Shown here: positions 1 to 64,000 of the stretch, one piece after another | Position numbering within the stretch: position 1 is the first letter of the stretch | Layout of the letters: each line of letters opens with the position of its first letter | From: Mobula hypostoma | Lineage: Eukaryota | Assembly: GCF_963921235.1 (NCBI RefSeq) | Contig: NC_086108.1 | Span: 40,922,001 to 40,986,000, forward strand | Reading direction: 5' to 3' | Length of the DNA stretch: 64,000 nt | Notes under the pieces: model-generated | What the model was told of the DNA's origin: nothing | Database searches by the model: none | The model's input: the letters and a program-made list of their open reading frames with translations, nothing else | Position numbers and translations under genes: made by a program

Positions 1-759
1 GTACCATGTTTTCCCTGTTCATTCCACATGTAAAATAATGCAAGAGAAGGGCACTTTGCATTTTTTCACTTTGAGGAATATAGTCCAGTTTAAAGGCATT
101 TTCATTATTTTGGAAAAGGTATTACAGCAAAGAGGATGGAGGTTGTCAATCTGTTTGGTCAGGGTCAAGTGGGGTGGGAGGTTAGTGTACTTACAGAGGC
201 CGAGGGGATATTATATGGCCTAGTAGATGTTCTTCTAGCAAGCCATCAGGAGATACTCCTTCCTTTTGGTCAAGGTAGAGTGGGACATGTTCCTGCTGTG
301 AGCTGTGACCACCACAGTTAATTGTCCACCATCACTTTTATGACCATCCTCCAAGCAGCTGAATGCAAGTAAATGGCTCATCTTGAACCTTCAACTTCCA
401 AAGACAAATCCAGTGTAGCAGACCTCCAGCATCATGTAGTCTGCACATTCTACATATTTCTTGAATGATATAACTGTGATTTGTACTGACTTAGTTGTTT
501 GTGGGCATAGGAATGTGAATGAATCCATTCCTTATGCATTGAAATAGATCGGGCTGGGTGTGCACCACATCCCCTCTTTATCACTTGGAAATAATGCAAT
601 GGGAGGAGCTATGGAATAATAAGAAGCTATGCTTCATTAAGGTTTTCTCAATTCAGATGTTTCAAAGATGCTTAAGTAAACTAGAAAATATGTAAAAACT
701 TTAATGACATTAACTCAATATATCATAAATTCAAATGTACCTTCTCATAAAGAAAAGAT

Positions 760-1115
760 CCTTCTTTTTCTTACCTCCTCCCTCTATTTCCACGTCTCCC
801 TCTATTCTTTTATCAACTGCTCTTCCTTCCTTCTTTTATCTCTCCTTCCCATCACTGCCATTCTGCTTGTCGTTATTTTTTTTCCTTTTACTGATTTTTC
901 CTCATTTCTCCCTCTTTCTATCCTTTTCTGTCACTCCCTGCTGTCCCCTTTCTCTTGCTTTCTCCCGCTATGCTCTCTCCAAAGCTTTCCCTAGCTCCCA
1001 TCCTTTGCCTATCCTCCCTCTGATTCTTGTTTCCTTATTTCCATCAGCCTCCTTTCTCCATATTCTAATTTCACACATTGTCTCTGTCTCCATTTCCCAG
1101 TTTCTCTCTCTGTAA
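760..1115. repeat. Polypyrimidine (CT-rich) low-complexity tract
   Basis: Almost exclusively C/T on the + strand; overlapping ORFs are L/S/F/P-rich artefacts. Confidence 0.85.
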
Positions 1116-1797
1116 CTTGCCTGACCCCACCTCTTTCTGGTGGGACAATCTTGCTAACCTGCTATTTCCTCATTGCCCTACAAGTTATTCCCTGCTAGGT
1201 CTTTACCTAGTTCTTCTTTGGAGGACTGACTCTTTGCTTTTACTATCCTGTAAGCAGTGGACTGTAAATCATAGCCACTCTCTGGGCAAAGTGGTTTTCT
1301 TCATATACCCTTTGCATCATCTGGCTTTAACTTTAACCATTTTGTGTCTCTATCACTCCAAATCCTTTCCTGTCCCTTTATCTCTCTTGTTATTTTATTC
1401 TCTTCCTCTTCCCCTGAAGGACGTGCCACACCACAAATACACTCTAACCCTGGATGATTCTCATGCTAATACAAGCAGTCTCCATGTAAGAGAGGTTTAG
1501 TTTCAGAGCTCACAATGATGGGATTAACTCAGTCCCTGTGCTATCTGCTAAACTGAAGAGAGTATGCAGAACCTAATTCTCGGATTGAGCAATGTGGTTG
1601 TCTCAAAGCACTTGCCCTGTCTCAGCATCCAACCTGCACCAAGGATCAGAATCATAGGAACATGGTCTATAGCATGTACTTGTCCACATTTATATATCAC
1701 CAGCATTTTGTTCTGACTGTTCATGAACTTGGAGGGGCTACCAGAATGTTTTAGGATATTAGGTTTTTGGTCTTTTTAATGGTCCAAAGTCATTTAC

Positions 1798-2035
1798 TGC
1801 CTTTCTCTTCCTCTCTCATTCCCTTTCTATCCCTCTCACTCTCTTTCTATCCCCCTCCCTCTCTTTCTATCCCCCTCCTATCTTTCTCCCTTCTCCCTCT
1901 CTCTTTCAGCATACTTCTGTTGCATTACTCCTTGGCCTTCCTTCTCTCCCTTGTTATTTCTACTCATTCCTCATTTCCTCTCTTCCCTTTGCATTCTCTA
2001 CTCTTTCACTTTCCATTTGTACTTGCTGCCTTCCA
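1798..2035. repeat. Polypyrimidine (CT-rich) low-complexity tract
   Basis: ctttctatcccc-type runs with strong C/T skew. Confidence 0.85.
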
Positions 2036-2065
2036 GTAAATAAATGGCTCGCCACAAGCCCCCAG

Positions 2066-2242
2066 TGGGAACCAGTGTGTGAGATCATTCACACCGCCAC
2101 ATCCACCCCCAAACCCCGTCTGAACCAATGCTTGGGTCATTCACCACCCATCCCTCATTCTGAATAAGTGAGTGGGGTCATTCATCGCCATGTAATTTAC
2201 CACCCACTCTGAACCACTGAGTGGGACCACTTACACCCATTG
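2066..2242 (+). repeat. Degenerate tandem repeat, about 4 units with core TCTGAACCAGTGAGTGGGGTCATTCAC
   Basis: Core variants near 2068, 2119, 2159 and 2209, separated by C-rich linkers of variable length. Confidence 0.6.
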
Positions 2243-2479
2243 GGAATCAACTATCGGAACCAGTACCCCCAGGCAGAAACAGAGTTTACCTCTGCATGAG
2301 CCAATTAGGCTATCCAAGACTTGTTAGTAATTCTTTGTGTCATTTAATGATATGCCTCGTGTTCACCAGCACTAATCTAACTACCCTTTGAATGATATAA
2401 TGAACTTCAGTGGTCTCACATTCTAGCTATAGTCCAAACAAAGAAAACCTTGGAAACCAGTTGACCTCCTCAGTCCACT

Positions 2480-2598
2480 TGAAGGCTGCCAAACCAAAAC
2501 ATTTACTGTGCATCTCTCTCTACAGATGCTGCCTGACCCATTGAGTTCCTCCAAGATCTGCCCCATATTCCAGCATCTGAGTTTTCTTGTGTCTCTGA
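2480..2598 (+). mobile_element. Penelope pseudo-LTR-derived fragment
   Basis: gatgctgcctgacccattgagttcctcca...ccagcatctga...ttgtgtctc matches the pLTR sequence seen at 13437-13560 and 42590-42660. Confidence 0.7.
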
Positions 2599-3869
2599 CT
2601 ATTCTACTTCCTCGATTAATGTTAGTGATTCAATAGGGATTAAATGGACACTGAATTCAATGTAGGATCATTGCTCAGGCTTTTGAAGTTCATTTCCTTT
2701 CAATTTCACGTCTGGTGAAGCTCTCCCCCTTTCCGTTCTTTGTTGTTTGCTTCCTTCTCCCACTGAAGACTCTATTCTGGGACAGTCCTCAGAGAGCTGG
2801 CAATGTTTCTGCTTCCCATTTGCCCAGTCTGGTTCTTGTGCACGTGTGTGTTTGTTTGCACATGCCCACAAATAAATATGTGCAAAGGACAACCTTGACC
2901 ATGCAGAGTAGCATGGAGACTGTGGTAATGCCGGTAAACCCATAATCTAAGGACATTAACCATTCAACATGCCAAAGCCTTTGGACCGAAGCTGGAAACT
3001 CATCCTTCTCTGTAGATCAGATCAAACAGTCTACCATCAACAATGCATGATCTTTCCAACACATCATTGACCTAAATGAGTGTCGTCAACAAAGGATTTT
3101 AAAATTTTTCACTTCTTCTCCATCTTATCGTGTTCTGTTGGGTTGCTCTATCCCCATTATTAATCTTTGCAAGTAGCAATGTTATGGAGTTTGAAGATTC
3201 TATAGGGTTTTCATCAACTGAGCAATGACAAAGTAGTTCTTGCTGTCAACTCAGTGTCCAGGCCCCATATGAAAATATCCATATACAAAAAAGTGAATAA
3301 CCTTACAAGTACTGTGAAGGAATATGTTGTTGGCATAGTAATTCCAGAAGTCCAGCTATAACTCTAGATGGTTCAAAATAAAGGCAAACCTCAGAGGCAT
3401 AATTCCCAGTTACTGAAATAAAATCTGCTCCTTAATAGAAATTGCATTAATTTTTAACTTCCTGAGGGAATCAATCAGCACAACAACTGACTATCACATT
3501 CTGATACCCATGCCTTTCCTGATGCTTTGGACATTATGTCATGATTCTCACCCTGCTTAAATATTAATGATATGTAATGCAAATTAACATGAAGACACAA
3601 ATCATCTCTGGAATTAAATTCACTGCTTGAAACTCAGAGCTGAATATTCAAACAATGTATGGACTACTTGGCCCTCATCACAGAGTTCCTGAAATGCATG
3701 CAATATTCTTCTAACCATACACTAGCAGATTTTTTTCTCTCTCAGCTGACCACTGGCTTCTCTAAACATACCACAGCTCTTAAAATAAAACAATTTTCTT
3801 TCCAACCTTCTCAATGAAACCTTGTCTGCAACCACAGGAGTTACAGCACCTTTCCATTAACCTCCTCCT

Positions 3870-4445
3870 TTGCCATTTTGCAAACAGTAACTTTTTGTTC
3901 TTCTGTCACTTTACAATATTGTATTCGCTGCTCACGGTATGGCCCCTTCCATAACAGGGAAATGAATTTCATTTAGTTTGTAGGCACTTCTCCTCAGTCT
4001 CCAAGTATGATCTTGAGCTTCCATTTGCTTGCCATTCTATGTACTGCCCTTCCCCACTGCTCCAGACCCTTCCCTTATTTTGTTTAATGCCTTATCACTC
4101 TGTCATTATTTCTTTTGTCATTTAATTTCTTCGACTTTTCATTCAATCATAGGTCTTCACATTCATCCTTCATCTTGTCTCCCTAACAACCACCTCTGCA
4201 CTTACTTTAAGCAAATTACATCTGTAATTTCCATGGTGATGAGGGGTCCCGACCTGAAACAGTAACTGTCCATTTCTCTCCAGAGACGCTGCCTGACCCA
4301 CAGAGATCCTTCATCTCCTTTGTGTGTTGCTCCATATTTCCAGCATCTGCAGTGTCTTATGTCTAAATCTCTAAACTTAGTCAACTGCTGATGAAAGGAG
4401 TTCCTCTTTCTAAGAATGCAGTCTGATCTGCTGTTTATTTCCAGC
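3870..4445 (+). mobile_element. Old Penelope 3' remnant with degenerate pLTR/hammerhead
   Basis: gtgatgaggggtcccgacctgaaacagtaactgtccatttctctccagagacgctgcctgaccca at about 4236-4300 resembles the other pLTR copies. 5' boundary approximate. Confidence 0.6.
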
Positions 4446-4899
4446 CAATTCTTTATCCATTACCCCTTCAGTAATGCGTGAGTATTGCACTGCTGTCCAT
4501 CCCTCCACTGGCTGCAGGTTATCGGTTTCCTTCTCTGATATCCCATGCAACTTGAGCAGAAATCACCTACAACTAAATGTGAGGAGGACCCAGCCAGCTG
4601 ACCTTAGTCCCCTGTCCAAATTTTATTTCCCAGTCACCAACACCACTACTCCCACTATTCAAAGTGAAACCAGGTTGTTGTGTTACCAACAAGACTTATT
4701 TCACCTTCCTTGACATCGACAATCTCTGTCCTTCACCTAATTAATTCATCAGTGAAACAGTGAATTATGCCTTAGTTACTTACAGGGAGTCTATTTCAAA
4801 CACTGGTATCTGACCTCCAGGATTCATGTTATACTGGCAAATCTGAAATTACACTGTGCCTCGTTTGTATGGACTTACATTGACACCTGATTAATCAAT

Positions 4900-5310
4900 A
4901 TCTGTTCTGAAATTCCTCAATCTTGTGTTTAATTTCTGCTGTGCTCGCGGCACTTCCTCTTTTAGTAGCCTCCTTCAGTCTTATAACCCTACCAGATATC
5001 TGTGCTCTATCAATTTATGCCTCATTAACAGGCTGCAATTTAACTTTTCCGCCATTTGCAGCCACACTATCAGCTGGCAAGGCCCTGAGCTGACTACTGG
5101 CTGATGGCCTCGAGGTCAAAGGTGTTTACTTCGAAGTACTTTTCCACTAAACCTTTCAACATTTCCTTCTCTTCCTTTTTCTTCTATGACTTTTATTAAG
5201 ATTTATGTTTTTGTCCAAGTCTTATGTCATTTAGACTAGTTCGGTGTCAGTTTTTTATATAGCAGTCCGTATCTTTAATATTTTATAGCATTGTGGGTAT
5301 TCTGCACAAA
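4900..5310 (+). mobile_element. Old L2-type LINE 3' remnant
   Basis: aaccctaccagatatctgtgctct...gccatttgcagccacactatcagctggcaaggccctgagct...ttggtcat-like end resembles chondrichthyan L2 3' ends (recognised from memory). Confidence 0.5.
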
Positions 5311-5679
5311 AATCCTCGATGTTGTTGAACCCTAGAATCAGAGACTGCTATCTGAACGTTTTAAAACTGACCGACTGTATTCCTGTCCCCTAGGAGAGTG
5401 GGAAAATGTACAATGCAATGCTGTTAGATGATTGAGGCCTGCCTAACAGAAGCATTGATAGAATACCAGCCACTATCATTGGTGTCTTACCATGTATGCA
5501 AAAGGACCAGATAATTTTTTAGCATTCTTCCTACAGATGGCCGGTCTACATTTGTGGTATGTTGTGGACGCTCAGTTATCAACAAGTTGAGCAGATTTGC
5601 TGTGCAGTAGAAGACTCCTGGGATAACTTGGACAAAGATATTTCTCTTTTGAAGTTCCATCAACCTATTCGTCCAAAGA

Positions 5680-5778
5680 ACACAAGAACCCAACAGATTA
5701 CAGCAAGATTGGACACAAGAACCCAGCTGATTACAGCAAGATTGGACACAAGAACCCAGCCCAGCTGATTACAGCAAG
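5680..5778 (+). repeat. 33-bp tandem repeat, about 3 copies (GATTACAGCAAGATTGGACACAAGAACCCAGCT)
   Basis: ACACAAGAACCC recurs at 5680, 5713 and 5746; units nearly identical. Confidence 0.92.
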
Positions 5779-6832
5779 GTTGTGTTGAGTTGAGCTTATG
5801 GCAATGATAAACTTATTGGATTTTGTGTAAGAATGGCCAGAGTGGAAAATATGAATTCATTGTTGCTAGCATTATTGCTTGCTGGGATTTCAGATGGCTG
5901 CTTTTCTATAGGGGAACTGTAGAGTCAATATCTCTGACATTTTATCAATTTCCTCTGCAGAGAATGAATCCTATGCATAGAATTAATGTTGAAGAATAAT
6001 TCAATATTATTCAACACTAATTAGCATAATTCTTAACTGTTGCTGATTTAATATTTAATAAATCAATTTAATTGTCCCTTTTATTGGAACTCATTAAATA
6101 AAGCCATCATTTGCAATTGTCTCTGAATCAGTACATTTATCCTTGATGTTAAACAAAATGAGTTATCATTTTGGATTTTTTTTGCTAAATATACACGCTG
6201 TAAGATAATTCCATATCATACATATTTGGATTTTGGAGTGTCCCTTTAATTCTATATTCAATAAACTTTCATTTCTTTAGTTTATTACCTTATTCTATGT
6301 AAAATGTAGAAGAAGTTACATCAGTTAGAATTTTGGTTTCTATCATGTATACATTCCTTTAAAATCAACTGTCCATTATAACAAGCAACAACAGATGCTG
6401 AATGATTCTTTTAAAAAAGTAGATAGTTTCCAAATTTAAAAATATTTACATCCGTATTTGACATCTTCATTCCCAGGATCTATTGATGGATATATAATTC
6501 TCAACTAATTTATCTTTAACAATAAATCTATCAGATTATATATAAGTAGTGACAACGCGTTGTAGGAAACATTAAATCCTTCGGCAATAATTGGAATTTA
6601 ACCAAGATGAATCTCATCATAATATATTTATGCCAACCCTCTAAGTTATATATTTTTGTCAGTCAAAAAGCCCTAACCCAACAAAGATGGGTTATAACCA
6701 AATATTAACTTTTATTTTGAGCACAACATCCCTTGTGGGTTTCATGGACATTACTAAATATAGAACTACTTATGTGTACTTTACTTGTTCTGTACTTGTG
6801 TTTGACGTGGGACATGTTAAATATGTATTTTG

Positions 6833-6910
6833 GGAGTCGGCCATGGTGACTCAGTGGTGACAACTCTATGGTGACTCTTATCTGTGAGTCAGAAGGTAGT
6901 GGGTCAGTCT
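6833..6910 (+). mobile_element. Degenerate tRNA-derived SINE head
   Basis: A-box-like tggtgactcagtgg followed by tgagtcagaaggtagtgggtcagtc (decayed B box). Confidence 0.5.
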
Positions 6911-7506
6911 GGACCAACAGATAAAAACCAAGGGATAGGACTAAAACCCTTTTCCTCATTGTTATGAATTCCCCTACCCAGGAAAGATATGGGTAAATAT
7001 TAGTGGTACAGAGTGTGTTTGGATGTTTGGAGAGTAAAGAGTTTTCTCACTGGAAAATGTGGTTGCCCTGTAACACTCACAATTGTGTGGTTTACAACTT
7101 CAGCATCTATGTAGTTCAGGAAGTCTTGTCATAAACCATGGGCTGTAAGGAAAGCCAGATGGGATAAGAAAAACATCAAAAATTCTAGAGCCGATCAGAT
7201 GTCAGATTGATTGGTTTGGTGAGAGATCTTGCCTAAAGAAAATATTAAATATTTTTTTTGCTTTCATGTTTGCAGGTATTGAGCTAGAGGCAGCTACTTT
7301 AATTAGGATAGGCTGGAAATCTAATATAAAGTGCTGGTGTGCAAAACACGAATCACTGAACAGAGTTGAAAAAAACTTGGAAGCTATCCAGAAATGCAGT
7401 TTTTCCTATTTTTGTACAACTTAGAAAACGTTCATTTGGCCCTTTGAGTCTGTGCTGGCTCTTTGGGCATTCCCATTAGTCTATTTCCCATTTATTTCCC
7501 TGAAAA

Positions 7507-7753
7507 GCATAGTGGTTAGCACAATTCCCACTACCACCAGTCAGGAGTTTGTATGTTCTCCCTGTGAGCATGTGGGTTTCTTCCAGATGCTCTGGTTTCC
7601 TCCCGCAGTCTAAAGATGTACTGGTAGATAGGTTAATTGATCATTGTAAATTGTCCCGTGACTAGGCTCAGGTTAATTTGAGGATTGCTGGGTGGTGTGG
7701 CTCGAAGGGTCGGAAGTATCTACTCTGTACTGTATCTCAATAAAATAAATAAA
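7507..7753 (+). mobile_element. V-SINE (HE1/HER1-like)
   Basis: V-domain ggagtttgtatgttctccctgtgagcatgtgggtttcttccagatgctctggtttcctcccgcagtctaaaga, then a CR1-like tail and an (AATAA)n end. Confidence 0.85.
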
Positions 7754-7944
7754 ACCTTTGATCTATTCACATGTCCATGGAGCCTGCTCTGTGTTCCTGC
7801 AATCCACAGACATTAGGAACAACTTACAATGGCCAATTAGCCTACCATTCATTGCGGTTTTTTGAGCACCCAGTGGAATATCTGGCAATGAGGTATTCTG
7901 CCAGATGATTTGGACAGTTTGCTCAGGGAACCACCTGACCATAT

Positions 7945-9850
7945 ACTAAGTGCCTCTGTTGCAAAGTATTTGCGGGATATTCTGCACTGACCACTGCCTG
8001 AACTTGTGGTGAAAGGTGTTTACTTGGAACGACTCTTCCACAAGGGACAGGTAGTGCAGCAGTGTCCAGCTGTCTGGGATGTCATGCAATAATGGGGTCA
8101 GGCCTATCTTCCGTAACACCAGGGACAGATAGAACCTCAGCATGTGGTGACACAATTGGGCACATGTGTCACCTGATACAGCCACACATGAAGGCAGTCA
8201 TCAGGATGAGTAACGTGGGTACACTTTTGCCCTCATTTGGGGACTTATGCATTATGTTCTATCGTTTTCACTCCACCTGAGACACCTAAATAAAGTGGAA
8301 GACAACCTGGAGATTACCAAAGCAGAGGAGCAGGAAATATACCATAAATGTGACGAGTACAGCAGTCCCGTGAGCATATCTTACCTTATAACTAGGTTCT
8401 TTCCAGTTGTTGAGAGAGAATGCTATTTCCACAGACCCAAGTTTTGTTTTACCTACCCATTCAGTTTCAACCAATTCCTGTTATACAGCTCAGCCCTGTT
8501 GAACCAAATCCCCAGTACCCTCAGGTAGTCAGACCTGACAGTGAAGGCAACATTTATCGGGCTAGTTACCGAAGAGCCTGGCCTTGGTCTTCCTGCAGTT
8601 CATACTGGCCCCCAGTGTCAAATCATACTGGTCACAGATGCTGAGCAATTAGCAAACTGACTGTAGATCTGGGCCGAAGATGGTGACAATCATCAGGGAG
8701 TTACAGGGAGGTTTATACTTCTGTGATTTAACTATACTGGACAATATCACCCTTCTCATGCTCTCATTCTTCCTGATAGATTCAGCAAAGGGTTCTGTGC
8801 AGCACACAAACACAACAGGGGAGAGTGGGCAGCCCTACCTGATCCATACTTGTTGGCAATCTATCTGTCCTTCACCCATTAATTTGGACTGCACTCCGGA
8901 TATCTGTATAGAACAGTTGGATCTATTTTCCAATTTCCACCCTAAAACCAATATTGGAGAGCACATCCGTCATGTACATGTGTGATAATCTACCAAAGGC
9001 CTTCTCCTGGTCCTAACTATCAGGTCCATGCTCTTCCAGATGTCCTGCACATAGGTGATGGTATCCCTGAGCAACACAAAGGTGTCAGAGGTTTTCCTGC
9101 CTGGTTTTGATCTGGATGGATCACCTGTCCCTGAGCAAACTTGACCCAGTTGAAAATAGCCTTAGTCAAGATATTACAGCACATTCAACAGTAAAATGGA
9201 TCTACGATTCCTGAAGTCCTCCCTCTCCCTCTTCTGTTTATTGATGAGATAGTGATGCCCTTCCTCATGGAGTCTGACACGTGGCCAGCCAGAAGCATAG
9301 TGTTAAACATTTCCATCGGGTCTAGGCCCATCCTGTCTCACAGAGTCGAGTACAACTCCTTCGGTAAGCTTTACCAAGGGAACGGAATGAGCCAGTCATC
9401 TTCACTGGGGTCAGTGACTGATCTAGACCCCCTCACTTGCTATCACTTAAGACTTCCATGATAGAGGACAGGGCATCCTGGGAAGCTGTGCTGTCAGTGG
9501 CCCCTTTGTCAGACAGACTGACATGTAAGGATCTGCAGACCCTTAATATGTCTGTCTATAACGATGTTACTGAGCCATCCTCTTCCTTGAAAGGTCCTCC
9601 TGTGAACCTTTTGGAAGAAGTGTGAGCAAGTTTCACCCTTTTTCACAGATCACACCCTGGATCAGATCTTGGAGGCAAATAGAATAGTTTGCCTGCTCTT
9701 CATCCCCCAGCGTTCCGCTCTCAAATCCATCCCCTCAACTGCAGAAGGAGAAGTTGCTGCAATTTCCCCCTGGCAAGTACTGGATATCTTGCCTGGAAAT
9801 CTCAAACAACTGTTAAGACTCAACCATATTGATAGGGATTTGGAATCACA
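7945..9850 (-). mobile_element. Degenerate Tx1-type (L1 clade) LINE, ORF2/RT remnant
   Basis: Minus-strand conceptual translation around 9040-9600 gives EEDGSVTS..DILRVCRS, SMRKGI..EREDFRNRRSILLLNV, QVIHPDQ and LLRDTITYVQD, typical Tx1/L1 RT motifs, with many stops and frameshifts. Confidence 0.8.
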
Positions 9851-10684
9851 TTTAGGTTAAATCAGATCAGATATCCTTGCCTATAGGACATCAATGAATC
9901 TGATAGATTTTTTTTTGAACAACAATATTTATGAATGTATTACTGATACTGTTCTTATTTAAATTCAGATCAATTCATATATGTGAATGTAAATTACTCG
10001 TAGTGGGGTCTAAATTTGCATCTGCAAATCAGTACTCCAAGTCTCTGCATTTGTTAAAGCACTCAGGCATTGGGAAAGATAGACCAGAGAGCAGTTACAA
10101 AGTAACTGAAAGTGAGACTTGCAGTGGGGAAGTAGATGGTATGGAGAGCAAGAATTAATCTTTTGCTGGAGGGGTAATGGGGAGGAGATCACTGAGATAA
10201 ATGGTTTGCTTCCATCAGGGACTTGACAAAAATGACAAGAATCTCGTTATCAGTTTGACAAGATGCTAGAAGCAGGTTTGGATTAGCAAGGGCATATGGA
10301 GAGAACATAGCCCTCAGTTATCCAAGTTATTTTGGATAGTGGAGGTCACAAGAGCGATTTATACCTTTGTAGCATCCTTTGTGTCACAGAGCATCACAAG
10401 ATACATCACAAGAGCCTTTTCAGGCAGGATGTGATTCTGAGCCACTTTAAAGTCATTAGGCAGGTGAGAAAAGTTTTGGTCAAAGAAGGCGAGATTCAAG
10501 TACCACCTTAAAGGGGGAGAAGGGAGAGAAATATGAATGGTTCTTGACTCCACTGATGGTGAATTAAGTAAACTTATAGTTGATCAAGTCCTGAAATTAG
10601 ACAAGTGTTGCTGTCACAGAGCATTATGGGATGAAGGGGATTGGACAGTCAGAAAGGATTGAGACAGTGAGGTTTATTAAATAA

Positions 10685-12922
10685 CTGGATATGATTAGGG
10701 AGCTTAGGTAAATAAATCCTTAGGGATTAGTGATCATAATATGATTGAATTCACCCTAAAATTTGAGAAGGGGAGGCTAAAGTCAGATGTATCAGTATAA
10801 CAGTGGAGTAAAGGGAATTACAGAGGCATGAAAGAGGAGCTGACCAAAGTTGATTGGAAGGGGACACTAGCAGGAATTACGGCAGAGCAGCAATGGCTGG
10901 AGTTTCTGGGAGCAATTTGGAAAGCGAAGGTAGATTCATCCCAAAGAAGGGGTAGTATTCTAAAAGCAAGACAATACAACAAAGGCTGCAAGTGAAGTCA
11001 AAGCCAACATAAAAGCAAAAGAGGGGGCATATAATAGAGCAAAAATTAGTGAGATGTTAATGGATTGGGAAGCTTTTGAAAACCAACAGAAGGCAACTAT
11101 AAAAACAATAAATGGAAAAGATGGAATATGAAGATAAGTTAGCCAGTAATATGAAAAAATACCAAACATTAGTCACATATTTAAAGAGTAAAAGAGAGGT
11201 GAGAGTAAATATTTGACTGCTGGAAAATGATGCTGGAGTGATAGTTATGGGGGTCATGGAAATAGCGGACAAACAGAAGTATTTTGCATCAGTTGTCACT
11301 GTGGAAGACACTGGTAGTATGCTGGAAGTTTACGAGTGTCAGGGGCACTCAGGAATTTTGAGTTAGTGAGTATAGGGAGATGGTGCTTGGGAAACCAAAA
11401 GGTCTGAAGGAAGATAACTCACCTGAACCTGATGGACTACAACTAAGGGTTCTAAAAGAGATTGTGGAGGCATTACTAATGATCTTCCATGAATCAATAT
11501 ATCCTGGCATGGTTCCAGAGGACTGAAAAATTGCAAATGTCACTCCACTCTTCAAAAAGAGGGGGAGGCAGAAGAAAGGATATTATAGACCAATTAGCCT
11601 GACCTCAGTGGTTGGGAAAATACTGGAGTCAGTTGTTAAGGATGAGTTTTCGGGGTACTTGGAGGAACATGACAAAATAGGCTAAAGAGAGCATGGTTTT
11701 CTTAAGGGAAATGTTTACCTGACAAATCTGTTGGAATTCTTTGAAGAAATAACAAACAGAATATACAAAGGAGAATTAGTGGCTGTTGTTTACTTCGATT
11801 TTTAGAAGACCTTTAACAAGGCGCCACACATGAGGCTGCTAAACATGATAAGATCCCAGGGTATTACAGCAAAAATACTAGCATGGATAGAACATAGGCT
11901 GATTGGCAGGATGCAAAGAGTGGGAATAAAGGGATCCTGTTTGAATTGGCTGCCAGTGACTCAAGATGTTCCACAGGGGTCTGTGTTGGGACTGCTTCTT
12001 TATACATATAATGTCAATGATTTGGATGATGAAATTGGTGGGTTTGTGGCCATATTTGTAGATGATACAAAGATAGGTGGAGGGGCCGGTCATATTGAAG
12101 AAGCAGAGAGGCTGCAGAAAGACTTAGCCAGATTAGCAAAATGGGCAAATAGGTGACAGATGGAAGTGTACGGTCATGCACTTTGGTAGAAGGAATAAAA
12201 GCATAGACTATTTTCTAAATGGGGAAAAAAATTCAAAAATCTGAGGTGCAAAGGGATTTGGGAGTCCTCATGCAGGATTCCCTAAAAGTTAATTTGCTGG
12301 TTGAATTGGTGGCGGGAAGGGAAATGTAACGTTAGCATTCATTTCAAGAGGACTAGAATACAAAAGCAAGGATATATTGCTGAGGCTGTATAAGGTACTA
12401 GTGAGAACTCACTTGGAGTATTGAGAGCAGTTTTAGGTCCCTTATTTAAGAAAGTGTTTGCTGACATTGGAGAGGGTTCAGAGGAGGTCATGAGAGTGAT
12501 TCCATGAATGATAGGGTTATCATTGGACTTTAGAAGAATAAGGGGATCTCATTGAAACCTATCAAATTTTGAAAAGCCTCAACAGAGTGAATGTGAAGAA
12601 GATGTTTCCTTTGGCAATTGGGTCTAGGACCAAAGGGCACAGCCTCAAAGTAGAGGGATGTCCATCTAGAATAGCGATGAGGAGGAATCTCTTTAGCCAG
12701 AGAGTGGTGAATTTGTGGAATTCATTGTCACAGATGGCAGTGGAGGCCAGATAACTGGGTGCATTTAAGGTGGAGGTTGATAGCTTCTTGATTAGTCACG
12801 GCATGAAAGGTTATGGGAGAAGCCAGGAGAATGGGGTTGAGAGGGAATGGATCAGCCATGATGAAATGGTGGAGCAGACTCAATGGGTTAAATGGCCTAA
12901 TTCAGTTCCTATGTTTTATGGT
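10685..12922 (+). mobile_element. CR1 LINE, 5'-truncated (endonuclease C-terminus, RT, 3' tail)
   Basis: SDHN motif near 10730; ORF 11830-12156 has [21 protein letters not shown] 12569 has FSQRVVNLWNSL; tail aatggcctaattcagttcctatgttttatgg. Confidence 0.95.
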
Positions 12923-13436
12923 GTGAGAGTGTAAACTGAATGAGGCTTGAGCAACCTGACAGTAGAAGACTGGCTTAGATTTGAGTGGCTTCAGCACACA
13001 TAGGCACTAACATTTTAGATAATAAAAATGGCAGATGGAATTTAATGCAGTGAAGTGTGAGGTGTTGCAATTCAATAGGACCAACCAGAGTAGGTCTTAC
13101 ATCATGAATGACAAAGGACTGAGGAGTGCGATAGAACAAAAGAACCTGGGAATACAGGTCCATAATTCACTGAAAGTGGTGTAACAGATAGATAAGGTTG
13201 TTAAGAAAGCTTATGGAACATTTGCCTTCATAAATTAATGTATTGAGTACAGGAGGTGGGATGTTATGTTGATGTTGTATACATTGCTGGGGGCTAATTT
13301 GGAGTATCGTGTATAGTTTTGGTCAGAGACCTACAGGAAAGATGTAAATAAGGATGAAAGAGTACAGAATAAATTTTCAAGGATGTTGCCAGGTCTGGAG
13401 AACCTGAGGTATAAGGAATGATTGAATAGGTTAGGA

Positions 13437-13899
13437 ATGCAAACACAAGGAAATCTGCAGATGCTGGAATTTCAAGCAACACACATAAAAGTTGCTGGTG
13501 AATGCAGCAGGCCAGGCAGCATCTCTAGGAAGAGGTACAGTCGACGTTTCGGGCCGAGATGCTTCATCAGGACTAACTGAAAGAAGAGCTAGTAAGAGAT
13601 TTGAAAGTGGGAGGGGGAAGGGGAGATCTGAAATGATAGGAGAAGACAGGAGAGGGAGGGATGGAGTCAAGAGCTGGACAGTTGATTGGTAAAAGGGATA
13701 TGAGAGGATCATGGGACAGGAGGCCTAGGGAGAATGAAAGGGGGAGGGAGGGGAAAAACCCAGAGGATGGGCAAGGGGTATAGTGAGAAGGACAGAGAGA
13801 GAAAAAGGAGAGAGAGAAAAAGAATGTGTGTATATAAATAAATAAATAATGGATGCGGTACTAGGGGGAGGTGGGGCATTAGCGGAAGTTTGAGAAGTC
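13437..13899 (-). mobile_element. Penelope 3' end/pLTR insertion with about 12-bp TSD
   Basis: Closely similar to 54981-55395; flanked by aataggttagga (13425-13436) and aatagattaaga (13900-13911). Confidence 0.9.
13538..13575 (-). ncRNA. Minimal type I hammerhead ribozyme (Penelope pLTR), stem II weakened
   Basis: Minus strand reads UAGUC CUGAUGA AGCAUCUCGGCCC GAAAC GUC GACUG. Confidence 0.75.
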
Positions 13900-14539
13900 A
13901 ATAGATTAAGACTTTTTTCCTTGGAACAGAGAAAACTGAGAGGAGATTTGATATGAGTGGTATAGATAGGGTAAATGCAAGCAGGCTCTTTTCACTGAGG
14001 TTGAGTGGGACTACAACTAGAGATCAAGAGTTAAGGGTGAAAGGTGAAAAGTTTAAGGGGAACATGAGGGGAATCTTCTCCGCTCAGAGAGTCATGAGAG
14101 TGTGGAATGAACTGCCAGCACAAGTGGATAGGCATGTGGATAGTAGGGGTGTGGAGGTGCTGATCGATGGGAGTAGGCAGTTTAAGTGTTTTCGGCATGG
14201 ACTAGATGGGCCAAACGGCCTGTTGCTGAGCTGCACTTCTCTATGACTCTATAATGTTTCCAAGAAACTGCACACATCTGAAAAATAGAAGTGAACCAAG
14301 GAAGATTTGATTCTTGCAGATGTTCTGGTAAAATTGTCTGGATACCAATATAAAGAGGTCAATGCAGCCATACCCAGCTGGACAACGAAACATTGGTGAT
14401 ACTGTGGTCCATACTGTGTCATTTGTATAGTTAGTCTGTACATAATAACTGTTGCTTTAATACTATCACCTTTTGAAGGGTTGTAACAGCTGCAGAGTGA
14501 GCTACAAGAATGTGTGCATAAAATTTGAAAGGTAATTTT

Positions 14540-14838
14540 AGACACAAGAGATTCTGCAGACACTGGAAAAATATGCAGGAGGAACTCAGCAAGTCAGGCA
14601 GCATCTATGGAGGGGAATAAACAGTCACGTTTCTTGATTCCTTCTTCACCAGCCCTTTAACTCTTCCATTTATCACCTCCTGGCTTCTTACTTCATCCCC
14701 CTTCCCTCAACACTGTCACCTTATTATTCTAGCTTCTGCCTCCTTCCTTTCAAGTCCTGATGAAGGGTCTCGGCCTGAATCTTTGACTGTTTATTCCTTG
14801 CCTTGATGCTGCCTGACATGCATTTTGTGTGTGTTGGT
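14540..14838. mobile_element. Inverted pair of Penelope pLTR fragments
   Basis: 14540-14631 is a minus-strand pLTR; 14640-14838 is a plus-strand pLTR with agtcCTGATGAagggtctcggcctGAAT at 14753-14789. Confidence 0.75.
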
Positions 14839-15769
14839 CCAGAGGTAATCTGTTTGGAAAAAAAAAACATTGGAAGCATGTTGCCTGTCATTTTTAAATC
14901 TTTCATTAATAGAGTACCTTGTTCTGCAATGTAATTGTTTTACCTTGTTCTACCTCAAAACATTATATAATGATTTGATCTGTATGAATAGTATGCAAGA
15001 CAAGCTTTTCACTGTATTTTGTTACTTTTGACAATCATTAACTAATACCAATATCCATATAAATGAGAGACTGTCTCATGTTCTTTATTAATGACTGCAT
15101 ATTGTTTATATTCCATTAGTTTAATTATGCATGATATTAGGTTGATTAGTCGATAAAGTTAAAGAACTAGAGCAAGTTTATGTAGAGAGATATGATATGG
15201 GTTACTATAGAAAATGTACAGTATGTTTCTGATTTAGGGAGAAATTGGCTGATGGATGGCATATGGAAAGGAACTTATATGTAACCCAGGGACTACCTGT
15301 AATTTCAAATAAAATTTCCAGACAGAATATTTTACTTACAATAGTGAGATTCATTATATGAAGGCAGATTTAGTGAAGATTGTCAAGGCAAAGAGATTTT
15401 AATTTGATACTGCTGAAAAACTGGTGAGTGGAAGACAGGATCTATAACTTATGTAGCTTGACAATATTGAGCCATGGCCTTAACCTAATGGTCACTGATA
15501 CTTATAATGCAAATGCAGCTAGAGGTGAACACTTCAGCCTTCCTTTTTGAAGAGCAAATTAATAGATGGAGATTTACTAGTACGGCCATCTAATAGTAAT
15601 GCACTAATGCACATTAGATATCTGAAATTTTTTAGGTTGTTAAAATTTATTATGGTCAAAATACAATGCATTTCATTTAGCAGGCTCTTGTTTAGAATTA
15701 AGGGAATGATTTTAATCCTCAAAAAATGCCGGTGGTAGTAACATGTAAACACGTAAATTTTTATCGCCA

Positions 15770-15975
15770 AGAAAGACAATGCCAAGACAGTGTCCTCCAA
15801 ATCACACACCACTTTGATATGGAAATACATCAGTAATTCTTCATTGTCAATGGGGTCAGTATCCTAGAGCTTCTACTCAAGAACACTGAAGAGGTCTCTC
15901 CATTGGTGAGATACTTGTAATGCTTTAAGCAGATATCTCACCAGTTTCTTCTCGAGGTGCTTTCAAAGTGAACAA
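15770..15975 (+). mobile_element. Old CR1-group LINE 3' remnant
   Basis: tggaaatacatcagtaattcttcattgtcaatggggtcagtatcctagagc...ctcaccagtttcttctcgagg resembles a chondrichthyan CR1-group 3' end (recognised from memory). Confidence 0.5.
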
Positions 15976-17094
15976 TCCACTTCAGGGAGAGTTGTCCACT
16001 GACTATTGTATAACAGAATGGTTACAGCATGAAAGAGAGTAAGTCTCTACAGCTATAGGTATGACTTATCCAAACAATTCCAATTCCCCATCTACTCCCC
16101 ATAGCCCTCCGAACTCTTTCCTTTCTGATGTTGAATCAGCTCTCTTTTGTATGCTGCCAGTTGAACTTCCTCACTACACCTGGCCATGCATTCCAGAACC
16201 TAACCACATCATGCATCAAATGTTTTTGTTTGCGTCATTTTAAATTCTTTTTGTTAATCTCCTTATGTTTATGTCATATAAGAAGGAAAAGCTGGAAATC
16301 CTCAGAAAGTCAGGTAGCATCTATGAAAAGATAAACAGAATTAATGTTGTAGGTCAAAGACTCTCTTCAGAACTAGGGAAAAAAAGATGTTAGTTTTAAG
16401 TTGCAGAGAAGATAGAGGGTGTTGACTGAGACATCAATCCAGCTCTGGGAGAAGGAGGTCAGGTTGCCTTGTTTTCAAACATTCTTGACAGCTGTTAGGG
16501 GAAGAAAACCAGGCAATGGGAAATGTTAAATCCATAAAATATAGGTCATCCCTGCTTCTGATACCAAAATGGTGTAAATGGCCAGCAGATTAGGCCATGT
16601 CTGTAGAGAGAGAAAAACTGAGTCAATATTGCAGCTGCATCATCTTCCATTTTCTGGTAAAAGGAAGAAAAGCAAACAGCCCTACTGTAAATTTCTCTGT
16701 TCTTTTACCCTTATTAGAATGGAGCCCTTTGGTTAAGATTTCTTCTTTTTCTTCCTCTCAATATAGCACAGTGCATTTCCTGTCATTACATTTTATTCAT
16801 CTTCTTTCTGCCTACCTGACCATGAACTTCAGTTTTTAATCAGGACTGGAATTTGAGATTTTGAGAATTTGTGTGTGTTGCTCTCGATTTCCAGCATCTG
16901 CACAACCTCTTGGGTTCAGATTTCAATGACAGGCATCTGGGTTTCATGGGCCCCAAAAACACTGTCTACCCACAGGATTTAAAGCAGCTCAGTGAAAGAA
17001 GTGCTTTTCCAGCACTTTTGTGCTTCAGGAAGAACAGGGTCACCATTTCCAGCTTCTCTTGCATACCCCAAAAACTATCATGCTCCCCTGTATA

Positions 17095-17415
17095 ATAGTC
17101 ATAGTCATAATCATACTTTATTGATCCCGGGAGAAATTGGTTTTCGTTACAGTTACACCATAAATAATTAAATAGTAATATGTAAATTATGCCAGGAAAT
17201 AAGTCCAGGACCAGCCTATTGGCTCAGGGTGTCTGACCCTCCAAGGGAGGAGTTGTAAAGTTTGATGGCCACAGGCAGGAATGACTTCCTATGACGCTCA
17301 GTGTTGCATCTCGGTGGAATGAGTCTCTGGCTGAATGTACTCCTGTGCCCAAGATGGATGGGATGCAGTGGATGGGAGACATTGTCCAAGATGGCATGCA
17401 ACTTGGACAGCATCC
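17095..17415 (-). mobile_element. Rex1/Babar LINE 3' end
   Basis: ORF 17216-17413 has AILDNVSHPLH..STFSQRLIPPRCNTERHRKSFLPVAIKLYN; poly(A) signal and (GACTAT)n tail. Confidence 0.9.
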
Positions 17416-17787
17416 TCTAATCTTGACCATCTCCCTGATCTGATCCCTAATCAATGACTTACCTGGGTCTTCATTTCAGCTTCCAACCTCTCTACAAGCA
17501 CCAGAGATCAAAACTCCAATCCAGTCAGCCTTCATTAGCCTTACTGGGGAGCAAGGAAGTTTTGAAGTCCTATGTCATGACAACATTAAGATTTTATATG
17601 GAAAGCCAATATCAGTAATAGATGCTTTTGTACTGACCATCAAGCAACACTGGAAGGGATTCAAGGGCAATTTAGGGGGATAGAGTGGAAGAACTGAAAG
17701 TAAATGTGGGAATGATCTGGAATATATAAGATGGAGCAGTAGTAAGTTTCGATTAGGTGACGAAAACATGTAAGGTCAGAAGGTAAC

Positions 17788-19985
17788 TTCATGTTCAAGT
17801 CAAGTTTAAGTTCAAGTTTGTTATCTTTCAACCGTACAAATGGTAAAATGCTTGGGGAAGTGGTTTAATGTGTCACTGACAGATGGGGCCAATGTCACCA
17901 ATGCTGTGAAGCAAACAGATGAATGGCTGAAGAAAATTGACAAATCCGAACTTCCCGGTAAATTCAAGACCTGGCTGTACCAATACGGCATTCTGCCCAG
18001 GCTTCTCTGGCTCTTCACACTTTATGAGTTCTCCATGACTGCCTTAGAGGGCATTGAGAGGTAAACCAACAAGCACCTGCGGAGATGGTTGGGAGTTCCC
18101 CCAAGCTTCTCTTCAGTGGGCCTCTACATTCGTTCTGGGCAACCACAGCTTCCCCTGTCATCTGTTGTGGAGGAATTCAAGGTGGCAAAATGCTGAACCT
18201 TATTAAGCTTGAGAGATTCCAATGATGTCTTGGTAAAGCAAGCAGGCGTTACAACCAGATCTGGGCGCAAGTGGGCAGCCAACGCAGCTGTGGAGCAGGC
18301 AGTGTGTTCTCCGAAGCTGCGAGATATCATCGGCAACCCCTGCATCGGGTGGCAAGGCCTCAACTCAGTTCACTTCCAGCAGTTGGGAAACGCAAGCATA
18401 GGAACAGGCAAGACATGGTACAGGCAGAAGTACGAATCCGTGAGGAAGAGAAGCGGATGTCAAAGGCAGTGGAACAAGAGTCTCAGGGTGCCTGGACAAA
18501 ATGGGATCTGCCTAAGTGCAAAATCTCATGGGCAGAGTTATGGAGACTGGAGCCCTTCTGTACTTCCTTCCTCTTGCGATCCGTGTATGACACCCTTCCT
18601 TCACCATTATATCCGTACAAATGGGGAATGAGAGAGGACCTGAACTGTAAGCTCTGTGGTCAAAAGGGGACACTGGCTCATATACTGTCCGGGTGTAAAA
18701 CAGCTCTAACTCAAGGACGGTATAGGTGCCGCCATGATAAGGTGCTTCTGGCTCTTGCTGACACACTAGAGCAGGAGAGATGCAAGAAGAGGACGGCTAG
18801 CACAGACTTGAGGAAGGCTATCACCTTCATCAAAGAGGAAGCCAGGCCTTTCGTAACCAAACAACCAAAGCCCAATCTGCTGCTAACGGCCAGGTCCTGG
18901 GAGATGAGAGTCAATGTGGGAAGGAAGTTGCAGTTGCCGGATGTGGTGCACACAACCCTACGCCCGGACATAATACTGTGGTCTACTGAAGACAGGAAAA
19001 TAACTCTGGTTGAGCTGACTGTGCCATGGGAGGAGGGATGGGAAGAGGCCCATGAGAGAAAAGCCTTGAAGTACCAGCCCTTAGTGCAGAAGTGTAAAGA
19101 CAAAGGATGGCAGGCATGGTTGTTCCCTGTGGAGATCGGCTGCAGAGGTTTCCCAGCCCAATCAGCATGGCAGTTGTTGTCAGATCTGCACCTGGACGAA
19201 AGGAGCAAAAAACAAGCAGCTCATAGGATGGGCAGAACGAGCCTCTTGTTGGATTTGGAGTAGGCGAGAGGAGGGGAGTTGGAAGCCAGGAGCAGATGGG
19301 CAGTGATTTGGCCACCACTGTCGGCCCACCAACTGCAGAGTGTCGTGTTTAAGGGTCGAAACACTCCGTGAAGGTTGGGAACCACCTGATGACATCTGCT
19401 CCTGGCTGAAGGCTGTGGTTACCTTAGAATGCACCCTGACAGGTGTATGTAACAAATATACCATCAAACAAGACAATGTTCCTCTAGACCAAGGTGCACA
19501 ACACAGTCCAAATAACTCACACAAAACATATAAAGTGATATTACCACAAATCAATTAACACATTAACAAATAATAAAAAACATACCCAGAAGATTGACTT
19601 TTCACATAAGGTGTATTTATGACAGAAGTTAAAAACTAAGCAGTATAATGCTACTGGAGCTTCATAAGAGATGACACCTGGGTGGTGGCAGGGAGTTCAG
19701 TCGTCTCACAGCTTGGGGGAGAAGCTGTCTCCTATCATAATAGTCCTTATCCCAATGCTATGGTACCTTCTGCTTAATGGTAGGGGATCAAAGAGATTGT
19801 GGGACAATGGGGGGTATCCTTGACAATGCTAGGGGCCCTATGGATGCAGCTGTCCTGACAATTATCTCAGACGGGGGGAAGTGAGACCCTGATGACTCTC
19901 TCATCAGTCCTCGCAATTCTTTGTAGAGTCTTGCAAGTCAGGTGCCTTGCACTTCCTATAGCAGATAGTCAGAACATGTATTACC
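17788..19985 (-). mobile_element. Rex1/Babar-type 3' fragment split by the HERO insertion (17788-17836 tail; about 19453-19985 body)
   Basis: The (AAGTTC)n tail plus tttgttatctttcaaccgtac on the left continues on the right as aaatataccatcaaacaagacaatgttcctctagaccaagg..., then antisense coding sequence (tggtaccttctgcttaatggtagg, roughly LLPSGRRY). Confidence 0.7.
17840..19450 (+). mobile_element. HERO-type (R2 superfamily) non-LTR retrotransposon, 5'-truncated: RT end, CCHC zinc knuckle, REL endonuclease, 3' UTR
   Basis: VKCLGKWF..LPGKFKTWLYQYGILPRLLW; CKLCGQKGTLAHILSGC..GRY..RHDKVL; LRPDIILWS..LVELTVPWE..AHERKALKY..PVEIGCRGF (PD-(D/E)xK type). After a frameshift the C-terminus reads ASCWIWSRREEGSWKPGADGQ-stop (TGA 19304-19306). 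Two in-frame stops and a few frameshifts. Confidence 0.9.
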
Positions 19986-19989
19986 AGAT

Positions 19990-20224
19990 CCCTTTGTTCT
20001 GGTCAAATTTTGGTTCGGTTTGTTGTTTGATTCAAATGTTTGCATGATTTGTGTTTTTTTCTCTTTCTCTTGCATATTGGGTGTTGGTCTTTTAATTTAA
20101 TTTATTTTTTTTTAAATTGGGTTCTTTCGGGTTCCTTGCTTTGTGGCTAACTGTGAGCAAACAAATCTCAAGGTTGTATAATTTATACATTGTTCGATAA
20201 TAAATGTACTTTGAACTTTGAACT
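19990..20224 (+). mobile_element. Rex1/L2-type 3' tail fragment
   Basis: aatctcaaggttgtata...gataataaatgtactttgaactttgaac end. Confidence 0.6.
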
Positions 20225-21095
20225 GGATCAGCAAAGTTGCGGATGATACCAAGATTCGGAGTGCAGTGATAGTGAGGAAGCCGGAAAAATGGGCTGGAAA
20301 ACAGCAGATGGAAGTTAATTCAGACAAGTTACAGGTGTTGCACTTTGTGAGGACCAATTAGGGTATGTCTTACATAGTGAGTGGTAGAGCACTGAGGAGC
20401 TCGGTAGAACAAAGGCATCTGAGAATTCAGGTCCATAATTCATTGAAAATGATATTACAGATAGATAGGGTCGTAAAGAAAGCTTCCTGGCACGTTGGTC
20501 TCCATTCGTCAAAATAGTGAATACAACAGTTGAGGTGCTGTGTTGAAGTTGTACAAGATGTTGGTTGAGGCCTAATTTAGAACATTACGTGCAGTTTTGT
20601 TTACCCACCTAAGATTGAAAGAATATTGAGAAAATTTACAAGGATATTGCCAGGACTGGAGGACCTGAATTATAATGAAAGACTGAATAGGTTAGAAGTT
20701 TATTCCTCAGAACATAGAAGATTGAGGGAATATTTGACAGAGGTATACAACATTTTGAAAGGGATTGATAGGATATATGCAAACAGGCTTTCTTCCACTG
20801 AGGTTTGGGTGAGACCACTACTAGAGGTCCTGGGTTAAGTGTGAAAGATGAAAAGCTTAAGGGGAACATGAGGGGAAAATTCTTCACTCAGAAGGTGGTG
20901 AAAGTGTGGAACGAGCTGCCAGTGCAAATGGTGGATGTGATTTCAATTTCAATGTTTAAGAGATGTTTAGCTAGGTTATTGGATGGAAGAGGTTTGCTGG
21001 GTGCAGGCCAATGGAAGTAGACAGTTTAAATGGTTTGACACGGACTAGATGAGCCAAAAGGCCTGTTTCTGTGCTGTAGTTTTCAATGACTCTAT
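20225..21095 (+). mobile_element. CR1 LINE 3' fragment
   Basis: SKVADDTK at the start; ORF 20626 has RKFTRILPGLEDLNYNERLNRL and ORF 20805 has FFTQKVVKVWNELP; CR1 tail present. Confidence 0.9.
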
Positions 21096-21555
21096 CTTTC
21101 CTCAAGTAAAGAGAGCAGAACCATACAGACCACTTCAGGTGCGGCCTCACCAGTACCCTGCAAAGTTGCAGCATAACCTCCCTGATTTTAAATTTGATCC
21201 CTCTAGTAATGAAGGCCAACATTCCATTTTTCTTAATATCCCGTTGCACCTGCAAATTAACCTTTTGCGATTCATGCATGAGCAACCCCAAGTCCATCTG
21301 CACAACAGCATGCTGCAACCTTTCATCATTTGAATTATAACGTAATCTTCTATTTTTCCTTCCAAGTGGATTCACCTACCTATACATCTCTACAGACCCT
21401 CACAACCCAAATTGTTAATGTATATTGTGAACCGCTATGTACCTGTGACACTCCAGGTACCACTGAGCACCAACCAGAGAGACACACATTTATCCCAACT
21501 ATCTGCTTTCTATTGGTTAACAAATCCTCTATCCATGTTAATATATTACTGCCTT
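21096..21555 (-). mobile_element. CR1 internal fragments (antisense)
   Basis: ORF 20971-21375 has GMLAFITRGIKFKIREVMLQLCRVLVRPHL; 21440-21540 encodes GVSLWLVL-like RT sequence. Confidence 0.8.
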
Positions 21556-24500
21556 CAATTTTGCAGTTCGAGAGAGCCTCCTCTCACTCCTGAAATGCTT
21601 ATACACCGGCAACTCTTCAGAACAGAATTTATAGGTAGCTTTTCAAACAATAGTTTTAATGTTAGCTTTTGCTGATTGTTTGAAAGGGGAACAAATTTCA
21701 CGTCACATGCCGGTGATAATAAACCTGATTCTGATTCTGAAATATAGAATCACTTGTCAATTATACACATCTTTTGATCCTTATTTGCACTGATGGCTTC
21801 AATAGATGGTTTTACACCAAGAATCACTCTTAACATATTTCATATAGCAAAAGACCAAAGTCGATAGCTGGAAGTTCTGAAAGATAGCTGCCCTTGGAAG
21901 CTACTGTAGATGTATGAGACTTGCACTTTCACTTTGTCCTGCCGCCAAACAGCTGAGCTGCTGCCCCTCAGGTGCATCTTCAAACCACGATGTTTGTTGA
22001 ATTATGGAAATTAAGCTATCTGGAAAATGCAGTCATTTTCTCTCTGGATCTATTGAACTCACTAGAGCAACGCGCAATTGCCAAGTAAATTATAAGGACC
22101 CATTAAAGGAACATCTATAAGATCTGTATTTAAATCAAAATGTTTTATGAATGTCTGTACGGAGGTAATCAAATCTTTGCCACAAAACCTGTAACCAATA
22201 AGCATCAAAGTAAATGAATAACTGCAGTTTAAAAATGACCATTCAGCCTCTAAATTCAAAATATATTAGATTAAATCAAAAAAAAGTAAAACAGTGGTCT
22301 TTGCATCTGTTAATGCACATCTGTGCTGGGTTTAACAATAAAATAATCCATTGTTTAGTTTACACAACTGAGTTCCATTGGATTTTAAGGTTTCCCTTTC
22401 TGATTGCAAGCTTCTTTCATCACCGCTGGCAACTGTCTATTTGCATTTCCTAGATATTGCTCCTACAAACATAATAATATTATTTAAAAATTCATGACAT
22501 GTTAAGAACATGATGCTCAAAACCTATATCTGCCAGCAACGAATCAGCATCAAATGCAAGTTACATAAACTTGTGCACTTTCAGTCAATAGCATCCATTA
22601 ACTTAATCCCACGGGTTTAACGGAACAAAAATCTGAAATAGAATCCTATGACAGCTGGATGTTTAAAAGCTTTTTAATGCAAGGTTTAAAAGTGAGACCC
22701 AATCACACTGCACCTAAGCATTATTATTAATAACTAGACACATTCATGTCAGAGGCGAGGAGGAATCTGAATATTTAAAAATATGTAACAATTTTTGCCC
22801 TGCTTGATTGCAAGGACTTCGTTGCTTAAAAATGTGATCACTTATAGAATGACTGTCAATTGTCTTTTAATACAAAAGCACATTTACTTATGAAGATCAA
22901 TATAAACCCAAGAGACATTAGTTTTAATTATAATATAACCAAGGGGTTGGAAGTATAATCCCAGATTTAAAGCTTGCATTTTCACAACCTGAGTAAATAG
23001 TCACTAAATTGTAGTGAATTTTTCATGCATTCCATTAAGTTCTTTCAAAAGTAAAAATTCACAAAGAGCTCAGGTTACAAGACCTTGATAAGTGCCACAT
23101 TATGTCATTCCTGATGCAGGTTTTGCAGGCTTCTTGGTATTAATGATGTCATTCATCCGCCGTCCCTCTCCATTCTCCTACTGCTGCTCCAGAGCTATTC
23201 ATAGATGCTTGTCACCTCTCATCATTCGCATGCCCCACTGAACCTCCATTAAGTCACATTCCAAAATTCTCCAGCTCTTCACCTGTCATCTGTTGTTTTT
23301 GTGTTCCAGAATGCTGAGGGCTGTAACTAGTACCCAAGGCATGCCTTTGCTGCTTAAAACAAGCAAAGCACAAAGTCATCACCAATCCTTCCAGTCTCAT
23401 CAAGTCAGACCAAACTAAATGAATACTGACGACAATCTCTTAGTTTACAAATGCATTTGTTGGGAAAAGTGATTGAATAAAATGTTCTGACTGGACACTG
23501 TTTCAAAACACAGCTTGTATTTTAATATTTTTGCTAGCATTAGCAACTGTGCTGTTTCTTTTTCTTATTTTCTAATATTTTAAGTATATGTTGTCATAAT
23601 CATGGAAAAACTTAAGCTTTATTCAGCTGAATGATGAACCCAGAATGCGCATATTTAAATATCACTACATGACGTGATGAGATTGTATTTCAGCTGACTT
23701 ACCAATGATAAGAAACTGTTGAACAAAAGACACTGAAACCATTCCTGAAGTATGAGTAATAAGGATTACAATTTTTTTCAAGAGGCAAGTACATTGATTG
23801 CCTCAAGCCTGTAAAGTCAGAGTTTTTGTATGGGATTTGTGAACAAAGTGCCATAATTTTTCCTTCAGATTTTTTAAAAAAAGTATGTAAATTTAATCTT
23901 ATGTGGTAATGGAATGTACTGATCCTGCCTGGAGTGCACTTTTAATCCAATAGCTCAGATTCTCTCAAGTGTTATGTGCAGTCAAATTGTATTATGTACA
24001 ATATGTTGAACTGTACAAGTTGGCTATAAGCAGTCTTGAGAATGAAAAATGATTATAAATAACTCTGAAATAATCAGGACAGGGCCAAAAGAAACCACAC
24101 TTGCAAACATGTGACTATAGAATGCTAGTAAAAGCTGACCAGCAAGCAAACAGCTCATAATTAGGTAGCACCTTCAATGTTGAGAGACATCTCAAAGCAT
24201 TCTTCATGAGTGGTCCTGACACCAGGGTGTGGTCCGAGCACTATACTGCATAGAGTATCAAAGTAAACCACAAGAAGTTGTCAACAAACTGGAGCACTAC
24301 CAGCTCCTAGAGGTAATCCTGCTGCCCCACTGCTGAACGTGTGGGGTGAGGGGACTACCTGAAGCAATGCCATCCAGACTGAGGATGATTGGCTTCCACT
24401 CTGGTTCTCTGGATTTTGAAGAGACTGTTGAGACCAGGGAATCCCAGACCCTTCCACAGGTGGAGCAGGAAGTGCCTCACCGAGGAAGTGCTCAAGCAGT

Positions 24501-27500
24501 TTAAGGGTTCGTGTGTTTCCTCCACCATGTATCTGGGGCTTCTGGGTCCTCAAGGTGCATGGACCCGAGCTCCTGAATGCTCTTTCACCATTATAAATGG
24601 TTATGGGACAAGGATTCCCAAGAGTCAATGAAATTCTATATTCTGCATTCTGCTATTGTTTTTCTCTCTGTGCTACCTCAATGTATTTACATTGTGAAAT
24701 GATGGTCAGGGAGATGTGTGAAGCTGGAGCTGGAAGGTGATAGGTGGAACCATATGAGGAGAGAGTTGATGGGAAGCTGGAAACTAAAACTGGGCTGATC
24801 CGCTTTTTTTCCATCAGCAGTTGAGTCAATGGGCTGAAGTACTCCTCTCTGCTCAGTTGTGAATTCAGCAATTCACCAATATTGATTATGCTGTACTTTG
24901 GGCAAACAGCTGACTATATATAGCTAGATGTTTCTAAAATGAACGATTGACTTTCAATTCTCTTTCATATACTTGTGATTTTTTCTGGTTAAACACATTG
25001 CATTGCAAAAGTGCTGATCCAAACTATGGTCAGTACCAGTTTATTGTGGTTGATTAGCATTCCAGGGGCAAACATTTTTGCTCCTTCATCTCAAAAGACA
25101 TGTGTATCTCTGAAATATGACGAACATGCTTCCTGTCTTACAGTGTTGAAGGTACAGTATATTAAAGTCATTCACTTTTGATTTCAGGTTAGACAGAAGC
25201 ATTATTTGTCATCTCAAATTCACTGGTAGTTTTGTTATGATGCAATAATTCTGTTTGCTTTATTGAAAGATAAACTCTGTTGCTTTAGGATTTAAATGGA
25301 AACAGATTTTCATATATATCGGAATTCTTCTAAAAGTAGTATTTATCTTCTACTGAACAAAGGAATAATGAAACTAAGAACACCAACTACTCTAATGAAT
25401 CCAGAAATGCTCCAGAATAATTCCAGGTCAAGAACAGTGTCAAATGGAAACAGGAATTGATATTTGACAATGACCATATAGTCAGGGGTCAAGTTGCAAT
25501 GCAATAAGTCAGAGCTCACAACCACTTCAACAGAAAGTGATATTGGCTCAATCCTGCGCACTTTCCAATCCATTCTTTCCAGTACATGAAAATAGAAACA
25601 AAACTGCAGATACTGGAAATAAGACCATAAGACATAGGAACAGAACAGGGCCAATCTCTGTTTGAGTTCTGACCTGACTCTTTAATTCTGTTTTTCTTTC
25701 CACAGCTGTTGCCTGACTTGCTGAGTGTTTTCAACGTTTTGTGCTTATATAATGACTCCTTCGTTCAAAGAGTAACGGAGAAGGTTAGAAAGCAGCAGCA
25801 CGAGTAGGCCATTCTGCTTTGTCATTCAATGTGATCATGGCTAATCCTCTATCTCAGCACCATATTTCCTCTCTCTCTTCACCTCTTGGTGGTTATTACA
25901 TCTAAATATTAATCTCCCTCCTTCTCAAATATATTTTAAATGTTGGAAACATATGCTATTAGATTCTTTATGTGCAGAATCCAGAACAGAATTAATATGA
26001 ATGGCATTGTTGTATGCAAAATATAAAATCTTTAACAATCCCAGGTTGCTACAAGTTAGTGATTCAGGAAGAGGGAGCAGCTGCGATAGCTGGAATGTTA
26101 TGGTTGGGAATGGATACTTTAGCTTAATGTACAGAATATCTATCTATACATATGTACAGCATAAAGTGGCTGTTTTGTGAGACTGACTTTGCAGCCGCCA
26201 TTTGATGAACTTAATCTTCACCAGGATAACATAATCAGAACAACCAAACATGGATGCAAGGAGTTTCTGTTGATGAATTGTTAAACCTGAGACCATTTTC
26301 AGGTAAGAAGCTGTTAATAGTGTAAAATGGCATGTTTGCAGAGTACCTAGGCCCAGTATCCGGGTGACCTAGTCCGACTGGTTTGAATGAGTCGGAGTTT
26401 AAAAGAACGAAAGAAGTTGAAGGTGAAGACCATAAAACAATACTGCTTGTAGCTCTGGGCTACATTCGGTGGGAATCTGATACAGGTCAGTCGAATGACC
26501 TTGAACCAATGAAACTGAAACATCATAGATTGACCTGATCAGGAAAAGTATAAATTAGAAGGTTTTGGGAGCTCAGGGAGCAACAGCTCCAGAGACCAAC
26601 CATTGCGGATGTGGAGGATTCCATGTTGGACACGTGGAAATCATATTGGGACCACAAGAAATGCCTGGCCAGTGTAGACACTTTTACCCGTGTGTCACCC
26701 TTTCTCTTCTTTGTCTGTTCATGGAGGGTCAAGGAAACACAGATATTCAGTTTTGTAAATTTAAGTGCTTATGAACTGACAGAACACACACACACATATG
26801 CACACAGAAATATATTATATCAGAAGGCATAGCATCCAAGCATAGGGGTAGGAAAATGATGGATCAGAGGTGAAAGAATGTAGAGCTCTTAAATCATTGC
26901 ATAGCTTTAGATGCTTGCAGGTAGAGAGATATAGAATTACAGGGAAATTTTATGATGAATAATCTTGAATCCAAAGCACTTGGGAGCTAATGCAGGAAAA
27001 TAAGCATGGGAGAGGTCAGTAAGCACAAGATCATGTTCGTAGAGTTTTGGAAGAGGATGCAGAAGGAAGGATAACCCAAGTCAGGAAACCATAAATTCAA
27101 ATATATTAAGGAACTGGATTCAATCACAGCAAATTTAGTTTTAATGGCTTGAAGTAAGGAATAATGGATTCTAGGTCTTGTTTCTAGAGCTTTGACTAAT
27201 TAAATCATGATCAAAATCAAGAAATCTGCAATGTTTAGATTCCTTTTTGACAAGTTTGAGTGCAGGAAATACTTCTAAATTGAGAATTAGTTTATTAATT
27301 TAAACTGGATAGAAAAGGACACAGTTAATTCAGATCTAAAAGAGAAACAAAGCCTATGGCAAATCCAATTCAAATTTTTATGATAATTATTATGACTCAG
27401 AAGACCTTTATGAGAAGCACCGAGGCGTGAGCCTTGTTAGCATACTCTTATTAGTGAAAACATCAGGCAAAGGGAGTAATTCCAAAGGTATTCCTATTAC

Positions 27501-27709
27501 ACGTGATCTGTGTTGTAGGTGCATAATTACAATCAAAACTGGAAATTGTTCCAGTCTATCTGATGCTCTTGGTTTACTGATGGGTAATTTACGCCTGAGC
27601 ATAGGAGAACTTTTTGATCTATTTGCGGATTATAAAAGAAAGCCGATTGGGGGTGGGGAATAATTATCAGACGAAGAGTGCGCAGGGAGCAAATCTCATC
27701 ATGGTTAGA

Positions 27710-28555
27710 GATTCAAAGTTCAAAGTAAAATTATTATCAAAGCTCATATATGTCACCATATACAAACTGAGATACATTTTCTTGCAGGCAATCACAGTAA
27801 ATACAAGAAACACAACAGAACCAATGAAAGACTGGACAGGAAGGATAGACAACCTATGTGCAAGAGACAACAAACTGAAAGTACACAAAGAAATAATAAT
27901 AATAGTAATAAAATAAGTAATTTTGGTTGAGAACAAGAGATGAAGAGTCCTTGAAAGTGACCCCATAGGCTGTAGAAGCAGTTCAGTGTGGGTAAGTGAA
28001 GTTGAGTGAAATTATTCCCCCTGGTTCAAAAACTTGATGGTTGAGGGGTAATAACTGTTCCTGAGCCTGGTAGTGTGGCTCCTAAGACTCCTGTACCTCC
28101 TTCCTGATGTCAGCAGTGAGAAGCATGCCTGACCTGAACAGCGGGGTTCCTTGATGATGGAAGCAGCTTTCCTGCAACGGCTCTCCGTGTAAATGTGCTC
28201 AACGGTGGCAAGGTGCCTTACCTGTGATGGACTGGACCATTTCCACTTCTGTTTGTAGGTTTTTTCATACAAGGGCATTGGTGTTTCCATACCAGGCTGT
28301 GATGCAACCAGTCAATATGCTATCCACTGCACACCTATAGAAGTTTATCAAAGTTCTAGATAACATGCCGAATCTTAGTAGACTTCAAAGAAAGAAGCGG
28401 TGCTGCCATGCTGTTTTTCGTAATGGCACTTACATGATGGACCCAGGGTAGATCCTCTGAAGTGATAACACAGAGGAATCTATAGTTGCTAATCCTCTTC
28501 AGCCCTGATCCCCCAGTGAGAAAAGACTCATGGGCCTTTGGGTTCCTCCTCCTGG
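27710..28555 (-). mobile_element. Rex1/Babar LINE 3' fragment
   Basis: ORF 28012-28290 has KAASIIKEP..FSLLTSGRRYRSLRSHTTRLRNSYYPSTIKFLN; (TTTGAAC)n tail. Confidence 0.9.
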
Positions 28556-28859
28556 TTTGGTTACAGTAATGTGGTACTCTTGAATAAAGGAACTCCCAAG
28601 TTCTTTACTCATATAAGGCTAAATGGAATGTGGTCTAATATCAGCTGACTCCCTTCAATCTCACTTCTTCTACAGCAAATAGTTACCAACTCAAACAAGC
28701 TCTGCTTGACCAGTGTTAACCACTCTGCCTTTAGAGAGATTCATAGAGAATACTTGTATTGCAATATACTAAAATTCCACACATACTTACATGCATTATT
28801 TGATATTCAATCAAATGATGCCTGTAGCTCAATATAAATGGTGAGATTGTGGCTCAAAT

Positions 28860-29657
28860 GTAGCTTTTTTTTTGCTTTGAAGGGATGACCTTGGAGACAA
28901 AGAAGAGTTAGGGGTCAGGTTGGGGTTTGGGATCAGGGATGTGGGGAAATTAGAGGTCTGGTGGAGTCTAGGCTGCTGCTCCACATTCGAAGGTCAATGA
29001 CATGGATGTGGGACAATGGATATCCATGGTCAGATATCAGGCTGGCAGACCAGTGAGGATTAGGGCTTCTGCACACCACCACAAGGTCAGCTAGTTGTTG
29101 GTGGGTTCCAGGACCAGAGTTCTATGCGGGTAGGAGGCACAGGGGTTGGTGGGGGGGAGGTTGACAACTCTCTCAGAAATGAATCACCATAAATGGATTC
29201 TAGGCCTTGGGTTCAGGATCCCATCATCAGTAAGTCTGGAGTTTTGGGTCGTCATCCAACATCTTCATTGGTGGTAATCGGCAAGTACTGGGGTTGATGC
29301 CACAGGAGTTTTGGAAATCTGAACATCAAGGACCGATGGCCAAAGCCTGGGTCTGTGAATCTCTGCAAGTCTGCTAGGGAAGTCCAAGGCCTCATTTCTG
29401 TGAGTCCAAGTCCACTGGAGGCTTGGAGTGTGAGAGTGTGTGTGTGTCTGTGTCTGTCTGGGGTAATGGGCTTGATTTGCTTCTGTTGGTTTGTTGTTGC
29501 GTGTGAGTTCTGTGTGTTGCGTGTGGTGGGCATATGGTAGCAAGAGTTGCGGGCTGCCCCCAGCACATCCTTAAGTTGTGTTGGTTGTTAATGTAAATGA
29601 CATATTCCACTGTATGCTTCGATGTAGATATGATATATAAAAAATCTAAATCTGAAA
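28860..29657 (+). mobile_element. Non-autonomous LINE-tail element (same family as 30898-31590)
   Basis: Shares gttggtgggttccaggacc and the 3' block gggcat..tggtagcaagagttgcgggctgcccccagcacatcct...ttccactgtatgcttcgatgta with 31110-31590. Confidence 0.6.
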
Positions 29658-30799
29658 CTATTTCTGTTGATGTATTGTTGCAATAGCCACTGCATTTAGT
29701 GGACTGTTGTTCGCTTCAATAAAGGACATTTGGTTCAAAGCTCAAACTTAAACTACAAGGTAGAACGATCAATGAATACCACAGGAACATAAACCCCAGA
29801 AATTCAGCCCAAATCAAGAATGAGTCATGGTCCTGGAGTTCAGTGCTGCACAGCTCGACACAGTATAGGGGCAACGAAGCACAGCAAAAACTAGACACTC
29901 CAATCGCTTAAAACAGAACTGACATTACTGTACAGAATGCAGGATGAAATTTGAAGCAATAATCCTTACATGTGCAACAGATCAGAAACAAATTGACAAA
30001 TAAATCCTGCTTTTGAAATAGCTGGAATGTTTCAAAAAATTTTCATGTTTTGATAATCTGTAAGAACAGTGCTTGCAGAATGAATAGCAGAGTGTTTTGT
30101 TCAAGCTGAATTCCTCAGGGCACCATAACCCAAACTCTGATCAAGTATTGCAACACAAGGTGTGGGCTGTCCTCCCCAAACAGGCCAAGCATGTGGGCTT
30201 ATTCTTTTGTGTGAATAGAACTTTAACATGTAAGTCAGATTTTACGTGCAGAAACTAGTTGTATTCCTTCTGAAGCCTGTTGTGGGGGAGGTTTCAGATA
30301 AGATCTTTATTTTTTAAAATGTAGATTCCAATCAGATTATCATGCTGTGCTTTTCTATGCACAAATGAAAGAGTCAAAGGACAAACATTTCTATAAAATC
30401 TTACAATTCTCTGTCCTCCAATTAATTCCTCATCCTTATTTCTATTCTTGTTGAGTCTTTCCCAGGGCCATTAAACTCTATGCTATTTTACAGTTAACTG
30501 ATTGGTAACAGAGCTTCCCTATCGATTTAGTCTGAGTCAGCAACTTATCCATAAGTAGCTGTAATACATCTAGTGAAACATACCATGATCTTCCAAAGTT
30601 CAAGAACTTCTTCCAACTTCTCCAACTTTCTGATATAAATTCTTCCAAAGCCCTCATCATGTCTATAGCCTTGGCCACAAGTCCTCAAAGATATCCTATT
30701 TCTTTATTTATTGAGTCATAGTATGCTGATATCACTGGCATCTAGCTATTGTCCATTTTCAATCACCCATTAAAGAATATGATTAGTTCAGGGGAAAAT

Positions 30800-31712
30800 A
30801 AAGAACACACAGGAGACCGCAATGCTACAGTTCTGAGCAAAACACAATGCCGGAGGAACTCAATGGATCGGCCAGCATCTATGGAGGGAAATAGACACCC
30901 AAGGTGACACTGAACTGCGGTCTCTGTTGAGATAGTGACACAGATTTAATTGTTTTTTTTAAGTTTGTAGGGTGGCTTCGGGGACAGAAAGGGGGGTTAA
31001 AGTTTAGGTTATGGTTTAGTAACAGTGATGTGGGGGAGTTAGAGCTTTGCTCCTCACAGCCAGTGACGTGGTCAAGTGATGAAGGACATTTGTGGATGAT
31101 AAGCTGCCCCTAGGTTGGTGGGTCCCAGGATCGGATGCCCGCACAAGCAGGAGACGCGATGTTTAGCATGCTCAGAGTTCAAGCCTGCAGTTCAGGGCCA
31201 CGTCATCTGCTCGGCTGTGGTTGATAGCGAAGACTGAATCCCAAAAGTTGATCAGAAGTCTAGAAGCGGAAGCTCAGTTGTCGAAGACTAGAGACTGGAT
31301 GCCGGAGAAAGGAGATGGGAGACCTGCCGTCGAGATGGAAGACTGTCCGGGTGTGTAGGTGGGAAGTAGAGTGGGAGGGAGGAAATGGGCTTGTTCTGCA
31401 TCTGTTGTTTTGTTACTAGTTGTGTTGTATGCTGTTCTGCCAAGCACAGTGGGCATGCCGTGTTGGCACCAGAATTTGTGGCAACTCTTGTGCACTGCCC
31501 CCTGCACACTCCTAAGATAGTTGATTGTTAAAGCAAACAATGCATTTCACTGTATATTTTGATGTACATGTGATAAGTAACTGTGATTCGATGTTTAAAG
31601 TCAAGACCTTCATCTGGACTTCAGTTTCAACTGGAAACATTGATTGTCCATTTCCCTCCATAAATGTTCCCTGACCCACTGAGTTCTTCCAACATTTTGA
31701 TAGCAAAGTACA
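30800..31712. mobile_element. Inverted Penelope pLTR pair interrupted by a non-autonomous LINE-tail element (30898-31590, +)
   Basis: The minus pLTR breaks at ggaaatagaca (30897) and resumes as tcgatgttt..agaccttcatctggact (31588-31620); a plus pLTR follows at 31625-31712. Confidence 0.65.
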
Positions 31713-32444
31713 AACCACATTACTGCACTTTGGGGTTATCCCTGGCCAGAATGCGTGCAGGTGGAAGAGCTCATATGGGAAAATGAGGAGGTGACAGATA
31801 GAAGCTGCAGAGAGCTAGTCACCCCTATGTTGCGGTAGGCAGCTACCTGAGAGATGTCAGAAGACGGAAAAGGAATAGGCAGTCAGTGCAGAGTACCTCT
31901 GTGATCATTCCCCTCAATAATAAGTATACTGCTTTGGATATCACTGGGGGTGAAGCTGCAGCGAACTGATCTCTGGCATCGAGTCTGTCTCTGAGGCTCA
32001 GAAGGGAAGAGGAGAGAAAAGGGGTGCAGTAGGGATAGGGGATTCCATAATTAGAGGAGCAGAAAACAGATTCTGTGGATGTGAAAGAGACAACCAGATG
32101 GTATGTGACCTCCCAGGTGCCAGGGTCAGGGACAACTCGGATCGGGCTGACAGTATTTTAATGGGTGAGGATGAACAACCAGAAGTTGTGGTACATATCT
32201 GTAGCAACAAGATAGGTAGGAAAAGGGAGGAGGGAGGAGGGCCTGAAGAGAGAATACATGGAGTTGGGCAGAAAGCTGAAAAGCAGGAACTCCAGGGTAG
32301 TAATCTTTGGACTGCTGCCTGTGCCATGTGCCAATGAGGGCAAGAACAGGATGATTTGGCAGATGAATGCATGGCTGAGGAATTGGTTTAGGGGGCAGGA
32401 TTGCAGATCTCTGGATCATTGGGAACTCTTCTGGGAAGATATGA

Positions 32445-33457
32445 TGTCATATGGTGGGGGCTGGGAACAGACCCAACTGCAAGACACAGACACTGAAGTA
32501 CCAGGGACAGGACTAGGATACAGGGTGAGGGCAAGGACATGGACACAAAAACCAGGAACCCGGAACAGGACTGGACAAGAGAGCTAGTAGCCCGGGCTTG
32601 GACTCCGAGCCAGAGACTGGACAAGGATCCAGTATCTGGGTCTTGCTTCTGGCCCGGACCCCAGAACTAGGCAAGGATGAGACTTGGCTGGCAGCCAGGA
32701 CGAGGCTTGATACCAGAGACTTGAGGCGCGAGGCTTGGGGTCTTGAAGCTTGGTTTGGGGTGAGGCTCGGGGCTTGGGGTCTTGAAGCTCCTCCTGGGCA
32801 GGGCGTGGTACTCCACTCAACGGAGGCAAGGGACAGGAAGGGACAGAACCAACCATAGGTAACGGCAAGACAGCCTGGCTTACCCGACGGAGGCAAGGGA
32901 CAGAACCAACTGCACTGTAACGACAAGACAGCCTGACTTACCCGGCGGAGGCAAGGGACAGGAAGCTAGCTAGGTACAGGGTGACTCCAAGACAAGACTT
33001 CAGGCAAGACGAGGCAAGAGTTACCAGCAAGACAAAGCAAGGCTTCAGGCAATGCAAGGCGAGCCAAGAACGTCAGGCGAGGTGAGAATTACAGGCAAGG
33101 CAAGGCGAGGCGAGGCGAGAGTTACAGGCGAGGCGAGGCGAGAGTTACAGGCGAGGCGAGGCGAGACGAGAGTTACAGGCCAGGCGAGGCGAGGCAAGGC
33201 AAGGCAAGGGAAGGCGAGCCAAGAACTTCAGGCGAGGCGAGGAAACAGAAGGCAGGGAAAGGGATGCAAGGACAAGAATAATCCAGCAGCCACACCCTGG
33301 TCTCTGGAGGTATTTATTCAGCCAGCCCCAACCAGAATCAGCTGCCTCAATTAGTGCTCAACAAGAACAGAAACAGGGTAGATAGGAAAACCTGGAGCAA
33401 GGATCGATGGACCGGACTGTGAACCGGAATGCGGACTTCACAGACTGGACCATGACA
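32445..33457 (-). mobile_element. Solo LTR (Gypsy-like), 1013 bp, 5-bp TSD
   Basis: Termini TGTCA...TGACA; TATGA at 32440-32444 and 33458-33462; removing it restores the CR1 sequence ctgggaagatatgacctg. TATA-like gaataaatacc on the minus strand near 33310. Confidence 0.9.
32995..33242 (+). repeat. (AGGCR)n pentamer array inside the solo LTR
   Basis: aggcgaggcg/aggcaaggca runs punctuated by gagttac. Confidence 0.85.
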
Positions 33458-33609
33458 TATGACCTGCAGGTTGTATCTGATGCCGACAGGGAACAATGTC
33501 CTTGCAGGCAGGTCTGCTAGAGCTGTTGAGGAGGGTCTAGACTAATTTGACAGGGTTATGGGAAACAGAGTGACAGGGCAGAGGTTGGGCAGTTAGTATA
33601 CAAGTTAAT

Positions 33610-33890
33610 ATGGAAGGTCTAACAGTCAAGAAGGCAGTCTCTGCAAGCGTTGTGGAACGTGTAGAGCAGGACAAGACACAGAAGACGTCTTGGTCATCCA
33701 CTGCGCCTAGTTCCATCTCCAGTCGTCTCGACTCTTGTCTTGCCACTGGATCCAGATGGGAATTGGGAAGAGAGAGTGAGGCTGATGCTGCGCAACTCTC
33801 CCTCCAAATCCAAATCACATGCTAGTCTAGACACCATCATCATCATGACGGTGTCGAGGTCTTCATCGACGAAGACGACGGGCAAACAAC
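33610..33890 (+). mobile_element. 5'-truncated copy of a short non-autonomous retroelement (RTE-like)
   Basis: Highly similar to 51438-51710; ends in aaacaac; imperfect TSD agtatacaagt / agtacaaaagt within the host CR1. Confidence 0.75.
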
Positions 33891-36849
33891 AGTACAAAAG
33901 TAGATGCAGTTTTCAGTGAAGCTGAGGAAGGACAAGCAGATGATAGGGCAAAATGGCAGTCAATGGGATGAGTTAAAGTGTAAAAAGGAAACAAAATCAA
34001 AAAGTGTGATTAATACTGGACTGAACGTGTTATTCTTGAAAGCACGCAGTATATGGAATAAGGTAGATGATCTTGTGGCACAGTTAGAAATTGGCAGTTT
34101 TGATGTTTTGGACATCACTAAATCATGGCTGAAAGATCTTAGCTGGGAGCTTAACATCCAAGGATACGCATTGTATCAAAGGGTCAGGCATAGGGGATGA
34201 GGTGGCTCTGTTGGTAAATTGAAATCAAAACTTTAGAAAGAGGTGACATAGGATCAGAAGATGTAGAATCCTTGAAAATAGAGTTAAGAAACTGAAAGAG
34301 TAAAAAGACCCTGATGGGTGTTCTATATAAACCCAAGATGTGGGCAAAAAATTACCACAGGAGACAGAAGAGGCATGTAAAAGTGGCAACGTTGTGAAAG
34401 CCATGAGGGACTTCAGTGATAGAACTGATGGCTTTTCATCCACGTTTGTGGATGATATGAAGATAGGTGGAGACATGGATAGTGTTGAGGAAGCAGGGTG
34501 TCTGCCGAAGGACCTAGACAGATTGGGAGAATGGGAAAAGAATCGACAGATGGAATATAATGTAGAGAAGAACATGGTCATGCTCTTTGGTAGAAGGAAT
34601 GAAGGCACAGACTATTTTGTAAATGAGAAGAAAATTCAAATATCAGATATGCAGGATTCCTTAAAAGTTAATTTGCAGGTTCAGTCAGTGGTAAGGGTGG
34701 AAAGTGCAATGTTGGCATTCATTTCAAGAGGACAAGAATACGAAAGTAAGGATATACTGCTGAGGCTTTATAATTGTTATATGGTTATGGCTATATATGG
34801 TCAGATGGCATGTGGAATATTGTGAGCAGCTTTAGGTCCTTTGTTCAAAAAAAGTTGTGCTGGCATTGGAGAAGGTCTAGAGGATGTCCATAAGAAGGAT
34901 CCCAAAAATGAGAAGGTTAACATATGAGGAGCATTTGATGGTTCTGGGCCTGTACTCATTGGAGTTTAGAAGAATAAGGATGGAGGGATTTAATTGAAAC
35001 ATGTCAAACATTGAAAGGCCTCGACAGAGTGGATGTGGAGAGGATGTTTCCTATCATCTGAGAGTCTAGGACCAGAGGGCACAGCCTCAGAATGGAGGGA
35101 TGTCCATTTAGACCACAAAACATCTGTTTAGCCAGAGGGTGGTGAGTCTTTGCAATTCATTGCCACAGATAGCAATGCAGGTCAAGTTTTTGGGTATAGT
35201 TAAGGTTGATGGGTTCTTGACAAATCAGGACACTAAAGGTTATGAGGAGAAGGCAGGAGAATGGTGTTGAGAGGGATAATAAGTCAGCCGTGATGGAATG
35301 GCGGAGCAGACTCGATAGACTGAATGGCCTAATTCTACTCCTGTATCTTATTGTCTTATGGTCTTATAGTTCTTTCCCTGAAGGATGTACTAAATTGGAG
35401 AGACTTCAAAGGAAATGTGGTAACATTTTGGTAAACATAGCTAATGCTAGCTTTTCAGTTTCTGATTTATTTATTTTTTCAAGTTTAAATTCCACTGTTG
35501 CTATGTCGCTCTAGAAGAGCTCAGACATATGTGTCCATGTCATTATCTCTGGATATTAGCATGGATATAGAGATGTTTATCGAGTCTGCTCCATTTATCA
35601 TGTGACCAAGGATGTAGGCAAGATACATTCTTTAAATGTTTCCTCTTTATCAACAGATTGTGAAATGGAAAAGACTGACCATCAAGTTTGGACTTGCAAT
35701 CTAATCTTCAGTGTTTGTCTTTTTCGCATGAAAGGACATGAATATCCAATAATTCAAATGAATTAACATTGAATTAAGACTTGCCTGTGAACCTTGAATT
35801 ACAGTGTGCTTAGAGTACTTAGTGTGCAAACCCTGAATAGATTTTATACAACACCATGCAGAACTACTTTGTAACTTTAGCTATTAGTTTCATATTTTTA
35901 TGAAAACATTTGTGCATTTTTAAAGATCAGTGAGATTCCAAGGTTAGACAAAAGTCCCATTACCAAAATGTCATCCAAGGATACAGCTAGGGATTTCTGG
36001 AATTGCGTAATTTGCTTTCTACCATGTTTGTGTCCCTCTTACAGAGGCTTATATGTATGTTGCTTTTCAAAAGTTGAGACTGACGTCAAAGGTGGTTATT
36101 CTCAGTCTCACACATTTTCCTCAATTGGCTTCAAAGATGTAAGAAATTTTTGCTGACGCTTACTCTAACTGATCTGCATCCTTCCAATATCCTTGGTTGC
36201 CATAGAAACAAATTTGGCAGATTTTGTTGCTCAAAAGTTTATAAAGCTCTCCTAATAGAATCTTTTGATAGTGAATCTTTTGTAATCTGCTACTGGATTT
36301 ACAGTACTTAACTACTGATTGGTTTTTCGCCACAGTGTAAATACATTCTGAACTTCAAGTGAGGGGTTAATGCAAGAGCAGAGCAAAGTGGTTTGAAACT
36401 CCTTGGGGAAGGAGCGCTCACTCTAGATCGCTGTGGTGCCTACTGGGGCTTAGATCCTGTAACTTACACTCAGGATATATCATGATTTAACACAATGTCC
36501 TCGAGCAAGAGACATTATTATGAAGTTGGTGTGGGACATGGGATAAAAATATCTCATAGGGCACAATCAAAATTCCATTATTACTCAGAATATGTCAGTG
36601 GATAAACCTTCAGTTGTGCATCTTGGAGCTTATGCGTTCTTCATCTGCCTTCAACCTACTTGCTCACAGAGGTATCAGGACTCAGTAGCACAGCCATTTC
36701 CAATAGACACATCCTTTCTGCGAATGCCAATGAAATTTCTTATGAACCTTCACTGTGATCTGAATATGTGAATATGTTATTAAGTTTTGCCTCTCTTCTT
36801 ATAAGTTGTCCATCAATATGACTTGGTGTATCAGTAATTCAGTTTGATC

Positions 36850-37978
36850 CCAGGCTGCAACTGTGAGGATCATGTTTTTTGATTTCTCAGGTGCCTTCAA
36901 TACCATACAGCCCTCATTACTGGGGGAAAAGCTCTGTTCAATGCAGGATGGCATCTCCATTGTATCCGGGATAATGAACTACCTGACTGGCAGACCACAG
37001 TTTGTGCAGCTTCAGAGCTGTGTGTCAGATATGCGCTAAAGCAGAACTGCGGCCACACAGGGGACTGTAAAGGCTCCCTTTCTGTTTATCCTATATACCT
37101 TGGACTTTGGATATAACACTGAGTCATGTCATCTGTAGAAATTCTCTGGTGACTCAGCAATAGCTGGGGATATAAAGGGAGGATGGGAGGATGAATACAG
37201 GGCCCTGGTAGAGGACTTTATCAAATGGTGCAAGCTGAATCATCCGTAGCTCAACATCAATAAAACAAAGGAAATGGTGATGGACTTTAGGAAGACTAAG
37301 CCTGCACTGCTCCCTGTTACTACTGATGGTGAGGGTGTGGATGTGGTGAGGACTTACACATACCTGGGGGAGCACCTGGATGATAGACTTGGGTGGAGTG
37401 TCAACACAGAGGTTGTGTACAAGAAGGGCCAGAGTCGCTTCTACTTCCTGAGGAGACTGAGGTCCTTTGGAGTATCTAGGCCTCTCCTTCATATGTTCTA
37501 CCAGTCAGTTGTCAGCAGTACAATCTATGTGGAGGTGTGCTGGGGCAATGGCACCAACACAGGTAAAGCCAACAGGCTCAATAAACTGATTAGAAAAGCT
37601 GGCTCTGTTACAGGAGCGAAACTAGACACAGGAGACTGTGGTAGAACAAAGGACTCTACGGAAAATCCTGGCAATTCTGGACAACATTTCTCACCCTCTG
37701 CATGGCACCTTGGCTGAACAGAGGAGCACTTTTAGTAATAGACTAAGATGACCGCGCTGCTCCAAAGAGCGTTATATGAGGTCATTCTTACCCTCGGCCA
37801 TTAGGCTCCATAATGAATCAACCAATAGCTGTGGAAGTGATGACCCCCTCCTGTAAGACTGTTTGTAGAAACTTATTTTTTATTCTTTCTACTTCTTTTC
37901 TAATACTTCTATCTGTGCATTTGTAATGCTATTGTGACACTGTAATTTCCTTTCGGATCAATAAAGTATCTATCTATT
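36850..37978 (+). mobile_element. Rex1/Babar LINE 3' fragment, copy 1
   Basis: TVRIMFFDFSGAFNTIQP; ORF 37274 has MVMDFRK..YLGEHLDDRL..KKGQSRFYFLRRLRSF; tail aataaagtatctatcta. Confidence 0.93.
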
Positions 37979-37987
37979 TATAGTAAA

Positions 37988-38078
37988 GTGTGGCACCTGG
38001 CCAAGTGGTTAGGGCATTGGGCTCACGATCTGAAGGTCGTGGGTTCGAGTCTCGGCCAAGGCAGTGTGTGTTGTGTCT
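37988..38078 (+). mobile_element. tRNA-derived SINE head
   Basis: A box TGGCCAAGTGG and B box GGTTCGAGTC; no acceptor stem; continues into a SINE-like tgtgttgtgtc. Confidence 0.75.
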
Positions 38079-38339
38079 TACTTTACCTTAATTCTATACT
38101 ATAGACCCTTCTGCAGCATTTCCCAAAAGAAAGGTTAATCTTCTTTCATCTTTGGAGGTTAAGATCCATCAAGCTGTACCTCTTAAGAAGCATGGAGGTG
38201 TAAATGGATTGATAGAAAGGTTCATTACTATTCTTTGCTGTTGCAATTGTATCAAATAGTTTTAGAACAATTGGCAGACCTCTCTAATATCACTGACGAT
38301 TGAATCATTGGCACATAATTTTAGCAAAATGAATCATCG

Positions 38340-39422
38340 ATACCATACAGCCCTCATTGCTGGGGGAGAAGCTCCGTTCAATGCTGATTGGCACCTCCAT
38401 TGTATCCTGGATAATGGACTATCTGACTGGGAGACCATGGTACGTACTGCACCAGAGCTGTGTGTCAAACATGGCTATAAATAGCACTGGGCCCCCACAG
38501 GGGACTTTATTGGCTCTCTTTCTGTTTATCCTATATACCTGGGACTTTAGATACAACAGTGAGTCATGTTGTCTGCAGAAATTCTCTGATAACTCAGCAA
38601 TAGTTGGGTGTATTAAAGAAGGACAAGAGGATGAATACAGGGCCCTGGTGGAGACTTTGTCAAATGCTGCAAGCTGAATCATCTGCAGCTCGACAGTAGT
38701 AAGACAAAGGAGATGGTGATGTGCTTTAGGAAGACCAAGCCTGCATTGCTCCCTGTTGCTATTGATGGTGAGGACATGGATGTGGTGAGGACCTACAAGT
38801 ACCTAGGGGTGCACCTGGATGACAGACTTGAGGGGAGCACCAGCTCAGAGGCTATGTGCAAGAAGGGCCAGAGTCACCTCTACTTCCTGAGGAGACTGAG
38901 GTCTTTTGGAGTATGCAGGCCTCTCCTTCACATGTTCTACAAGTCTGTTGTTGCCAATGCAATCTTCCGTGCAGTGGTGTGCTGGGGCAATGGCATCAAC
39001 ACAGGTGATGCCAACAGGCTCAATAAACAGATTAGAAAGGCTGGCTTTGTTACTGGAGTTAAACTGGACACATTGGAGGCTGTGGTAGAACAAAGGACCC
39101 TACGGAAAATCCTGGCAATTCTGGACAACGTTTCTCACCCTCTGCATGGCACCTTGGCTGAACAGAGGAGCACTTTTAGTAATAGACTAAGATGACTGCG
39201 CTGCTCCAAAGAGCGTTATATGAGGTCATTCTTACCCTCGGCCATTAGGCTCTATAATGAGCCAACTTATAGCTGGGGTAGTGATAAGCCCCTCCTGTTA
39301 GTCTGTTTGAGGTAACTTATTTTTTATTTTTTCTTACTTCTCTTCTAATATTTGTACATCTGTGCACCTGTAATGCTGCTGTAACACAGTAATTACTTTC
39401 GGATGAATAAAGTATCTACCTA
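38340..39422 (+). mobile_element. Rex1/Babar LINE 3' fragment, copy 2
   Basis: ORF 38357 has GPPQGTLLALFLF..QKFSDNSAIVG and ORF 38713 has YKYLGVHLDDRL; same tail as copy 1. Confidence 0.93.
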
Positions 39423-40039
39423 AGTGTCTTTTAGCATGACTTCTGAGACTAAATTTGGAGTTGAAATTTATTGGCCCACAGCAGTGTCTAATCAAACAGC
39501 ATAAAGTCATGCTCTATCTTAACACCTCCATTGATGGCACTGCTTGAAGATCCAAATCTTAAATTGACTCATCTTGGTGAAAGTTCACAGGCTCACCTCA
39601 TCATTCTGCGTAAGTAGAGTGCTCATGGCCCAAGGGTGGGGGCTTGGTAGATCTAAATAGAATGGATTCATTTCTGAACCCATCCCCAATTGGACAGGCA
39701 CCATTGCTATTTTTGGCCCCTCTGCATCGGCCAGCATTGGGATATGTCAAATTAACGGAAAAGAAGTGCATCACCACCCAGACATCTCCTGTCTGATCTG
39801 TGCATCATCTACAGGCTCCACACCAGTCATTTCAGACCCATGGAGTGGATGGCTACACATTCTTGATCCCAAGGGACAACCCAAAGATAAACTGCTTCTC
39901 TAGCAGCTTACTGTGAAGTAAGGAAGAAGACATAAATGTTTTGAATGCAATGTTGATTTTGCTGCTTCTGGATAAATTGGTATATGAAACATCAAAAGGA
40001 GACTCAAGTACTTGAGATTGTGAAAAGCACCATGAGTTC

Positions 40040-41370
40040 TGGTGGTTGATGCCCTTCCAACAGGGAAACCTCCTTTCTGTCTCTTCTCCTTCTTCAGCAT
40101 TCCCTTGTCATTGAAGTAGACTTGCTTATACGCTGAAGTGGATGGGAAAGCCAATATGGAGCAATGAGCTTGGCCGCATATGGAAAAGGATATTACCCAG
40201 GGCTGACTGTATTGTGGTGTGGTCCTTCTGTTTGGTCTCCACTTGTATCTGGAGTTAGTCAAAGTGCCTGGTGTCTTGTACATATGCTTGTCGTCAAGCC
40301 AGAGACACCTTACCTCAGAAATGTCCATGATTCAGTCCAAATGTTGCCTTCCAGTCAAGATGGTGCCTGCATACAATGCTCCCACGGTCGACATCTTCCG
40401 GATAAACCAAGGAACTATTTATTTTACTTCTTATATGTCTTTTACGTCTGTTTTTCATCTTGAATGTGTCTCTTGAACTGTTGGAGCCTGTGATTTGCAG
40501 TTTGGAGGTTGTTTGTGTGATTCAGTGCTTTGCTGGAGGCAGCGAGCGCAAGCCTCATGGTGAGAAGGCGGTGGGGTGGCGAGAGCCAAGGTTTGACTTC
40601 ACTTCATCGAGGAAAGCGATGAGGGAGATTGAAACATTGAGGTGAATGTGGAAGGTGAGTGCCCGATGCCTGCCTTTCGATTGCTGGTAGTATTGCTCTG
40701 TGGCTAGACAGGGGAGACTGTGGCTTGCTACTGTGCCCAGAGAATGTTATCAAGGTTTTTTTGCGTCTTGGATTTGCTTATGGATTTGGATTATGGACTA
40801 TGGACTTTTTAATCAGTCTTCTAGTTTTCTATATTCTGTATCTTTCACCCAATCTTTCCTGTTTTTATGTGTGGGGGAGGGTGATTTGGGAATCGAAGCT
40901 CCTGTTCCGTTGTTGTTTGTTTTTTTGTGTGGGGGAGGATGGATTTGGGGGTTGACAATTATGTTGTTATGCTTTTTTTCTCCTTTGTTTTGTGGCTATC
41001 TGGAGAAGAAGAAGTTCAGAGTTCTGAACTTTGATAATAAATGAACCACTGAATCCTTTGAAATTCGCTTTGCTCAAGGAGGATTTACAGGCCTCTTTGA
41101 AACCTTTCCCATATCCTTCTGCAATAATGGAGTTAAGTGCTTTTTTGGATGCAGATGATGTGGTTCATCCAACAAAATGAGCCCTACATGACTAGAGACC
41201 ATATGCTGAGGTAGATGAGTTGCCAAGGTAGCTTGGAGATGTACGCTGCAAGAGGCGTTGATGTTTGGCAGAGTTCTGAGTGATCATTTCAAAGCAGGCA
41301 GACTCCCAGTTTGCCAGATCCTGCCTAAGGTTTCTCTCTTGTCCACGTGAATTTTCAGTCTGCCAAAAGG
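40040..41370 (-). mobile_element. Old RTE-like remnant split by the 40349-41062 insertion
   Basis: 41060-41360 antisense resembles LKIHVDKRETL..W...L..DHSELCQT.., an RTE C-terminus; heavily decayed. Confidence 0.4.
40349..41062 (+). mobile_element. Non-autonomous Rex1/L2-type element (5' CAAGATGG head, LINE tail)
   Basis: Starts ttccagtcaagatggtgcc (YY1-like motif); ends tggctatctggagaaga..tttgataataaaatgaaccactgaatcctttgaa; no coding capacity. Confidence 0.6.
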
Positions 41371-42139
41371 GAGAAGTTTCAAAGCTAGAGGAACGTGTGG
41401 ACCATGGTGTGAAATGGTCTTATGTGACAAGCTGAGCAGCTACCAATATATTCAAAATTCATAAGAAAACATTCTAGTAAACAAAAGCTAACATTAATTT
41501 CAGAACTTATAACACTGAAAGCAAATTTCACAGTATATTTCAGTATATTTTATTAGAATAGCTAAGACACATCTAAGTCTTTCCTTGCATTGATCAGATA
41601 TGGACTTCCACATCATCATAATATTTCAGAATTCAAGGACTCAAAGAAGTTAAATGAAATTCCTGAAAAGAGGGATTTAAATTTGTCATTTCTTTGTGGC
41701 ATCTGATTCACTTTGTTGAAAGTTGTAATTTTGTCAAGTAATTGATGCTGTTATTATTGCTGGAAAACTTTGTATATTGATTAGCATATCAAAGCAGGGA
41801 GAAGAGGAAGAAGTATTTTACTTCATTCATGTAGTCATATTCAACTTTTTATAACAAGTGAAAGTTTTCATTGAATCTTAATTTAATTGCTCTTATTGCT
41901 ACCAAGTAGGCATGAAACAGCACCAGTCAAACTCCAACCTCACTGAGCTGATAATGGGAAAGGAGTAAGGTTGCATGTCATCACTACTTATTACTTCGTT
42001 ATCTTAAGGGATTGTTTCAAAACTAAACTTGGGCATGAATTTGGTACACTGTAATTTCTCAGAACATGAAATAAAACAAACTGGAGGGTGTGCAATAATG
42101 ATTATGAGGATGCTATAGTGGCTAGTTGGCTTGACTCCT

Positions 42140-42670
42140 ACCGCGATGAGGCCACGCTCAGGTTGGAGGAGTAATACCTTATATTCCGTCTAGGTTTCCA
42201 ACCTGACAGCATGAATATTGACTTCTCGAACTTCCAGTAATTGGCCACCCTTTTTCCTTCACTATTCCCCATTCCCATTTCTCTCTCTCACCTTATCTCC
42301 TTACCTGCTCATCACCTCCTTCCGATGCTTCCCCCCCACCCCCTTTTCTTCCATGGCCTTCTGTCCTCTCCTGTCAGATTCCCCCATCTCCAGTCCTTTA
42401 TCTCTTTCACCAGTCGACTTCATAGCTCTTTACTTCATCCCTCCCCCTCTCCTGGTTTCACCTATCACCCATTACCTTGTGTCTCTTCCTCTCCTCTCTC
42501 CATCTTCTTACATTGACTTCTAATCTATTTTTTCCAGTCCTGCTGAATGGTCTCGGCCCAAAACATTGACTATTACTCTTTTCCATCGATGCTGCCTGGC
42601 CTGCTGAGTCCCTCCAGCATTTTTGTGTGTATTACTTTGATTTCCAGCATCAGCAGATTAGCACTTGTTC
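42140..42670 (+). mobile_element. Penelope 3' fragment (GIY-YIG C-terminus plus pLTR)
   Basis: DEATLRLEE*YLIFRLG..QPDSMNIDFSNFQ*, matching the C-terminus at 55374-55480; decayed hammerhead at 42536-42572. Confidence 0.88.
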
Positions 42671-42689
42671 GTGATACAGGGCTTGACAT

Positions 42690-43112
42690 AAAGATAGTTT
42701 TGGTAGGATGAGACATTTTTTCCCCTGGAGGCTGAGGATTGATGTTATGGAGGTTTATAAGATCATGAGGGGTGTAGATTAGGTGAGTAGCCGTAGTCTT
42801 TTCCCCAGGGTGGGGATATTCAAAACTAGAAGACATAGGCCTAACATTAGAAGGGGAAAGATTTAAAAGGACTCAGAGTGATAACTATTTTCACACAGAG
42901 GGTACATTGAATGAGCTACCAGAGGGAGAGGCAGAGGTAAAATTAGGGCATTTAAAGACCATTTAGACAGTTACAAGGATAGAAAAGGTTTAGAGAGCCA
43001 TTGGTCCAATGCAGGCATGTGAGCCCAGCTCAGTTAGGCAACTTGATTAGCAAGGCCAAGTTGGGCTGATGGGCTTGATATCACGCTGCATGGCTCTATA
43101 ATTCTGTAACTC
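42690..43112 (+). mobile_element. CR1 3' fragment
   Basis: EVYKIMRGVD..FPRVGIFKTRRHR; CR1 tail. Confidence 0.8.
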
Positions 43113-43599
43113 TACATAGTTCTTGGAAGATAAAGCAATTCATTGCAGAGTACATGCTCTTTTGCAAAAGCTACAATAGCAGATGCTGGATAAACAGCGG
43201 AAGTGATGCACCTGAAGAACAGAGTTAGCAGTTTGAGTTGGCAGCTTTTCATTTTCAGACTTGTCGTCACAACGGGCAATAGCTGTATCTTACAGAGAAG
43301 CTGGACCGGAGAAAATGGGAAGATCTTTCAGGGGATAAATGACAGGAAAGAATAAATAATGCAATCAAGTAATATTTCAAAGTGAAAGGAGGTAGTAATA
43401 AAAAAAAAGATCAGTCTGAAGGGAGAACACATTGAGGAGATTTTTCTGAAATCTTGCCAGCAGTATGTGAAATGAATGGTAGAAATCTGACATAAACACA
43501 CCATGAGTGGTGGTGGATGTAGGAAAAACTGAAGCTTTCAAGGATGAATTGGATAAGTATTTGAAAAAGTGTGCAGACGTTCTGTTATTTGTGATACAG

Positions 43600-45260
43600 T
43601 ATATAATGCATATAAATGAATGAGTTTATTAGTAAGTTTGCAAACACTGCAAAATTAGTGGAGATGTGGATAGTGAAGAAGGTTGTTAAAGATCTGACAG
43701 GATCAGGCAGAATAGAGATCAGACAGAGATGTAAGTAGAAAATGGCAGGTGATTTAATCCAAGCAAGTGTGTGGTATTGCCTTTGGGAGGTGAAATGGAA
43801 AAGCAAAGTAGCAAAATAGCAGGACCTTTGAAGCAACAAGGGATCTTGGGGTGCAAATAAATTGTTCCCTGAAACTGGCAACACAAATAGATATTTTGGT
43901 ATACTTGCCTTCATCAGTTGGGGTGTTAAGTATAAAGGTCAGGAATTCATATTGCAGCTGTACAAAAACTTGGTCTGGCCACATTTGAAGTATTGTGTGC
44001 ATTTCTGGCCATTGTGTTACAGGAAGGAGTTTTGGGAGAGGGTGCAGAATAGGTTCACCACAATACAGGGTGGATGTGGAGAGAATGATTCCCATGGTGG
44101 GGGTATCCAGAACTAGAGGGCACAGCCTCAGAATTGAGGGGAGAACTTTTAGAACAGAGGTAAGGAGGATTTTTTTTTAGCCAGAGGGTAGTGAATCTGT
44201 GGAATGCTCTGCCACAGACTGCGGTGGAGCCCAGAGTCCGTGGGTATATATAAGGTGGAAGTTGATCGTTTTCTGATCGGTCAGGGCATCAAAGGATATG
44301 GTGAAAGACAGGTGTATGGGGTTGAGGGGGATCCGGGATCAGCCGTGATGATATGGTGGAGTGGGATGGGATGAATGGTCGAATTCTACTCCTATGTCTT
44401 ATGGTCTTAATATCACCTGGAGTTTGGAGAATTAACTCTAAGGAAAGGATGGACAAACTTGGATTGTTTTCTCTTTGAAGCGGCAGAGGTTGAGGGGAGA
44501 TGTGACAGAAGTTTATAAAATAATGACAGGTGTAGATAGTCAAAGGTTTTATTTTCCAAGTGACAAATACTGAAGGGAATATTTTTACATTGAGAGGTGA
44601 AAAGTTTAAAGATGTATGATAGAAGCCCTACATGAAGGGTGGTAGGTGCCTGGAAAGTACTGCTGTGGTAGTGGAAGAGATATAAAAGTGGTGTTCAGGA
44701 GGCTTTTTGATAGGCACAAGAACAGAGGGGATTTGAATCATATGCAAACAGATGGAATTAGCTTAACCCAGGCAACCTGTTCATGTTCTATACCTTCACA
44801 GTACGGTCCAGGTCAATTTTGACCCGGCCCAAGAAACCCCTCATAACAAGTGTCTATACCAAATTTTGAACCACAGATCTACTTAGAATGTATAAGTAGT
44901 CTATCTGACATTAATAAATGGGTGATTAACCCTTAATTGATGTTTCAGAGATCTAAAATCCGCTTCAATAGATACAGGTCAAATTTGACCCGGAACATCC
45001 TCAATGTACAAAAATTTGTAGCACCTGTACAAAAGTATAAAATTTTTAAATATTTTCATTTTTGTGCATTTTGGGTCACTTTAGGAAAAGTTATCAAATT
45101 ATGGCTTTAAAAAAATGGCATTTAGGATGTTTTTACTGCTGTCAAAAGTCAAAACAGGTCAAATTTGACCCGAACAGTATGTAAGGGTTAATTTAGCATC
45201 CTGATCAGTACAGCCGTTGTGACTGAAGGGCTTGTTCCCCTGCTCTGCTGTTCTGTGTTC
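43600..45260 (+). mobile_element. CR1 3' fragment hosting a younger CR1 3' piece (about 44066-44408) and a piggyBac-type MITE
   Basis: ORF 43862 has GILAFISWGVKYK..LYKNLVWPHLKYCVHFW; the nested piece ends cctatgtcttatggtctt; the host tail resumes after 45191. Confidence 0.85.
44767..45187. mobile_element. piggyBac-type non-autonomous DNA transposon (MITE), 421 bp
   Basis: TTAA at 44763-44766 and 45188-45191; CCC...GGG termini; three GGTCAA(A/T)TTTGACC palindromes; interrupts a CR1 tail exactly at TTAA. Confidence 0.85.
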
Positions 45261-46974
45261 CGAGCTACGGAGAACAAGGAGAAAATGGGACAAGCAAGAT
45301 TGCTCCAGAAAGAGCTAGCACTTATTTGATGGGCTGAATGCCCCTCCTGTATAATTACTAGTCTGTCATGACGTGTCAGCCGCACCAATCCGAAAACAAA
45401 AATACTCTTCATTCCCGGGGAGGCTCTTGCTTGCCTGTCAAACAGATTCTCTGCCCTCAAGCAGTAATGCCTTTATCACTGATCAACAAAAAAATGTTCA
45501 AAGAAAATAACAATAAACAGGAATGTTTTAATGATCATACGATTTGTCTGTGGGGATTGCTTACAGTAGTTCCTGGAAATTAAGCTTCAATTCCCAGATA
45601 TTCTCTGACTAATTATATGGGTTGGCAAGATCGCACCATGCAGTTCCATCCTTGAACGTCACAGCAAATCACTTCTAAAATTTGAACTGTAAAAGAGATT
45701 TGTTAAACAAATAATAGACTAGTGAGCACTGATAAAATACAGATATATTTTTACAGCATAACTATTTATATCTGGCTTCTAAGTAAATAAAATAAAAGGT
45801 AGTGATTCTATAATCTGAAGCAAATTTTTAAAGATAGATTAAAGTACAGACGGTATTTTTGAGATATTACACTCATTAAAGTGAAGGTTGCCTGCTTGCC
45901 AAAACAGAGGCAGAAAACTCAAGCCAAATTGTCAGCTTGTCTCTGCTGTAATTGCCAGACAGTTGCCTTCACTGACAGGATTTGATTTTCTTTTTTCTCT
46001 CATGAGATATTATAAGTGCTTATTCACCATAGAGTTTTTTTTTTGCAAATCTAACCTTTCAAATTGAAAAGGGATCAAGAATCTGCATTTTTGACCAATT
46101 TATTTCAGCAAGGAGGCAATAATTACAAACCTTGCCAACCTTGTGGAAGTATTTTGCTGGCTCTTAAACTCCCTGTCCCCTAACTTAGTTTCAGAGAGAC
46201 AGTGACAAAATCAACACTGATAAAATAGGGAAAACAGTTGACATATTCTAGACATATCCTTGGTTTTGTCTCTCTTACTACAGTAGGTTTCCAATCATTA
46301 ACTTATAGAACTTAGCATGAGTCTGGGTTTTATCCACCCTTGCTCAAAAAAGAAATCAGTCACTTTTATCTTCAAGAATCTGGTTTATAAATTTTTAAAC
46401 AATGCTTAATGTAAACCAGATATCTTTAAATAAGTTTATGCTTCTATTTACAATGCTAAGAGGATATGAAAGAAATAAATATCACTGAAGTTCAAAGCTG
46501 CTGTAAAAACTGATGTCTAATGAAGAGTAAAGGAAGAGCTTTAAATGACCTTTATAAACAAGCAAGGGAATAAACTTGTCATATTGCAGTAACCTGGGTA
46601 TTTTTGATGACTGTGAGGCATCAGAAGGCTCCTTTCAATTTATTATTGTTGAAATATTGCACAAACTGAGCTCTTGCCTCAAACAGGAACATTACTCACA
46701 ATATAATCTTAAAACTCCCTCACCCCAGCCTTCACATTTTGCAGTCCAAGAAAATGCTTTGTGAATTGCTTAAGGCAAGCACTGTAACCAACCGACCTCA
46801 AATTTTCTTCATTGCATAAAGGAAGCTATCAGTGAACTAGAGCAGGAAAATCACTGACAAAGAATTCAGGTTGAGAAATTTGGACACATGAGCTTGTTTG
46901 CCACAGTACTATAAGGTTAAAAATTATTTTTGTTTTCCTTAGTTATTGCCAACAACTTGGAAGATCGACTGCAG

Positions 46975-48745
46975 AATCGAAGATTGACGCTGGAGATACT
47001 GTAATGAGAGACGCAGAGATGGTAGAGGAACTCAATTCATATTTTGCATCAGTCTTCACAGTGGAAGACATCTGCAGTATATTGGACATTCAAGAGTATC
47101 AGGGAAGTGAAGAAGGTGCAGTGAAAATTATGACTGAGGAGGTGCTCAGGAAGCTTAATGGTCTGAGGGTGTATAAATCTCCTGGACCTGATGGAATGCA
47201 CACTCAGGTTCTGAAGGAAGTAGGTAGAGAGATTGTGGGTGCATTAACAATGATCTTTCAAGAATCGATAGATCCTGGCATTGTACCGGACTGGAAAATT
47301 GCAAATGTTACTCCGCTATTTCAGAAGGGTGGGAGGCAGCAGAAAGGAAACTATAGACCTGTTAGCATCAGTGGTTTGGAAGTTGTTGGAATTGATTGTT
47401 AGGGATGAGATTACGGAATACATGGAGGCACATGACAAGATAGGCCAAAGCCAACATGGTTTTCTGAAAGAAAAATCCTGCCTGACAAAGCTACCGCAAT
47501 TCCTTGAGGAAATTACAAGCAGGGTAGACAAAGGAGATGCAGTAGATGTGGTGTACTTGGATTTTCGGAAGGCTTTTGACAAGGTGCCGCACATGAGGCT
47601 ACTTAGCAAGGTAAGGGCCCATGGAATTACAGGGACGTTACTAGCATGGGCGGTGCATTGGCTGATTGGCAGAAAACAAGAGAGTGGAAATAAAGAGATC
47701 CTGTTCTGGCTGGCTGCCGGTTACCAGTGGAGTTCCGCAGGGGTCGGTGTTGGGACTGTCGCTTTTTATGATGTATGTCAATGATTTGGACTATGGGATT
47801 AATGAATTTGTGGCTAAATTTGCCAATGATACAAAGGAGGAGGAGTGGGTAGTGTTGAGGAAACAGAGAGCCTGCAGAGAGACTTAGATAGTTTAGGGGA
47901 ATAGGCAAAGAAGTGGTAAATGAAATACTATGTTGTAATGTGTATGATCATGCACTTTGGTGGAAGAAATAAACGGGCAGACTATTACTTAGATGGGGAG
48001 CAAATTCAAAATGCAGAGATGCAAGGGGACTTGGGAGTCCTTGTGCAGGATACCCTAAAGGTTAACCTCCAGATTGAGTTGGTGGTGAAGAAGGCAATTG
48101 CAATGTTGGCATTCATTTCTAGAGGTATAGAATATAAGAGCAGGGATGTGTTGTTGAGGCTCTGTAAGGCACTCGTGAGACCACAGTTGGAGTATTGTGT
48201 GCAGCTTTGGGCTCTTAATTATAGAAAGGATACACTGACATTGGAGAAGGTTCAGAGAAGATTCACGAGAATGATTCCAGGAATGAGAGGGTTACCATAT
48301 GAGGAACATCTGGCAGCTCTTGGGCTGTATTCCCTGGAGAATGAGGGGGGAATCTCTTAGAAGCATTCCAAATGTTAAAAGACCGGAACAGATTAGACAT
48401 GGCGATGTTATTTCCCATGGTAGGAGAGTCTAGGACAAGAGGGCACGATTTCAGGTTGGAACGACGTACATTTAGAACAGAGATGCAGAGAAATTACTTT
48501 AGTCAGAGGGTGGTAAATCTGTGGAATTTGTTGCCATGAGCAGCTGTGGAGGCCAAGTCATTGGGTGTATTTAAGGCAGAGATAGATAGGTTCTTCACTA
48601 GCCAGGGTATCAGAGGGAATAGGGAGAAGGCAGGTGGGTGGGGCTGACTGGAAGAATTGGATCAGCCCATGATTGAATGGCAGAGCAGACTCGATGGCCC
48701 GAATGGCCTACTTCTGCTCCTATATCTTATGGTCTTATGGCTTTA
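46975..48745 (+). mobile_element. CR1 LINE, 5'-truncated (RT plus 3' tail)
   Basis: [63 protein letters not shown]; tail cctatatcttatggtcttatgg. Confidence 0.96.
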
Positions 48746-49424
48746 TGGAGTTCTGGATTTCACTTGAGCATTGGATGTGAGTTTTGGGCCAGACCTACTT
48801 CAAAAGCATTTTTTTCCACAAACAGTGCTCCTTTTGGAATGTTATCAAGATAACTAATACTTTGTTGTGAGGACTAACAGTCATTGATCTGTCTCAGAAC
48901 AACTAGGTTGCAATAACATTAGACCTGGGCCCTAAGTGGACAGCTATCTCCTCTCCTTTAGCAACTCCCCACGTCAACTAATAGCATCATCCTGTCCCTA
49001 CCCAACCTTAAGGATCTCTCCACTTGCTTTGCAACATGCTAAAAAGCGTATGAAAACCCCTCAAGGCACATAACTTTCAGCAGCAGAGACAAACAGTTGA
49101 CTCCTCCTTCATTCCCATTTGTCCATCCTTTGTGAAGCCTTGTTTCACTTGAGCATGCAGGTAGCATAAGCTCACCAGTTTTTCTTACGTGTTGCAGAAG
49201 GTTGAACAGATGCAAATAATGAAACAAGAGGAATAAGATGTGAGATTGGGAGTTTTGATCACTTGTAGTAGAATGCATTTTGCTTCTGCAGTGAAGTATA
49301 GTATATAGACAGCGGGTGAGGAGAGGACCAGGGATGCTTTGCTGGAAGCAGCCACCATCGACACTGTAATAATAATTGTTTTCTGAACTCAAAAGTTCAG
49401 GTCAGCCAGAGGGAAGATATACAT

Positions 49425-49630
49425 TGTAGCGATGTGCTACATGCAGAGCTAGAAATAACGACACGCAGTCTGTAAGTCGCGCTAGAGACTGGTTTATTCA
49501 AACTTCGTGGCTCGGGCTTTTAAGCAGTTCTCCGGGCAGAAATGACGTCAGAGGTGCATTACAAAAGTCTCTCCCCACCCGTGGGCTATTTTGTGAGCAG
49601 GTTCGCGTGTGTAGAAAGTAGGTCGCCACA
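49425..49630 (-). mobile_element. Short solo LTR (Gypsy-like), 206 bp, 4-bp TSD
   Basis: Termini TGTAGCGA...TCGCCACA; ACAT at 49421-49424 and 49631-49634; minus-strand AATAAA (about 49493-49498) and TTAAAA (about 49518-49523); CpG-rich relative to the flanks. Confidence 0.85.
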
Positions 49631-49849
49631 ACATCTTGAAATTGATCTGCACCCTAGTGTGGTCCTGAAGGGTTGTTGCATTGTGCACTAGTGGATGTCT
49701 CAGTCATCAGCCACCACCGCAAACACGAATTGCTTTCAATGTACAAGCCTCACAAAACTCAACCATCCCTTTGAGTTATGGGGTGTGTAAGAGAAGAGAT
49801 AGCCCCTCGGACTTCATCACCACACTGCTGACTTCCTCGCCTTCAATCA

Positions 49850-50055
49850 TCCACATCCTAAACTATGGAGTTCCTTTCCAAAACCTCCCTGTCTTCCTTA
49901 AAAGCAATTTAAAACCTGTCCCCTTTTCTTAAGCTTTTCGTGAGTTGACTTTCTCTTGATATTGTTCAATGCCATATTTTGTTTGATAGTGTTTCAGTGA
50001 ATTTCCTTGGGATTCTCCATTATATTAAGGGAGCCATATAAGTGCAAACTGCTCA
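49850..50055 (+). mobile_element. Old L2-type 3' tail
   Basis: ttaaaacctgtcccctttt...cagtgaatttccttgggatt...tatattaagggagccatataagtgcaa end. Confidence 0.5.
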
Positions 50056-50834
50056 GAATATCAGATCTATAAAATTGAAAGAATGAAGGTCTATTCATGT
50101 GCTCAGTAATTTCTGGATGGAGCTGGAAAATTTCCAAAGCGTCACTTTCTACTAACTCAACTCATCAAAGGCATCTGAACATTGATCAATCCCAGCTTTG
50201 CTTCCTGACAATAGAATTTGTGGACGATGAAACGAGAATTGCCTTAGCATGATGAAAAGGTAGAAGACACAAATTACAGTACTGTAAGCAATTTCATGGT
50301 AAATCTGGTCTTTATAAAATGATGGGCACATGTCTGCCATTAATGTCTTTGTTTAGGCAATGTGTTTTTGCCCCAGAATCTATGTCTGCATTCATTGACT
50401 TCATAATAATTGTACTAACATAAAGACATTTCAAATACAGAGCTCTGCTCCTTTGTACAGCTGTTTACAATAAGCTGCTGACACTTTGCCTTCATGATCT
50501 ACAGATTACAAAGCAGAATTTAGTTCAAATGCTTTCTCATATCTTTTTATCCATTAAGAAATGAGCAGTCATTCTATTTTGTCCATGATAACTATTTAGG
50601 TACCATTCAGGTGAACTGAATCCCTACAGCAAGCTATCAACCTGAGGTGAATAACCCATCCCTTTACTTATTTTTAAAAAATATAATATTACATTGGTGC
50701 ATAAGGCCAGGAGTTTCCTTAGATCTGCACTTGGCACAAATCCCATTGCAATGGAAGCAGCTCCCGCTGTAGTGTAGGTTCCTTCATCTTCACATCCCAA
50801 ACACCACCAAATGCACTCTCATCTTCTGGTGAAT

Positions 50835-51165
50835 GATGGCACCGTAGCACAGCTACCAGAGTGCTGCCTTATGGTTAACGAAACACAAGTACACTCCAGA
50901 CCGCGGGTGCTGTTTGGGTGGAGTTTGCACAATGTCCCTTTGACCACATGGATTCCCTTCAGCTGCTCTGGCTACCCTCGCATTCCACCCCTCCCATCCC
51001 AAAGATGGTACGTTAATTGACCATTGTATACTGCCCCTCAATAGGCAAGTTGTCAAGGCTGGAGGAAGCTGTGGGAAAATAAAATCAGATTTCTTCAGGA
51101 TTAGTGTAAAGTAAGTATTTTGTGGTTGGTGGGCCAAAATTCATATCTCTATGCTGTATGTTACT
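50835..51165 (+). mobile_element. V-SINE, decayed
   Basis: tRNA-like head, V-domain gggtgctgtttgggtggagtttgcac...catcccaaaga..ttaattgaccattgta, and CR1-like tail. Confidence 0.75.
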
Positions 51166-51176
51166 TAAGGTGCTTT

Positions 51177-51710
51177 ACATGTCAGGGAGGGTAGCACCTC
51201 TGGTGGGGGAACATGTCACATCCTTTTCAAGGAGGTTACTCCACCTTGGTCCCCAGCTGGCACTCAGCTCTCACCTGTGGCTCCCCATAGCTGTTTGCAT
51301 GCGACAGCGGCCACACCCCGGGCTACGGCTTCGACAAGCCGGCTAAACCAGGTGAGGGTAGCCGACGGGTCTCTGATGAGATAGGGAGTTGTCTATCATG
51401 TGAAGACAGACTCCGGCGGATTGAGCGGACGAGACCAATGGAAGGTCCAACTGTCAGGAAGGCGGTCTCTGCAAGCGTCATGGTACGTGTAGAGCAGGAC
51501 AGGACACAGAAGATGTCCTGGTCATCCACTGCACCTAGTCCCATCTCCAGTCATCTCGACTCTGTCTTGCCACTGGATTCAGATGGGAATTGGGAAGAGA
51601 AAGAGAGGCAGACGCTGCGCAACTCTTCCTCACTTAAATCCAAATCACGCGCTAGTCTCGACACCATCTAGTGTCGTGGTCCTCATCAACGTCAACGATG
51701 GACGAACAAC
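51177..51710 (+). mobile_element. Near full-length short non-autonomous retroelement (RTE-like 5' region, CAA tail)
   Basis: Second copy at 33610-33890; GC-rich hairpin-forming 5' part; ends gaacaac; imperfect TSD aaggtgcttt / aagatgtctt. Confidence 0.7.
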
Positions 51711-51721
51711 AAGATGTCTTC

Positions 51722-52291
51722 TACAGTGAGTGTGGGTCTACAGGCTCCTGTACCTCCTTCTCAATGGTAATAATGAGAAAAGGGCTTGTCCTAGATGGTG
51801 ATGATATTAAATGATGAATGCCACAATTCTGGAGGACCCTTCTCTTGACGATGTTCTCAATGGCAGGGTGGGTTGTGCCGATAATAGAACTGGTTGAGAC
51901 TATAACCCTCTGCAGCCCCTTGCGATCTTGTGCATTGGAGGTTCCATACAAGACAGTGATGTAATGTCAGAATACTCTCCACAGTACATTTATAAAAATT
52001 TGCAAGAGTCTTTAGTGACATAATAAATCTCCTCAAACTCCTAATGAAGTATAGCCTCAGAGTGCCTTCCTCGTGACTGCATCGATGTGTTGGGCCCATG
52101 ATAGATTCGCTGAGCTGCTGATGCCCAGGAAATTAAAGCTGCTCACCCTTTCCTCTGCTAACGCCTCAATGAGAGCTGGTGCACGTTCTCCTGACTTCCC
52201 TTCCTGAAGTCCACAATGCTGATGTTAAGTGTGAAGGTGTCATTTGCAATACCACTCACCCTGCCAATCTATCTCACTTCTATATACTTCT
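51722..52291 (-). mobile_element. Rex1/Babar LINE, 3' half (continues at 61088)
   Basis: ORF 51857 has LYFIRSLRRFIMSLKTLANFYKCTVESILT and ORF 51721 has YGTSNAQDRKGLQRV. Confidence 0.88.
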
Positions 52292-54090
52292 TGGGGAGAG
52301 TTTAAACCAGAATTGCTAGGGGGTGAGAACTGAACTGAAGAGATGGAGGAAGGGGCTGTTGGCTCACAAATTGAGAAAGCTTGGAGACAGTGTGAGAGGG
52401 AGGATAGGCAGGTGATAGAGAAGGGATGTGCTCAGACTGATGGTTCGAGATTCATCTATTTTAATGCAAGAAAAATCATGAACAAAGCAGATGAGCTTAG
52501 AATGTGGATCAATACTTGGAGCTATGATGTTGTGGCCATTACAGAGACTTGGATGGCTCAAGGGCAGGAATGGTTTCTTTGATTGCCAGGCTTTAGACGT
52601 TTCAGAAAGGACAGGGAGGGAAGCAAAAGAGGTGGGGGCATGGCACTGCTGATCAGAGATAGTGTCATGGCAGCAGAAAAGGAGGAAGTCATGGAGGGAT
52701 TGTCTACGGAGTCTCTGTGTGTGGAAGTTAGAAACAGGAAGGGGTCAATAACTCTACTGGGTGTTTTTTTAAAGACCACCCAATAGTAACAGGGATATCG
52801 ATAGCAGATAGGGAGACAGATTCTGCAAAGGTGTAATTATAACAGGGTTGTCATACTGGGAGATTTTAACTTCCCAAATATTGATTAGCATCTCCCTAGA
52901 GCAAGGGGTTTAGGTGGGGTGCAGTTTGACAGGTGTGTTCAGGAAAGTTTCCTGACACAATATCTAGATAAGCCTATAAGAGGAGAGGCTGTACTTGATC
53001 TGGTATTGGGAAATGAACCTGGTTAGGTGTCAGGTCTGTCAGTGGGAGAGCATTTTGGAGACAGTGATCACAATTCTATCTCTTTTACCATAGCATTGGA
53101 GAGGGATAGGAACAGACAAGTTAGGGGAACATTTAATTGGAGTAAGAGGAAATACGAAGTTATCAGGCAGGAACTTGGAGGCATAAATTGGGAACAGATA
53201 TTCTCAAGGAAATGTACGGCAGAAATGTGGCAAATGTTCAGGGGATATTTGCGTGGTGTTCTGCATAGGTACGTTCCAATGAGACAAGGAAAGGATGGTA
53301 GGGTACAGGAACCGCGGTGTACAAAGGCTGTTGAAAATTTAGTCAAGAAGAAAAGAAAAGCTTACGAAAGGTTCAAAAAACTAGGTAATGTTGGAGATTG
53401 AGAAGATTGTAAGGCTAGCAGGAAGGAGCTTAAGAATGAAATTATGAGAGCCCGAAGGGACCATGAGAAGGCTTTGGTGAGCAGGATTAAAGAAAACCAC
53501 AAGGCATTCTACTAGTATGTGAAGAGCAAGTGAATAAGATGCAAGAGAATAGGACCAATCAAGTGTGACAGTGGAAAAGTGCGTATGGAACCGGAGGAGA
53601 AAGCAGAGGTACTTAATGAATACTTTGCTTCAGTATTCACTATGGAAAAGGATCTTGGCAATCGTAGGGATGACTTACAGCGGATTGAAAAGCTTGAGCA
53701 TATAGACATTAAGAAAGAGGATGTGCTGGCGCTTTTGTAAAGCATCAAGGTGGATAAGTTACCAGGACCGGACAAGAAGTTCCCCAGGCTACTGTGGGAG
53801 GCGAGGGTGGAGATTGATGAGCCTCTGGTGATGACCTTTGCATCATCAGTGGGGATGGGAGAGGTTCTGGAGGATTGGTGGGTTGCAGATGTTGTTCCCT
53901 TATTCATGAAAGGAAGTAGAGATAGCCCTGGAAATTACAGACCAGTGAGTCTTAATTCAGTGGTTGGTAAGTTGATGGAGAAGACCCTGAGAGGCAGGAT
54001 TTATGAACATTTGGAGAGGCATAATATGAATAGGAATAGTCAGCATGGCTTTGTCAAAGGCAGGTCATGCCTTACAAGACTGATTGATTT

Positions 54091-54814
54091 TTTTTTAATT
54101 TTCCTCCATTTTGCTTTAATATCGTACCCCCAAAACAAACCTCCCCCCACCCGCCCTCCCCGAACATATCATGGCAGCTAATATATTTACAACACAACAA
54201 CTCACAAATACAAGTACAGACATTTCACAACCATACCCCCACACTACTTCAAGACGATGACTCACACACATCTGCAACATGTCAGGTGATCCAAAATACA
54301 CTCATATTTACAATTCATCAACCACCCTGAGGTAAATTAAAAGCGTGTTAAATGGGAGGCAACTTCCCAAGTACAATCAAATGCCCTCAGCTAGTAGGTA
54401 ATTCCTTAAGACTCCCAAAATATGATAAGAAAGGTCCCCATTTCGAATAGAACTTTTTCACAGACCCCCTCAAAGTGAATTTAATCTTTTCTAATTTCAG
54501 AAAAAGCATATACATCTTCTAACCAAGCAGCAGCAGTTGCGGGAGTGGCAGATTTCCAAACCAGCAAAATTCTCCTATGGGCCAATAGCGATGTAAATGC
54601 AATGATATCCGACTGGCTTGCATTTAAACCCAAATCATCATCTGCCACACCAAATACAGCTATAAGCGGGCAAGGTCTCAGTGTCACCCCCAAAACCTCA
54701 CTGAAAATTTTAAAAACCAGTGCCCAATTGTCATCAAGCCGAGGGTATGACCAAAATGCATGTACTAAACCAGCCGGAGAGAAGGAACACCTGTCACAGC
54801 CAGCGTCTGTCCTA
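54091..54814 (-). mobile_element. L1 LINE 3' fragment with poly(A) and TSD
   Basis: Minus strand encodes CDRCSFSPAGLVHAFWS..IAFTSLLAHRRILLVWKS (ORF2 C-terminal zinc-knuckle region); flanked by tgattgattttttttt at 54081-54096 and 54815-54830. Confidence 0.9.
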
Positions 54815-55042
54815 TGATTGATTTTTTTTTGAGGATGTGACTAAACACATTTATGAAGGTGGAGCAGTCGAGGTAGTGTATATGGATTTCAGCAAGGCAC
54901 TTGACAAGGTACCCCATGCAAGGCTTGCTGAGAAAGTAAGGAGGCATGGGATCCAAGGGGACCTTGCTTTGTGAATCCAGTCAACACACATCAAAGTTGC
55001 TGGTGAACGCAGCAGGCCAGGCAGCACCTGTAGGAAGAGGTG

Positions 55043-55080
55043 CAGTCGACGTTTCAGGCCAAGATCCTTCGTCAGGACTA
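55043..55080 (-). ncRNA. Minimal type I hammerhead ribozyme (Penelope pLTR), core intact
   Basis: Minus strand reads UAGUC CUGACGA AGG-AUCUUGG-CCU GAAAC GUC^GACUG: stem I UAGUC/GACUG, stem II AGG/CCU, palindromic ACGU in place of stem III. Confidence 0.85.
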
Positions 55081-55373
55081 ACTGAAGGAAGAGTGAGTAA
55101 GGGATTTGAAAGTTGGAGGGGGAGGGGGAGATCCAAAATGATAGGACAAGACAGGAGGGGGAGGGATAGAGCCAAGAGCTGGATAGGTGATAGGCAAAAG
55201 GGGATACAAGAGGATCATGGGACAGGAGGTCCGGGAAGAAAGACAAGGTGGGGGGGACCCAGAGGATGGGCAAGAGGTATATTCAGAGGGACAGAGGGAG
55301 AAAAAGGAGAGTGAGAGAAAGAATGTGTGCATAAAAATAAGGAACAGATGGGGTACGAGGGGGAGGTGGGACC

Positions 55374-56910
55374 TTAGCGGAAGTTAGAGAAGTCGATGTT
55401 CATGCCATCAGGTTGGAGGCTACCCAGACGGAATATAAGGTGTTGTTCCTCCAACCTGAGTGTGGCTTCATCTTTACAGTAGAGGAGGCTGTGGATAGAC
55501 ATGTCAGAATGGGAATGGGATGTGGAATTAAAATGTGTGGCCACTGGGAGATCCTGCTTTCTCTGGCGGACAGAGCGCAAATGTTCAGCAAAGCGGTCCC
55601 CCAGTCTGCGTCGGGTCTCGTCAAAATATATAAAAGGCCACATCGGGAGCACCGGACGCAGTATATCACCCCAGTCAACTCACAGGTGAAGTGTTGCCTC
55701 ACCTGGAAGGACTGTTTGGGTCCCTGAATGGTGGTAAGGGAGGAAGTGTAAGGGCATGTGTAGCACTTGTTCTGCTTACACGGATAAGTGCCAGGAGGGA
55801 GATCAGTGGGGAGGGATGGGGGGGATGAATGGACAAGGGAATTGCGTAGGGAGCGATCCCTGCGGAATGCAGTGGGGGGGAGGAAAAGATGTGCTTAGTG
55901 GTGGGATCCCGTTGGAGGTGGCGGAAGTTACGGAGAATAGTATGTTGGACCCGGAGGCTGGTGGGGTGGTAGGTAAGGACCACGGGAACCCTATTCCTAG
56001 TGGGGTGGCGGGAGGATGGAGTGAGAGCAGATGTACGTGAAATGGGGGAGATGCGTTTAAGAGCAGAGTTGATAGTGGAGGAAGGGAAACCCCTTTCTTT
56101 AAAAAAGGAAGACATCTCCCTCGTCCCAGAGGGAAAAGCCTCATCCTGAGAGCAGATGCGGCGGAGACAGAGGAATTGCGAGAAGGGGATGGCATTTTTG
56201 CAAGAGGCAGGGTGAGAAGAGGAATAGTCCAGATAGCTGTGAGAGTCAGTAGGCTTATAGTAGACATCAGTGGATAAGCTGTCTCCAGAGACAGAGACAG
56301 AAAGATCTAGAAAGGGGAGGGAGGTGTCAGAAATGGACCAGGTAAACTTGAGGGCAGGGTGAAAGTTGGAGGCAAAGTTAATAAAGTCAACGAGCTCAGC
56401 ATGTGCGCAGGAAGCAGCGCCAATGCAGTCGTCGATGTAGCGAAGGAAAAGTGGGGGACAGATACCAGAATAGGCACGGAACATAGATTGTTCCACAAAG
56501 CCAACAAAAAGGCAGGCATAGCTAGGACCCATACGGGTGCCCATAGCTACACCTTTAGTTTGGAGGAAGTGGGAGGAGCCAAAGGAGAAATTATTAAGAG
56601 TAAGGACTAATTCCGCTAGACGGAGCAGAGTGGTGGTAGAGGGGAACTGATTAGGTCTGGAATCCAAAAAGAAGCGTAGAGCTTTGAGACCATCCTGATG
56701 GGGGATGGAAGTATATAAGGACTGGACATCCATGGTGAAAATAAAGTGGTGGGGGCCAGGGAACTTAAAATCATCGAAAAGTTTAAGAGCGTGAGAAGTG
56801 TCACGAGCATAGGTCGGAAGGGATTGAACAAGGGGTGATAAAACCGTGTCGAGGTATGCAGAAACGAGTTCGGTGGGGCAGGAGCAAGCTGAGACAATAG
56901 GTCGGCCAAC
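55374..56910 (-). pseudogene. Penelope RT plus GIY-YIG endonuclease ORF (frameshifted near 55870 and 55625)
   Basis: 409-aa RT ORF 55699-56928; GVIYCVRCSRCGLLYI (55400-55702 frame), then ETRRRLGDRFAEH..VATHFN..RLEEQHLIFRLGSLQPDGMN (55374-55652 frame). Confidence 0.92.
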
Positions 56911-57164
56911 ATGGATGTCCAGTTGCACGGCACGGTATTATGGGCTGAATGGCCTGTATTGTTTTCTATCTTTCTATGTTTCACGACTGCGCAGGAGCAT
57001 GGAGTTCGGCCAGTGAGAACAGCAGGAAGAGTTTAAAAGGAAGACAGATTTACAGAGCGGGATCAGAGTAGTAGGAGACAGACTAGGAAGGCTTTGGCTC
57101 AACAGGGCTTCAGCAATAAAGGGTCGAGGCCAGGTAGGTTATCTGTTTAAAATAAAGACAGAGT

Positions 57165-58102
57165 ATGTGTATGAGGACAGTGTTCTGTGCTCGGTGTCCA
57201 ATGTGGGAAGTCCTGGAGACTCCCGGCCTCCTGGACGGCCACATCTGCGCCAGGTGTGTCGAGCTGCAGCTCCTTAGAGACCGTGTTAGGGAACTGGAGA
57301 TGCAGCTCGATGACCTTCGTCTGGTCAGGGAGAGTGAGGAGGTGATAGAGAGGAGCTATAGGCAGGTAGTCACACTGGTGCCTCGGGAGACAGACAAGTG
57401 GGTAACAGTCAGGAGAGGGAAGGGCAGGAGTCAGATACTAGAGAGTACCCCAGTGGCTGTTCCCCTGAATAATAAGTACTCCTGTTTGAGTACTGTTGAG
57501 GGAGATGACCTACCTGGGGGAAGCAACTGTGGTTGAGCCTCTAGCACAGAGTCTGGCCCTGTGGCTCAGAAGGGTAGGGAAAGGAAGAGGATGGCAGCAG
57601 TGATAAGAGACTCTATAGTTAGTGGGTCAGATAGGCAATTCTGTGGATCCATGAAAGAAACTCGGATGGTTGTTTGTCTCCCAGGTGCCAGGGTCCGGGA
57701 TGCTTCTGATTGAGTCCACGATATCTTGTAGTGAGTGGGAAGGAGAACAGCCAGAGGTCATGGTATATATTGGTATCAACGACATGTAGGAAAAGGGAAG
57801 AGGTCCTGAAAACCAACTACAGGGAGTTAGGAAGGAAGTTGAGAAGCAGGACCTCAGAGTTAGTAATCCCAGGATTACTGTCTGTGCCATGTGACAGTGA
57901 GTATAGGAATAGAGTGGGATGGAGGATAAATGTGTGGCTGAAGGATTGGAGCAGGGGGCAGGGATTCAGATTTCTGGATCATTGGGACCTCTTCTGGGGC
58001 AGGTGTGACCTGTACAAAAAGGACGAGTTGCAGTTGAATCCGAGGGGGTCCAATATCCTGGCAGGAAGGTTTGCTGAGGCTATTGGGGAGAGCTTAAACT
58101 AG
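57165..58102 (+). pseudogene. CR1 ORF1: Cys-rich zinc finger, coiled coil and SGNH esterase-like domain (disrupted)
   Basis: CARCPMWE..HICARC..LQLLRDRVRELEMQLDDL; VPLNNKYSCL; VIRDSIV; CLPGARVRD; FLDHWDLFWGRCDLYKKDELQLN. Stops and frameshifts present. Confidence 0.88.
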
Positions 58103-58131
58103 AATTGCTGGGGTGTGGGAACTGAACTGAA

Positions 58132-60992
58132 GTGATGGAGGAAAGGGAGGTTGGCTCACAAATAGAGAAAGCTTGGAGACAGTGCCAAAGGGAGGATAGG
58201 CAGGTGATAGAGAAGGGACGCACTCAGACTGATGGTTTGAGATCTGTCTATTTTAATGCAAGGAGTGTTGTGAACAAAGCCGATGAGCTTAGAGTGTGGA
58301 TCAGCACTTGGAGCTATGATGTTGTGGCCATTACAGAGACTTGGATGGTGCAGGGGCAGGAATGGCTACCTAGAGTGCCAGGCTTCAGATGTTTCAGAAA
58401 CAATAGGGAGGGAGGCAAAAGAGGTGGGGGCATGGCACTGCTGATCAGAGATAGTGTCATGGCAGCAGAAAAGGAGGAAGTCATGGAGGGATTGTCTACG
58501 GAGTCTCTGTGTGTGGAAGTTTGGAATAGGAAGGGGTCAATAACACTATTGGGTGTTTTTTATAGACCACCCAATAGTAACAGGGACATTGAGGAGCAGA
58601 TAGGGAGACAGATTCTGGAAAGGAGTAATAATAACAGGGTCGTTGTGGTGGGAGATTTTAATTTCCCAAATATTGATTGGCATCTCCCTGGAGTGATGGG
58701 GTTAGATGGGATAGAATTTGTTAGGTGTGTTCAGGAAGGTTTCTTGATATAATATGTAGACAAGCCTACAAGAGGTGAGGGTGTACTTGATCTGGTATTG
58801 GGAAATGAACCTGGTCAGGTGTCAGGTCTCTCGGTGGGAGAGCATTTTGGAGATAATGATTACAATTCTATCTCCTTTACCGTAGCATTGGAGAGGGATA
58901 GGAACAGACAAGTTAGGGGAACATTTAATTGGAGTAAGGGGAAATATGAGGCTATCAGGCAGGAACTTGGAAGCATAAATTAGAAACAGATGTTCTCAGC
59001 GAAATGTATGGAAAAAATGTGGCAAATGTTCAGGGGATATTTGCTTGGGGTTCCGAGTAGAACCAATGAGACCTAGAAAGGATGGTAGGGTACAAGATCC
59101 GTGGTGTACAAAGGCTATTGTAAATCTAATCAAGAAGAAAAGAAGAGCTTAGAAAATGTTCAAAAAACTAGGTAATGATAGAGCTAGAAGATTATAAGGC
59201 TAACAGGAAGGAGCTTAAGAATGAAATTAGGAGAGCCGGAAGGGGCCATGAGAAGGCCCTGGCGGGCAGGATTAAGGAAAACCGCAAGGCATTCTACAAG
59301 TATGTGAAGAGCAAGAGGATAAGACATGAGAGAATAGGACCAATCAAGTGTGACAGTGGAAAAGTGTATATGGAACCAGAGGAAATAGCGGGGATACTTA
59401 ATGAATACTTTGCTTCAGTATTCACTATGGAAAATGATATGGCGATTGTAGGGATGACTTGCAGTGGACTGAAAATCTTGAGCATGCAGATATTAAGGAA
59501 GAGGATGTTCTGGATCTTTTGGAAAGCATCAAGGTGGATAAGTCACCAGGATTGGATAGGATGTACACCAGACTACCGTGGGAAGTGAGGGAGGAGATTG
59601 GTGAGCCTTTGGCAATGATCTTTGCATTATCAGTGAGGACGGAAGAGGTTCCAAAGGATTGGAGGGTTGCGAATGTTGTTCCCTTTTTCAAGAAAGGGAG
59701 TAGGGACAGCCCAGGAAATTGTAGACCAGTGAGTCTTACTTCAGTGGTTGGTAAGTTGATGGAGAAGATCCTGAGAGGCAGGATTTATGAACATTTGGAG
59801 AGGCATAATATGATTAGGAATAGTCAGCATGGCTTTGTCAGAGGCGGGTTGTGCCTTACGAGCCTGATTGAATTTTTTGAGGATGTGACTAAACACATTG
59901 ATGAAGGTAGAGCCGTAGATGTAGTGCATATAGATTTTAGCATTTGATAAAGTACCCCATGCAAGGCTTATTGAGAAAGTAAGGAGGCATGGGATCCAAG
60001 GGGACATTGCTTTGTGGATCCAGAATTGGCTTGCCCACAGAAGGCAAAGAGTGGTTGTAGACGGGTCATGTTCTGCATGGAGGCCAGTGACCAGCGGTGT
60101 GTCTCAGGGAGATATTCTGGGACCCCTACTCTTTGATTTTTATAAATGACCTGGATGAGGAAGTGGAGGGATGGGTTAGTACATTTTCTGATGACACAAA
60201 GGTTGTGGGCGTTGTGGATAGTGTAGAGGGCTGTCAGATGTTACAATGGGACATTGATTGGATGCAAAACTGGGCTGAGAAGTGGCAGATGGAGTTCAAC
60301 CCAGGTAAATGTAAGGTGATTCATTTTGGTAGGTCAAATATGATGGCAGAATATAGCATTAATGGTAAGACTCTTGGCAGTGTGGAGGAAATATGGAATC
60401 TTGGGGTCCGAGTCCATAGGACACTCAAAACTGCTACGCAGGTTGACTCTATGGTTAAGAAGGCATACAGTGCGTTGGCCTCATGAATTGTGGGATTGAG
60501 TTTAAGAGCCGAGAGGTAATGTTGCAGCTATACAGGACCCTGGTGAGATGCCACTTGGAGTACTGTGCTCTATTCTGGTTGCCTCACCACAGGAAAGACG
60601 TGGAAACCATAGAAAAGGTGCAGAGGAGATTTACAAGGATGTTGCCTGGATTGGGGAGCATGCCTTATAAGAATAGGTTGAGTGAGCTCGGCCTTCTCTC
60701 CTCGGAATGATGGAAGATGAGAGGTGACCTGATCGAGGTGTACAAGATAATGACAGGCATTGATCTTGTGGATAGTCAAAGGCTTTTCCACAGGGCTGAA
60801 ACAGCTAGCACGAGAGGGCATAGTTTTAAGGTACTTGGAAGCAGGTACAGAGCAGGTAAGATTTTTACACAGAGGGTGGTGAGTGCGTGGAATGGGCTGC
60901 CAGTGGTGGTGGTGGAGTCGGAAACAATAGGGTCTTTAAATAGACTCCTGGATGACTATGTGGAGCTTAGAAAAATAGAGGGCTATGGGTAA
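58132..60992 (+). pseudogene. CR1 ORF2: APE endonuclease plus reverse transcriptase (disrupted)
   Basis: YFNARSVVNK, ITETW, FYRPPN, VVVGDFNFP, NCRPVSLTS, FSDDTK, HLEYC, QRVVSAWNGLP, spread over several frames. Confidence 0.93.
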
Positions 60993-61087
60993 AGCCTAGG
61001 TAGCTCTAAGGTAGGGATATGTTCAGCACAGCTTTGTAGGCTGAAGGGCCTGTATTTTGCTGTAGGTTTTCTGTTTCTGTGTTTCTA

Positions 61088-61475
61088 TCACGATATGAGA
61101 TTCTTCCATGAACAGTGGCATCATCGGTCAGTTTATAGATGGCATGTGAGATGTGCCTAGCCATACAGTCATGTAAAGAGAGCAGGACAGTGGTCTAAGC
61201 AAACGTCTTTGAGGTGCAGGTGTTGATTGTCGGCGAAGAGGTGTTATTACCGGTACACACTGACGGGCTTCCCGATAAGGAAGTCAAGTCAAGAGGGAAG
61301 TACGGAGGTGCAAGTTTTGAAGGCTGAGGGGATGATGATGTTGAACACTGAGTTATAATCAGTATTAGCAGATAGACGTATCTTTGCTATTGTCTAGGTG
61401 CCCCAAAGTCGAGTGGAAAGCCAGAGACAGTGAATCTACTGTGGACCTGTTGTGGCTACAAGCAAGTTGCCTATC
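61088..61475 (-). mobile_element. Rex1/Babar LINE, upstream (RT) half of the element split at 52291
   Basis: Antisense reads YVYLLILIITQCSTSSSP (roughly YVRLLFIDYSSAFNTIIP), LDFLIGKPVSV, and HMPSINXPMMPLF (roughly IYKFADD region); collinear with 52200-52291. Confidence 0.75.
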
Positions 61476-61639
61476 AACCCCTGAGAAGGTGGAGGTGAGT
61501 ACCTCCTTTGATGGCTGCAGCCTTTCTAATGAAGGAGCTCACGCAGTGTGTCAGAGAGGGGCACAGAAACGGCATAGGACAGTGATACATTGGCTGGTCA
61601 GGAAGGTGTCTCACCTGCAACTTTGGGTGTTTCCGCACA

Positions 61640-62345
61640 CCAAAAAGCCTTGTCATTCTTTGGGGTAGTGGTTTGGAGTTTAGGGCGTTCTGCCTGAATG
61701 AGTAACTGCAGCATAGCTTGTAAGTCGTACACATTGTGGAACTGCAAGCTGATGCGGAAGGAGTAAATGCTTAGGGTGATGGACTAGGTGTCAATCAAGC
61801 GGGCGGCTTTATCCTGAATAATGCTGCCCTTCTTGAGTTGCGGGCACCACATGCATCCAGACAAGTGGAGAGTATTCCATCATGCTCTTGATGGTGGAAA
61901 GGCTTTGGGCTGTGAATGACTTGCCACAGATGCCCTTCTCTTGTAGCCACCGCCACCGTGTGGCATGTCCAGTTAAGAAGCTGATCAATTCTGACCACCA
62001 CGATTCCGATGATGGGAATGGTCATTGCTTGATGTATGTGTATAGTGGCTATTGCCCCTTTATCAGGCCGTGCCTCATGAAGGGGAAGCCCCAAAGTGCT
62101 CCAATAGCAATAAACCACTTCTGTAGTTATACCTTCGTCAACCTGCCTACTGCAAGCAGTCAGTCCGTTTTATCAGTATCAGTTGCTGACTGACTCTCTT
62201 CCCATGTATCAAAAAGCTCCCACTCTCTTCCTGAGCTAGAGCCACAGCATTTCTACACCTGAACACCCAGTCTTGGTACTTCCAGCTGCAAAAGGCTTCG
62301 CCCCACAACTCACGTGAGATGCAGTGAAATGCCACAGAGTGGATT
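61640..62345 (-). mobile_element. Old CR1-group LINE remnant
   Basis: Antisense SMMEYSPLVWMH..IQDKAARLIDT (61790-61890) is a CR1-group RT C-terminal motif. Confidence 0.65.
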
Positions 62346-62369
62346 ACCCTGAAACATTGTGGTTACCAC

Positions 62370-62930
62370 TATGTGGATAACTATAGTGTCAATGTAGAAG
62401 AGTGCACCAATATAAAAGAGCCAAAAAACATAATTAAGCTCCATTTGGTGAACATTCGGCGTGAAGATCTATCCTGGGGCGAACATGCTGATGTGGTTCC
62501 CAAGGTGGGATGTCAGCAACCATATCTCATTAAGCGTTTAAGGACATTTGACATGTCAATAAAGACTCTTACAAATTTCTATAGCTGTACCACGGAGCGC
62601 ATTCTAACTGTTTGTGTCACCGTCTGGTGGGGAAGGGCCACGGCACAGGATCAGAAGAAGCTGCAGGGGTTTCCAAGCTCTGTCAGGTCCAACATGGGTA
62701 TTACCTTGCCCACTATCAACATTTTCAAAAGGCAAAACCTCAAAAAGGTGGCAGCCATCATTAAGAACCCCCATCACCCATGCTCTCTCCTTACTTCTAC
62801 CATCAGTGGAGATACTGGAGCTGAAGAGACACACATTCAATGTTTTAGGAACAGCTTCTTCCCCTCCACCATCAGATTTCTGAATGGCCAATGAACTCAT
62901 GAACTTTACCTCACTATTATTGGTCTCATT
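62370..62930 (+). mobile_element. Rex1/Babar LINE 3' fragment
   Basis: ORF 62373-62894 has DLSWGEH..IKRLRTF..TLTNFYSCTTERILT..IIKNPHHP..FRNSFFPSTIRFLN. Confidence 0.88.
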
Positions 62931-62931
62931 T

Positions 62932-64000
62932 TAGAACATAGAACATAGAAAAGTACAGCACAGTACAGGCCCTTCGGCCCACAATGTTGTGCCGACCCTC
63001 AAACCCTGCCTCCCATGTAAGCCCCCACCTTAAATTCCTCCATATACCTGTCTAGTAGTCTCTTAAATTTCACTAGTGTATCTGCCTCCACCACTGACTC
63101 AGGCAGTGCATTTTACTCTCTGAGTAAAAAACCTTCCTCTAATATCTCCTTTGAACTTCCCACCCCTTACCTTAAAACCATGTCCTCTTGTATTGAGCAG
63201 CGGTGCCCTGGGGAAGAGGCACTGGCTATCTACTCTATCTATTCCTCTTATTATCTTGTACACCTCTATCATGTCTCCTCTCATCCTTCTTCTCTCCAAA
63301 GAGTAAGGCCCTAGCTCCCTTAATCTCTGATCATAATGCATATTTTCTAAACCAGGCAGCATTCTGGTAAATTTCCTCTGGACCCTTTCCAATGCTTCCA
63401 CATCCTTCATATAGTGAGGCGACCAGAACTAGACACAGTACTCCAAGTGTGGCCTAACCACAGTTTTATAGAGCTGCATCATTACATCGCAACTCTTAAA
63501 CTCTATCCCTCGACTTATGAAAGCTAACACCCCATAAGCTTTCTTAACTACCCTATCCACCTGTGAGGCAACTTTCAGGGATCTGTGGACATGTACCCCC
63601 AGATCCCTCTGCTCCTCCACACTACCAAGTATCCTGCCATTTACTTTGTACTCTGCCTTGGAGTTTGTCCTTCCAAAGTATACCACCTCACACTTCTCCA
63701 GGTTGAACTACATCTGCCACTTCTCAGCCCACTTCTGCATCCTATCAATGTCTCTCTGCAATCTTTGACAATCCTATACACTATCTACAACACCACCAAC
63801 CCTTGTGTCGTCTGCAAACTTGCCAACCCACCCTTCTACCCCCACATCCAGGTCGTTAATAAAAATCACGAAAAGTAGAGGTCCCAGAACAGATCCTTGT
63901 GGGACACCACTAGTCACAATCCTCCAATCTGAATGTACTCCCTCCACCACTACCCTCTGCCTTCTTCAGGCAAGCCAATTCTGAATCCACCTGGCCAAAC
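62932..64000 (-). mobile_element. Young CR1 LINE 3' part (runs off the window end)
   Basis: ORF 63429-63686 has LYKTVVRPHLEYCV and ORF 63099-63410 has ERVQRKFTRMLPG; SKFADDT and [10 protein letters not shown] near 63800-63910; (ATGTTCT)n tail. Confidence 0.95.

What the first reader, a model, noticed from the sequence alone, without database searches (positions are those of the whole stretch)
19329..19397. Candidate permuted (pseudoknotted) hammerhead ribozyme with a kink-turn elbow in the 3' UTR of a HERO retrotransposon
Seen: all hammerhead core motifs lie within about 60 nt, but in an order that is none of types I/II/III: GAGUGUC (19338-44), GUGUUU (19345-50), AA, GGGUC (19353-57), GAAACACUC (19358-66), then AACCAC (19380-85), CUGAUGA (19386-92), CAUCU (19393-97). 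Stem III GAGUGU/ACACUC is a perfect 6 bp and puts GUC exactly in the cleavage register opposite GAAA. Stem I GUGUUU/AACCAC pairs 5 of 6 directly next to CUGAUGA. Stem II CAUCU/GGGUC pairs 4 of 5, with two G-U pairs and a C-C mismatch at the normally paired 10.1-11.1 position. The CUGAUGA strand therefore arrives from downstream and pairs into the loop closed by stem III, forming a pseudoknot. Stem III continues through a 3-nt bulge plus GA (CGU-GA-A, 19367-72, opposite G-CA, 19335-37; one substitution from a k-turn consensus) into CCAACU/GGUUGG (19329-34/19373-78). Known: stems I and II lie side by side in active hammerheads, k-turns bend helices sharply, R2 elements use 5' HDV-like ribozymes and Penelope elements use type I hammerheads. 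I do not know of a described hammerhead in HERO 3' UTRs, and standard descriptors would miss this strand order. Inference: a new hammerhead topology or a hammerhead-derived protein-binding fold. Caveats: this copy is mutated, and sequence 3' of the putative cut was retrotransposed, so cleavage cannot be constitutive.
Basis: partly seen in the sequence, partly recalled or inferred. Interest (0 to 1): 0.9.

Follow-up and report, generated by a model that had tools for sequence, protein, structure and literature searches.

The report
Rearranged hammerhead ribozyme in HERO retrotransposons
A complete hammerhead ribozyme core, wired in an unusual strand order, sits just after the coding end of a widespread family of animal jumping genes, so it is probably a new natural form of this classic self-cutting RNA.

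Summary
A covariance model built on it finds it on the sense strand in 64 of 79 diverged HERO-like loci from metagenomes and in two families of the window's own genome. Every hammerhead core base is near-invariant. N7 varies freely. Position 17 is G in only 2 of 77.

GGGUC pairs with the upstream strand at 19323-19327, which restores G10.1-C11.1. The strand after CUGAUGA instead forms a 15-bp helix, P1, with the last codons of the ORF.

The strand order S-G-C was published in 2023 as the "type-SGC" non-circularly permuted hammerhead, which cleaves in vitro (PMC10085705). The HERO form is a further variant: the chain is opened inside block C, between A9 and 10.1, by P1 and hairpin P2. I found no paper that links a hammerhead to HERO elements.

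Cleavage is not shown. 39 of 40 sampled genomic copies span the predicted cut site.

Verdict: a real feature, a new variant of a known kind, and of high interest.

The parts
17841..19455 (+). 5'-truncated, decayed copy of a HERO-like non-LTR retrotransposon with a restriction-like endonuclease. It is frameshifted and has a 13-nt deletion in a 3' hairpin after about 19435.
   Evidence: 91% identity over 1637 columns to near-full-length copy L111. C-terminal CCHC and endonuclease motifs. Deletion seen against 27 of 29 copies.
19284..19298 (+). P1 5' strand. It lies in the last codons of the ORF; the true stop codon UGA is at 19304-19306.
   Evidence: Perfect 15-bp complement of 19393-19407. The frame 19085-19306 matches the conserved C-terminus of relatives.
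19299..19322 (+). P2 hairpin filling the whole gap between P1 and stem II. Its loop (19306-19315) carries the 6-nt palindrome UGGCCA at 19309-19314.
   Evidence: 35 of 47 instances give one hairpin spanning the gap, and 25 of those 35 have a 6-nt palindrome in the loop.
19323..19327 (+). Stem II, 10.1-10.5 strand (GGCCC).
   Evidence: Pairs with 19353-57. This helix has 91.9-93.4% of cells paired, with changes on both sides at 4 of 5 pairs. G at 10.1 in 73 of 77.
19329..19334 (+). P3 5' strand (CCAACU).
   Evidence: Pairs with 19373-78. Changes on both sides at 5 pairs.
19335..19337 (+). K-turn non-bulged strand (3n, 2n, 1n). The window has GCA; the family majority has GGA.
   Evidence: 1n is A in 70 of 77 and 2n is G in 62 of 77. 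GGA in 27 of 29 own-family copies.
19338..19343 (+). Stem III, 16.6-16.1 strand (GAGUGU).
   Evidence: Pairs with 19361-66. 93-95% of cells paired; U16.1 in 75 of 77.
19344..19344 (+). Position 17 (C). The predicted cleavage is between 19344 and 19345.
   Evidence: By register with GAAA and CUGAUGA. Position 17 is C31, U22, A22, G2 of 77. Cleavage itself was not tested.
19345..19350 (+). Stem I, 1.1-1.6 strand (GUGUUU; family majority GUGGUU). It is followed by the AA linker (19351-52) to stem II.
   Evidence: Pairs with 19380-85. 95.5-97.7% of cells paired, with all 5 counted pairs changed on both sides, although this helix was not in the search model.
19353..19357 (+). Stem II, 11.5-11.1 strand (GGGUC).
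   Evidence: Position 11.1 is C in 67 and U in 8 of 78.
19358..19366 (+). G12 A13 A14, then stem III 15.1-15.6 (ACACUC).
   Evidence: G12 76/78, A13 78/78, A14 77/78, A15.1 76/78.
19367..19372 (+). K-turn bulged strand: L1-L3 (CGU), then G1b A2b A3b.
   Evidence: 1b is G in 65 of 75 and 2b is A in 71 of 75.
19373..19378 (+). P3 3' strand (GGUUGG).
19380..19385 (+). Stem I, 2.6-2.1 strand (AACCAC).
19386..19392 (+). C3 U4 G5 A6 N7 G8 A9 (CUGAUGA).
   Evidence: C3 73/77, U4 76/77, G5 76/77, A6 76/77, G8 75/77, A9 75/77. N7 is U45, A16, C13, G3.
19393..19407 (+). P1 3' strand, starting directly after A9.
   Evidence: 30 of 46 instances have at least 7 uninterrupted pairs starting at A9+1, against 3% in a cross-locus control.
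19408..19455 (+). Rest of the 3' UTR, with hairpins, up to the element's GUAACAA(G) tail.
   Evidence: Homology to the other copies ends here, and the flanks differ between copies.

Best explanation
Window 19284-19407 is one decayed copy of a conserved RNA domain that ends the ORF and opens the 3' UTR of HERO-like retrotransposons. It is a hammerhead ribozyme in a non-classical strand order.

Read 5' to 3', the parts are: P1 5' strand, P2 hairpin, stem II 10.x strand, P3 5' strand, k-turn, stem III 16.x strand, H17, stem I 1.x strand, AA linker, stem II 11.x strand, GAAA, stem III 15.x strand, k-turn bulge, P3 3' strand, stem I 2.x strand, CUGANGA, P1 3' strand.

The four helices I, II, III and P3 are the same four as in the published, catalytically active 'type-SGC' hammerhead. 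P3 joins the outer ends of I and II. Here, however, the chain is closed between P3 and stem III by a k-turn, and it is opened between A9 and 10.1. At that opening P1 and P2 leave the core with no unpaired bases, as a perfect four-way junction.

Shown: the helices, their covariation, the core conservation, the position relative to the ORF, and the wide distribution.

Inferred: intact copies fold like a hammerhead and self-cleave 3' of position 17 (window C19344). Because P1, P2 and stem II overlap the stop codon, a terminating ribosome would keep the ribozyme unfolded. Because about 32 bp hold the two products together, cleavage may be slow, reversible or conditional. The most likely use is processing of read-through or head-to-tail multimer transcripts, which would give the next unit a defined 5' end about 225 nt before its ORF. 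The fold may double as the 3' recognition structure for the element's reverse transcriptase.
For: 1. Distribution. The model (R1) contains only P3 and III. It gives 84 hits at E<=0.01 in 413 kb, all on the element's sense strand, and one hit in the 64-kb window. 64 of 79 metagenome loci are hit. 12 of the 15 misses lack sequence beyond the ORF end. The hit loci are 33-83% identical in protein to the query.

2. Core bases (78 distinct rows). C3 73/77, U4 76/77, G5 76/77, A6 76/77, G8 75/77, A9 75/77, G12 76/78, A13 78/78, A14 77/78, A15.1 76/78, U16.1 75/77. N7 takes all four bases. Position 17 is G in 2 of 77. G10.1-C11.1 is G-C in 63 and G-U in 8 of 77.

3. Helices. 93.6% of 1634 cells pair, against 30-48% with slid partners. 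460 cells change on both sides, against 52-120. Stems I (95.5%) and II (91.9%) were not part of the model that made the alignment. The result is the same on a structure-blind MAFFT alignment.

4. P1 and P2.

5. A hammerhead with these four helices in this ring order cleaves at the predicted site in vitro, and compensatory mutants support all four helices (PMC10085705, section 14 read).

6. Head-to-tail arrangement. It is seen in 13 metagenome contigs and in own-genome loci. This places a motif copy 170-250 nt before the ORF match of the next unit in L031, L032, L122 and L123. Motif copies also lie upstream of the ORF in L050, L116, L118 and L126.
Against: No cleavage was observed by any means here.

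39 of 40 genomic copies, sampled by their last 124 nt, continue upstream across the predicted cut. One stops about 4 nt before it. Templates that were copied were therefore uncut, and cut 3' fragments are not a common template.

A cut here would separate the ORF from the 3' end that target-primed reverse transcription needs.

The upstream partial copies in front of full-length copies start at various places, not at the cut site.

The published authors assumed that block C cannot be interrupted (PMC10085705, section 13). Whether a helix pair inserted between A9 and 10.1 is compatible with catalysis is untested.

The rows are related copies, so the counts are not independent events.
Confidence: 0.7

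Rival explanations
1. The RNA adopts the hammerhead-like fold but does not cleave in its life cycle, or it sits on the ligated side of the equilibrium. It serves as a rigid, recognisable 3' structure that the element's reverse transcriptase binds to start target-primed reverse transcription, as R2 protein binds its structured 3' UTR.
For: Copied templates span the site in 39 of 40 copies. The domain lies at the ORF end, close to the element's 3' end. The two would-be products are held by P1, II, P3 and III. In Penelope-like elements the hammerhead was not needed for insertion in vitro, and no reads ended at its cut site (PMC11167929, passages read). That R2 protein binds its 3' UTR is recalled from memory; the abstract listing of PMC12222951 mentions a pseudoknotted RNA.
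Against: A binding scaffold does not obviously need every catalytic base, free variation only at N7, and avoidance of G at position 17. This pattern is the signature of active hammerheads. Relatives with the same four helices do cleave (PMC10085705).
Confidence: 0.24
2. On this reading the motif is a plain type-SGC hammerhead whose stem II is formed by the 5 nt after CUGAUGA (19393-97) with GGGUC (19353-57).
For: In the window's own subgroup this pairing scores 4-5 of 5 (WIN, L010, L031, L055).
Against: Over 47 distinct instances it averages 2.5 of 5, and it scores 0-2 in many. The upstream strand averages 4.6 of 5 and covaries. The same 5 nt open a 9-17-bp helix with the ORF end.
Confidence: 0.03
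3. The match is a chance resemblance, or a different motif such as a box C/D-like k-turn RNA built on UGAUGA and CUGA.
For: Weak Rfam matches to an archaeal C/D RNA (sR10) at E = 4.4 and 2.4, far below the gathering score. The minimum-free-energy fold of 19300-19420 alone is no better than shuffles (z = +0.74).
Against: The motif is conserved with covariation in 64 of 79 diverged loci. The full domain folds well (z = -2.6 for the window copy and -5.8 for L010). No terminal-stem partner for a C/D motif is conserved.
Confidence: 0.01

Closest known systems
Type-SGC (HRIMA-1) non-circularly permuted hammerhead ribozymes; Eckert, Friedrich, Weinberg & Weinberg, NAR 2023 (PMC10085705; sections 7, 13, 14, 15 and 18 part 1 read, supplement text searched)
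   Same: The order is cleavage-site block, then GAAA block, then CUGANGA. Stem I is joined to stem II by a 2-3-nt linker. A fourth helix ties the other sides of I and II together; here that helix is P3. The core bases are the same and the structure has two pseudoknots.
   Different: In type SGC the 10.x strand of stem II follows CUGANGA directly, because block C was assumed uninterruptible. Here it lies at the 5' end of the motif, and P1 plus P2 (about 55 nt) stand between A9 and 10.1. P3 is joined to stem III by a k-turn, where type SGC has its free ends or a 0-44-nt link. The hosts also differ: those RNAs came from metatranscriptomes with hairpin ribozymes (circular RNA agents), and this one sits in an autonomous animal retrotransposon. 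That paper, and the one supplement file held as text, make no link between these ribozymes and retrotransposons or animal genomes.
Classical hammerheads of types I-III in mobile elements: Penelope-like elements and retrozymes (listings; PMC11167929 passages)
   Same: Same catalytic core. The association with retroelements that occur head to tail is shared. So is the open question of what the ribozyme does for transposition.
   Different: Those are nested three-way junctions found by standard models. This one is a double pseudoknot and gives no Rfam match. Those elements carry a GIY-YIG endonuclease or are non-autonomous. This element has a restriction-like endonuclease.
HDV-like ribozymes at the 5' end of R2 and other non-LTR elements (recalled from memory: Eickbush & Eickbush 2010; Ruminski et al. 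2011; not read here)
   Same: A self-cleaving RNA in an element of the R2 superfamily that may depend on co-transcription. In head-to-tail arrays the HERO motif lies upstream of the next ORF.
   Different: It is a different ribozyme class and lies at the ORF end rather than the element's 5' end. It cuts inside itself and leaves about 60 nt of ribozyme on the upstream RNA.
Kink-turn (Kt-7, box C/D type; rules recalled from memory)
   Same: A 3-nt bulge is followed by G.A and A.G opposite GA. The flanking pair -1b/-1n is C-G or U-G. A regular helix lies on each side.
   Different: No structure or protein binding is known for this one. A subgroup (L035, L039) has AUCA in place of NGA on the non-bulged strand.

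Membership tests
Hammerhead ribozyme (any topology) | Conserved core: C3 U4 G5 A6 N7 G8 A9, G12 A13 A14, and the A15.1-U16.1 pair | tested here: met
   Each base is present in 73-78 of 77-78 distinct instances. N7 is U45, A16, C13, G3.
Hammerhead ribozyme (any topology) | Position 17 is any base but G, in register between stems III and I | tested here: met
   C31, U22, A22, G2 of 77. The rows are related, so this is not a formal probability.
Hammerhead ribozyme (any topology) | Helices I, II and III abut the core and are supported by covariation; 10.1-11.1 is usually G-C | tested here: met
   I 95.5%, II 91.9% and III 95.0% of cells paired, with changes on both sides at 5, 4 and 5 pairs. 10.1-11.1 is G-C in 63 and G-U in 8 of 77.
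Hammerhead ribozyme (any topology) | Site-specific self-cleavage 3' of position 17, abolished by core mutations | not testable with these tools
   Needs a bench assay. The only indirect look (copies truncated at the site) found 1 near-site case in 40.
Hammerhead types I, II, III (Rfam models) | Nested three-way junction with hairpin-closed stems; matches the Rfam hammerhead models | tested here: not met
   No hammerhead match up to E = 10 on the window copy or on L010. The stems cross each other.
Type-SGC non-circular permutation (PMC10085705) | Block order S, G, C with a short I-to-II linker and a fourth helix joining I and II | tested here: met
   The order is read directly. The linker is A-rich, with A in 60-67 of 78 at its last two positions. 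P3 has 92.1% of cells paired.
Type-SGC non-circular permutation (PMC10085705) | Block C is uninterrupted: the stem II 10.x strand directly follows CUGANGA | tested here: not met
   The strand after A9 pairs with the ORF end (P1). The 10.x strand lies upstream.
Kink-turn | 3-nt bulge plus tandem G.A/A.G between two helices | tested here: met
   The loop is 3 nt opposite 6 nt. 1b is G 65/75, 2b is A 71/75, 1n is A 70/77, 2n is G 62/77.
Kink-turn | Sharp kink in three dimensions, or binding by an L7Ae-family protein | not testable with these tools
   No RNA 3D tool is on hand.
HERO clade of non-LTR retrotransposons | Single ORF with a reverse transcriptase, then a CCHC motif and a restriction-like endonuclease at the C-terminus | tested here: met
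   RVT_1 and zf-RVT are annotated on relatives, with a weak zf-RVT hit on the window fragment. The RPD...ELTVPWE...K motifs are invariant in A1.
HERO clade of non-LTR retrotransposons | Groups with reference HERO elements in a reverse-transcriptase tree | not tested
   No Repbase references are on hand. Named relatives come from fish, amphioxus and bivalves, taxa in which HERO is reported (PMC7650587 and PMC4640811, passages).

The most novel reading that the evidence does not exclude
HERO elements carry an active hammerhead of a wiring not yet described: the SGC ring opened inside block C by a four-way junction and closed by a k-turn.

On this reading its folding is gated by translation termination. 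It cuts head-to-tail or read-through transcripts into unit-length RNAs, possibly circularised as in retrozymes. The palindromic P2 loop lets two RNAs kiss.

This would make an autonomous LINE-like element a ribozyme-processed replicon. It would also show that the hammerhead core tolerates a helix pair between A9 and 10.1.
Probability: 0.3. Interest if true: 0.92.

Novelty: new variant of a known kind. Interest (0 to 1): 0.82.

Why it matters
Hammerheads were held to come in three circular permutations until 2023. Three non-circular ones were then proposed, on the premise that three sequence blocks cannot be interrupted.

This motif keeps the whole core but breaks one block. It offers a natural k-turn answer to a geometric puzzle that the 2023 authors left open: how the end of stem III reaches the helix that joins I and II.

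It is also invisible to standard hammerhead models. Yet it has over a thousand first-look candidates in one vertebrate genome and is conserved across distant animal lineages. Ribozyme censuses of animal genomes may therefore be missing a whole class.

It also adds a second ribozyme type to the R2 superfamily of retrotransposons. Each question is directly testable with a short RNA of about 125 nt.

Tried and rejected
1. Rfam scans of the window copy and of L010 at E<=10 gave no ribozyme family, only weak chance matches.

2. Folding 19300-19420 alone gave z = +0.74. That stretch cut P1 in half, so the result misleads.

3. Earlier notes of this scan, searched by sequence and by words, held nothing.

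4. The look-up of sequencing runs listed no RNA holder and offered only Logan contigs. Read laying on X1, X2, X7 and X10 found no place where many molecules begin or end. Several contigs bridge the cut site. One 120-nt contig of X2 (probably DNA) begins exactly at 1.1, which I do not count as evidence.

5. Test for copies starting at the cut site: 1 near-site case in 40, so no pile-up.

6. Test for upstream partial copies that begin at the cut site, in front of full-length copies: none. They begin at various points.

7. A free search for P1 with one mismatch allowed had a weak control: observed mean 10.8 bp against 8.0 for flanks of other loci, some of which are related. I replaced it with the anchored test.

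8. My first regex parse placed stem II too far upstream in some loci. This was corrected by limiting the distance.

9. L096 was left out of alignment A2 as doubtful, and duplicate rows were removed. The model later found L096 at 36.5 bits.

10. Literature searches found nothing that links a hammerhead to HERO elements: 'hammerhead ribozyme + HERO + non-LTR' (0 papers), 'type-SGC + hammerhead' (only the 2023 paper), 'non-circular permutation / hammerhead / retrotransposon' from 2023, and permuted-hammerhead terms. Subscription journals are not covered.
Full report
**Observation.** They belong to a 5'-truncated, decayed copy (17841-19455, 91% identical to the near-full-length copy L111) of a single-ORF non-LTR retrotransposon. 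The protein of this element ends in a CCHC motif and a restriction-like endonuclease. Named relatives come from fish, amphioxus and bivalves. This fits the HERO clade but was not tested against reference elements. The window copy carries a frameshift. The conserved C-terminus continues in another frame to a stop codon at 19304-19306. The family is abundant in the window's own 3.5-Gb genome, with 1394 and 1304 first-look candidates, of which 40 were scored each time. Its 3' ends are young: the 40 best matches to a typical copy's last 124 nt are 98-100% identical.

**The window copy is mutated.** Among 29 other copies, stem I reads GUGGUU in 26, a perfect 6 bp with AACCAC. The strand opposite the bulge reads GGA in 27, which gives a consensus k-turn. 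27 copies have 13 more bases in a downstream hairpin.

**Comparative material.** An alignment of 17 relatives (A1) was used to fetch 79 loci from metagenome contigs, at 33-83% protein identity. An anchored parse then found 47 distinct instances, including a second family of the window's genome at about 46% protein identity, some of whose copies have open frames.

A covariance model was built from 46 instances with only the nested helices P3 and III. It gave 84 hits at E<=0.01 in 413 kb on both strands. All hits were on the element's sense strand, and there was a single hit in the 64-kb window (19321-19394, 74 bits). 64 of the 79 metagenome loci are hit. 12 of the 15 misses have no or too little sequence past the ORF end. 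Three (L067, L070, L101) have more than 300 nt and no hit.

**Structure.**
- On the structure-blind MAFFT alignment, 91.9% of 976 cells pair, against 29-48% when the partners are slid by 1-3 columns. 270 cells change on both sides, against 36-77.
- On the 78 distinct model-aligned rows, 93.6% of 1634 cells pair against 30-48%, and 460 cells change on both sides against 52-120. Stems I (95.5%) and II (91.9%) were not in the model.
- Stem II is formed by the strand just 5' of GAAA with a strand upstream of the whole motif (window 19323-27).
- Those 5 nt begin P1. In 30 of 46 instances at least 7 uninterrupted pairs start right after A9 and end 20-28 nt before stem II, against 3% in a cross-locus control. 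In the window P1 has 15 bp (19284-98 with 19393-19407).
- The gap between P1 and stem II is a single hairpin, P2, in 35 of 47 instances.
- The core therefore meets P1, P2 and stem II with no unpaired bases. I read this as a perfect four-way junction in which stem II can still stack on the G12.A9 pair. That reading is inference.
- Between stem III and P3 lies a 3-plus-6-nt loop with the k-turn signature: 1b G 65/75, 2b A 71/75, 1n A 70/77, 2n G 62/77.

**Core.** C3 73/77, U4 76/77, G5 76/77, A6 76/77, G8 75/77, A9 75/77, G12 76/78, A13 78/78, A14 77/78, A15.1 76/78, U16.1 75/77. N7 is U45, A16, C13, G3. Position 17 is C31, U22, A22, G2. Position 10.1 is G in 73 of 77. Free variation at N7 alone, together with avoidance of G at 17, is the pattern of working hammerheads. 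That rule is recalled from memory. The rows are related copies, so the counts overstate the number of independent events.

**What is known.** Eckert et al. 2023 (PMC10085705; sections 7, 13, 14, 15 and 18 part 1 read) described non-circular permutations of the hammerhead. It cleaves at the predicted site, and compensatory mutants support all four helices. They assumed that each block, including CUGANGA plus the adjoining stem II strand, cannot be interrupted. They also noted that they could not see how the end of stem III reaches the fourth helix.

The HERO motif has the same four helices in the same ring order. It differs in being opened inside block C by P1 and P2, and closed between the fourth helix (P3) and stem III by a k-turn. 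That paper and the one supplement file held as text make no link to retrotransposons or animal genomes. My searches found no paper on a hammerhead in HERO elements. No Rfam family matches.

**Does it cut?** This is not shown.
- Of the 40 best genomic matches to the 124 nt downstream of the predicted cut, 39 continue upstream across it. 33 were fetched as 95-nt pieces, 6 were already aligned, and 1 was judged from its coordinates. One copy ends about 4 nt before the site. Copied templates were therefore uncut.
- The listed public runs were contigs with no RNA on record and could not show ends.
- The same puzzle stands for Penelope-like elements, where the hammerhead was dispensable for insertion in vitro (PMC11167929, passages).

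**Likely role.** This part is inferred.
- The stop codon lies inside P2, and P1's 5' strand is the last five codons. A terminating ribosome would therefore keep P1, P2 and probably stem II unfolded.
- Head-to-tail units are common. In 13 metagenome contigs the ORF start follows the 3' UTR. In those loci the next unit's ORF match begins 240-440 nt after the stop codon; in 7 of them the gap is 244-315 nt (L034, L035, L036, L037, L044, L076, L098).
- In the own genome, 4 of 12 near-full-length copies of the first family and 3 of 6 of the second are preceded by a partial copy. The tail of that partial copy abuts the next 5' end directly.
- A motif copy thus often lies upstream of an ORF. In L031, L032, L122 and L123 it ends 170-250 nt before the start of the ORF match.
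- I therefore favour processing of read-through or multimer transcripts, with RT recognition as a second or alternative role.

Noticed in passing
window 19306-19315 (P2 loop; UGGCCA at 19309-19314) and the same loop in loci L031-L124: The P2 hairpin loop carries a 6-nt palindrome in 25 of 35 clean hairpins: UGAUCA 16, UGGCCA 7, UGUACA 1, UCAUGA 1. The central bases change while self-complementarity is kept, as expected for a kissing-loop contact between two RNA molecules. A subgroup has a short tetraloop-type P2 instead.
   Followed up: partly
L034-L037, L044, L054, L076, L079, L080, L087, L090, L098, L101; own genome L114, L116, L118, L121, L122, L123, L126: Elements often lie head to tail. 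The next unit's ORF match starts 240-440 nt after the previous stop codon in the loci where both could be placed. In the own genome the upstream copy's tail abuts the next 5' end directly. Whether this comes from insertion into tails, from multimer templates or from circular templates was not resolved.
   Followed up: partly
own genome, L122-L127 (for example G000:C12:93546654-93549989): A second HERO-like family, about 46% identical in protein to the query, has copies with no stop in the matched frame. It carries the same motif with CUGAAGA.
   Followed up: partly
window 19284-19303: The last codons (peptide ...SWKPGADGQ) double as the 5' strand of P1. The SWKP stretch is conserved in relatives (A1), so the protein end and the RNA helix may constrain each other.
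   Followed up: no
window about 19435: The window copy lacks 13 nt of an 8-bp hairpin that 27 of 29 other copies have between the ribozyme and the tail.
   Followed up: no
L103:2336-2410, L104:4292-4366: In the most distant relatives (33-34% protein identity) the motif lies about 660-700 nt after the stop codon instead of 6-60 nt. It has a shortened stem III and no k-turn bulge in the alignment.
   Followed up: no
window 19660-19745: A weak Rfam match to the lncRNA region RFPL3-AS1_1 (21 bits against a gathering score of 70, E = 0.012) lies just outside the element. It is probably chance.
   Followed up: no
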